Below are positions 1 through 59,951 of a stretch of 59,951 nt of DNA, in pieces (the first letter of the stretch is position 1; every line of letters begins with the position of its first letter). The stretch comes from Hydrolagus affinis (taxonomy: Eukaryota), in the NCBI GenBank assembly GCA_012026655.1, contig JAAILG010001921.1, positions 1 through 59,951 of the forward strand. Reading direction: 5' to 3'. The position numbers were made by a program, and so were the translations under genes. The notes below the pieces were generated by a model. It worked only from the letters and a program-made list of their open reading frames with translations, did not search any database and was not told the origin of the DNA.

Positions 1-399
1 TCTCTCCCTTGCCCCACCCTCTCTCTTGCCTCCCTCTCTCCCTTGCAACCCTTCCACCTTTGTCTTCCTCTCTCCCCTTTCCTCTTTTCTCCCTTTCTGG
101 CCCTATTTTCACGACTGTTTGTGGGGGACGCTGCTGTGCGCAATTTGGCTGCCGCGTTTTCACCCACAAATCTACAGTTAAATTATTAAATATTAAATGT
201 AATTTTTTTTGTGGTTGCTGTTGTATCAAATGCAAGGATTATTATTATTATTGTAACCCAAGTAAAGATTAATTTTAATTCAGATTTGAACAAAAAAAAT
301 CTATTTTTACCCAGGACGCCAGTTGTCAGACAATAATACACCTTATTAAACAATAACAACAACAAAAATTACACTATATATTTATATACTGTAATGAAT

Positions 400-718
400 T
401 TGATATCAACTCTCATTGGGTCTGGCCTCCCTCCCTCCCTCGAATCCTCCACTCCACCATCGGAGGCCGTGCCTTCAGCCACTACCCCCCACCCCCCCCC
501 ACCGAGGCTCTGGAACTCCTTTCCTCACTCCGTTCGCCTCGCTTCCTCCCTTTCCTCTCACTTTCTACTTTCAGGTCTCGACTGAAGACCTTTCTTTTCG
601 ACCGCGCTTTCGGTCACCTTCTTTGCCCTCCCGCTGGCTCGGCCCCGGGATCCGTTATTGGGAAGCGCTCTGAGACCCGTCTGGGCTGGAGGGCGCAATA
701 TAAATCCTTGTTGTTGAT
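400..718 (+). mobile_element. L2 (CR1/L2 clade) LINE 3' fragment
   Basis: Degenerate ORF2 C-terminus (STIGGRAFS..LWNS..FRSRLKT) plus a 3' tail ending (TTG)n. Confidence 0.8.
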
Positions 719-1679
719 ATTAGCAACTTAAAGAGCTTTTACTGTAAAGCATAATCATTGGCTATTGATAAGTAATAATACTAATAATCCTTGCAGTTGA
801 TGTAGCACTTTTCAAGTCTTCTAGACGTCTCAAAGCGTTTCACAGAATACACTGTAAAGTGAATTGACTGTATCTTTTGTGGGCGAAACGCGGCAGCCAA
901 TTGCGCACGGCAGTCTCCCACAAACAGTCGTGGATTGAGTGACCAAATTATTATTTTTTTTCTTGAGGGATTATTATCTATTTTTTAGTAAGAACGCACT
1001 ATATTCTTTGTCAGCTTTAACGTGCACATTAACTTAGTTCTCAAAAGGCTTTGTGTGTTTCCTCTACTAGATGTGGGCAGCCAATTTTGCACGCAGCACA
1101 AACAGCCCTGAAGTGAATGACCAATATGATTTGGGAGATTGATGGCCAGGACACTGGGGAAAACTTACATCCGCTTTTTGATTTGTGCCACAGAGGCAGG
1201 CAGGGCAGGGCAGGCAAGACCCTCGGTCATTCTCCAAAAAATAGCATTGAAAGCTGCAATATTGCGTTCACCCACAGAAATACAGTCAATCCACTGTATC
1301 ATATAATAACAATCCTTGCATTTGTTGTAGCCCCTCATCATGTCTTCAAGACGTCTCAAAGAGCTTCACCGAATATACTGTGAGGCGCTTTGAGACTCCC
1401 CAACGACGTGATAAGTCGCAATGTCTGTGCGCAATTGGCTGCTGCGTTTCATCCATAAATATACAGGCAATTTGCTTTACAGTATATTCTGTGAAACGCT
1501 TTGAGACGTCTGGAAGATGTGAACAACGCTATATCAAAATGCAATGATTATTATTATATTAAATGCAAGGATTCTTATTATTAATACACTGGATGTTTGG
1601 TGTTCAATATGCTGAGCGAGCCAGTCAATGTGGTCTGACTCAGGCCTTGTTCAAGACTCCTCATCTCCTCCATGTTTAG

Positions 1680-1859
1680 GTTCTGCACATGCTCAGCATG
1701 GACAGCAGAGGAAGTTGGACTGCACCTTTATGGAAGATGGTCCCCAAGTCGGAACCATGTTTGCCCCAGAAATCATCCGGAGGAAGGCCATCCTGGTCTT
1801 TGGCGATATGGGGGCAGAGGACTCACAGCAAGAAAAAGCCATCACCTTCAATGTTAAAG
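1680..1859 (+). CDS. TAPBPL: Tapasin-like exon: start of N-terminal domain (..KLDCTFMEDGPQVGTMFAPEIIRRKAILVFG..ITFNVK)
   Basis: Acceptor catgtttag, donor AAAG|gtacgt, phase 1-1, 180 nt. Confidence 0.88.
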
Positions 1860-4800
1860 GTACGTACGGCGTAGGGATTAAATTCACGCTCCGCTAACGT
1901 GTTCTATCAGTATGTCCCGAGGACCTCTGATGCACTGTATTTAACCCTATGTAGTGTTTCTCCTCAAATACAGTCACTACATTTAATAGTAAGGGTTTTG
2001 AGATACTTTGATGACATGAAGAGATGCTTATATTGAATTTGAGAGTTAATAAAGCTCCAAGCTATGCCAATATTAATAATAATCAGTTGATATAGCGCTT
2101 TATCACGTCATTGAGAAGTCTCAAAGCGCTTGCTTCACACGATATCTTGTAAAGTGGGTTGACTGTATTTTGTGGGCGAAACACGGTAGCCAATTGCGCC
2201 CAGGGTCGTCCCACAAACAGTTGCGGGTTGAGTAACCAATTTTTTGGGAGGCATTATTACCCCCTGTAAAGCGAACTGCTTTCCAGGTACAACAATCTTT
2301 GGCTGCTTTTGGTTGCAGATATTTGCTCCTTGCTTTCCGTGCCTTGCAAATCCGCGTTGTCTTCTGTCGATCCAACAAGCAGGTGGATTTTTGCCTCGTG
2401 TTTTTGCAGAGCTCTCGCTGGACATGTTCCAATACGTGGGAGGAGAAGGCAGCCAGTTGGAGTGTGAAGTCAAACGGTATTCTACTCACGGCATTCACGT
2501 GCCTTGGCCTGAGCAGGGTAAGGAGCTCGATGAGGATTTATTCAACCGCTGGTTCGTGGTGACCATCAAACACACCGACGACAAGTTCATCACCAGCAGC
2601 TTCTTGAGGAAGGTGCCAGAGACAGAGAGCCAGGAGGCAGCTGAGCATGGAACGAAAGAGGAAAATGAGGATTCGCCAATTGGTGACATGGACATTCTGC
2701 TGGTTAAAGGTAATGTTCGTAAGCAGCTAAGGAGCCCACCAAAGGGATGTGTGACTTGCGTGTGGGTGTGGGGTGTATTTGGGGGCTTGACATGATAATA
2801 ATAATCCATGTGTTGGATATAGTGCCTCATCACACCATTGAAACATTTCACAAGCCCTTCACAGAAAATACTGCTAAGTGGGTTCACTGGGTATTTTGTG
2901 GTTGAACCTCAGGAGCACATCAGTATCACACAAACAGCCGTGGATTGAGAGACCAAATCATTACTATTTAAAAAAAAATTTTTAATGCAAATTATTACCC
3001 CTGGTAAAAGCCATCCGCCAATCCACTAACAACCTGGTTCCCACTTACTGCTGAGTAAACAGACTTTTGGAGTAAGGAAACTTGCATAAGGTTTCCCCAC
3101 TGGTGGGGGAATCGAACTCAGGTCCTCTCGCTCGCGAGGCGAGTATTCCAACTATGACTCTACGAGATGCCAATGCATGACGATGAGTATAAGGAAATAC
3201 TTTGTATATGGAGCTCCTGTGGCTCAGTGGTTAGAGCACTTGTCTTGCAAGCTGAGGAGACCCAAGCTGGGGAGACCTGTGTTCGAATCCAGGCAGGTCA
3301 GGGCGAAACCTTGGGCAAGTTTCCTTACTCCACACCCCTAATAATAATTCCTCCAAAAAAACGCCACAATAATAACATTGGTCATTTCAGTCCACGACTG
3401 TTTTGTGGGACACTGCTGTGCGCAATTGGCTGCCACGATTCGTCCACAAATAAATACAGTCAATTCACTTTACAGTATATTCTGTGAAGCGCTTTGGGAT
3501 GTTGATAAGATGTGAAAAGCGCTATATCAAATGCAAGGATTATTATTATTATGATATCTTTTACTTGCGTGATAAGGCGCTGTATTGAATGCAGTGAGTA
3601 TTATTATTATTATTATTATCATTACAATATTATTATATCCGGGCTGCACGATGAAGCAGAGAGAAAGTTTCCAATCCCAATGACTTTGGACGCTGTCCAT
3701 TGGTCTTTTTTGCACCCCCCCCAGTGGTCTACATAGTCCGCACAAGCACCCCGTTGATCCGAGCCAAACTTAAGCAAGACGTGATGCTGGACTGCGGCTA
3801 CAAGATCGACCACAGTGCCGACGTCAACATCGAATGGCGGCACCAGCACAAGAGAGCGAGGACCAAGCTGTTCTCCTACAATGGGCGACACCGCCAGGTC
3901 GAGCACCTGGAGCCGGGGGTCACAGCCTTCGAGGAGCAGATCAAGAATGGGAACGCTTCCATTCGCATCCAGAACGTGGCCATCAAAGACGAGGGCACCT
4001 ACATCTGCTCGGTCTACGTCCCCCCGCTCTTTGGCACGAACACTGTCCTCTTGGAGATTGTGGGTAAGGTCACCTGGGAACTTAAGACTCGGCTCTTGCC
4101 CACCTACAATGTCAATAGCTTGAGTTTAGCGTAGCGCTTTTCACGTCAGGAGGATGTCCCGAGGCATTGGGCAGTCAGGGTTCTGCACCCGAGTTGGTGG
4201 TTAGGATCAGGAGGGGTGGAGACCTTTGAGGGTTGGGATAGGAAGATGACCAAAGGCACGGTCGAAGAGGAGCACCTTGAGACAGACCGTAAGGGAGGCA
4301 AGGGAGGGAGTGAGGTGTAGGGACTGTGGGATGAAAGGCCCACGCTTCATTCGTGGGGCAGGCAAGGTTGGGGGACGAGAAGCAAGCCCTCTAGCATTAG
4401 GTAAGCAAGATGCGTCCCTCCAAGAAGAGAGTGTGCATTCCAATTCAACAACCTATGAAACCACTAAAACAAACAATTATAATTTGGTCACTTCAATCCA
4501 CGATTGTTTGTGGGACGCTGCTGTGCACAATTGACTGCTGTGTTTTGCTCACAAATATACAGTCAATTCACTTTACTGTGACGCACTTTGACGCATCTAG
4601 AAGACTTGGACAATTGGAGGAGGTGCAGTTTGCTTTGACCGAGCGCTAATCTGTGATATTTTGTGATTTCTGTGATTTTTTTGTCGGCTAAACGTTTTGG
4701 GATGCCTGGCGAGGAGGTTAAGGGGGAGAAGAGAGGTGACAGTGCGTGTGAACAAAGAGGAATGATTGATGTATATATATTTACATATTTATAAGGAAGG

Positions 4801-7468
4801 CACTATATCAAATTCAAAGAATTATTATTATTATAGGTGCAATTTTCATACAGAAAGGGAGAGGCGAGACAGAATGATAAAGTGAAGGGGTTTCCAGAGA
4901 TTAGGAGCGTAGCCGGAGGGAAGGAGGAGGCGAGCAGAGCAATGGGGTATGAGGAGTTCGAAGACACGCAGTATTAGTGGCCAAGGTGAAAACACGTAGC
5001 AAGGGACCCAATCGATGGTGTGGTTTTAAAGTAAACCTTGCGCTTGTTCCTCAATAAAACCTTCGAAAACAAAATGAAACGGTTCTCAACGGTTTCCCTG
5101 GCAGAATCGCCCATCGTGCAGATGAACACTGAGCCTCTCCAGCTGACGGACGGCGAGGAGCGGAAGCTGACGTGCGAGATGGCACGTTACTACCCTCTGG
5201 ATGTGTCGGTCAGGTGGCTGCGGCATTGGGAGGGGCAACACACACTGCCCGATTACCTGGAGAACATGGTCTTCTCGCCCCACCGGAGGAACGCGGATGG
5301 CACCTTCAACCTGACCAGCTTCCTGAGGTTCCGGGCGTCGCTCAAGGACAACGGAGCCCTGTACACGTGTCGAGTCGACCACCTCAGCCTCAGGAAAACC
5401 ATCAACCGATCGGTCCCCGTCATCGTGAAGCGTAAGCGCACAGCACAGGCGGGGTGGGGTGGGGTGGGGTGGGGTCGGTGGGGTGGGGTGGGTGGGGTGG
5501 GGTGAACTGGGAGTGGGGTCATGGGGGCTCGGGTTGTTTGCGAGTAATTAGAATTATATAATAAACAGCTCCCAGATCAGGAAGCGGAGGGAATGGGTGG
5601 GAGGGGGCGGGGGGAGGGAGGGAGGGAGAGTTAATGTAATTTTTGTAGGTTGTTCGAAACTCAAATCTCAAACACTTCACTTTGCGACCATGGAGCGAGC
5701 GCACTTTAGAGTGAATTCTGTCACGCACTGTGACGCGTGAAAAGCAAGGATTATTGTTGATATATTCTTGTGGCGTACCTCTCATTTTAAAAGCATGCAG
5801 TTGTGAAAAATTACCCTATTTTTCATTTGGAAAATATTTGTCTTTGTTTGCTGTTGTTTGAAAATTTGCCTCAAAATGTTACAGCTCGACCTCCGGGCAT
5901 AGCAGCTTTCCTCATTTGGTTCGGCATCATCGCCCTCATCGTTGTCTTCGTCACTGTCCTCATCGTTCTGATTTGCTCCTTGAGCAAAGGTGAGTATCTG
6001 CACATAGAAAAGATTGGAGCCAGATTGGGTTCTGATGGAATGAACCGGGAGAAATTATCTCCACTGGTAGGTGGTTCAGAAGCCAGAGATTTAAGCGATT
6101 TGCCAAAAAGAGGAAAGGGCGATTTCAGAAGAACAGTTTGTTTTTAAACACAAAGGACAGTTAGGTTGTGGAATGCTCTGCCTAAAACTGTGGTCACGGA
6201 GAATCACTGGTAGCTTTAAAGAGGGGAGTAGATAAGCGTCAACACAAGAGAAGTATGAAAGGCTGTGGGAGAGGCATGAGAATTGGACTGAACAGATAGA
6301 TCTTACCGTGAATCAAGGCTGGAGCAAATAATTGTTCTGCGCTATAAATTTCTGTGGGTTTAAGTTGATAAGTAGCCTCAAACCGGACTCGCCATTTTGT
6401 GGGCCTCTTTCGAAGGCTCGACAACATTCACAGCATTTTTCCACCATTTACTCCAAGGCGTGCTTTGTTACACACCGAGAACTGGAGGAAATGGGCAATT
6501 TCCGCAAAAATGTACGAACTTGCAGACTCAACCAACATTTTATTTCGATGTAAAACTCCCACCGTGAAAATCCTCGTCACAAAACTCCAATGACATATAC
6601 GTTGCCGCACATGACTTTGAGAGAGTGTTTATCGCTAAGGATCACGGCTGGCTAAGACTACTTCAAGTCCGCTGCTCCGTGAATGAAAAGATGTACCAGT
6701 GATAGGAAGAGTGCGATTCCCATGACCCTCTTCTTGCCGGCAGGATGCAATTGTGCCGATGTGAACTTTTTGACCATTCTCTTTATCTTTTTCCTTCACA
6801 GACAGGGAAAGAAACAAGGTAAAAGCCAACGCCTTTTTGTTTTTCTTACTCGATTCGTGAAACCTATGTTGGTTAGTAAGGGCTAACGCTAACGCAGAGA
6901 ATTCATTGGTGAAATCCCAAAGGTCCCCTCATAGTGTCTTCCCCCAATCATTCTAGTGGTGAAATGTAGTCTTGGCTGTGTGAGCGCCACATTGTCGGAG
7001 GTGCTGTGTTATGGATGAGATGATAAAACCGAGGTCCAATTCTGTGCCTGTTTAAGTGAAAATTAAAGATCCTGTGGGCTCTGTCAGAAAAGAAATGGGC
7101 TAAGAACTCCCCCCACCCCCCCCACCCCCATCCCACTGATAAAATAGGTCATTGACTTCATGGCCGTGTTGTGGGACATTGCTGTGTGCAAATTAGCTGG
7201 TGTGTTTGCATACAAATCCGCAGTTAATATCCTGCGCAGTATATCCTGTGAAGCGCTTTCCGATATCATCGTGAATACTTTCAGGATTTTTATCGCTAGG
7301 ATTATTGTGTTATTTATTTAAGCTTTCCCACAAAATGATCACTTTATCCACTCAATGTTAATTAAGTGCAGAGGGCGGAGAGACGTTCCGATGCGATTTC
7401 TCTCTTAACAGAAACTCAACACAATGCTCTCTTTTTCTTTCTCTTTTCAACAGAAGAAGCCGTACTAA
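1680..7468 (+). CDS. TAPBPL: Tapasin-family (tapasin-related / TAPBP-like) type I membrane protein, 5'-partial. Exons 1680-1859, 2410-2709, 3725-4063, 5105-5431, 5885-5989, 6802-6818, 7454-7468
   Basis: All GT-AG joins keep one frame (1283 nt plus 1 nt from the missing exon = 427 aa + stop). Tapasin-family motifs: LDCTFMED, LECEVKRY, IgV DCG..EWRHQH..DEGTYIC, IgC1 LTCEMARYYP..YTCRVDH, TM, KKxx tail. Family is secure; orthology (TAPBPR vs a third lineage) is not. Confidence 0.9.
2410..2709 (+). CDS. TAPBPL: Tapasin-like exon: rest of N-terminal domain (ELSLDMFQY..LECEVKRY..WFVVTIKH..DILLVK)
   Basis: Acceptor gtttttgcag, donor AAAG|gtaatg, phase 1-1, 300 nt. Confidence 0.9.
2795..3170 (-). mobile_element. 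tRNA-derived SINE, long subfamily
   Basis: Reverse-complement tRNA head, extra tacctagcagtaagtaggaacc-type segment, Deu-like body, (ATT)n tail. Confidence 0.75.
3210..3552 (+). mobile_element. Full-length tRNA-derived SINE, short subfamily
   Basis: A box TGGCTCAGTGG (3220), B box GTTCGAATCC (3281), body shared with dozens of copies in the window, (TTA)n tail. Confidence 0.9.
3725..4063 (+). CDS. TAPBPL: Tapasin-like exon: IgV domain
   Basis: Acceptor ccccag, donor GTGG|gtaagg; V-set signature DCG..IEW..ASIRIQNVAIKDEGTYIC. Confidence 0.93.
4100..4400 (-). mobile_element. L2 LINE 3' fragment
   Basis: Reverse complement of the SLASLTVCLK..LFDRAF ORF2 end and the shared L2 tail. Confidence 0.7.
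5105..5431 (+). CDS. TAPBPL: Tapasin-like exon: IgC1 domain
   Basis: Acceptor ccctggcag, donor AAGC|gtaagc; C1-set signature LTCEMARYYP..VRW..NADGTF..YTCRVDH. Confidence 0.93.
5885..5989 (+). CDS. TAPBPL: Tapasin-like exon: transmembrane segment (PRPPGIAAFLIWFGIIALIVVFVTVLIVLICSLSK)
   Basis: Acceptor tgttacag, donor AAAG|gtgagt; about 25 consecutive hydrophobic residues. Confidence 0.88.
6010..6352 (+). mobile_element. CR1 LINE 3' fragment
   Basis: CR1-type ORF2 end remnant (ggttgtggaatgctctgcct..tttaaagaggggagtagataag) and 3' UTR. Confidence 0.7.
6802..6818 (+). CDS. TAPBPL: 17-nt cytoplasmic micro-exon (DRERNK)
   Basis: Pyrimidine-rich acceptor ttttccttcacag, donor AAG|gtaaaa; converts phase 1 to phase 0 as needed to read KKPY* in the next exon. 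Confidence 0.7.
7454..7468 (+). CDS. TAPBPL: Last coding exon (KKPY*)
   Basis: Long polypyrimidine tract ending ttttcaacag, then AAG AAG CCG TAC TAA. Confidence 0.72.
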   Translation, partial: KKPY

Positions 7469-7539
7469 AGCATTGGGCAAGACTCGGGGTGAGTGTCTGG
7501 AAGAGCTCTGTGCAATGAGTGCGGTTTCACTTTATACTT

Positions 7540-7790
7540 TATACATCCTGTAGTCCCTCTGCCTCGCCCCCCTCCCTGGCCTCTTTCAAGTCTCGCCTCA
7601 AGACTCTCCTCTTCAATGGACACATCAGCAACTCCTTATCCCCCCCTCCTTCCCTCCTCCTCCCCCGTCCGTCTGTCCGTCCATTAGTCCTCAGCTCAGG
7701 TCTGAAGCAGTAACTGTCCAGCGCTTTGGGACATCTTCCTGACGGGAAAGGCGCTAGACAAATGTAATTTTGTTGTTGTGGTTGTTGTTA
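7540..7790 (+). mobile_element. L2 LINE 3' fragment
   Basis: [15 protein letters not shown] remnant; tail gcgctttgggacatcttcctgacgggaaaggcgctagacaaatgtaattttgttgttg. Confidence 0.75.
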
Positions 7791-9148
7791 TACCGATTGT
7801 GAAACTCTGATGAATACTGAGCCCAGATCAGCCAGAACAGATCACAGGTCTAATGTGAGACAGTACAGATTGGAGGCAAGAGGGAGGTGACCCTATGTGC
7901 AGTTGAAGGGAGTAGGTTTAAGCGCTCCTGGCCGCTGCACCACATGAAGATTGCTGCATAAATGCAAATTGTTGTTGTTTTAAGGCTGTGTTTGAAAGAC
8001 AGACAGAGATTGAGGCTCCAGATAACACGTCCACGGCAGTTGAGTATTTCCGCAACACTATGTTAAATCGGCTAACTCATATTGTGTCAGCTGGTTTCAA
8101 ACAAGTTTGCCCACAAAATACCGCGGGGTATACTGTACAGAGTGTCCTCTGATGCGAAAGGCGCCACGTTAACTGTAAGATTTACTATCATTGTTATTGG
8201 AAGTGAATGGAACAAACATTGGCTCGAGGCTACTGAGATCAGAATGACTGATACTCTTCCCCCTCTTTGTCTTCCCATCAGGTGTGGCTGAGCTGAGATA
8301 GTAGGAACGCTATTTGCTGCTTTGTGATTTCTTTCTCCCCCCATTCCCCAATCGAAGGATGTTAATTCCTAACGAAACTTGAGCCACAAGAGCGAAGGCT
8401 GCCAGCTACGTTAACGGAGTCGGATTGGTGACCGGGTTTACATTGATACCAGAGACTGAGAATGCTGCGACATTAACTGCACAGAACTCCTTAAAAAAGT
8501 AGGTCTCTGGACTCGGACACAAAGCGCCTGCGAGGTCACAGAATTTCTTCTTGTTGCGATGGGTGTATAGTTTTGGCCACAAAATACACAGTCACTTCAT
8601 ATTCGCGGTATATTCTGTGAAGCACTTTGAGATGCCTCGACAACATGAAAAGGCACAATCTCAAATGCGAGGATTATTATTATTATTATATCCAGATATA
8701 ATGGATATAATGGGGGAGGGGTGGGGTTGGAAAGAACAAGTGTGAAAGCACATCACTACAAGAGCAGCTCCATTAGCACATTATATATTTTCACTATTTC
8801 TCTTCACAGCCAGGTGTTTAGAAAATATTCATGTCTTTCTCCGCACCACTGCCCATCCCAACCCCACTCCCAATCCACTCACCAAATCCTGATAACTTGC
8901 AGTCTTCCAGAGCTCTTTTTAAGCAGGTTGATGGGTTTCCGCGTGCGTCAGAAACCCGGCTGAGCACAAATGAAACGTCATTAAGTTTATTAAGTTTGTG
9001 TGCCAAGGATGAGGGCAAGAGAGTTTGCCAACATCAGGGACATTTCTTTTTATCTCTGATGGAAAGTTAAGTATCAATTAAAAAAAACATATATTTCCTC
9101 CCTCTGTTTTTATTGTAAGTGAATTGTTCAAAATGTATTAATTTATAA

Positions 9149-9154
9149 AATAAA
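9149..9154 (+). terminator. Candidate polyadenylation signal of the tapasin-like gene
   Basis: AATAAA in AT-rich context about 1.7 kb after the stop; positional inference only. Confidence 0.3.
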
Positions 9155-9259
9155 TACATTTCATGCCACTGTTGCGATTCGACCAGATGTCGGCTGATAC
9201 AAAGGCCAGCGATGTATGTGTTTGTCTACACGGTGTTTTTCAAGCTATATTTTCTAAGG

Positions 9260-9532
9260 CAGCGGTTCTCAACCAGGGATACATATGGCGGTACATTGAT
9301 TTATTTAGCTCTCTTGTTTTATAGCCTTCCAAATTGTATATTTAATTGTTATTCCCCTCGTTTCGTATGTGCTAGTTATTTTGTTATATAAGAAAAGCTT
9401 GGTCATAAAATGCAAGTGGAATGAGAAGGGGTGGGGGTGGTGTGCGTCTATGTGTTTTGGTTTGACGGTGGGTACACGATAATGTTGAAAATTAACAAGG
9501 GGTACATGATTGAAAAAGGTTGAGAACCACTC
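9260..9532. mobile_element. hAT-Charlie-like MITE (old)
   Basis: TIRs CAGCGGTTCTCAACC / GGTTGAGAACCACTC; no clean 8-bp TSD. Confidence 0.65.
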
Positions 9533-10678
9533 ACAAGGTGACAATTGAATGGCAAGAAAATGATGCTCTCAGTGTGACAAGGCAGATCCTCTGAGGAGAG
9601 TTGAAGTTGGTCACCAAAAAGGTTGTGTCAAATACAACAGGATGCCACTAGGTGACAGACTCTCCCAGCAGTTGTTGCTGTTGCCTTCATCCACTTGTTC
9701 ATTGCGATGTGACTGTCCAGTGGGTCAAACACAGTTAATAAATCTGTGCATTGTTCAAGTCCTCACTGAGTTGCCCCTGTATCTCTTAATCTGCATTCCA
9801 ATTTACAACAACACACTCTCTCCCTCTAAACCATGGTCATACTTGCGTTCTCACTCAAGGGCAGCCCTTTCATCACAAACACTACGACTTGCTCTTCGTA
9901 TTTGCTGGTGCAAAAGTTTATAAATATCTCCAATAAACTTTGCCTCTTTGTGCTTGTGTATATATATGTGTCTGTATACTGTACTTGTTAAAAAAAAATC
10001 CCATGGCATTATTCGGAAAGAGAAGAGAGTTTCTCCCAGTGTCCTGGCCAACAATCCCCCTTCACTTCACGCCTGCTGTGTTCAGTTACACAAATACAGT
10101 CACTACACTTTGCAATGAAACCTGTGAAGCGCTTTGTGATGTTCTCCCAAAGTGAATAGTGCTGTATCAAATGCAGTCATTATTATTATCAATGATTTTC
10201 TCAATGGCACACACAAACAGTGAAATAAAACTTCATTAGCATCTGCCCAACTGGCTCTAAAAGTAAATAAAAGCCCACAAGACAGACTGGAATCCTTGTT
10301 AATTTTAGTTTAGACCTCAGATCTTTATCACTAGTAGATCTGACCATGGTAATCATGCACTGGAGTATGGTTACTTTAAATATGTTGCTACAAAAGGCAA
10401 ATGAACTTAGCAATCATATTGGAGCAGGGATTGTGATCACAACTTGAACTGAGGTTCAGTAGAATGGACGGGAATTCCCAAGGGCTCATTTGGTTTGAAA
10501 GTCACAATCGCCTACTTGGGTTGCTTGGGTCAATAATCTCCACATTGAAGCAGCGAGTTGCAACGCAAGAGCAAGGGGGGAAGCGCTTGATTAGTAAAGA
10601 TCACTCGCAGACGCCTTCCAACCGAGTGTGTAGGATCACACACTGCCTGTCCCTGTTGACAAAACAAAATTACATGTA

Positions 10679-11040
10679 CAATAAAACCTTGTTTATCCGG
10701 TACCCAACCAACTGGCATACTCAACCAACCGGCATCTCCCAATTGTAACGGGAGATCCGGGACACTCGCGGTATGCTCACTTTACACCTGCGCACTTATT
10801 AAAGTTACCAAATGGTGGAATGCTTTTTTACCGATCATTTTACCAAGTGTGCTGGAATGTTTTATTGGTAAATATCCATACAATATTCTGTTATTATTGT
10901 CTATTATTAATATGGTATGTTTTGAAATAAGTTAATTTTTTGTGTAGGATTTTCGGCAACTTGCCGCTCGAGTATCCGGCATATTTGACTAACCGGCACC
11001 GGGCAGGTCCTGAGGGTGCCGGATAATGAAGGTTTTACTG
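10679..11040. mobile_element. Tc1/mariner-pogo (Tigger-like) MITE
   Basis: About 27-bp imperfect TIRs CAATAAAACCTTGTTTATCCGG / CCGGATAATGAAGGTTTTACTG flanked by TA. Confidence 0.75.
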
Positions 11041-11513
11041 TATATAGCGCCTTTCACGGGCGGAAGGACGTCCCAAGGTGCTTGACAGTCAGGTATTTGT
11101 GTCATCTCCTTGAGGAGAAAAATTATTGTGAATGAGTGTTGCTCCCCCCCACTTTATTCATTGCCTCTCTATAATATTTACAACCCAATTGGAAAAATCT
11201 ACCCTCCCCTTTAAGTTGGCTGAGACACAATAAACTCAGATCATTTGGTTCTACCCCCATCCCATGATGGCCCCATAATATTTACGACCAAGTAGAAATT
11301 TCACTTTCCCCTTTATGTTGCCCGACTCAAGACCATTCAGTCCTGTGTGTTGCCATCTGTCTTAATGCCATCCGGTAATATATTAGGATCCAGTCGTAAA
11401 CTCACTTCGCCCTTTAAGTGGGCTGAATGTACAATGCTCTGTGTTGAAGTAGAAATAACACACAAAAAAAAGGTAACTCGCATTTCAAATCCATTTTGAC
11501 ACAAAATACCACG

Positions 11514-11519
11514 TTTATT
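11514..11519 (-). terminator. Candidate polyadenylation signal of the RAP1GAP2-like gene
   Basis: AATAAA on the minus strand after U-rich UTR-like sequence and before a GU/U-rich stretch. Confidence 0.4.
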
Positions 11520-14500
11520 ATCGTGTTGCGTTACACAAAATAAAACAGGACAGGAAAACCGAATGTACAAATGAGATTTTTTTTCTGTTTTGAAACAACA
11601 CAAAACAAAAGAAATTTGCCAAAGTAGCAATAAATTAAATGTACAGTATTTACAGCTGCAGACAGTCCGGGCAGCGTCAAAAAAAGCTTTGCTGCGGTTC
11701 GATAACACTCCCACTCTGCGTGGATCAATCACATTCAGGTCCATTCAGCTCAATAGTCCAGCCTTCTGCGTTACGTGGGTCAGTATTACACTTTCATTAA
11801 GAGTGAGGTCTTATATTAAAGAATGAGCAACAAACACTGGCGCTATCACTCCCCCCCACCCCCTCAACTCACAAATGACACAATAGCTATGTGTAAATAG
11901 TGCTTTTTAAAAAATATATAAAAACATGTCTTTTGGGTGGATTAAGGTGGAAGGGTGGAGGTGTTCAGTGTCGGCAACAAATGCACTCTCATGTTAAAGG
12001 TATGTTGTGAGTTGGGTTTGGTGATGGGTTGAGGCTCTTTTCATTCAACAAATTTCCCTCCTCGCCCCCTCATCCCACCCATCTTATAAAAGATACATTT
12101 CCCACATCAATGTTCTCTTTCGGGCTTTACAGAGCAATTTGGTAATAATAATACTTGCATTTGATTACAGTACCTTATCACATCTTTGAAACGTCTCAAA
12201 ACGTAAGGTGGATTTAGTGGGTAAACCCACAACTATGTAGTGTGTGGTGCCATCTACACTTAAGATGTGGACCCACACATGGTTGGAACTGTGTCGGAAT
12301 GAATTTAAGATTCCCAAACTGAAACTAGCATTAATTTTTCAATGAAGAATGACATGATCCAGATCTGCGCTCCCACTGATGTTCCTACTCCGATCGCTGC
12401 ATTCACGGTGAATACTGAACAGTAGCCACTTGGGAGAGATACGTGGGAAAGCAAGAAGAGGATGATAGGAGTTACCAAAAATACACACATCTTCAGGAGA
12501 GGAGGAGGGGAATCAAGAGAATTGAAAGGAAAAAAATTCACAGCCTTTTTTTGTATATACATGGAATGCAGAAGACTTATTAAATATATTTTTATAATAT
12601 ATTAATTAATATAAAAGATTAATTAATATAACAGCTGAACACAGTGCCCACTCCCATGTTTGATCACATGAATGTGCTGAAACAAACTGATCCCACCCAG
12701 TCTGAGTAGCAACAACTTTACCTTCAAATTTAAGGAAGGATGGAAAACTTCTTAAGTTCAATCTCAATTTTCCCATAGAACTTTAAATTAAGACTGAAAT
12801 TTGGAAGTTGTTTTTTTTTAATAAAAGTCCATCCCCATTCCCCCCACCCCTCTCCCTCTACAGGATTTTAATTGCTAATGTCTTACAGGCTAAGACCAGG
12901 TGGAATTATGGGTCTCTTAATGGTGTGTTAAAAGTGAGCATGATTTACTTCAGAAGTGTTACGAAAAGTGCATTAAATTGTTTGAAGTGCTGAGTTTTTC
13001 CAAACTTTCCTTTTGTTTGAGAAAAAAAAAGAGATTTCATCACTTCAACGCCCAATGTGAAGGCCCCTTTGGTTTATTTGGGTGAAAGTTGATGGATTGA
13101 TGGCCTAACTCAATCCACTTGGGACATCTTGTGAAAGGCAGTGAGGCATGGATGAGAGAGAATGGGGATAAGGGAGGGAGAGGGGGTGGGTGGTGGGGGA
13201 GACCTCCTCTTCCTAGACTAACTCAAGATTCAGAAAATACATTTTCTAACAGCCTGCACCAGGCAGTATCAACAACAAAAAAAAATTACATTTGTTTAGC
13301 GCCTTTCACCTTTAGATAAGATAATAATCATGACCGGCCATTACAAAACAGCTAGTTTTTACCTCAAATATTGGCTTTCAGACAACTGTCCGAATTGAGG
13401 AATTTTTTTTTGGTTTTAAATGAAAAAAAGGCCTTTACTTGGCTGAAATAACTGAATGCTGCATTACATGAATGACTGTAATAATCAACAGATTCCTGAA
13501 CGAAAGGCTTCCGCAGTTCTGTATCTCGCTTGGCCTCTCAACGCCACAGCTACAGAACGTTTCAATTACACCTGAACAGTTCTGCAATAAAGCTACCACT
13601 GATTCCAATCATCATTGAACTCATGTATTATCTACTGGCCTTCAGCCACAAGAGGTCCCTCACAGACAGCACTGAGCTGGATTTGGTCCCCAAAGCCTGT
13701 CTTGATTAACCCCTTCAAAAGGGATTTGTGAAAAAATAAAGTTTGGCAAACTTCGCTTAATCTGCCCTCACCCCAATTCAGACACCGCCACACGACAAAA
13801 AACAAACAAAAAAAAAACAACTAATTGCATCGAACCATATTCTCGTTCTTTCTTTGTGCAGGGTATCAAAGTGCTCAGAGCTTTGTGTTAAGGCCCCATC
13901 CTCAACCGGAACAAAAGCTTGCCAAACATTCTTTCACAAAGCCAGCACCCTGCTGCCCCTTTAATCCTATATAACTATAATCTTTACAAAAATATGCATG
14001 TCAACATCTGCAAATAAGATTTTTTTTTGGCTTGCTAATTTCTAACGTTGATTATTTTGTATAGTACCACCAGATAGACAGATAGGATCACAGAACACGT
14101 CTTAATTTTCCTGGGATTAACAGTAGTACAACTGCACCAAAAAACACTGGCCAATAGCGATGTACAGGGGAGGGGTGGGGGCGACCTGTTATAAAGTGCT
14201 TTGCTTTTAAGGCGGAAGCCATCTTGGCTTTCGACACTCTAGGACACTTCTAGGTCTTCAGGGTGCTGATGACAGCAGTTCACTGCAGTGAGCAGCTCAC
14301 GCGTGCAAAGGACGTGATGTTGACAGTCACCTGACCACCCACCCAGAGGTCGGACATTTCCACCAATGGGGGTCAGAGACATGGGAACCAATACATGGCT
14401 ACATCTCCACAGGGTTGTCCCCTATTTGGTTTTTCCACCCAACCGACGTCTGAAGCAATTGAGATTTGGGAACCGTTGGCTGGTTGGGTATACATCGTCA

Positions 14501-15158
14501 CCTCTCTCAGCCCATTCCTACAAAAAGGTGAGGAACTTCTATCATTCGAGAAGAACGAAACCTAGGCTGGATAAACAGCCTGTAAAAGGCTTGGGGTTGG
14601 GGATGGGTGGGAGTTTGGTAAGTACACAAATGACACCCCTCCATCTAGACACGAATCTCTCAGCGTTTCAGAGAGTGCAAGGTTTGGCACATTGTTGCAT
14701 TTCCATCTGGATTTCGATGAGCCTTTTTTTTTTGACCCTCTACTCTCCGTGAGAGCTACGGAGTCAAGGCTGAGTTTAAGAATTTGCTAAAATGCTCATC
14801 GCACGCCCTGAAAAGTTGAGGAAATAAGATAAATCGAGAAGTGGGTGGAATTTGGTCGCTTCCCCCATCTCTCCCCACACACCTGGGGAGGGTGGGGGAG
14901 AGATGGGGGGGGAGGGAGAAACAACAAAATTCTATTGTCTCGTTTGGTTGCAGAAATTCTACTAGAATCCCAGAAGGATAGATTCACCCCTGCTAAGACG
15001 ACAATGCAAGATTTTCCTCTTGCGCACGCACCACATTGAAAACTTTTGGAATATGAAATACGCAGACGACAATCCTAAGCTGGGCATGATTTTTGTCAAC
15101 GGGCAGTGAACACATCGGCAGATAACAAGGTTACGTACGACACGTAGTTTTTAGCTTC

Positions 15159-15170
15159 TCACACGGAGTA
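15159..15170 (-). CDS. Candidate last exon start (YSV* if phase 0), followed by a long 3' UTR
   Basis: Acceptor gttgctttgcacag; largely unique sequence follows down to about 11.5 kb. Confidence 0.3.
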   Translation of the reverse strand, partial: YSV

Positions 15171-18100
15171 CTGTGCAAAGCAACATCAGCAGGAGTTCAA
15201 ATAAATTAATTGTACTCAGGTACCCGCCTCTCCATATCCTCCCCCCACCTTCCCCATCTCTTCTCCCCACCCATTTCCTAGCACCCGCATTCCCCTTCTC
15301 CTTCTCTCTCCCTGATGCTTTCTGTCTCTCTTCGCCCCCCGCTTCCATCTGTCCCTCCCGCATTCCTTCTGTTTCTTGCCCCGCCCCCCTTCTCTGTGTC
15401 TCTCTTCTACCCCCTTTTCCATCTCCCTGTTTCCCTCTCTGTCTCCCCCGCCCTATCTCCCATTCCCCGCCTGCACACACCTTAGAATTGCTCATGGTCC
15501 CCAACACTTCACAAGAACTAATGGCCCCCATAAATCATGGAGGTCGTGTTATAATCCTTCCCTCCCCCCAACTCCCCCCCCAACCCAGTCAACCAACAAA
15601 CATTAACTCAGTGAGATTTCACTGTCCACGCAGCCACACAAACTTCAAACAAAATATATTTCCTCGCCTTGATCTGGAAACTATGCTCTCAATCTTGAAA
15701 CATTGCATCCCGTTTCGTTTGGGCTCTGTTAAAAAATATATACGAGGTTCAGCCTCGCCTTGTCTTCACAATTGGTATGGCCAATACAAACAAACAGTAT
15801 CGAGGTCAAAAATCTCCCCTCTGGGTCACTCAGAGTAATGAGGGTGTCTCCACAGGGCAGGGGGGGGCAATGTTTGGAGCAATTTATTTGAACCCCTGAA
15901 ACAGCAGGTAGGTGTCTCTGTGCTACCCTCCTTCCTCACAGAGAGAGAGAGAGAGAGAGAGAAAAAAACCCCAAAAACGCAGCTTTAGGGTAGTGAAGGG
16001 CGAGACTTTTCCAGAGCTACTTTTTGTAGTGAATGCGAGTTCTCACAAAGCCGTCGAAGGAATGGCAATGGCGCTTTAAAGGGCCATTAGGTGGGTTGGC
16101 GTTTACTGAAAAGGAGGATACAATGGAAATAAATAAATAAATCAGACACAATTTGTCGTCGATCATCGAGTGTTAGAACATCACAACTGGGCTCTGCACA
16201 TCAGCTCTGCACTCCCTGCTTTCCTCCATGTAAGCCATCTAATGCACTACTGGTGTACGCGCTTTTGGCCACGAAACTGCCACTCTCTTTCCCTCAATCT
16301 CTCCGCCTTGCCCTCTTCCCCTATCCAACCTTTAGATCCCACCTGAAGACCTTCCTTTCTGATCGTGCTTAATGTCACCTCCCACCTCCCTCTCGCTCAG
16401 GGTCTGACTCCACCTTTGTCAAGCGCTCCAGGACGCTATATATAAAATGCAAGTTATCGTTGATGATATTGTCCCACTCGCCTATACATAGAAACAATTC
16501 TTATGACTAGTCTCCTGTTATGCCTGCAATCTACAGCCCTAATGGGGAGGGTGTTCCTAGCTGGAGTGGAAGGCTTACTTGCTCGCTGCTTTACAACTGC
16601 GCAGAAAACAAGTACCAACTGACCTTATAAATCTGTTTCCGGGCGAAGTTCTCGCTTCCCACTAGTGGCTCTGCTTAAAAAGGAAGACGGGAGAGACAGA
16701 GAGAGAGAGAGAGAGATACCAATGAAAAAAAATTTTTAATCAGGCATTGCGTATAATCCTTGCATTAGATATGGTGCCTTTCACACAGGAAGAACATCTC
16801 AAAGGTCTTCATAAGATTATAATGTAAAGTGTAGTGGCTGTCTATTTTGTAGGCAAACGGGTCATGTAATTTTGTGCACAGTACAGTAATGTCCCCCAAA
16901 CAGCCATGAAGTGAATAACCAATTTTATCTGGAGGGCATTGTGAGAAACTCTCTTCTCTTTTTGAATAGATCCTTAACTTCTACCTGGACAGGCCAAGAT
17001 GGAGTTTAACATTCACGTTTGGATTTGGGGTTTCATGGTGTGCCAATACCACCACTCGCAGTGAAATAACAAGTGTCCATATCTGGCTCAGTGGAGATGT
17101 TCTCTCTCTTTCTCTCACCCGTTCCTTACCCCATCACTAGTTTAGAACCAAACGCCTCAAAAAGCTGCCAAAGACAAGCAGGCGGAGAGTCCAGTCCCAA
17201 TTCCCTGACTCTCGCAGGCATGGGCTCACAGCAAGACACCTGGCTGACAATTCCCCAGATAAAACTGGTCACTGACTACAAGCTTGGGTGTCAGGTGAAG
17301 AGAATTTTAGACTTGATTGTGGTGCCTGCCCCTACCCAACCTCATATAAACCCACGCCCCATTGCAGCCCAGCCCCCCAAACTCACTTATTCTGCTGACC
17401 GTCTGGGCTGAAGAGTAGATAACTATTTGCGGGGTGAGGAGGGAGAAGAGAGAATCACTAGAGAAGAAAGGAAAAGCAATGGGGAAACCTCCCCCTCCCC
17501 GTGTCTGTCACAGGGGGAAGAGAAGGAGAGATCAGAGTGAAATGGTGAACCCATATCTTTCAACTCTGGCTCTCACAGCACTCAACCCCCTTCGCGGTTT
17601 TTCCACGCAAAAGGGTCGTGGAAATCTGGAATTCTCTTCCCACAAACCGACCTGGATACCGGATCCATTCAAATTATCAAGAAGGAACGGGATAGATTTT
17701 TTTTTGTTAGGTCAGGGTATCAAGGGACATGGGGCAAAGGTGGGTGATTGGAGTTGAGTTGATTGGAGTTCAGCCATGATCTAATCGAATGGTGGAACAG
17801 GCTTGAGGGGCTGAATGGCCTGCTCCCTATGTTCCTAGTATGACTTTGCACTCACAGTCTAGGATCCAGTGAAGCGCTTGATGGGCCATGGTGTCGGGAA
17901 GTGACACATTGTGAAAGGTACCATCCTTTGGATGAGATGTTAAACTATGGAACTGCCTATGCCTGTCCAGATGGACGTTAAAGTTCCTGTGGCACTATGT
18001 ACTCAGAAAAAGCAGGAAGTATCTTTCTCTTCCGGTTGCCAATTCCCCAGATAGATTTGGTCATTCACCACACAGTTGTCCCTGGCAAACTCCGCTCTGC

Positions 18101-21100
18101 GCAAATTTGCGCTCCTCCACAGCCACAGTATTTTACACAAAAATCTTGTGAAGACCTTTGAGACGCCTCGAAGGCAATGATAAGACACCATATCAAATGC
18201 AAGTCTTATTGTCATCAGTACACTCTGGGCTCACTGTGATAGGTGCGGCAAATATCCTGTCTCCAGGTCCAAGGATTCAGTGACACCGGTGACCTAGATC
18301 TCTTTATCCCTAAATCCCCCTATTCCTGGCCACCCTCCCCCTGCTTTCAAAACCCATCTAAAAAATCTCTCTTTGACAGAGTCTTAGTCAGAAGCCATCA
18401 CTAACTCCCACCTGCACACACTGCTTGGACAGGATTTCCTTTGTGAAAGGCGTTGTGTACAGGCATGTAAGTATTGATATTGTTGTCAGGTTGATGGGGA
18501 TGGTGTGTGTGTGTGGTGTGTATGTGCGCTAGCCTGCATCTGTAGTGGGCACGCGTGCATGTGTGCTAGTATGCAGGGTGGGTGTGTATGTATTGAAGCA
18601 CATGTGCGTGCACACATATGGCATTTGTGTGTGTGTGTGTGTGTATGCATGTTTGTTGTGTGTGTGTATACGTATGGAGAGGTGTGTGTGTGTGCATGGG
18701 GGGAGTATGTGTCTGTATGAAGGCAGACACTGAGGTGCTATGTGCAGACCTGTGGGGCTCTTGCAGGAAGTGATGACGTTTTGGTTTTCATTGGTCCCCA
18801 ACGGGCTGTAGAGAAAAACATCCTGTCGGAAAGGAGAAGCCGTTGACGTCTGGCTTCCCTGAGCAAAAAAGAAATTGGTGGTGATGAAGAAAGATTACAA
18901 AACGCAAACACAAAGCAACAAAAAAAACACATCAATAATAATAAGAAAATAACATTCCAAGGAATTGGATCGAAAAAGAATTTTTTTCCCCATTGAGGGG
19001 AACAAACGCTATTCTTTCCCGTCTTCAACTTCTCCACCACCATCACGACGAAAGTTATGTTGTTATCCCAAACTTGCTCTTGCACAGTGTCTTTCACATG
19101 AGGAAAGCATCTCCAAGTGCTTCTCAGAGACACAGATGGAGCCCGGGCAGGGGTGGGGAAATGGCGGAAAGGTATGTGTGAGTGGGGGCGGTGAAGGCGC
19201 AGTCAAAGAGAGAGGTTTTTGTTTTGTTTCCCCCCCCCCACACCACCACCCCCAGGAAGGTCTTCCAAGCAGCAAAAGATGGTGGTAAGGAACCCCAAAT
19301 AATTCAACGCTCATCAAAACTCCCTCTGATCTCCCAACACACGTATCTATCTCAGCCAACAGAACAGCAGCCCTTTCCTCCTCCAAGAAAATAGTCAGCC
19401 AAATCCACTTTACAGTATATCCTGTAAAGTGCTTTGAGACACCTCAAAAGGTACGGTGAGGTGTTGTATCAAATGCAAGGATTATGAAGATTCTGATGAT
19501 GATTATTATTGTAACTTCCCAAGGAACAAGGGTCTTTAATCTACTCCCCCGCCCTGAGACATGGTGCTGCGGGAGGACTTACTGCACTGGTCTCGTACTC
19601 CTCCATTGCCTCGCTCTCCCCGGCCGTGCTGCTGAAGCTGCTGGTACTTGACGAAGAGCGCGAGATGTTGTCCCTCCCGTTCTCCTTGAGTTTATTGAAG
19701 ATCCTGGCGAGTAGGAGGAAAGACAGGGGTGGTGGTGGGGTGGGAGGGAGGGGAGGGGGGGGAGAAAAACACCTGGTCAAAAGTTGACTTTCACTTTACT
19801 TTGGAGAGGAACCCGAGGGGGTTCAAAAGGAGCGCAATTAAAGCCAGCGTCCGTCAGAAACCCAACGCTGCCCAGTGTAATGAAAATGGCGCAGATAGGA
19901 TCAAATAGATGACAGAGGCGATCCTGATTCAAAAGGTCAGGTGCTTTGTCGATACAAGGGATCAAATGAATCGCATTTCTCAGGAGTCGGGCAAGAAACA
20001 CATTTCAGTCTGGATATGTCACTGCTGATAAGTTGCGTTCATCCTCAAACAAACATAAAGAGCACTGCATTTAGTATTTGCATTTTCTCTGTCTCACACA
20101 CAGACACCACCCAACCCCCTCCACTCTCTCTCTCTCTCGCACAGTCAGGATTTGACGATCAGTACTTAGGCTCCCATTCGCTCTGTTCAATTTGGTCTAT
20201 GCACTTTCCTGGCTTTCCTTCAGTGCCGCAGCTGTGTTGGTACCAGGCACGTTCATGGTGTTTGTTTGCTCAGATAAATGAGGACATTCGATTGATGCTG
20301 CGGTCACATCCTCAAAGGATATCATTGCGCCCTGGGGTGCTTGTTGCGAAGCAACATCTTTGAGATGGCGTTCGGTAAAAATGCAAGTTCTTTCTAATCC
20401 TATTCTTCCTCAGGTTCGAGCACAGCTGAGTTGGCTGGGTTGCTGTGGTTAGCACTGTCGCCTCTCTCTCTGGTGAGGTCATGAGCCTCTGAGGTTAAAG
20501 CCTCCAGACCAGTACAGTCTTGGAGGAAACACTGCATTGTTAGATCCCATGAAGTACCTGAAGAATGAAGGGAAAGTTTCCCCCCCGTGTCCCAGCCAAC
20601 AACCCTCCCACAGGTATAAAATGGCCGTTAATTTTTTGGGGGTTGCTTCCAAACGCTTGATGGCAATTCTCCGTGAAGCATTTAGGGATATTCCGGCCTC
20701 GCGGCGCTGGCTCGAGGATTGCGGTTATTTAGAGAGAGACCGGCTGACGGCAGTTGGCATTACCTGTCTTTGTTGGGGCACATTTCGGGCGAGCTGGGAT
20801 TGGAGGAAGTGTCCCATTTGACTTCCTGTGAGATTTGGCCACACTCGGGCGTCCTCGGTAAACTTGACAAGCTTTCACTGTCACACACACACAAAAAAAT
20901 CAATACAATAAAAAAATTAACAACTAACTCCCGAGTAGAACAATAGAAACTTACAGCATTTAATATTCAGTGCATGAGGAATTTGCTGCATCTCTGAAAA
21001 AGCTAGCATTTTGTCTCATACAGGAGTATGAGAGATGTAATTTCTCTCATATATCAAATGAGAAGACCTGGGGTTCGATTCCCGGACAGGCCAAAACATT

Positions 21101-24100
21101 AGGCACTTTCCTTACTCCACACATCCTCCATTTACCTAGCAAGTAAGTAGGAACTTGGTTATCAGTTAATTAGCAGATTGCTTTTCCAGGGGGTGGAGGG
21201 TGGGGGGGAATAATCCCTTCAAATTTAGTTTTAAAAATAATAATTTGATCATTCAATCCACCACTGTTTGTGGGACACTGGAAACCCCTCATTACTGTAT
21301 ATCCCAGCTGATTCGTGCTGAAAGCAGAAAAATCCTTCAGTCACACTCAATAGCAAAGTGGAAGTCTGGCTCAGTGTCAAGTATGCGTTCAGCTCTTACT
21401 GAATCTGCAGGGTTGGAGATGAAGCAGAGAAATCTGACATTTACGAGATCTCTCTCCCCCAGTGAAGCCCAATGCAGGTCAGGGAAAGCTCAAAAGCTTC
21501 AGGCGCAATACACAGATGGAAAACAATAAAAAGGGAAACTCAACAAATGGATTTGAACAAAATAAAACAAAGCAAATAAAAAAAAATCAAGAGGGTAGTT
21601 TGCAGCAGGAATTGTTCTCCAATAGGGAATTTGAATTGCACTGAGCATACGCACAGACAGACAGATAAACAAACTGATAGACAATGGGGGCTGGGTAGGG
21701 GAAAGAGAGATTCCAACTGGGTTTAAGACTATTTTCTTAATGTTTCAGAATGTAGGCATTTTCCAAATTAAGATTCATTGAGAATTTGTCCACATTCTGA
21801 GCTCCAAAATGCTAAGAAAATTTCACAAGTCAGGAACCAGCTGTAATTTGTGCTCTGCGCTCTCGTTTCACTATTTTTAAATTCTAAAAGTAACGAGTCT
21901 GAAACCATCCATGATTTGCTAAGAGTGACTGGTGGGAAATTATTGATACTATTTCTGTGAACAATATCCCTTAAGTGAAGTTATTCTCCCAAAAGCCAAA
22001 CCGTCTGGGTAAAGCCAGGTGGGATCTCAAATCACTGCCCCGACTGAGTCCATGATCTTGATCTTTCAAGTCCGTTTGGGGACTGACTGACTGGAGGAAC
22101 TCATTTTTATCCAGGATGATTAAACTCCTCATTAAGCGCAGCGATCTGCAGGCTGGTTAAGCAGCTCGATTTAGCCACGGGCATCATTTGTTAAAAAGTG
22201 ACAGGCCAAATGATTGAAGAACTAAAAATAAGCTGTGACTGCATTTAGCAGACCCAAGTAACCAGTGAGATGTATGTCAGGAATATATACACTCTACTGT
22301 GAGTGTCTGGCTCTTGGGGTCATGATCTATCCCGTTGATGACTATAAAAATAATAATCTTAGGGCAGAGAGCATCCAACTACTTGTATTCATTTTAGCAC
22401 TCGTCACTTAGAACAAGAACTGAGTGCTTTACAGTGGCCAAAGCGACTGATACCTGGCCAGCAATCCTCCAGAAGTAGTGGACACCAAGCAAGGAAGAGG
22501 CCAGGGGAAAATGAGGGTCACTCTAAACTACACTGAGGTCTAAACAATTAGACGCAATTAACTCTTGAAAAGGAGACGTTGAAAAGGAGACGTCTCGGAG
22601 GAGTTGGACGGAGAAACCCATCTCCAACCAACCACCGCTTCTGAGACATCTCGGCTCATCTGATCTCATGCCCCTCCCGCCCCCCAACCGCACAGCAGTA
22701 GAAAAAGGTGTGGGGGGGGGTGTGCAGTTTGCAAAGGTGCAATTTCAGACCAGACAACCCAAAAAAACCCAAAGACTGATTAACAATTGGTGCAGGTTAC
22801 TAGGAAAGGCGGTTGAGGCTGGGATGCTGGGACTCATTTAAATGTACAGTATTAAAAACATATAGCTCGAAGCTGTGAGGGCAGAACAGTAGGGTGGGTG
22901 TTTTGGAGCCATGAGATCAGATGGGCCGAAAAGCCTTCTTTATCTGAACGGAGTTTGTGATCTGAAGACCGATTCCTGGCTAGCAATCCTCCAGATGAAT
23001 AGGTCTCTCGTGGATGGACCTCAATATTTTCAGGCTTCCCTATTCTTGCCAGTAATTTGCCGTGATGTTCTTTGATACGCAACAAGGCATTGTAAAGATG
23101 CAAGTTGATGCTACAGGTTTCTACTGCCCCCCCACCCCCACACTCACCATCGCGGGCGGCCATCTGATTGTCCGTCCGAGCCGGCAAGGGATCGAGGGAA
23201 GAGGCCAGATCTTCTCTTCACCGGGCTCTTCAGCATCTTTGCCTGTTGCTGAGGATTAGAGAGCAAGCAACAGAGAGAGAGAGAGAGAGAGAGAAAGAAG
23301 AAATGTTACTATAGGGAAATGCAGCCAGCTCAACATGCAACAGAAAACCCATGAACGTAGCTTGAGATAGAAGAGGGCCACAGAATCCAGGTAATTTACA
23401 CCCACAAAATATACAGTCAATTCACTTTACATTATAATATAGGACATCTTGAAGACTTGATGAAGCGCTGTATCAAATGCAAGAATTATTATTATTTAAA
23501 AATGTTATAATTTCTCAGATGTTCACTGCAAATGCATTGGACAACCAACACATTTCTAAAAAGGATGTATACAAGATCACATGGGATGAAGAAGGCCCTT
23601 CCTCCCATCTGATCTCAGCCCTCCCATCGTAGCATCAAGATGCTTTTTTAGATGCTTTTCAAGGGCTCCTTGTGTGAGGGCTGTTACATAAATGCAAGTT
23701 GTCATTGTTGTTGATCTCATGGTCTGGACATCTTATAGAGGACATCCAGTTTGCCAGTTTTGGAAGCACTTTCAGTTTGCTTTAGACTTTCACGAGAGAG
23801 CCAAGCATCTCAGGTTAACATATAATTGAGCCTTGGAATTGCCTGCTAGATACATCAAGGAAATTAAGCAGAAAGCTAGGAATTCAGCCCCCATTTGTTT
23901 TATGCTATCCCAGCAGGGCTGTTCTTACAGGGTTTAAACCTTATTAATTTTATACTCTTTACCGGCAATATTAACTTTATTGTAAACATCTGCGATGAAC
24001 ACAAGAAGCTTGAAACAGCAGCAGCAGTGACTGATCTGCAACTTATCACCATTTCCCTTTCCTCTACCGCACCTCTCCGTACCACTGCCCAGCAAACACT

Positions 24101-27100
24101 CACCTCCCTCCCTCTTCAAAATTTCCACATTGATTAAAAACAAACATCAAAAAAAATCTGTGAGGTATTGCAGTTGGTTCAATGACTCTTGACACCTCCT
24201 CCCCCTTGCCCACCCTCTCCGGACAACATTACATGTAACCAGTTCTAACGAAGGGTCATGGACCCGAAACGTTGATTCACTTTCCTTTCTCCATAGATGC
24301 TGCCTGACCTGCTGAGTATTCCCAGCGGTTTCCGTTTTACATGTAATTTATTCACTGCAGGTCTACTGTACGGAGATTGGCTGCCCAGATCCCTTGTAAA
24401 ATACAGTCACTGCAGTTTACAGAATACCCGAAGTAGTGGTTTGAGATGTCCTCCTGACATGAATAATTATTATTATAATAATTACCAATTCATAAATAAT
24501 ACAGTAAATTCCTGATAGCTCAACCCAGCTTAACCTCTGACTACCACTTAATTGCCACGATGTCAATATCTCAGCCATGTATTTATGGATTTAACTCGCT
24601 GCTCTGGATAACTCAACACTGAGCCCCTCTCCCTCAGAATTGCGAGTTATCAGGAGTTTACTGTCTAATAATCCTGCCGAGCTCCCTACTCACGGTGGGT
24701 GTGTGCCTGATGTTCTCCACTGTGGTGTGGGCCACGCCAGCACTCTGGCTGCCAGATATCCCTCCGCTGTGGTGCTTCTTGTGGCTGGAGACCATGGTCT
24801 CCATTGAATGGCTGCGGACACGAATCGCCCTCTGCATGTTCGGAGAGAAAATACGTCAGATTGAGTTTCAAGATGCGCGCGCGCGCACACAATAAAATTG
24901 TACGAATGACGTGATAAGGCACAAAAATTGTATAAAATAAAGGATATTATTAATTAACCCAATTTGGTTACCTGGATATTCCCGACACCTTCGCAAGAGC
25001 ATTTAATCTGCATCTAGTTAATCTCATTGGGTATTATTATCATTAGTAGTAGTATAGCTGGTAGAGATGCTCCTTTAACATGATGAGCATTATATAAATG
25101 TAATTGGCTTTTAGCAAGCGAAAGACGCAATCCTGCCTCATTTGTAAGCAGGTTGCCAGCCCCTTCATTAATTATCACTCCCCACCTGTATCACTTCATC
25201 ACTGAATCTGCGGAACAGTTCTCAATTACACCACACCATCTGTGCCTACACACTTTACTGTCCCTGCATTAATAGGTTAAACACAAATAATAAGCCTCAC
25301 ATTTGATACAATGCCTTTCATGTCAGAAGGTTGCCTCAAAGTGCTTCACGGGATTTAATGTAAAGCGCAGCCATTGTGCACTTTGTAGTCAAACTCAACC
25401 GGTAAAATTGTTCAAAGGCAACATCCTACCAACATCCACAAGACAAATGCTCAATTTTATCTGGGGTTCGGTCGGTCAGGGCTCTGGGGAGAGAGAAAAA
25501 CTCCCTTCTTCCTTGAAAAGTGTCATGGGAACTTTAATGACCCCTGAACAGTGCTGGTGGGACATTGGTTTCATATCTCAATCATCACTGCGCTCTATGG
25601 TATACGGTAGGAAGTGCTTTGAGGTCTTTCGACGATGTGATGAAGCGTGACTATCAAATGCGTCTGTCATTTGGAAGACTTATCAAATGAGTGAAATTGA
25701 CAGGAAGTGAAACATCAGTCGAATTTAGCGGAGAGGATCACACCTGCGGACGCCGATTTTAATTGTAAATTGCTCTGCGGCTTTACCTTGAAGGACTCCA
25801 GGAATCCCCCGTGGCCACCGTTTTCCATCTTGTCCTCGTCAGAGCCCAGCCCGAGCATTGCCTGTGTCTGTGCGTGGAGCTCGTCATGGAGATTATCTAG
25901 CAAAGCCGCCCGCGTTCGGTTCTGTGCAAAGGGAATGAAGCCCAGAGGATGGTTAGTTTGGGCTCTTGACAGAGTCTGAAATTACAACTAAGTCGAATTG
26001 GTGATACTTTTCCTGGTGTGGATACCATCGTCGTCCATCCCTCCCCTCACCACACCATTCCCTGACCTTACTTCTTCCACGGCCTTGCCCCACTCTACCT
26101 TTGCAACCTCCTCACCCCTTACTAAATTGCCCGCTCCCTCCACTCGGTGGGCTACGGCCTGCTCCATGTCCTCCGATCCACCCGCCCCACCATCAGCGGG
26201 CGAGCCTTCAGCCACTCTGCCCCCAACCTCTGGAATTCCATCCCACAGTCCCTCCACCTCACTCCCTCCTTGGCCTCCTTCAAGTCCCACCTCTTCGACT
26301 GTCCCATCATTCACCCAGACCCCCTTCCCTCCACCCTCCCCAATCCCAACCCCAGCGTGGGACTGAAACATTGACTGTCCAGCGCCTTGGGTCGTCGGCC
26401 TGACGTGAAAGACGCTATACAAGTGTAATTTTGTTGTTACCTCGAGCTTCGCAAACTTCTCGGACTTGTAGCAAGCACTCTCCGCATTGATGAGCTTTGT
26501 GAGCAGAAACTCCCTGAGCTCAGTGCCCTAGGTGTACAAAGGAGGCAACGTTTAAGAATTTTACTCATGATTACGCACAGGATACTGACCCAACTAAGCC
26601 AATAGTAGTGTCCGGCGATATATCGATATCAGTATAATTTTTCATATCGATATGCCGATATTGGAAATTTGAATATATCGGTATATCGAAATATTCGCTA
26701 TATAAAAAAAATCGGTGTATCACAAAACATCGGTATATAGTGTCCGGCGATATCGGTATAATACGAACTTTTTCAACATACCTTGTTGCCGGCATTGCAA
26801 ACCTCCTGGGTGTAGAGCACGCACATCCGAATGCGCGCGCACACACAGGATAAAAAAAAACTGGTGATATCGATATGAGCCCACCAATATCGATATCGGA
26901 AAAATTCCATATCGCCAGACACTAGCCAATAGTTATGTAGAAAGGTCCATTGTAAAGTAGGAGCCATTTGACCCATTGTAGCTTTGCTCGCTATCCAATA
27001 ATTCAATTCGTCAAGTGTTAGAAGTTGTTTGTGACATCCCGTCGAGCATTGAGATTTCTTCTAATCTTCCCTACCTTCTACTTTTTAGTGAACAATCCTA

Positions 27101-30100
27101 AAGAGTAAGAAATTGCCTGAAGATCCCAAATAGATTCCTGAAGAGAGGGAATATTAAAAAGGATGTTGGGATTAGGATCGTGATAAGACAGGCTCAGGTA
27201 TAGAATGAAACCATTGCTGTTTCAATGGGTCGAATGGCCTGTTTCGGTGCTGTAAGATTTCTACGAGATAAATAATGACGTGGGGGCAGGGGATTTGATT
27301 TGAGGAGGGGCTCAATCATGAAACGTATTGCATTTTAGTAAGAAGTGCTCCATGGCAGGACAAATGTAGAGAACCTGCTTACCTTCTTGAAGATGGGTGG
27401 GCTTGGCAACATCGGTCCAAACAAGTGAACTCCGTCTCGAGCAGTGACTGAAATCTGATCAGGCAATCGGAACATGGGGGATGGGGTGGCGGGGGTAGGG
27501 GAAGCAAATAAAAAGTTATTTTGAATTACAAATACTGTATAGTGTACATTTAACGCATGTTACTGTTGAGTTAAACTGGGTTGAGTTGCGTTGGACTGAG
27601 TTGGATTAAGTTGTGCTGAGTTAAAAGTTCTTCTAGACGTCTCAAAGCACTTTACAGAAGATAATATATTCACTGTAAATATATTTGTGGGCGAAATGCG
27701 GCAGCCAATTGCACACAGCGGCGTCCCACAAACAGTGGTGGATTGAAGTGACCAATTTTATTAATTTATATAAATGCAAGTAGCTGTTTGGCTGGTCAAT
27801 GACCAAGGCTTGAGGCTGAAAAGCTTCCAAATGATTACCTTATAGATGGTTGAATCAGTGCCCGGATTCTCCACCTGAACCACAACGTAGGCGTGAAGAA
27901 AGTTCGAGGCGATCATGTCCGGCACGAAGGGCGTGTTTTCCTCCTGGAACACGATGGCTACAATGTCGTTCCCAATGTGACGTTTTCTCTGGAGCTGTGA
28001 CGGGCAAACCAAGCGCTTTAAATCAAAGTGAACAGTTTTGACGGGGTTAAAACTGGGGATGAGTCGAGTGTTGTGTCGGATTAAACTCATGTAAGGTTTA
28101 ATAGGGTTCAGCACCTGCTGCTGAAAAGCTTCCAAGATCCCCTTCCCCACTTCATCTTTTTCACGGATCCTCTACCGTACTCAGTTGTATGATTCTATCA
28201 TCCAGTAAATCTTCCTCCAAGTGATTTAGGTGCAAGATAAGATGGTGGGCATTAGCAGGCAAATCGACCACAAGAATATCACTGCCAATATCAACCCTGC
28301 CTACATCCAAGCACAAGCTCTATCCAGCAGAGGTCACTGGATAGCTTTGTGGAGCAGGAACCCAGATGGAGTTAGGTTTACGCTTTGCTAAACCTCAAGA
28401 AGCTCTTTGTCAACAGTGATGTCTTCACAACAACAATAACAAATACTTAGAGTAGTTGCCCTTCACATCGGAAAGACATCCCAAGTCGCTGGACAGTTTG
28501 GACACAAATTGGGAGGTGTGGTCAGGAGGGGTGGGCGTCCTGTGGTGGGGGGGAGGTGAAAGGGAGAGAGTAACCTCCCACGGACAAACACATGAACCTT
28601 CTGGATCAATATGTCTCAGTTTCATATCGCACAGTGCTTAACAATCGAGTGCCGAGAGGGTTTAGTGCGGGAGAAAGAGAAAAATTTGGATTATAATAAA
28701 CCTCTCTCTTTCCCTCCTTAGAAAGAAACATTCTCTCCTAGACTAGTCAAGGGACATGTTCATCTATTTATTCAGTTCATCAGTGGAGCGTTTCCAATTC
28801 TGGGCACTCTTCTTTGAAGACCGACTTTAATCGCACTAAAAGAGTCCCATTACAATTCTGAGAGAAATTTTTTTTTAGTGAAGCTGCAGTTAATGGTCAT
28901 GGTTTAATCAACAACAGGGGCCAGGCAGCTTCTGATGGCAGAGGGTAAGAGCGAGTTCCTGACTCCAGCATTAATAATCTCCAGCAGTTGCTGAATTATT
29001 CACCACGGCCATTAATCTACATGGTTCAAGGTGAGATCGTTTCAAAGGGATGGGAGATGAGCATTCTGGTTCTGTTATTTAAGAGCTGCACATTATCCTG
29101 TTGTTTTTTGGCGTGACAGACAGGAATTGGCAAATCCATCCTCGGATTTGTGTTAATGTTAAATCATTTTTATTTGTTCCGCTCTTTGAAGGAAGAGTTT
29201 AAGACCTTGTTCTTCAATCCATACCTTTGGCAAATAGCTAATGAGCTACGGTTGGACAAATAAACTCTAACTGGCTTTCCCCCACCCTCTGTCTCGTTGC
29301 CGTGCAATCACCCTAGAATGAATATGTCCCGTCAAGGGAAAATAAAAAAAAATATTGGACCCATTTATTGACCACAAAATTGCCAACGTGTATTGCCAAG
29401 GTTGATAAACAGACAGTCATAAAACTACATCTCCTGCTATTACTAAGTCGGAAATATCTCATTGCTAAATTTACTCATAGGCAAAAAATAGCCTCTTGCC
29501 ATATCTAATCTGAAACATAATACTGTAGACAGATGCTAAGGAGTCATTCCAATCTGTACAATAATCTCAGGGCTCAGCGGATTGCCATGAAGTGTTTGAG
29601 TTTCATTAAACTAAATGATATCAACCACTCCCCATAGTTGTTTTTACATGGAATATGTTTGGTTCCTGCTGCCCACCTCCTGCACAAAGGACCTGTAGGT
29701 GACGGACAATGTCATATGAAAGTGCACAGAGCAAATACCTGTTGGGTGTCTCCCTCTGTAAACGGAAGCTTTGTGGAGACGTGGAACATTATCTCCCTGT
29801 GCTTGAACGTGGTGTAAACAGACTCGATCCCAGTTTGACCATGTGCCACATCGAGGCCACCTCGGAAACTGCGTCAGGGAGACATTGAACCATCATTGCA
29901 AACTATCAAAGTGCTTCACAGAATATATTGTAAAGTGGGTAGACTGTGTAGTTAGTGGGTGAAACGCAGCAGCCAATTACACACAGCAGTGCCCCACGAA
30001 CGGTCATGGATTGAGTGACCAATTTTTTTGGGGGAGAGGGGATTATTACTCCTGGAAGGCAATTCGCCAATCGACCAACAGCTTGGTTCCTACTGAATGA

Positions 30101-33100
30101 GCCTGACACTCAGAGGTACCTTATTTCAGATGAGGGACAAACCTGAGATCTATCCATTCAGGTGGTTGAGATCCGAAGGTCCCATTTCCTGGCCAACAAT
30201 TCTCCAGATCAATGAATCCACCTCCCCAAACTTCTCCCCATCACCCATATTATTCTTTCTGAAACACGACCTTTGCAATGTGGGACGGTATTTTCACTCA
30301 CCCTTTGAAATCTTGGAGTACGATTGTGTCTCCAAGCAGCTGTAGGAATTCCTTAAAGGCAGGACTTTCCTCATCGTTCCCGAACAATTCCCCTTCCGTG
30401 GTCTGAAAAGTAGGAACAAAGCCCTTTAGTGTTAAAACATTAAATACTGAAATGTAACATAATGTAATGGACCAAGATAACGTGACTTGAGCCAAGCTTT
30501 TAGGTGGAAACGACATCTGAGAGAAGGTCTCGTCACATTGGCAGATATCCTGTTGTGTAGTGGTTAAGAGCACTCGCTTTGCAAGCAAGAGAACCTGCGT
30601 TCGATTCCTGTGCAGGGTGAAACCGTAAGCGAGTTTCCTTACTCCACAGGCCTCCGTTTACCTAGCAGTAAGTAGGAATCCAGTTGTTAGTCGAATGACA
30701 GATAGCTTTCCAGGGGGTAATAATCCCTCCAAGATAAAGACGAAATTCATCACTCAATCCACGGCTGTTCGTGGGAACACTGCTGTGAGCAATCAGCTGC
30801 CACGTTTTTTCCGTACAGAAAAAAATGATCACTTTACAATATATTCTAGGAGGCGACTTGAGAGATCTCCATGATGTGGTATTGCGGTATATCAAATGCA
30901 ATTATTATTATTATGGATTATTCATAGGGGCTGGACTGGATAATGATGGGCAATTTTAACTGAAATTAACACTTGGATGGGTAATATCGTCAGAAACAGC
31001 CGGTATCTCCCTTATCTGCATGTGTGACAGACTACAGCCACCTTACTGAGTGATGAGATTGTTATCTCAGCCCTTCTGATTGCTCGATCACTGAGCTGGC
31101 GTTATCAACGCAGATCACAGCCCAAATAGTCTCAAGTTATCACCTGAAAGTACATAATAAAGTGAAGTTTTTTTGTTGCTGAAAATAAACAGTACAATCT
31201 TATTATTTTTCTCTCCCTTTTGTTAAGGGCGCCCATTACACTCACCTGACTGAATCGTTGATAAATCACACCAAACTTGAAGTCGTTATTGATCTCGTGT
31301 TCGTCGTATGTGACAATCAGCTGGGACGCCTTGTGTATTAAAAAGAATAAAGCGATCAACAGATTGCAAGGTGACGACAGTGACCTTCCAAAGTCTTTCC
31401 TTCCACCCCAAAAAAAAGTTTCCGTCGACTTTAAGGAAAATTGTTTGGAAAGTTCATTATTTATCTCCCACACCCAATCTTAAGAAAGTAAACAACCTGA
31501 CTTTCACTGGAAAGCAGCTGAGATGAAGATAAAAACATTTGCAACCGCTGTGCTCAGGGGGGACTGAACGCCGTTGTGGGTTAACAGTGAGAGAGCCCCA
31601 TTGAGTGGCAGTCAGGCTCAATTTTACCCAGACGCAGAAGGTTGGAGGTTTAACCTCCACATTGGGACTTTGATCTCTTCTAGTCTAGGTTGACACTTCA
31701 ATGTCGGGATGGGGGTGCAATACTTTTGGAGGTGCAGCCCTTCCATTGAGATGTGAAACTGAGGTCCCTGTTCAGATTGGCTGCAAAGATACACCTTTAC
31801 AGCAAATTCTAGGAGGCATTTTTGATACTTGCTCCTGATGAGAAAGGAGCCATTACAAATGGAAGGAATTATTATTATGAGTACTGTATCGCAATCAAAA
31901 TTGAATCACAGTATTGTCTAGTCTGAGCCAATGTATTGCTAGGACCTCAGCCTTGTATATGGGCTAGAAAGCATGTAGTGTTAAGTATGTTGAACAATAT
32001 CCTGGAACCACATGTAACTGTTATCAACACACTTCTGCCGAAGGTCACTGTGGAGGGGGCATTGCCTTGCTGAGCACTTACCTTGGGGTAAAGAACAGGA
32101 GAAAACTTCACACTGGACAATTCATCACAGAGGAGCTAAAGGTGGGTGGGGGGGGATAAAGGGGAAAAGGAACAGAAAGCATTCTTTAGAGCAAGCAACA
32201 ACTCTGCCGTCCAACGCCTTGGGACATCCTACCGATGTGAAAGGTGCTCTACAAATGTAATCTTGTTGTTGTCTACACTCTTCTGAGACTGAGTTATAAT
32301 TTTGGCTTCAGAACAACAGGAGTTGTTCCCCCATATCTTCTCCTTAAAGCCTCATATACATGAAGTCCACACACACACTCTCTCTTTCTTTGACAAGTTG
32401 ACCCATGAAATATTCCATTATCCTGGGTTCCTTCCATCCCAGGCACCATATTTAGCTGACAGCATGAGTCCAGCCGATTGCAGCCAGTCTCTCCACTATT
32501 GCCTTGCAACACTATAGTCTGCCCTCACTGCTGGAGGAATGGGGGCAGTGAGTATAATTTTCAACAACTTAGTGGATGGAGAACTGAACTGCTGGGGTCT
32601 GAGGGGGAGGGGGAAAAAGGCAGGTTTAATGGGATTGAAAGGATTGCTCTTTGAAAAAAGCCGGCGCAGATACAATGGACAAAGTGACCTCCTTCTGTGC
32701 TGTAGATTTCTGTGGTTTCTATGAACTGAATCCTTGTTGGTGTGCTTTAGAGCGGAGCGCTATCAATCCCTGAAACTCATGTTGCTTTAGCTACACCCTC
32801 ATCCACAAAACACAGCAGATAAGGAAACAAACCCCTGACCAGCTGAGAAATCCACAATTTGTCTGTTTAAGTCGATTTGGCAGATATGATGGTGGGGGTG
32901 AGGGGTCGGTCGGTTTACAGAGTTAGGGTTAACAAAGAAGATCCCATCTCACCAGGACCTTCTCAGGGCAGCCTGGGAATGGGCAATAAACATTGGCTCT
33001 GCCAGCATCACCCACATCCGGACACAGCTCAAAGCAAACCACCACTTGTTTGTTTTACAAAATGTTCCTAATTTCTCTCTCCCAAACTTCACTTTACAGC

Positions 33101-36100
33101 CCATCATATCCACACACTTCCATTCATTTAGGCTGATGATTAATGGGTCACATTTGTCTAGGGCGGATGCTATCGGTGCTTTGGCTGATAAGAACAGCAG
33201 CTGTATTATGAATGGATGCAAACATTTTATTTCCTACCCCCTCCCACCCCCCACTGGAGACACACCTTTCAAAGGCACTAGAGCTCAAAGCCTCTGCAGG
33301 ACGCTGGGTACTTGATCATCCACAAAACAAGTCACATGAGTTCACTAGACTGGTCTGGAGAAGAAGGTCCTTCAACCACATCCCCCAAACCATCAGGGCA
33401 TCAAGCTGCTTTTCAAATTAATCCAAGTGCCCTGGCCTCTACATGTAACCTGTTCCCTCTGCGTAAAAGGAAAAAAAACACACGGACACATCCTGGTGTC
33501 TGAAATTGGCCTTTACAACTCTAAACCTGTGTGCTCTTGTTCCTCAGCCTCAATGCATCCCAACGTGCCAATCTGCAGAGAACTGTACAATTGATTCAAC
33601 CAGTCTATGGTCTGGGTTTAATTTTTCAATCCCTTTTATAAATTTATGCCCACTCTGAGGAAGAGTCCAGTCATGGTGAGCAGAGGCTGTTTGCTTCTCT
33701 CCACCCACAAATATACAGTCAATTTTCCTACTCTCCTTCACCCCCTGCTCTGATCCCTACCTTACTGTTCAGCACCTTGGGACATCCTGCCGACGTGAAA
33801 GGCTCTATATAAATGTAATTATTGATTGATTGTGGCCACTTCGCATACTCTAACCAGTACATCTAAACCTCTGACAAGGGATCCCTGGTAGAGGAGAGGC
33901 TGCTTCTCCTCAGGCTAACAAAACAAGCACCAGGTCAACTTTCATTCATCTAACCCACGAGACAGCATTGCCACCGGACATTGATGGAGGGATGTGAACT
34001 GAAAGGGGCTGTGCCTACCACACCAGACAGAAGAGGGTCCAACTTACCTTTGCTATCAGTGGGATACTGGGAAGCTGGGGGGCTCCAACCAGTGGCAGTC
34101 GCTCATGTACTGTTTTAGACCTGGACCTGGGAACATAAAAGCATCTTAAAATGTAGGTTCTTCTCTACACAGAGCACTACCCGGTAAATGCCCTTGTGTA
34201 AGACAATTTTAAGTAGAAACTATCCTGGACTCTCGTGACTCTGTTGCAAAACGCACCCACTTAACAAATGCAGTCAGTTAAAACCTGGTAGCTAAATCGC
34301 TACAACAACAACAACTTGGATTTATATAGCGCCCTCCACGCCAGACTGCGTCTCAGAGCGCTTCACAAAACAGATCCCTGGGCCAAGCCAGGGGGAGGGG
34401 GACTTGGGGCGTGACCTGAAAATAGGAAAGGAGGGGACAAGGCGAAGGGAATGAGGAAAAGAGTTCCAGAGCGTCGGGGCGTAGTAGCTGAAGGCATGGC
34501 TGCTGATGGTGGAACAGAGGATTCGGGGGATAAGGAGGAGGCCAGTCCCAGTAGAACGAAGGCAACGAGTACTGTTGTGAGGAGAGAAGAGGTCAGAGAT
34601 GCAAGGGATATGCAGAGGAGTGGAGGGATTGGGATACAAGAGTGAGGATCTTGAAATCGATCTGCTCCAGGGAGACAGGGAGCCAGTGAAGTCTGGCAAG
34701 GACTGGGGTAATCGGGGAGTGAAGTTTGGTTACCTGAGTATTATCCTCAGATATTCTTGGCCATCGTTATCTTCGTACTTGACCGAGAGCACCAAATTCC
34801 CCAGGATACTGCAAGAGGTGTAAAAGTTCAAATGGTCCTGGAATTGACAAAGGTGACACAGGGTCTCAGAGCATTCATTTTTGATCAGCCGGATGTCTGA
34901 CACATACGGAAACCCATCACCGTGCTTAAAGTATAGCCAAACCGAGCTGAGGATTCCATGCATCCCACCTACACATGGAAAAATCCAGAGATAGATTGCT
35001 GGAATGGGATGCTATACTTTCCTCCTGGAAGGAAGTGTCCTGCTTACTTAATTCCGGAAAGTATTAGGTGCAGGTTGGCAAGAGCCAAAGCTTAGTGGAC
35101 CCCCCCCCAGAGTGTGCGTAGGGGTAAATACTGGAGTCTAACCAGCTCAAAGCTTTTGATACTGGGACACTGAAGAACACATGGACTCAGAGCGTTTGCC
35201 ATTAGCCAGAGAGCATATCTTTACAGATCTGTCGCTGGAGCAAACGGTCTTAGCACAACCTCATTGCATTCAATTTTTATTGCTCAACTGCTTGTAGGCA
35301 ATAAATAATGAAGACACAGCTTGTCTGGCACGTAGCAATTATGCGCGTTTGCAATTTGGTTCAACACAAAGCCGTGACATCGAGGATTCAGAGTCTGTCA
35401 CTGACCTTGCCAAGGAAGTGCTTTCTGTAGGCTCTAGCTGTGCTGTTGCATTCCAGTTTGTACCCAAACGAGCTGGGGCTCAGGTTGTCCACCACATCGT
35501 CCTCACAGAAGCTGCTCTCAGATGACGTGGGGGTGATGTTATTTTCCAGCCCTTCAATCCAATAGCCCCCAAATTGTGGGAGGATAATAGATGGAAAGGG
35601 CCCTGCTTTGTTGATGATCTGAGGAACAAAAACAACAACAATTTACACTTGCACAGCGCTCTCCACGCCTGAAAGATGCCCCAGGGCAAGACCCAAACTC
35701 GCGTCAGTAAGGGAAGGGCAGAGAGAATTGGTCCTTTCATCTCTGGAGACCTTCATGAATAAAGTCTCAAGAGCACAAGGCATTTAGCAAGGAAATGTCT
35801 TAAGAAAGGATTGGGTGGAAACTCAGATAAGACATCCTTCGGCAGCTTTTGTGCTCTTTCTTGGGTTGGATCCTAAGGCCAAAACCAAGAAAAATTCCAG
35901 GCTTCTTAGGATCATATTTCTTCCACTAGTAACCTATTAAATGACTGTTTGTGCTTTACACGAATAACTTGATCTCTTTGTGAGTTATTCCACGACACCT
36001 CCCTCCCCAATAGCTAGTTTTTTTTAAAAAAATTTTTTAAAAAAACTAGCAAATAACTAAGGTAAACTCACCTCGTCGATGCTGGGGTAAGGAATGTAAT

Positions 36101-38718
36101 CATCCTAAAAGTAATGGACAACAAAGTAAGAATTCAAGTTTGAAATGGCACTAAATTGAACACAAAATAGCAGGTTGTAATATAACATGGCTCAGTGAGT
36201 GGTCAGATGTTTGGCACAGGATTGGGGTAAGGGAATACAGGTATGTTCTAATGTCCCACGGTCAGCAGATCTGATGGTAACCATGTGAAAATCCTACATC
36301 GGTTGGTAACCGGACAAATCTATTTAAAGTCTGAACGTCAGCAATCAATTAGAAAGAGCTCGGTGCTGACTTTATCAATGCGCTGTGTCCTCTTCACTGT
36401 TCATGTTCCTCAGGCACTGTCCGGACATGCTTGATTACAACACAATTAAGTTTATACAGTGTTGGGAGGGCATGTTAAACAACTTATATAGCGCCCTTCA
36501 CGTCGGAAAGATATCCCAGGGCAGTGGTCAATTTTTAGACGTGAGCTGGGAGTTGGGGTCAGGAGGTGTGGAGTGTAGCGGTGTTGTGGGGTGGTCCAAG
36601 GCATGGTTGAAGAGAGAGGTCTTTAGCTGAGACTTGAAGCCCTGCAGGACACTGGCCGCATTTGAGAAGTAGCTGTTACGGGAGGGTTGACGTTCTGGGA
36701 GAATGAGATGAAATGGGCCAAATGGCTTTCTTCATCCATACATCTCTGATGATCTTGCAATTGCTTGTAAATGGATAGTTGGGATTATATAAAAAAAACA
36801 AGTGGGGCTACAGGCCTGTGTAATTTGGTTTCTAAAGTCATCCCTTTATTCCAGGTTTCACCCTCTAAGTTAAAGAGATGCATCACTGAGAATTACAGGC
36901 GTTTTACTGCAATGGTTGTGTGGTAAAGTGGATACCAGATTTTACACTACTTGGAACACTTCTGAGTTAGTCTGTGGCCCTAAAGTTTGCCCTAGTCCCC
37001 GCTGAAATGGATGACATTTTGTACAGAACTTTGCAGCGTCAATGTCACTCAGGAGAGTGACAGCATCTATTGAATAACGGCTGGAACCAGCGCACCTTTA
37101 ATAGCAATGTCATTGTTTGGTTTGAACAAACCTTCTGTTTCTGGCTCTTGTCTTTCTGTTCCTCCATTTTTGTAACCTGTTTTCATGAAAGGAGTGTCAG
37201 GATGACGATATCTCTCTCTCACACTCATACACACACAGCAAAATAACGCACTGAAATACAAAGTTACCATGGGCTCTAAATTCAGCCAACAAATGCATGT
37301 TGTTGGTCAGAGATTCGCTCTTTTCATTGTTTAGAACAGATGAGATCAAACGTCTGAAAGGACCTTTTTCATCCATACTTCTCTTTGTGACATGCAGACC
37401 TCTCCTCAGTCTCTGGCAAATGTGCTTTTGATGCAGGAAACATAAATGTTGCCAACTGCTTCAAAGTTGGCAGCCTGCTCGCCTCCGAGTCAGAAGGTTA
37501 GGTGGGTTTAAGGCTAACTTAGAACTCATGATCTAGGCTGACGCACCAGTGCAGAGCTGAGGGGAGCGCTACTTTGTCATAGACTCCGTCCATCGGAAGA
37601 GACATTAAACTGCGATCCCGTCTGGCCGTTCAGCAGGACGTTAAAAATCCCATGGCGTTACTCGAAAAGAGACGGGAGTTTCTCTCTCTTCCTCCGGCAT
37701 CTTGGCCAACAATCTCCCAGATGAAACTGGTTACTCAACCCATGGCTGTTTGTGGGGTATTTGCTGTGTGCAAATTATGTTTGCCCACAAAATACATAAT
37801 CACAGTATTGTATATGCAGCAAAGGGTTTTGAGACAATCTAACAAGGTGGAAAAGCACCATATCAAATGCAAGGGTTATTAGTTATATTATTACTACTTT
37901 CATTGTACATATAAACGCAGTGCCATGTAACTCTGATGGCTGTCTGTCTGATCGCTGGGTTAATCGACCAGGGCTTCAGTGGACCGTTCAGCGTCCTCTG
38001 CATGAGCCACTGCTCGAGAGGTCAGTCTTTCGTTTATAAAAATAGAGCCACCAGCACAGAAGCACGAGCGCCCCAACGTCAGAAGCACCCGAACTGGATC
38101 TGCGGCGTCAGAAAAGCTCTTAAGAATCATTCCCTCATCGGATAAGCAGCAAGCGCCAAACTGGCACATAAACACCGCATGCCAGAAATACATCCCATAT
38201 GCGTGACACAAACCTATGTCATTCACACTTTCAAAAAAAAAGCCTTGAAGCTCTACCTGAGTAAAACATTGACAAAGTCAATGTTGTTATATAAGCAAAT
38301 AATCTGTGGGAATGACGTATTGGAACTTAGAAAATACACTTTGCATTCTTAGCGTGGCTGCCTGCCTGCGAGATAAACAATTTGCGTTTCCATCTATAAC
38401 AATCTATTCAGGACAATGGCATTTATTTTTGTGTTACTGTGGAATGCATATTTAAACACGCACAACCCGCCTCCCCCACTCCGTCACTGCTCGCTCCCTC
38501 CTATTTCCTGGAACTACCTGTTCTAGAACACATGTCTCAACAAACATCAAAGCATCTGATATTGCCTCTTGATAATGCAGGCTCGTAATACGATAATAAC
38601 GACACTTGCATTTGAAATAGCATCGGATCATGTCAAAACATCGCAGAGCTATTTCTATAAAGTGCAGTGACTGTGCGTTTGTAGGCAAACATAGCACGTG
38701 AAACTGTAATATGAGTGA

Positions 38719-38765
<47 letters not shown>

Positions 38766-41700
38766 CAAACAGTAAAATATGCATCAGGAATGAAGCCTGA
38801 ACAATTAATAGCTGGAGGCAAAGTTAATCACAACACCCAAGTGAGGATGCTTCTATACTCATTTGTAGCAAGCAACAGCATTTCCCAAAGCCCTTGCTTT
38901 ATCTCAATGTCATCCTTATCAAGGCGAAACCTTGGGCAAATTCCCCTACTCCACACACCTAATAATAATCCCTCCGAAAAAATAAATTGGTCATTTCAAT
39001 CTACAAGTGTTTGTGAGACACTGCTGAGCGCAATTGGCTGCATGTCGCCCACAATCCATTCAACAATATATTCTGTGAAGTGCTTTGAGCCATCTAGAAG
39101 ATGTGAAAAGCGCTATTGTGTGCGTTATTATCTGGCTTCTCTCAGTGAATGGAAAGGTTTGAGCTCTGTGCTGGGTTAAAAAGGGAGAGAGGTAGAGGGG
39201 GTAGGGAGAGAGAAATGGGGAGGGGAGGGAGCGTAAAAGAGTATAGTGCATATATCGCATGCGAAGTGACATTGGAGCCTGTAACATATTGGCTGTTACC
39301 CAAACTACTGTCTGACTTTTGCCTCCCTTAAATTTTCAGCTTTCAGTTAATGATTAAACATCCCGAGAAAGGCAACCAAATCCTGGCAGCTCTCCAGCTC
39401 GCTGGGTGACAGCTAGACTGAGAGGTGCTCTCTCCAACCTCCCTCCCCTACATAAAAATTTATTTAATGGGTTACAAAACAACAACCTACCATTACATAG
39501 CGTCTCCAATGTCAAGAGAATTTCTCAAACATTACTCCACATGCCTCTGTTTACCAAAGTAGTAAGTAGTTGGAAATTGATTGGCGGATTGCTTTCCGAG
39601 GATAATAATCGTTTTTTTTTAAAAAAAGTCACTCTATGCAAGACTATTTGTGAGACACTGCTGTGTGCAATTGGCTGCCACGTTTCACCCACAAAATACA
39701 GTTCATTATATTTTATGAAAGAAACACTGAGTGATAGAGTGTAAGGATTATTGTTAAATGTGTATTTTATCAGAGAGGAATGTACTTTAGGGATATTTAG
39801 GCGCAATATAGATCGGCAGACAGGATTGTCTGATCGCAAACGTGGGAAAAGTTCCATTACTACAGCGATAACAAGCCTCGGGCTCTTTACAATGAAATTC
39901 CAGCAATTTTTTTTTGTGTACAGTCTCATCAATCAGCATGAGCTTCATTCTCCAGCATCTGCAGTGTTTTTTGTGTTTCATTTTGAGCTGAATCTAAACT
40001 TGTTTAAAAGCCTCTGGAACCTCGTTTGAAACGTCACCTGGTCACAAAATAAACAGAACACCTTTCTGCTGCAAAGCTGCCTCTCCTCTCCTCTCACACA
40101 GGACCAGGACTTCACAATATACCTGCCACCTCCGCTGGTCTTAAAAGGTCACCTCGCCTTAGTCTGTCACAAAATTTCGGGCCATTCTATGGTTGCAGTT
40201 AGGGTCAGATTGAAACAGGCGAGGGAGTGCGTCAATTTCCTATGTCAGAAACTTGAGGGTTATCGCTCTATGTCAGCACTGTATAATTCACAAGTCTAGG
40301 CTAATGCTCCAAGTTACTACTTATGTATAGAGATGCAAACGTCCCTTGTTTTCACCCAAACAAACTCTGACACTGCGCGCTCTCTCACGGAACGCTGGAA
40401 GCACTTTGCATTGTTGGAGGTGCCGGCCTTTGGGTGAGATTTAACCTGTTTATGACTGTTTGGGTGGACATAAAAGATCTCAGGGCCTGGTGTCCCAGCC
40501 AACAATCTTCCAGAAAGACTTGGTCACTCACTTCACGCCTGCTTATGGGATATTGCAGTGCCCAAATCAGCTGCCTTGATCGCCCTCAAGATACGCAGTC
40601 ACTACACATAACAGTAAAACCCAGTAAATCCCACATAACAGGAAATTAGCAAAACTAATTTCGTATAACATCAAACAACGGACTTTTGGGGCTCCGTAGA
40701 TGAATAATAACTTGCACAAACAGCCGTAAAGAGAGTGATTTGCGTACTAAAGCATTGCATTTCGCCTCAAAACTATAAATGCCTTGTTGAACTTTACAAT
40801 ATACCATTGCTCTCTGACTACACGTCCGTTCTCTCAGAGTTACAAGTGAAGAGCCTCTTACCTGGAGCTTCTCCAGCATGTCGAAGAACTCGGTGGACTG
40901 TTGAAGAGACAGGAAAACAAAAGTCAAACTATCGATATACAAACTGTTGCGTGAATCTGCTCGTACGAGTGCGAGTGTTAACCAGGACATGCAGACCACA
41001 GTTCCAGCCCCATGTCGGGACTTTGAGCTCACAGTCTAGGCTGGATCTCCAATGTTGCTTTCTCCGTCGGATGAGACATTAAACTGAGGTCCCGTCTGCT
41101 TGTTCAGGGGGGTCATTATTGTTAAAGACCCTGTGGGACTAATCGATAAAAAGATAAGAGTTTCACCTGGTGTCAATTCCCCAGACAAAACATCGGTCAC
41201 TCGCTTCAAAAGCGTGTTACTGACTGAGCTGGGCTGACACACAGGATTAACCTGGCTATTTAAGGGAACATTGGAGAGGGCAAAATCAAGGCACGGACAA
41301 GTTGGGCTGAATGGCACATTTCCGGGCTGTAATGTTCTATGTAAATGTATGAAACCTAATATTGACTGGCCTCGTCAATAGCAGCTTCACATTCAGACAA
41401 AAAGCAATTATGCAAATTCCTTTCACTCTTCATCTTTGCTAAAGGTCAGGCCTTCATTGTCTGCTGGTTCCTCTTTGTGTCTCTGTTACGTTCGGTTCAA
41501 ATCCGGTAAAAATCCATCTGCTAAGCCTCGATTTTACTGCTTAATTGGTCCAGATCTTAACTGAACCCTATTTATCCTCCACCTGCCCTTTAGCTCAGCA
41601 CCGACATCAATGTGTCATAATCTCATCTTAAAGATCAATGATGGTGTGTGTTGATACATTCAGTACAGACCCCGAGCGAGACTCACTGCCCGCCCCCACC

Positions 41701-43811
41701 CACGTCACCTTGGACTCAACATACCCTCACCTCACGAGCAAGAAGCTCAACGAACTCTGGGTAAAAATAGCCCAGGCACATTCAGCCCTCTCCGCATCCT
41801 ACCTCCCTTCACACAAGAACACATCACACACAGCTCTGCACTCACATTTACATCAAAACCCAGCTGAATGGATGGGGGAGGTGGGGAGGGGGTGGAGAGG
41901 AAGATAGAGAAACAACTTGCATTTGCATTGTACCCTTCACGCAGGGTAACGGGTAGTGGCAGAGTTTGGTCACAAACCAGGGAGAGAGGGAGGGGGAAGG
42001 GGAAGGTCTTTAGGTGGGAATTGAAAGTGGTGAGGGAGTGGGGGGCAAGGGCGGAGGGATTGAGGGGGAGAGTTGCAGAGCTTCAGGGGATAGTGGCTGA
42101 AAGCACAGCCTCCGATGGTGGAGCGAAGGGGGACGAGGGATGAACAGGAGGCCAGTGCATAGGGAAAAAAAATCACCGAATGGTGAATCAGGGAGCAGGG
42201 TTCTTAAAAATTGTTCTCTTTCCTACCAGCATGATGCACTCAAGCCAAATGCAGCAACTTGGCTGGGAACAGCTAAGGACACACGCTTCACAGACCAAAA
42301 CTGGCGCCTCACTCAAGTCCGGCTCAGACACTCACTGTACAAACCCACCGAGCCATTGGCAGGGCGCCTAATATGATGCTTTTATTGTCACAATAAAAAT
42401 AAAGTTATCAGTGCAGAACTCACAAACCCAATAAAACCGAGCCCCAACCACCACCTCACCCCACCCGTGGAGTGTCATGCACTGGACTCACCCTTGCTTG
42501 CCTTCAAAAGTGTCACGTAAAGAGGCTTCGACCTCCTGCCAACAAGGCTGACATCAAATGCTGCAGTTTGAGCAGTTAAATGGTTTGTGCAATCTGTGCC
42601 GTGGCTGATCTCAGTCAGGGAGCTGCGTTTTGAATCAAAGTCTAATAGCAGACGGAGGTATCAGCCTGGCCTAATCGGGGACACACTCGCCTCGGAGTCA
42701 GAAGGTCGCGGGTTCAAGCCCCACGTCGGGACTTTGAAGTCACATTGTCGACGTTAACATTTCAGTGCAGGGCTGGGGGGTGGGAGGGGTGTTGGGTGGG
42801 GGTGATCATAGTGCTGCATTGCCAGAAGAGGTGATATTCTTTAGAACTCTTTCTGATTAAACCGTTACATTGATGTCTCGTCTGCCAGTTCAAAGATCCC
42901 GTGGCGTTATTCGATAAAGGAATGAGTGATTCTCACTCCCTGAATTTTGGCTGACAATCCCCCCCACCTCCCCCCCAAGTAAAAATGGTTACTTCATGTG
43001 GTAGTTTGTGGGGCACTATTGGGTGCAAATTAGCTTAAGTGTTTGCCTGCAAAATACAGTCATTACACGTTTCAGTAAAGCGTTTCACGACACCCTGCTG
43101 ACTCCGAAAGGCCCTAAACGAAAGTGTTTCTCGAGGACACATTCTCAAGTCATTTGTAGATAAATGCGGCAAGCAATTTGCACACAGCCATGTCGCACAA
43201 CCACCTCCACAAAGGGGAAATGCTTTGAAACATCAAGACACGTTGATGAGGTCTTAGCAAGGTTGTCCTTTCCAACAAGATGAAAGAGAGAGAGAGAGAG
43301 AGAGAGAGAGGGGGAGGGAAGGGGGGGTTGCAAGAGATCTCCTGCAGCTCAACAGTTAGAGCACTCGTCTTATAAACGTGAGACCTGTGTTCGAATCGAG
43401 GCAGATGAGGGCGAAATTTTGGGCAAGTTTCCTTACTCCACATGTCTAATAATAATCCCTCCCCCCAAAAAAAACACAATAATAAAATTGGTCATTTCAA
43501 TCCATGACTGTGTGTGGGACGCTGCTGTGCGCAATTGGCTGCTGCGTTTCACCCACAAATACACAGTCAATTCACTTTACAGTATATTTTGTGAAGTGCT
43601 TTGAGATGTCGGTAAGATGTGAAAAGCACTATATCAAATGCAAGGATTATTAGTATTACTATTATTATCTCCACCTCTCGCTCTGAGCTATCAGGAGCTG
43701 CCAATCGCCTCACACCGCTCTGCGAGAGTGAAACAAACCACCCCCCCCCACACACACACACACGGCGGGGCAGTCACGGACACTCACCGCGGTCTTCAGA
43801 AAGGCCAGCAT
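15159..43811 (-). CDS. RAP1GAP2: Rap1 GTPase-activating protein 2-like. 19 firm exons (18750-40897, 1912 nt, one open frame); terminal exons tentative
   Basis: Exon-by-exon match to RAP1GAP2 as recalled: [67 protein letters not shown] (catalytic Asn), [64 protein letters not shown]. May be a paralog rather than the strict ortholog. Confidence 0.92.
16017..16105 (-). CDS. Alternative candidate C-terminal exon ([29 protein letters not shown])
   Basis: Acceptor cctccttttcag, phase 1; weak resemblance of [10 protein letters not shown] to RAP1GAP2 NSPRSNLK..FD. Confidence 0.35.
16624..16670 (-). CDS. Candidate penultimate exon ([16 protein letters not shown])
   Basis: Strong pyrimidine acceptor ending aagcag, donor gtcagt, phase-compatible with the 18750 exon; no recognised homology. 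Confidence 0.35.
17860..18222 (+). mobile_element. Older Deu-domain SINE
   Basis: ggatgagatgttaaactatgg..cagatggacgttaaagttcctgtggcacta core typical of AmnSINE1/SacSINE1-type Deu domains, plus shared tail. Confidence 0.6.
18505..18720. repeat. Degenerate (TG)n/(CA)n microsatellite tract
   Basis: Directly visible. Confidence 0.9.
18750..18858 (-). CDS. RAP1GAP2: RAP1GAP2-like exon [24 protein letters not shown]
   Basis: Acceptor gctcag; weak donor G|gtctgc at the position expected from homology. Confidence 0.8.
19583..19703 (-). CDS. RAP1GAP2: RAP1GAP2-like exon [28 protein letters not shown]
   Basis: Acceptor cgccag, donor gtaagt. Confidence 0.9.
20764..20877 (-). CDS. RAP1GAP2: RAP1GAP2-like exon [25 protein letters not shown]
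   Basis: Acceptor tgacag, donor gtaatg, phase 2-2. Confidence 0.88.
23148..23248 (-). CDS. RAP1GAP2: RAP1GAP2-like exon [23 protein letters not shown]
   Basis: Acceptor cctcag (second in-frame CAG 6 nt later), donor gtgagt. Confidence 0.88.
24694..24831 (-). CDS. RAP1GAP2: RAP1GAP2-like exon [20 protein letters not shown]
   Basis: Acceptor atgcag, donor gtgagt. Confidence 0.9.
25787..25921 (-). CDS. RAP1GAP2: RAP1GAP2-like exon [24 protein letters not shown]
   Basis: Acceptor gcacag, donor gtaaag. Confidence 0.93.
26020..26438 (+). mobile_element. L2 LINE 3' fragment
   Basis: ORF 26147-26374 [34 protein letters not shown] is the L2 ORF2 C-terminus; tail ends (TTG)n. Confidence 0.85.
26441..26527 (-). 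CDS. RAP1GAP2: RAP1GAP2-like exon [29 protein letters not shown]
   Basis: Acceptor acctag, donor gtaaca. Confidence 0.93.
26606..26924. mobile_element. Young non-autonomous hAT (Ac-like) transposon, 319 bp
   Basis: Perfect 8-bp TSD GCCAATAG (26598-26605, 26925-26932); 16-bp TIRs TAGTGTCCGGCGATAT / ATATCGCCAGACACTA with 1 mismatch; many GATATC/ATCGAT subterminal motifs. Confidence 0.92.
27383..27454 (-). CDS. RAP1GAP2: RAP1GAP2-like exon [24 protein letters not shown]
   Basis: Acceptor gatcag, donor gtaagc. Confidence 0.9.
27839..27994 (-). CDS. RAP1GAP2: RAP1GAP2-like catalytic exon [22 protein letters not shown]
   Basis: Contains the Asn-thumb motif KRHIGND; acceptor tcacag, donor gtaatc. 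Confidence 0.95.
29739..29868 (-). CDS. RAP1GAP2: RAP1GAP2-like exon [20 protein letters not shown]
   Basis: Acceptor acgcag, donor gtattt, phase 2-0. Confidence 0.93.
30302..30402 (-). CDS. RAP1GAP2: RAP1GAP2-like exon [21 protein letters not shown]
   Basis: Acceptor tttcag, donor gtgagt, phase 0-2. Confidence 0.93.
30543..30914 (+). mobile_element. tRNA-derived SINE, long subfamily
   Basis: tRNA head with B box gttcgattcc, extra central segment, Deu-like body, (ATT)n tail. Confidence 0.85.
31246..31329 (-). CDS. RAP1GAP2: RAP1GAP2-like exon [23 protein letters not shown]
   Basis: AAG acceptor after a T-rich tract, donor gtgagt. Confidence 0.92.
32082..32135 (-). CDS. RAP1GAP2: RAP1GAP2-like exon [18 protein letters not shown]
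   Basis: Acceptor ctttag, donor gtaagt. Confidence 0.9.
34048..34126 (-). CDS. RAP1GAP2: RAP1GAP2-like exon [17 protein letters not shown]
   Basis: Acceptor ttcccag, donor gtaagt, phase 2-0. Confidence 0.9.
34303..34715 (-). mobile_element. L2 LINE 3' fragment
   Basis: [23 protein letters not shown] and [21 protein letters not shown] remnants; (TTG)n tail. Confidence 0.85.
34734..34837 (-). CDS. RAP1GAP2: RAP1GAP2-like exon DHLNFY..YLRIILR
   Basis: Acceptor ttccag, donor gtaacc, phase 0-2. Confidence 0.92.
35406..35618 (-). CDS. RAP1GAP2: RAP1GAP2-like exon [33 protein letters not shown]
   Basis: Acceptor cctcag, donor gtcagt, 71 codons. Confidence 0.93.
36072..36104 (-). CDS. RAP1GAP2: RAP1GAP2-like exon [11 protein letters not shown]
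   Basis: Acceptor ttttag, donor gtgagt; family-invariant peptide. Confidence 0.92.
37132..37176 (-). CDS. RAP1GAP2: RAP1GAP2-like exon [15 protein letters not shown]
   Basis: Acceptor aaaacag, donor gtttgt; aligns with GIKLEEQK..QKNK. Confidence 0.75.
37475..37893 (+). mobile_element. Older full Deu-domain SINE
   Basis: tRNA-like ctcgcctccgagtcagaagg head, tctaggctgac..ccagtgcag..gagacattaaac..gacgttaaaaatcccatggc Deu core, shared tail. Confidence 0.75.
38718..38760. repeat. Compound (TG)n(AG)n microsatellite; other (AG)n runs near 15942, 16692, 23273, 43283, 56668, 57840
   Basis: Directly visible. Confidence 0.9.
40862..40897 (-). CDS. RAP1GAP2: RAP1GAP2-like exon [12 protein letters not shown]
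   Basis: Acceptor ctcttcaacag, donor gtaaga; first half of GoLoco-like motif. Confidence 0.88.
42662..43135 (+). mobile_element. Older full Deu-domain SINE
   Basis: B box GGTTCAAGCC (42711), Deu core remnants, shared tail. Confidence 0.7.
43334..43668 (+). mobile_element. Full-length tRNA-derived SINE, short subfamily
   Basis: Near-identical to 3210-3552. Confidence 0.9.
43788..43811 (-). CDS. RAP1GAP2: Candidate first coding exon portion (MLAFLKTA)
   Basis: ATG preceded by an in-frame stop, strong donor GCG|gtgagt, phase 0 like the next firm exon; resembles MLASLK of RAP1GAP2. Confidence 0.5.
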
Positions 43812-44233
43812 TTTGCCACAATCGACCAATTACCAAACCGTCAGAGAACAGCTAACGTGGGGAGAGAGGCTTTCATTTCCTCCAGTGGCTCAGCAACATA
43901 AAGCTGCAGAGACCCAGCTCAGGAGAAAACCACTCAAACTGTTTCATGTTAACATTTTTTTTTTCCGCAGCCTTCCTTTGTCTCAGGCAACACTGGTCTA
44001 CACTGAGCGACTGACTGACTGAGTGAGTGAGTGTCTGGGGAGAGAGCCTCAAACAGGTTGTGCAGGAAAGCCAAGGCCTGAGCTGAACACCTGCATTTTT
44101 TTGCTCCATTGGCTGCAACTCAAGCCTCTCCCATTGAGATACTAAGGAGGGTTGGGACGGAAGTATGCAAAGGAAACAATTCTTACCCGCGCACATTCAG
44201 AGAATCTTACAGCACAGAAAGAGCTACAACTCT

Positions 44234-44555
44234 GGAGCTTTTGTAGCTCAGTGGTTAGAGCACTAGCCTTACAAGCGTGAGACCTGCGTTCGAATCCAGG
44301 CAGATCAGGGCGAAACCCTGGGCAAGTTTCCTTACTCCACACGCCTAATAATAATCCCTCCAAAAAAACACAATAATAAAATTGGTCATTGCAATCCATG
44401 ACTGTTTGTGGGACGCCGCTGTGCGCAACTGGCTGCCGTGTTTCGCCCACAAATATACAGTCAATTCACTTTACGGTATATTCTGTGAAGCGCTTTGAGA
44501 CGTCGAGAAGATGTGAAAAACGCTGCATCAAAATGCAAGGATTATTATTATAATA
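44234..44555 (+). mobile_element. Full-length tRNA-derived SINE, short subfamily
   Basis: Intact A box TAGCTCAGTGG and B box GTTCGAATCC. Confidence 0.9.
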
Positions 44556-47193
44556 ACTTTATGGGACAGAAGGAGCTCCCACTGCTCCACTCTTACCCCA
44601 CAGCCCTGCAAGCTGCTCCTTTTTCACTACCTATCCAATTCCCTTTTGAAAGTCATCGACTTGTTTTCACCTCAGCTTTTTTTTTAACCCCACCCTCCCA
44701 AAGAGCGTGCCTAAGTCGGACAAAGATTGTGGACGAAGAAGTCTTTGGCACAGCGAACACAGGAGGAAAGTAAACAGATACACAATGGAATAGCAGACAA
44801 GGCTGAGCGCTAATAAGACTGCAGTTGTTTGTGAAATGGGACACTGGCATGTGCAACTGGCTGCTGTGTTTCGCCCTCAAAACTCACAGCAACCCCACCT
44901 TGCAGTGTATTCTTTAAGGATTATTATCATTGTTATTAACACTATTGCTATTAATTAAGGATGTCACAGCAATGAGACATTTGGTTCGAAACTACAATTG
45001 CAACTCGATCGATCGGTCACTTCATGGTTCTTTGCAGTACGGTGCTCTGCTCTCCCCCAACACCAACTCCCAATTCGCTAACCCCCGATCCCACAACTCC
45101 TTCGCCACTCACCCGCGCACCCACCCACTTCCAGACACCACTCTGTTGGTGGTCAGGCTTTCAGCTTTTCTGATCCCATCCTCTGGAATGCTAATCTTGG
45201 AGCCCCTCTGCCTCACACCCCCCTCCCTTGCCTCCTTCAAGGTCCATTTCAAGACCTTCCTTTTTAACCGTGCCTTTTGCCATCTTCCCTCTTCCACCCC
45301 TCCACCCCCTCTCTGATCCCAACCCACAGTTTGGGTCCAAACCCTTCCAGCACATTGGGACGCCCTCCTGACATGAAAGCCGCTGTATGAAAGCAATGTG
45401 TTGTTATGGTGTCCTGTCACCGTGCCACCCCAACAATAGGGGGAGTAGCCATAAGCATGGTGGAAAAGATGGGTCGTAAAGAAGGCTTTAAAAGATGGGG
45501 ACGTAGGATTGAGGCAGAGGGGCTTCAGGATGGAGTTACAGAGAGTCAGAGGAGAATGGCGATCGCTAGGTGCAGGTGGCACGTATATGTGGAACTGTCT
45601 CACTCTTAAGCATGGTGGTGGGTTTCCACATGTATAGGACCTCAAGCTAACCAAGAAACAAAACAATCCTGTAATTGACAACAGTGCACAGATCCCCACA
45701 GCTCCTTCTCCCCCTTCAACCATTGAACTCGATTGCTCTCTCCTTGTTCTCATTCCCCGCCCCAACTTCCACCCTCACCCCCACCCCCCCACCCCCCCAC
45801 TCCCTCCTCCTTTTGCTGTCTGCTGATTAAATGAGACAAGGCAACATTTTGCTGAAAGAATCAAGGCCAATTAAGGGAGCGTCTGGAAAACACGACAGAG
45901 AGAAACTTATCATAATGTGAGAGGGTGAGTAAGGGGCAGACAGGATCCTCATAAAAAGAGATTAGAGAAGGAATCCTTCGATGCTGTTCCTGTTCCAGCG
46001 GTGACCTTCATTACATCCAATCACTCGATTCAGGATTTAGTCATCGATTTTGTTGGTTAAACCCTAAGGATTTTGAGTGTGTGTGGTATGTGATGTGGGG
46101 GGAGAAGTAGGAGGGGGGGTGGGTGGGCAAAAGATAAGATTCTCACCCAGGATAATACTTTCCGCAGAGTTCTGATTGTCTCCAATTTACAAAACCATGA
46201 AAACAAAAGAGAGTGATTTGAGTGAGCTGCTGATTTCATGCATTGGATCGTTCATGTCCTTCTCGACTTTCAAAGTCCACAGATTTTGCCGTTGTGCTTT
46301 TTTGTTATTTTAGATTCAAAACAATCACTGATTGAACGCAGTCATCCATCAATACAGAATGTCAATGTTTCAGAACAGGACGCTTGCTCTACTCCTGACG
46401 TCCTGCATCTCCTTTAAGGTTATAGCGCAGGCAAGGTGAACTTCACTATTCTGCCCTCGTCTGTAATGGTCCCTGAGTGAGAAGTACACCGGCTATGCCA
46501 ATTGCATATCCCCATACAAATAACGCTTCTGTCCTTTGCTAATAGAGTCTGGCTGGTGGGGAGGCGGGGGGTGGTGGGGGAGGGGGGGGGAAAAAGGAGG
46601 AAAAATAATCAAATAATAAAAACGTGGTCACTAAATCCACGACTGTTTGTACTTGCGTGCTACTCTGCACATACAATGGTGCCTTGGGACGTCCTCCGGA
46701 CCTGAAAGGCACTCTATAAATGCAATTTTGTTGCTGCGCTTTGCCCACAAAATACAGTCAGCTCACTTTACAGTATACTCTGTGAGGCGCTTTGAGACAT
46801 CTCGAAGATGTGATTAAAGCGCTATATCAAATGCAAGGATTATTATTGTTATGATTATTATAAGGGAATCATAAGAACCCATTTAGAATGGATTTGAGAA
46901 CAAGTTCATTTCAAGACCCTTCATCCCATTGAGTTGAACTGGATTCAAAACCCAGGATCTAGAGGTGAAGGGATAGTGAGTTGACTTCCAGCAGTAACAA
47001 CAACAACATGCATTTATGCAGCGCCCTTCACACTGAGACAGAGGCTTGGTGCTGCAACACTCCCTCGTATCCCCCTACCCCGAACATGCTCCTGACATCC
47101 TTAGAGACCAGTTCCTACAAGTGTGAAACAAAGTTATGGTCACCTTTAGCATTTACATCGCCTAATCTTTGCCAGTGAAACTGAACGTAATGC

Positions 47194-47226
47194 GTGAACT
47201 TAAAGTGAACCTAAAGTGAACTTAAA
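47194..47226 (-). promoter_or_regulatory. 3 x 11-bp tandem repeat forming two overlapping DR5-type nuclear-receptor elements
   Basis: Minus strand AGTTCA-cttta-GGTTCA-cttta-AGTTCA; function untested. Confidence 0.3.
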
Positions 47227-50200
47227 GCGCTCTGAGACGCCGTCCGGTGTGGAGAGCGCTATATAAATCAAAGTTGTTGTTGTTGAGTGCCGGCCGAATC
47301 TTTAGCAGGTCACCAATAATCACAAATGTCGGACAGCATTTCCCCCCCCGGTGACTTGGGCCGTGGCACACTTCCCTCCAACGCTTTCTTCACTTACATT
47401 GACTGTCAGTCGGTCTATCCACGAGGTGGGTGAAGGTTGGAGGAAGTGGGGATGTGGGGGAAAATCAGACCCCACAAAATATGCAGTCAATCAACTTTAC
47501 AATTATAAATAATTAGTAATAATTAGTATTAGCGTCAAAGCGAGATCCAGTTTTGTCCTCGACCACCCATGCCTTCCTGCCCAACACAGACCACTAGATA
47601 AGAATCGCTAATCCCTTCAAACTCTTCCCCCACCCCCCCCAACCACCACCCTCTCCTCCCACACACTCTTACCTCCGACCGACCAAATGTCATGGTGTTG
47701 AATTTCAGGGCGTGGAGCATAGTGCTGCGGTCTCAGTGTGTAAACTGGTGCAGCTCATCGGCCTTAACAAGATAACAATTCTGTGTCCTTCCTTGATTAG
47801 AGATTGGTGCAGAGATCACAACGCTGGCTGCCTCGGAGTACATGCCAGCTCCTTTTGGTGACTCCAGCAACAGCAGCTCGTATTTATACAGTGCCCTACA
47901 CGTTGCACCTCGGAACGCTGCACAGTTGGACGCTGAGATAGGGCAGAACTGGGAGGTGACCATAGGTATGGTTGAAGATAACACAGCGCCGTGTGCTCCC
48001 AGGATACCGACGGGACGTCATCCTGACGTAAAAGATGCTATATACAAACGTAATCTTATTTTTTTTGTGGTCGTGAGACCGTGGACACTCTTGTTACGAG
48101 GTCTTCCGTTCCTCACAACACTCGCAGGCAAACAGACAGACTGATGCAATATACTTTCAGGGTGCGTCGTGTTGGGGGTAACTTGCCTGTTGATTTGACT
48201 CACTTGCAGAACTCAATGAATCCCCTGGGGATTTTGTTGTGATGACTCTAATCGCGTGATTCTGTGGGGGTGGGGGTGGTCATCAAATGGAGAGAACTTC
48301 TCAAATTGACGACACTCCCATCAAAAGCTTTGAGACTCTAGTAAAACTCCATTCATTGGAACTGCATTAAAGTGTCCATTTCTAACCTAAACCCTTAAGA
48401 GGTTTCAGTGTCTCCCTGCTTACCCCCCCCATCCAATGTTTGCAGCCACATACATACACGTCAGGCTCCCTCAATGGAACTAATGCAGCGTTGAGCCAAC
48501 ACAGAACAGGAAGTTGAAGGTTTCATTACTAGTTTGTGCTAAGTTAACTTATTAGTGCAATTAGATCACTACAATTGGCCTCAGCCTCAGTAAAGGTAAA
48601 AACGTCAGCCAGTATTCTTGCTTCAAATTACTACATCAAGACAGTTATTTGAAATCCACTTTTCAGTGACCTTTCCCAATTCATCTCCCACCACCCCACA
48701 GTTTTTGCCCAGCCAGTAGTAGCGTGAAGGTACTTGAGAGGGATTTGTCCTCCTGACTTGAACGGCGCTGTATAAAATGTCAATTGTATTGTATTAAATA
48801 ACACAGGCTGGAAACCATGAGGATACGTGGTTGAGGTGGGAACAGTGAGGAAAAAACAACTTGCGTTTCTCTCGCTCCTTTCTATATTTTGGGGAGGCTA
48901 ACTCTCCCTCCCTCCTCCCCACCTCTCTCCCTTGTCCCCCCCCCACCCCAAACAAGCTAATATCCCACAGGAATACATACCTTAGTGCTGGGCGGAGCGG
49001 TGTGTGGTGGTGATAGATGAGGTTCATGCATGCTCAGGTCAGCTCCGTTAGCCATCTCCTGTTTCCTGTGAGCAGAAACAAACAGCGAGTTAGACAAATG
49101 GTTCGTACATCACCCCCAAGAGGTGTACGCACAAGCCATTACAACAACTTTCACTTTCTGTCGTGCCCTCCACGCAGGGTAGAGACTCATAGAGCTTAAC
49201 AGCGGTGGAGTCTGACTCTGAACCTTGGGTGGAGGTGCTAGGGGGGGATGGGAATGTGAGCATGAACACGGTCGAACGGAAGGTTTACAGGAGAAAGGGG
49301 GCAAGGCGGAGGGATTGAGTTTAGGGAGAGTGTACCAGAGTTTGGATGGTGATTGTGCATGGGACTGGATAAGTTCAAACAATGATGAAGGGGTTCCTTG
49401 TGTGTCAAACACCCAGGCTAACTAACAAAATAAAACAAGCATTAAGAGTAGGATGCCACCTGGCAGAGAGAGATTAGTGCAAACAGGCTCTGAGGACCAA
49501 AGTCCGCCTGCGGGATTTAGCAAAGTGTAAACAGCGAGAGAACCAGAGCAAAGTCAAGCAAACACCAACAGACTGGGTGAAACTCCCTTCTCTTCAATTC
49601 CAGAGACTGTGGGCAGAACGGTTGAAAGCTCGTCCACCAATGGAGATGATGGGGGGAGTGACGGAGGGGGAGTATGAAGCAGGTGGCTGTTAGCCAAGCA
49701 GATGAACAGAAGGGTTGCAAAGAAAGTACCAATACTATCTACATCAGTGTATCATTTGCCTGGGAAATAATAATAATACTAATAATAATCCTTGCATGTT
49801 ATTTAGTGCCTTTCACGTCAAGAGGACGTCTCAGAGTGCTTCACAAGTGACTGTGTACTTTTGTAGGCAAAAGCAAACTTGCCCCCGCTCTCCCACCCAC
49901 CCACCTCCTCCTCCCCAAACACCCCTGGAAGGGTTGATTTCAAAGGCCTAATGAGAAGAATCATAGCCCGTAAATGGCTGGCCTTCAGATGGAGTACATC
50001 AAACAATTTTACTGATGATTTCCTTCACACTTGGTAACTGTGCATCTTCGATTCACTCCATCTATATTTCCACAGCTGTTGTTGCGAAGAGAAACAGGAG
50101 GTCCGTTTCTAAGAAAACCTCATCAGGGCCAGTTACAAGACTGTTATTGATTAACCACTGGATCTTGCTGTTCGCTGGTAACGCGCCACACATTAGTTTC

Positions 50201-51920
50201 CAGGTCTCCAAATTAACAAGAGACTCAACAAAAGCATCAATCTCCTGGCCTCAAGCAGCCACTCACTAATATACAGATGGTCAGCTACAGCACACACTCT
50301 CGTGTTTGCCTAACGCAGGCCACGTGTCCTTGGAACACATTGAAAAGATCAGTATCAGAGTCTGAATCAAATCACACTCTCGCCAGGAGCATATCCTTGT
50401 GAACCAATCATCCCTCTTTCTCCATCCCCCCAATCGTCTCCAGGCTGCAGCATATTCACTGTACAATTTCCATGTGGAATTTCCATGTACAAATTCTCCT
50501 TCAATCCCTCTGTCTTGCCCACCACCCCCACCCACCCCCACCCCTTTTCAAGTCGCGCCTCAAAACCTTCCTTTTCGACCGTAAATATAATTTATTGTTG
50601 TAGTCTTACCCGCCCAATTCACTCTGACATCCCCTTTGGAGGAATCGATACATCAAGTATTGCAGCATTCCACCCAACTGGTCTATTCCAGTGTTAACAC
50701 CCCACATAAAATATTTGTAAGCATTTCACACACAAATATTGACTTCATAGTATATTATGTAAAGCGCTTTGAGATACTACATCTATAAGATGTGAAAAGC
50801 ACTATATCAAATACACTTATTATAATAAACCATCTCCCCTCCTGATCCCCTCCCTCTCTTTCCCTCCACACTCCTTCTCCCTTGTGTATGCATTAAAATC
50901 TATCCATTCTGTTTAACTGCATGAAAGACATGAAACAGTGCAAATTGCCAAAACTCATCCACAAAATTTACAGAATATTCTGTGAAGCATTTCAAGATAT
51001 CGTGAAGATGTGATATAGACACAATATCAAATGCAAGGATTATTATTTTTACAACACCCTGAATGAAATCTCAAAGCTTAGTGGTAATTTTTTTCCTTGC
51101 CCATCAAAGCCAAGCCTTACCTAGCCTCACCAACATCCACATTATCCTTCTTTCTTTTCTTTCAAGGGGTGGATAGATAAAGGCCAAAAAACCTGTTGGA
51201 TGTCCACTCACTAAACTTCAAGCCATTGAAGTCAATTGCCCAGCCCGGACTACAATCCTTTAAGATCATGAAACACAGCACAAACAAGGCTGCAACCTAC
51301 AACAACAACAACTTTGATTTATATAGCGCCCTCCATGCCAGACGGCGTCTCAGAGCACTTCTCTACCTACAAAGTCTTCTGGGTCTAAGTCTGCACTTTC
51401 ATCCACCGGAACAATCAAAGGGTAGGGTCTTGTTCACCCAAGTTTTCTTTTTGAAAATAAATTGGAGGAGGGAGGAGGGGGTTTGTGGGAGAGAAAGAAA
51501 AAAAAATCCTATCAATTACATGATCCACCGATATCACATAAAGAATTTGTAAAAAAAAAGTAGCTAACTAATTAGTAACCCACTGAAGCACACCTCATCA
51601 TAGAGCCTGGAGTCGTGTTCCCCATTTGTGAGATAAATCCTCGCCACAGTGCAGACTGACAGAGACAACCAAATGTAGCAACCTGATCAGCAGAACTTCC
51701 TGGTAGGTGATCTTTATCCTGGAATCACTTAATGACAGTGGCTCCCACCCTGAGTTCCTTTTACAGGCTTCAGCCTGATACTCGCTTATCAAATCATTAA
51801 GGGCAGTAAACTTTCCAATTTACCTTTAATTCAGGTAAAATCAGAATCCAATGTTTCCTGTACTACCAAGTATCCCAACCTCCCCTTAGGATCTGGAAGA
51901 ACATCAATATAAGACTTTAA

Positions 51921-52290
51921 ATTCAGTGGTTGGAGCTCTTGCCTCTCAAGTGAGAGACCTGGGTTTGATTCCTGGCCAGGGTGAAACATTGGGCAAGTTT
52001 CCTTACTCTACACGCCACTGTTTACCTAGCAGTAAGTAGGAACCTGATTAGTTGATTGGTGGGATGTTTTTCTGGGGTTAATAATTCCTTCAAAAATCAA
52101 ACAAACAAAATAATGAATTGGTCACTTAATCCTCGACTGTTTGTGGGACATTGCTGTGCGCAATTGGCTGCCTTGTTTTGCCTACAAAATGTATAGTCAA
52201 TTCACTTTACAGTATATTCTGCTTTGAGATGTCTTGAAGGCAATGTAGAGTGCTGCATCAAATGCAAAAAAAAATATTACAATTATTTAT
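51921..52290 (+). mobile_element. tRNA-derived SINE, long subfamily
   Basis: Same architecture as 30543-30914. Confidence 0.8.
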
Positions 52291-54244
52291 GCACAAATAA
52301 TTATTTCTAATAATAATTATTAAAGGATATTTTTGAATCTGAGGTATTTTTCCGATTGCCTTGACCTCAACAGTAGGCATCGTCAAAATGCTTTTATTTT
52401 ACAAGTGGAAATGTTGTATTAAGTTGCCTTATGCCGTCGTACAATACGTGGGTTGCGTGTGTTGGAATATCTAAGCCACTTCTATTCACCTGGTAAAGCA
52501 CCTGATCATGTTATCACAACGTCTCAAAGTGCTTTGCAGGATATTACGGTAAAGTGGAGTGACTGCATTTTGCGGGTGAAATGTGGCAGCCAATTGAGCA
52601 CAGCAGGGTCCAATTTAAACAACTTTATTTGGGGTAATTTGCTAAACCGGAATACCATCATTTATGACTTAGATGTTCTGAGTGGTTGCCATGTGTTGCT
52701 TTTCTTCCCCCCCGCAGAGTTGAACTGTGTGTTGAGTGTGAATGTGTGAACAGAAAGTGTTGCCAATGTGTGGGCACAGAGCCTGGCGTTAGGAATTTTA
52801 AATCTTATCAGTAGGGTTCCACCTAACTCCTATTCCTATAAAACAAGAAGTAATAAAGTATAATTCGGCGGAAGAAAACAAAAAAAAACTCGGCTTTAGA
52901 CGTTTCTGCTAAATCAACATCACAAACCTAATCTATATTGCAAACCGTCTGTGCAATGGGAGCATCTCAAGAGTAAATAACCGCTCCCCTTGCTTTTCAT
53001 CCCTTCTCGATATATCCAGCAATTAATCTAGTCGTTCAGTCTCTGCGGCACCCGGTTGCAAAGCTTGAGGTGCCTCCATTAATAACATTGTAAGAGATGG
53101 AAATAGTTATTTTATTCCGAAGGGCTCATTATGTAAAAGTTATTTGAAATGCAATAATCCTCTATCTTAATGTTCGTGGGTATGAAAAAAACAACAACAT
53201 GGCTTCTGACGTAGCATCGAAATATGCTCTGTTGGACCTCACATCAAAACATCTAGAATTCTAGTATGAACCTTCCCTTCCCGCACCCCATCCACCTCCT
53301 TCTTCCCACCGCCCCCCCCCCATAGCTACTCTTTCATCTTCCTCCCACTGCTGTACTGTGGAAGACATTTCACTTGACTAAACACTAAATAAACTGGAGT
53401 TTTGGGGGCAATCATGACATGGATAATAAGACATTGAAAGCAATTCCTTCCCTAGAGAAGGTAAAGTTAATGCTAAAGGGGAGGAGTGGGGGTGGGGGGG
53501 AAATGCTCTCAACATCATTAAGGCAGTCTCGTCTTCTCTTGTTTTCATCCAGAAGCTATTAGAGCTAATGGGACATTCTTTAGATCTGAAAATAAATACA
53601 GTATTCCACTTGCTTAAAAAAGAGCTGTGTTTCAAAACACATTAGTGGGAAACGCAAAAACACTGGCTTTTGAAATATTCCCTCCTCTCTCATTCCACGT
53701 AATTTTTCTTCAGAGTATTATACAAAACTTTTTTTTCTCATTTTTTTGGCCCCTCGGGTATCAGATTATAGGGAGATGTCAAAAAAACCAAGTCTCGGAG
53801 AATATCACTGAAAGTTGTAATAGCCCAGTAACGGTAATAATCCTTGCGTTTGGTTACAAAATATGATGTTGAAAACGTCTCAAAGCGCTTTACAAAGTCT
53901 CTATTAATCGTAGTGACTGTGTATTTCAAGGGGGACATGGCAATCAGCCAATCTGGGCACAATAACTTCCCACAAACAGCCGTGAAGTAAATGACCAATT
54001 TTATCTGGGGGATTGTTGGCCAGGACACCAGGAGAAAGACAAAATCCCTTCTGTTTTTCAATAGTGGCGTAGGATCTTTCCACCTGAACGGCAAAACGGA
54101 AGCTTGCTTTAATGTCTATTAAGATCTACTAAGATGCAGATCGATTAAATTCTACGATAGTCATCACATGGGATCCCCAGATTAGTTTGGATGAAGAAGG
54201 TCCTTTGACCCATCCAATCTCATCCTTCAAAGAGTGTACGTTTG

Positions 54245-54620
54245 AGATAAATCTGAAAAATTTGGGATTCGATAGAGTAAGTACAGAAGAGGCTATTTCC
54301 TCAGGTGGGGGATTCCAAAACAGGGGGGCATCATCTTAAAATGAAAACCAGGCCATTTAAGAGTGAAATCAGGAAGCATTATTTCATTCAAAGGGTGAAA
54401 AAAATCTGTTATTTGCTCCCCCAAAAAGGCTATGAACACTGGATCCATCCACACCTTCCAGAGTGAGGTTGGTAGATCTTTATGGTCGGGGTATTAAGGG
54501 ATACGGGGAGAAAATGGGAAATTGGAATTGAAAGGATTAGTAGAGGTACAGATCAGCCATAATCTAATTAATTGGTGGAACAGGCTCGAAGGGCTGAATG
54601 GCGTCCTCCTGTTCCTATGT
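54245..54620 (+). mobile_element. CR1 LINE 3' fragment
   Basis: CR1 ORF2 end remnant and 3' UTR ending gggctgaatggcgtcctcctgttcctatgt; similar tails at about 17660-17840 and 27140-27270. Confidence 0.75.
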
Positions 54621-57490
54621 AGTCTGGTCTGTTTGGCTGGTGCTTTATCCATTATTTCTAAAAAAAAACATTACAAAGGTTAACATTCCATCCAAGTCTT
54701 TCTCTTCACTGATTCCAATGAATTGATCACATTCATGTCCCACTTCCCCGCCAGTGATTTCATCATGTAGGCAGGAGAATGTGACTTGCTATCTATCAGT
54801 GTGACACAGCCACCCACAGATGGATGGGGTCACCAGACTGCAGACTAAAATAGAGACAGAGTCTCTTTATCTCACGTCAGTCAATTTCTTTATTGGACCT
54901 TCATCGTATTCATGTTGTTCAACTCTGTGCACTTCCCCCAAAGTTCAATACAGAGTGAGTGGCGCTGGTTTTGTATTTATACGTGTACAGAGGAGTGAGC
55001 GGAGGTGGTGTTCAGAGGAACCCAGCTTTCTCATCTTTCACATTCCACAAAAAAAAGCTACGTTGCACAAAGGAATACACTCACTGTATTGTGGAATTAT
55101 GAGCCATTTGTTCAAATGAGCTTCGGACTGCACTAGGCAGAACTCTGTCAATGCAACGGTCCACGAGAGAACAAGCTCTGCACCTTTTCTAAGGTGTTTG
55201 CGGGATGCCGACGGGCGCAAATTGGCTGCCACTTTGGCATTCAAGCCCACAGTCACTCACAGTGATTATAGTGTTTAGATGTAATGGACTTTCATCCAGG
55301 CACTGTATAAAATGCGAAGATTTGTGTACTGACATTTATTGATTTGTTTTCATGTCTCAAAAGCACTATGCAGAGGCGGAGGAGAAGAAGGCTGAGTGAG
55401 TGGGAAGTGTGTGTGCGCTTGTGGGGGTGGATGGGTGTGTGTTTGTTTGTGTGTATTTGTGGCATTGGACCGTAATTTTAGTTACCGTCTCGCACTCCTG
55501 CTGAAATACAATTGCACAGACAGTGGTCATTCTTTGTGTTACGATTTCCCCACCAATTATACAGTCAATTCACTTTACAGTATAGTCTGTGAAGTGCGTT
55601 GAGGTTTTCTCAAAGAGGCGATAAGGCGCTATACCAAACACAAAGTCTATTATGATACTGAATGGTGAACATTGGCGGGTGATTCTAAAGCGGGGAGGAG
55701 TACAGCTTCATCAGACCCTCGCTAACAAATATATTTGTCTTGTGTCCGTCAATATAATTGATTATGTCCGTCCTTATCTTTCATTTGAAACTTACACGTG
55801 TCGTAAATGGAATGGACTCTGCTTAGACGCTAACAGGTGACAAACATTCCCACTCTCGTAATACATTAAGATAAAATTGGGAGCCATGTAAGACCACAAA
55901 ATACCCAGTCACTGTACTTTAACAGTCTAATCCCGTGAAGTGCTCTGGGATGTTCTTTCGAAGAGAACAAGGTTATTTTGTATATTATTTATCGATCCTT
56001 TTCTAAACTCGTTTGAATCCAAATGTTGATGGAGTTCTGTGCAATTGCAGGAGCGAGAGTCTGTAACCAGAGATTTTTTAAAAAGCCACTCAGTTTTGAT
56101 AGAGGTTATTAGCAGTTAAATCCATTGTGTTGTAAAATTCATGGTCGTATTGTGAATATTATTAGAATAACATTATTGCAACTGGTGAAAAAATACTAAA
56201 TTCGCTCTCAATTCAAGGGACAGAATTTCAAAGAAACTGTTCCTTGATTCAATCTGAGAATTTTCTTTTTCTCTCTTGTTCTCTCTTTCTCTCCTCCCAT
56301 CTCCTCCCTTCATTTCCCTTGCCTTCCATTCAGAGAGACGGTAACACGATCCGTTTTGCTCGCAGAGAAAAGCAACAGCTGTTCATCAATTGCTCAGCCC
56401 CCAGTTAAGAATGGCTGTCAATCCATATCAGGCAATTTGGGACAGTGTTTTGCTGTCAGCGGGCACACGTTTCTACAGAAACACAGTGAGCTGTCTTGCT
56501 ATGATTTAAGATTTGGCCTAGAGAGTAAATTTTCCATGTGTGTGTGTATATGTGTTATTTGCAAAGGCTAACTTGACAGCTGTGATAGAGAATTGATTTG
56601 ATGCCCTAACTCCAAGACCCCACCGTGGCAGACAACAAATGTCCCCAAGTCTGACAGCCTCAGCATTATGGCTCTCTCTCTCTCTCTCTCTGCTGTCCCC
56701 AAATGTCAGAAACTTTTTCTTAACATGAACGTGTGTTGTTGCCTAAAGTTTCCCCTGCCTGGGAATTGAACCCAGGTCCTCTTGCTCGCGAGGCCAGTGC
56801 TCTGACTATTACGCTACAAGAATGCTCTAATGTACGAGAGAGCGAAAGCAGGAGCAAACTGAACACAACTTCACTATTAGAATGGAGACCAGCCACTGAA
56901 TCAGTGGATGAATAAGGGTGACAGTGAGGACACTGTATCGCCAATGTCAGTTTATTATAATACAGTAATAATAATAATCCTTGCATTTCATAAAGCTCCT
57001 TTCGTTGTCAAAAGAATGTCTTTGCAGTAGCTTTATTGTAAAGTTTGTTGACTGAGTATTTTGTTGGTAGAACGCAGCAATCAATTTGCACGCAGCAATG
57101 TCCCACAAACAACCATGAAGCGAATAACCAATTTTATTTGGGAGATTGTTGGCCAGGACACTGGGTGAAACTCCCTTCTCTTTTTGGAACCTTAAATTAA
57201 TTTCTCGCCAGAAGGATGTCACCTCTAACATTGCTGTACTTGCCCAGCGCAGCCTGCGCTAGAGTGTCACAGCCTAGCTCGTCTGTGAGCTCAAAGTTCC
57301 GACTTGGGGCTAGAACTCCCAACCTTCTGTCTCGGAGGTGAGAGAGTGCTTTTAACTGAGCCATACTGACACCTGCTGTATGAGCATTTCTGATGTGCTG
57401 CTTCCTGCTCTTATAATGAAAATAAAACATTTGCATTTCAAGTAGTCTCTAAACTGTCTCTACAAGTTTTCTAAAGAACTTCACAGTGCT

Positions 57491-57809
57491 AGAGCTCGCT
57501 TAGCTCAGTGGTTACAGCACTCGCCTTACAGGCGTGAGACCTGTGTTTGAATCCAGGCAGGTCAGGGCGAAACCTTGGGCAAGTTTCCTTACTCCACACG
57601 CCTAATAATAATGCCTCAAAAAAAAACACAATAACAAAAAAAATTGGTCATTTCAATCCACGCTGTTTGTGTGGGACACTGCTGTGCGCAATTGGCTGCC
57701 ACGTGTCGCCCACAAATATACAGTCAATTCACTTTACAGTATATTCTGTGAAGCGCTTTGAGACGTCAATAAGATGTGAAATGCGCTATATCAAAAGCAA
57801 GGATTATTT
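57491..57809 (+). mobile_element. Full-length tRNA-derived SINE, short subfamily
   Basis: A/B boxes, body, tail. Confidence 0.9.
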
Positions 57810-58425
57810 AAGCAACTCTGAACTCAGGCAGTGCGTGTGTGAGAGAGAGAGAGAGAGAGACAGAGACAGAGAGACCATGACTGCGGATGGAAACTCAAAT
57901 GTCTTTTCAAATGTGTTTAATGCACCACTAAATACAGGTACAACCTCCTGAGATTCAACCGAAGATTACTTCTCAGTACTTTTGCTATAAGGTCCCTATC
58001 AGTGATCCTTAGCCATAATAAGATATTAATGCTGCTATCTACCGAAGCACCTCTTTTCTCTTTCTTTCCCAACTGACTGATGGACCACTATGGTGACAAA
58101 CTTATATAATTTAACTGCAACTGTGTTTCCCAGTTACGTATCCGAGTCCTTCATCACCGCTGAATAAGAATAACCCTCGCATTTGATTCAGTGCCTTATC
58201 ACGTCTTCAAGATGTCTCAAAACGCTTCACAAATTGTACCGGGTGAAGTGAATTGACTGTATACAGTATTTGGTGGGTGAAACGTGGCAGCCGATTGTCC
58301 CACAAACAGTCTTGGATCGAATGAACACTTATTTTTGGAATAACTGGTATTTTTATAGCCATAAAAAAAAGCCAAAATGTTTCAAGGTGCTTTACAGTAA
58401 TTACTGCGTTACAACAACAAGGATT

Positions 58426-58736
58426 AATAATAATAGTCCTTGCATTTGATATCTTATCGACGTCTCAAAGCGCTTCACAGAATACACTGTAAAGTGAATT
58501 GACTGTATATATTTGTGGGCGAAACGTGGCCGCCAATTGCGCACAGCGGCGTCCCCACAAACAGTCGTGGATTGAAATGACCAATTTTATTATTGTGTTT
58601 TTTTGGAGGGATTATTATTAGGTGTGTGTGTGGAGCAAGGAAACTTGCCCAAGGTTTCGCCCTGACCTGCCTGGATTCGAACACAGGTCTCATGCTTGTA
58701 AGGCGAGTGCTCTAACCACTGAGCTACAGGAGCTCC
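58426..58736 (-). mobile_element. Full-length tRNA-derived SINE, short subfamily
   Basis: Reverse complement of 57491-57809. Confidence 0.9.
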
Positions 58737-59951
58737 ATGAATATAGCCACCTCTATGCTGAACGACGTCTCAGAGCATTTCCCAATAACGGATCCTGGGG
58801 CCGAGCCAGGTGACCGAAAGTGCGGTCGAGAAGAAAGGTCTTTAGCCGAGACCTGAAAATTGCTTCTAGAGCAAACAAGCACAAAAACGTGCATTTACAC
58901 AATTGCCTTTGCGCAGTGCAGCGTCTTGGGAGAGCTTAACAGGGGTTTGACCTGAGATGGGGAGAGAGAAGGAGAAAAGGGGGTAAGATGGGGGGAGTTT
59001 CAGAGATTTGGGGGCATTACAGATGGAAGAACGGCAGGTGCAGATGGAGCGGAGGGGTTAAGAAGCATTGTGTATTGGGATTAACATACAGACCTGATGC
59101 TCTATGTTATAATGGAGGATGGGGAGGGACTGAATTTGGCAAGTGGGCCCTTTAAGGGGCTAAGGATTTGCCCTCGCTTTATTTGCAAATCAAGCTGTAT
59201 GCAAACTCTCTCCAGTTCCAGGCATTTGCATGTTGTAAGTGTCGCTGATAGCGATCGTGTAAAACACTGGGTTGGATGGTGGGGTGGGGGGGGGGCGGAA
59301 AAAATAATTCCCCTGAAAACTCAGCCGTTGCAACCAAGATTCTCTCGAGTGGGTCAGAGCGTAGTTAACTCAGGCTTGTCAGAGTCTGGTTGGCAATATC
59401 GGGGCGCCCCCAACCTTTCCTCTAATTGGTTCAGAGACACGCGCGGGCATCGCTCAAAGTCACTCCCTGCTTGTTACCCAGATTCTGCGACAGTTACCGA
59501 GCTGTGCTTTGTGCAGCGCGGGGTGTCTGTGGCCCTCGACAGGCCAGAGCAGTGACGCAGGGGCAGAGCTGCTCCCCCGGTAATACACAATGAGGCATTT
59601 CATTTGTGCTCTGAAGCGAGACAGACCCGCTGAGCTGAGCGTTGCACTGAAACCAGTTTGTTAATCACTCGCAGGCTACCACCCGCGTCGCGGCTTGTGT
59701 TTCTGCCATCCCCGCTCACCACCCCCACTCACCCCCCACCCCCTACTCTTCTTCCCACTGATTTCACGCTTTACGGGAAGTTGTTGCGTCTGCAAATTGA
59801 GATTTCTGCCGGGAACTCGCACCTTCCCCCCCTTGTGGAGCTCGGCAGCTCGCGCGAGAATAGAACGGGATTGATTTGTCGCCTCACACTGTCCGCCCAC
59901 CCCCCCCCCAACCCACCCCACACATCCCTCTCCCCTTGCCCACCTCACCTT

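Follow-up and report, generated by a model that had tools for sequence, protein, structure and literature searches.

A holocephalan orthologue of TAPBPL, the third tapasin-family paralogue, with a dilysine retrieval tail

A tapasin-family gene near the start of a Hydrolagus affinis contig (JAAILG010001921.1; the whole stretch analyzed, 59,951 nucleotides, is referred to here as the window) raises the question of which member of the family it represents and how its product might act on MHC class I molecules. A sequence-only reading of this locus had described a mixture of tapasin and TAPBPR features and proposed a candidate third peptide-editing chaperone, and had mentioned a third tapasin-like lineage reported in non-placental jawed vertebrates. 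The human gene symbol TAPBPL encodes TAPBPR, which differs from the TAPBPL lineage discussed here. That lineage exists: a third tapasin paralogue was named TAPBPL in bony vertebrates in 2018 and is retained in non-placental jawed vertebrates (Grimholt 2018, PMC5824609). The TAPBPL sampling in that study comprised gar, teleosts, frog, turtle, birds, and opossum (PMC5824609).

The gene is a multi-exon gene on the plus strand, with canonical AG/GT borders at every junction of positions 1680 to 7468. Its structure was compared with L006, a spliced transcript contig of 1,801 nucleotides from a near-identical relative (about 97 to 99% nucleotide identity). The exons are as follows (a slash within a splice signal marks the border).

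1680 to 1859, plus strand: exon 2, which opens the mature protein and encodes the initial part of its N-terminal domain, with Cys14 followed by a long loop; phase-1 borders, acceptor AG/G, donor G/GTACGT; L006 154-335 maps to 1678-1859 (96.7%).
2410 to 2709, plus strand: exon 3, second part of the N-terminal domain, with Cys78, the RYSTHGIHVPWP motif, and an acidic linker; L006 334-635 maps to 2408-2709 (97.4%).
3725 to 4063, plus strand: exon 4, IgV-like domain, with Cys183-Cys254, the E196-W-R198-H-Q200 patch, Ile253, and an NAS glycosylation site (N236); L006 634-974 maps here (98.2%).
5105 to 5431, plus strand: exon 5, IgC1 domain, with Cys296-Cys361, YYPLDV, and SPHRR; L006 974-1301 maps here (98.5%).
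5885 to 5989, plus strand: exon 6, connecting peptide and membrane span without a charged residue, as read from the translation; L006 1302-1407 maps here (99%).
6802 to 6818, plus strand: exon 7, a micro-exon of 17 nucleotides (D-RERNK) flanked by CACAG/ and /GTAAAA.
7454 to 7488, plus strand: exon 8, KKPY, stop codon at 7466-7468, and 20 nucleotides of 3' untranslated region, then a GTGAGT donor; L006 1422-1461 maps to 7452-7491 (100%), and the contig reads across the exon 8/9 junction.
8282 to at least 8624, plus strand: exon 9, a 3' untranslated exon with acceptor CATCAG/; L006 1458-1801 maps to 8281-8624 (99.1%), where the contig stops.

Mapped exon by exon, L006 confirmed every exon border, the micro-exon, and the KKKPY stop, so that the N-domain, IgV, IgC1, membrane, and tail exons of the initial description are real. 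The micro-exon occupies the identical position between exons 6 and 8 in L006, with 2 differences over its 17 nucleotides. It shifts the reading phase from 1 to 0, and as a result exon 8 reads KKPY-stop; when it was skipped in translation, the tail lacked the dilysine motif. RNA contigs of a more distant relative bridged exons 2 to 5, covering 1678-1859 at exon 2, and stranded RNA reads lay on the exons. No exon-exon joints were visible in the raw RNA reads, where intronic repeats swamp the joint table; splicing is shown by the contig pieces and by L006. The gene is spliced and transcribed.

The open reading frame within 1680-7468 had been called complete. It is not: it begins at the acceptor of exon 2, its leader lies upstream of base 1 of the window, and the 3' untranslated exon lies beyond 7468. 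The placement of the signal-peptide exon upstream of the window follows from the L006 leader exon (5' untranslated region plus MIVAIWLSQLWLLCPPG), which had no match anywhere in the window. The leader exon of Callorhinchus, aligned locally with window positions 1 to 1600 as DNA and as protein, scored no better than shuffled sequences. A candidate leader at 1563-1599 (MQGFLLLIHWMF) has the expected ATG-hydrophobic-G/GT form; it resembles the leader of Callorhinchus and has a conserved counterpart in intron 1 of that species. It was rejected: it lies in the tail of an interspersed repeat with 12 copies in the window, and L006 uses a different leader exon.

The spliced product is 426 amino acids long without its leader and ends in DRERNKKKPY, which bears out the KKKPY terminus originally noted. 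A luminal N-terminal domain, an IgV-like domain, an IgC1 domain, a single membrane span, and a short tail follow one another in the order typical of the tapasin family. There are six luminal cysteines, at positions 14, 78, 183, 254, 296, and 361, and one further cysteine in the membrane span. The pairs 14/78, 183/254, and 296/361 occupy columns of a 55-sequence alignment in which cysteine is invariant or nearly so, and are predicted to form disulfides, so that, judging from these positions, no luminal cysteine would be unpaired, as the sequence-only reading had held. The membrane span, described there as uncharged, consists of 31 hydrophobic residues with no charge before the closing lysine (SLSK).

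Exons 4 and 5 matched the Pfam V-set (1.2e-13) and C1-set (1.8e-11) families, respectively. The N-domain exons had no Pfam family above its cut-off and no significant sequence match in the PDB; the sequence relatives of exon 3 were tapasin-family N-domains only, and the domain is recognizable solely through family members and by its fold. An AlphaFold2 model was made of the Callorhinchus orthologue (P0034), which is 79% identical to the Hydrolagus protein and stands in for it (pLDDT, 89.8; pTM, 0.81). Its top Foldseek matches were tapasin (9rcv, 3f8u, 7qng, 6eny) and TAPBPR (5opi, 5wer), with E values from 1e-23 to 6e-26 over 370 to 450 columns. Thus, a close orthologue is predicted to fold like full-length tapasin and TAPBPR.

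Features of both relatives are found in the Hydrolagus protein. With tapasin (PDB 3F8U, 7QNG, 9RCV) it shares the predicted three-domain luminal fold with membrane span, the positions of the N-domain and Ig disulfides, the dilysine retrieval tail, and the E-W-R-x-Q patch. Unlike tapasin, it has no free cysteine equivalent to C95 and no lysine in the membrane span. That lysine is the contact of tapasin with TAP. TAPBPR (PDB 5OPI, 5WER) has the same modeled fold and was the best PDB sequence match for the Ig exons. When the MHC class I contact residues of TAPBPR TN6, as defined in PMC9956121, were compared by alignment, E205, R207, and Q209 corresponded to E196, R198, and Q200; three of the four appear conserved, Q272 being replaced by threonine (T264). 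The TN5 isoleucine is likewise retained (I261 aligned with I253), and the IgC1 arginine R335 aligned with R333. Like TAPBPR, the protein is presumably TAP independent. It differs from human and mouse TAPBPR, which have no dilysine tail, and has glycine in the column of C94, the residue needed for the association of TAPBPR with UGT1 (PMC5441866). The "scoop loop," for which the alignment is approximate, is not conserved across TAPBPL.

Database relatives placed the gene more precisely. The best matches were proteins named "tapasin-related protein-like" or "tapasin-like" from Callorhinchus, 12 sharks and rays (47 to 57% identity), coelacanth, lungfish, bichir, sturgeon, teleosts, frogs, and condor. 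The sequence-only reading had spoken of a shark; a cartilaginous fish it is, but the nearest species is the holocephalan Callorhinchus, whose "tapasin-related protein-like" is 79% identical in amino acids versus 53 to 57% for sharks. Identity was 33 to 47% to bony TAPBPL, 24 to 30% to TAPBPR, and about 22 to 24% to tapasin.

In a maximum likelihood tree, in which TAPBP was represented by birds only and no chondrichthyan or teleost TAPBP or TAPBPR was included, chondrichthyan and bony TAPBPL split from TAPBPR plus TAPBP with support of 100/99. Matches listed in the profile search were mostly mammalian, bird, and reptile TAPBPR, and those listed for a search with quail TAPBP were from birds only. 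Approximately unbiased (AU) tests rejected a grouping of the chondrichthyan sequences with TAPBPR (P = 0.0032) and with TAPBP (P = 0.0026). The phylogenetic check that had been called for with TAPBP and TAPBPR therefore puts the gene outside both clades.

The C terminus points to the same lineage. A dilysine followed by PY was present in 15 of the 17 chondrichthyan members and in most other full-length members, so that this tail has been kept across about 450 million years. KKKPY fits the lineage-wide pattern K(K/R/P)KPY; the tails given in the supplement of Grimholt 2018 are KKKKPY in gar TAPBPL, QRKPY in salmon TAPBPL1a, and KPKPY in chicken, kiwi, and turtle TAPBPL (PMC5824609).

The surroundings of the gene were also informative. 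One neighbor was identified in the window:

27824 to 28003, minus strand: exon of a RAP1GAP-like gene (Pfam Rap_GAP, 6e-18; human RAP1GAP structures, 1.8e-24), in convergent, tail-to-tail orientation to the tapasin-family gene.

As in the window, the gene is followed by a Rap-GAP gene on the other strand in Callorhinchus, sterlet, and condor. It is preceded by EXO5 in white shark, Callorhinchus, sawfish, and frog; in Hydrolagus, EXO5 would precede the start of the window. The order EXO5, TAPBPL, and RAP1GAP-like on the minus strand holds from chimaera to frog and bird; its use as a mark of the lineage is our own criterion. A non-exhaustive screen identified no MHC-pathway genes in the 60-kb window, the RAP1GAP-like gene being the sole neighbor identified.

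These data bear on whether the gene might be the cartilaginous-fish orthologue of TAPBPR. NCBI and UniProt use the name "tapasin-related protein," and the Ig exons matched human TAPBPR rather than tapasin in PDB sequence searches (exon 4, 2e-8; exon 5, 1.7e-12). In addition, the coordinates of the sawfish "tapbpl" in Verissimo 2023 Supp. Table 1 coincide with the gene of the present lineage. Nevertheless, that table places a separate tapbpl (=TAPBPR) beside cd4/lag3/a2m in white shark (Chr40) and catshark (Chr16), a region unlike the neighborhood of the Hydrolagus gene, and the EXO5/RAP1GAP synteny is common to bird and frog TAPBPL while birds also have a separate TAPBPR. Together with the AU test, the split support, the lower identity, the dilysine tail, and the absence of C94, this makes a TAPBPR orthologue highly improbable.

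That the gene is the classical tapasin (TAPBP) of this species is scarcely conceivable, even though its tail is of the KKxx type, as in tapasin, and some orthologues carry the names "tapasin-like" or "tapasin." The AU test, the lack of a membrane-span lysine, and the apparent lack of an unpaired luminal cysteine all speak against it, as does the RAP1GAP-like gene as the only neighbor identified. Furthermore, shark TAPBP maps to the MHC, another locus (white shark Chr19; Verissimo 2023 Supp. Table 1). The white-shark orthologue of the Hydrolagus gene adjoins EXO5 on a chromosome of 171.6 Mb; a coordinate search of the Verissimo 2023 supplement gave no match by which this chromosome could be equated with Chr19 (MHC) or Chr8 (MHCpara-9).

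By the sequence comparisons of tree, AU tests, tail, and synteny, the gene is orthologous to TAPBPL sensu Grimholt 2018 and represents, in a holocephalan, this ancient third paralogue beside tapasin and TAPBPR. It shares with the TAPBPL of that study the clade, the K(K/R/P)KPY tail, the lack of a membrane-span lysine, the N-domain RYSTxGI...WP motif, and the EXO5/RAP1GAP-like neighborhood. The hybrid features that had been thought to distinguish the gene are not distinctive, since the dilysine tail and the absent membrane-span lysine are common to ordinary fish, frog, and bird orthologues and were both noted in 2018 (Grimholt 2018, PMC5824609). Of the two conditions that the sequence-only reading had named as refuting its proposal, the sharing of these features with ordinary fish orthologues thus holds, and the grouping inside the TAPBPR or TAPBP clade does not. 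The gene therefore adds no new "candidate third editor"; it is a cartilaginous-fish member of a known, functionally uncharacterized paralogue.

The Hydrolagus gene differs from the TAPBPL described in 2018 in coming from a group not sampled there and in lacking the extra "unique cysteine," which had been proposed as a possible contact for ERp57/UGT1 (Grimholt 2018, PMC5824609). In the corresponding column (WFTCT), all 16 chondrichthyan sequences with a residue there have valine or methionine, including the Hydrolagus protein, which reads WFVVT. Cysteine was present in 44 of 50 sequences from teleosts, bichir, sturgeon, and birds, and was also absent from coelacanth, lungfish, and frogs. As the extra N-domain cysteine is present in only part of the lineage, it is not lineage defining. 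The predicted state with paired cysteines only holds for chondrichthyans, coelacanth, lungfish, and frogs, not for ray-finned fish and birds. The chondrichthyan lack of the extra cysteine is a modest new detail.

How might such a protein work? The reading that we consider likely is that holocephalan TAPBPL is an ER-retrieved class I chaperone or editor, probably acting outside the TAP/ERp57 complex and without a cysteine-dependent contact with UGGT1. It would be a type I ER membrane glycoprotein held in the early secretory pathway by COPI retrieval, the putative signal being the lineage-wide C-terminal dilysine (lysine at -3 plus lysine at -4 or -5, then PY). The heavy chain/b2m of MHC class I, or of a class I-like molecule, may be bound, as by tapasin and TAPBPR, through the conserved E-W-R-x-Q patch and the isoleucine of the IgV-like domain together with the IgC1 S-x-H-R loop. 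TAPBPL would then act as a chaperone or peptide editor. With no charged residue in the span and no unpaired luminal cysteine predicted, it would probably stand outside the TAP-anchored, ERp57-conjugated loading complex and lack a cysteine-dependent contact with UGGT1. In salmon, TAPBPL genes are induced by IFN-gamma together with the class I pathway (PMC7573153).

The sequence agrees with the proposed lack of dependence on TAP, ERp57, and UGGT1, an inference from motif absence; a missing lysine or cysteine does not prove that these contacts are absent. In the alignment of Grimholt 2018, human C95 has no conserved counterpart in the remaining sequences, non-human TAPBPs included (PMC5824609); by that account the link of C95 to ERp57 lacks conservation outside mammals, which makes the absence of a motif weak evidence.

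The gene could instead belong to the TAPBPL lineage without encoding a peptide editor independent of the loading complex: its product might join the TAP complex via other contacts, serve only non-classical class I-like clients, or be a tail-less, B7-like ligand that is surface exposed or secreted. The IgV and IgC1 exons do resemble B7-H6 and CD276 as well, and human TAPBPR is described in one report as a T-cell co-inhibitory surface molecule (PMC8103088). In a relative, RNA reads extend over the intron that follows the membrane exon, in which the frame remains open over 53 codons. Moreover, recorded Callorhinchus isoforms end without KKPY or skip the membrane exon, and thus not every product need be ER retrieved. 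However, a dilysine tail of such age speaks for a main product resident in the ER, the putative MHC class I contact patch is conserved, and the entire three-domain fold, not the Ig pair alone, matches tapasin and TAPBPR in the model. We therefore regard this alternative as quite unlikely.

The likely reading, an ER-retrieved class I chaperone or editor, can be extended in a way that we offer tentatively and consider doubtful. TAPBPL might be a self-sufficient class I chaperone residing in the ER; in cartilaginous fish, coelacanth, lungfish, and frogs it would have no covalent partner, neither an oxidoreductase nor UGGT1. The extra cysteine of ray-finned fish and birds would then have been gained later, or else lost repeatedly where it is absent. 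The clients of TAPBPL may be a distinct set of class I or class I-like molecules, and tapasin and TAPBPR may have compensated for the loss of TAPBPL in placental mammals.

No new kind of molecule is revealed by this locus. It does expose a trap for naming, as the TAPBPL-lineage gene is confused with TAPBPR in database names and in at least one published table. The dilysine-PY tail, the uncharged span, and the E-W-R-x-Q patch are universal in the lineage and the extra cysteine is not, a separation that narrows the hypotheses on how TAPBPL works. All three family members had been dated to the bony-vertebrate ancestor (Grimholt 2018, PMC5824609). The third paralogue, with its retrieval tail and EXO5/RAP1GAP neighborhood, is now placed in cartilaginous fish, and all three would therefore date to the ancestor of jawed vertebrates.

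The tapasin-family gene that the sequence-only reading recognised in the window is real. The plus strand carries seven coding segments, all bounded by canonical splice sites, and a public RNA-derived contig of 1801 nt from a near-identical relative (L006, the source of protein P0001) aligns with the window block by block, at 96.7 to 100% identity and with exactly the predicted exon borders.

Features of the tapasin-family gene, and sites of an interspersed repeat, in the window
1680-1859, plus strand, coding segment 1 (canonical splice border, L006 block)
2410-2709, plus strand, coding segment 2 (canonical splice borders, L006 block)
3725-4063, plus strand, coding segment 3 (canonical splice borders, L006 block)
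5105-5431, plus strand, coding segment 4 (canonical splice borders, L006 block)
5885-5989, plus strand, coding segment 5, membrane exon (canonical splice borders, L006 block)
6802-6818, plus strand, coding segment 6, 17-nt micro-exon (canonical splice borders, present in L006)
7454-7468, plus strand, coding segment 7, KKPY exon with stop (canonical splice border, L006 block)
8282 to at least 8624, plus strand, 3'-UTR exon (L006 mapping)
222-249, 1555-1582, 3523-3550, 8657-8684 and 8 more sites, repeat tail

Phase 1 holds at every junction but the one that follows the micro-exon, where the phase is reset to 0. The micro-exon, which L006 carries with two mismatches between its membrane and KKPY exons, and its effect on the frame were both confirmed by translation and by L006. 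Exons 2 to 5 (coding segments 1 to 4) were also bridged by RNA contigs of a more distant relative, and stranded RNA reads of a close relative fell on the exons with the polarity of a plus-strand RNA.

The original description of the open reading frame was essentially right, apart from the words "complete" and "shark". The first 153 nt of L006 (5' UTR and leader MIVAIWLSQLWLLCPPG) matched nowhere in the window, so the signal-peptide exon lies upstream of base 1 and the reading frame in 1680-7468 is incomplete; exons also continue past the stop, because the exon that carries it extends to 7488 and is then spliced to the 3'-UTR exon. An attractive in-window leader candidate at 1563-1599 is repeat tail and is unused. 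As for the supposed shark affinity, the nearest named protein is that of Callorhinchus milii ("tapasin-related protein-like" or "tapasin-like protein"; 79% identity), versus 47 to 57% for shark and ray homologues, which makes the gene holocephalan (chimaera).

The 3' UTR holds an intron (7489-8281), and only 20 nt separate the stop codon (7466-7468) from the last exon-exon junction downstream, a distance too short for nonsense-mediated decay to be expected. The frame also stays open past the membrane-exon donor for 53 more codons (5990-6147), ending without a dilysine motif, and over 5950-6349 a relative's stranded reads have about the same depth in the intron as in the exons; together these suggest that the intron is sometimes retained or that an alternative tail exists. 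Two Callorhinchus isoforms unlike the main product (P0229 and P0227) are recorded in the cluster of the Callorhinchus orthologue (P0034). One skips the membrane exon (...KVKRWERNKKKPY) and is predicted to be soluble; the other reads through the micro-exon donor, so that KKPY is lost.

The interspersed repeat, with a body at about 3210-3552 and a tail ending ...TATATCAAATGCAAGGATTATTATTATT, is abundant: the window has 12 copies of the tail versus 0 expected, and its read depth is 10^4 to 10^6 times that of the exons. ARAGORN found no tRNA in it. A G-rich (GGGGT)n-like microsatellite (5440-5510) directly follows the IgC1 exon donor.

The joined coding segments encode 426 residues, with a V-set domain (Pfam, 1.2e-13), a C1-set domain (Pfam, 1.8e-11), a 31-residue hydrophobic stretch that is uncharged up to its closing Lys, and the tail DRERNKKKPY. 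All six luminal Cys (14, 78, 183, 254, 296 and 361) occupy columns of the family alignment where paired Cys are conserved. The N-terminal domain of about 160 residues reached the cut-off of no Pfam family, and a PDB sequence search with it returned nothing significant. The full-length Callorhinchus orthologue, modeled with AlphaFold2 in place of the window's own protein from a 55-sequence alignment (pLDDT 89.8, pTM 0.81), had full-length tapasin (9rcv, 3f8u, 7qng, 7qpd, 6eny, 7tuf and 7tue) and TAPBPR (5opi, 5wer and 7rno) as its top 16 Foldseek matches in the PDB (E 7e-20 to 6e-26, 370 to 450 columns), and two-domain B7-H6 matches ranked only below these. The N-terminal domain is thus of the tapasin type, and the model is about equally like tapasin and TAPBPR.

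The third tapasin-like lineage that the sequence-only reading mentioned was already described by Grimholt in 2018 as TAPBPL (PMC5824609). Placentals have lost this paralogue, which was reported from gar, teleosts, frog, turtle, alligator, birds and marsupials. Its membrane span has no TAP-binding Lys, a unique Cys is present, and an ER retention signal occurs in some members (PMC5824609). Later papers treat TAPBPL as established, with function unknown (PMC9586880), and IFN-gamma induces it in salmon (PMC7573153). Tail, tree, synteny and a third shark gene all assign the window gene to this lineage. The KKKPY end resembles published TAPBPL tails (gar, KKKKPY; salmon TAPBPL1a, QRKPY; chicken, kiwi and turtle, all KPKPY; supplement of PMC5824609). 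Scored as Lys at -3 plus Lys at -4 or -5, then PY, the motif was present in 15/17 chondrichthyan sequences among the homologues collected, and in coelacanth, lungfish, bichir, sturgeon, most teleosts, a frog and two birds; most sequences without it are truncated or alternative models. In a careful maximum-likelihood tree of 40 sequences, chondrichthyans formed a clade (100/98) that joined bony-vertebrate TAPBPL, and the branch dividing these from TAPBPR plus TAPBP, which the tree represents by tetrapods only (TAPBP by birds alone), had support of 100/99. Grouping chondrichthyans with TAPBPR (AU test, p 0.0032) or with TAPBP (p 0.0026) was rejected, and a quick tree agreed.

EXO5 lies upstream of TAPBPL in white shark, Callorhinchus, sawfish and the frog Pelodytes, and in Callorhinchus, sterlet and condor the downstream neighbour is a Rap-GAP gene on the opposite strand. 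The same Rap-GAP gene is on the minus strand of the window (Pfam, 6e-18; human RAP1GAP, 1.8e-24). In white shark, tapbp is within the MHC on Chr19 (sawfish, Chr34) and tapbpl, meaning TAPBPR, is beside cd4, lag3 and a2m on Chr40 (catshark, Chr16) (Verissimo et al. 2023, Supp. Table 1); the orthologue of the window gene adjoins EXO5 on a 171.6-Mb chromosome. The features once read as a "hybrid" set are ordinary for TAPBPL. Of the observations named beforehand as counting against the proposal, features common to ordinary orthologues were found, and grouping inside the TAPBPR or TAPBP clade was not.

The RAP1GAP-like gene (about 27.8-31.5 kb, minus strand) stands tail to tail with the tapasin-family gene, and a single exon carries both its Pfam Rap_GAP and human RAP1GAP matches. 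An ORF at 31132-31473 on the minus strand resembles by eye a Rap-(11 protein letters not shown) motif, with no Pfam match. The white-shark orthologue is at 156.7 Mb (L001, Carcharodon carcharias CM029974.1). MHCpara-9 genes span 143.9-170.9 Mb of Chr8 (Verissimo 2023); CM029974.1 could be Chr8, with these genes bracketing the locus, or instead Chr19, the MHC chromosome. A sawfish "tapbpl" is listed under MHCpara-12 (Chr21: 11,165,020-11,189,259; Verissimo 2023, Supp. Table 1). It coincides with the EXO5-linked third-lineage gene (L007, Pristis pectinata CM019875.1, about 11,169,347-11,189,005) and is not a cd4/lag3-linked TAPBPR; the entry probably mixes up TAPBPR, whose gene symbol is TAPBPL, with Grimholt's TAPBPL. 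The statement that mammalian TAPBPR has no KKxx may also have exceptions among species or isoforms, since several predicted bat and perissodactyl isoforms end in ...SKKKE or ...SKKEE (P0117, P0120-P0125 and P0112).

The window gene is a transcribed, spliced member of the TAPBPL clade; its product combines a conserved dilysine C-terminus with an uncharged span and with luminal Cys at pair positions only. KKxx and KxKxx signals direct COPI retrieval to the ER, and by analogy the protein would be returned there. The TAPBPR mutant TN6 (E205K, R207E, Q209S, Q272S) abolishes class I binding (PMC9956121); the corresponding residues are E196, R198, Q200 and T264, with I253 for Ile261 of TN5 and R333 for Arg335 of IgC1. 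Given this conserved contact patch and the fold, the protein would bind class I/b2m as tapasin and TAPBPR do, and chaperone or edit it. From the missing motifs, it would do so without TAP docking, an ERp57 conjugate or Cys-dependent UGGT1 contact. UGT1 association of TAPBPR needs C94 (PMC5441866), and that column holds Gly here. This putative independence is the weakest step, because motif absence is no proof and, among the other sequences aligned by Grimholt, which include non-human TAPBPs, the C95 link is not conserved (PMC5824609).

Several points add modestly to what was known: cartilaginous-fish genes are explicitly assigned to the TAPBPL clade, the K-x-K/KK-PY end is near-universal, the EXO5/RAP1GAP block serves as an orthology marker, and the extra Cys is confined to ray-finned fish and birds. 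In the column of that "unique" Cys (WFTCT), V or M occurs in 16/16 chondrichthyans with a residue there, the window included, G in coelacanth, S in lungfish, A or Y in frogs, and C in 44/50 teleosts, bichir, sturgeon and birds. The chondrichthyan members push the origin of TAPBPL back to the gnathostome ancestor.
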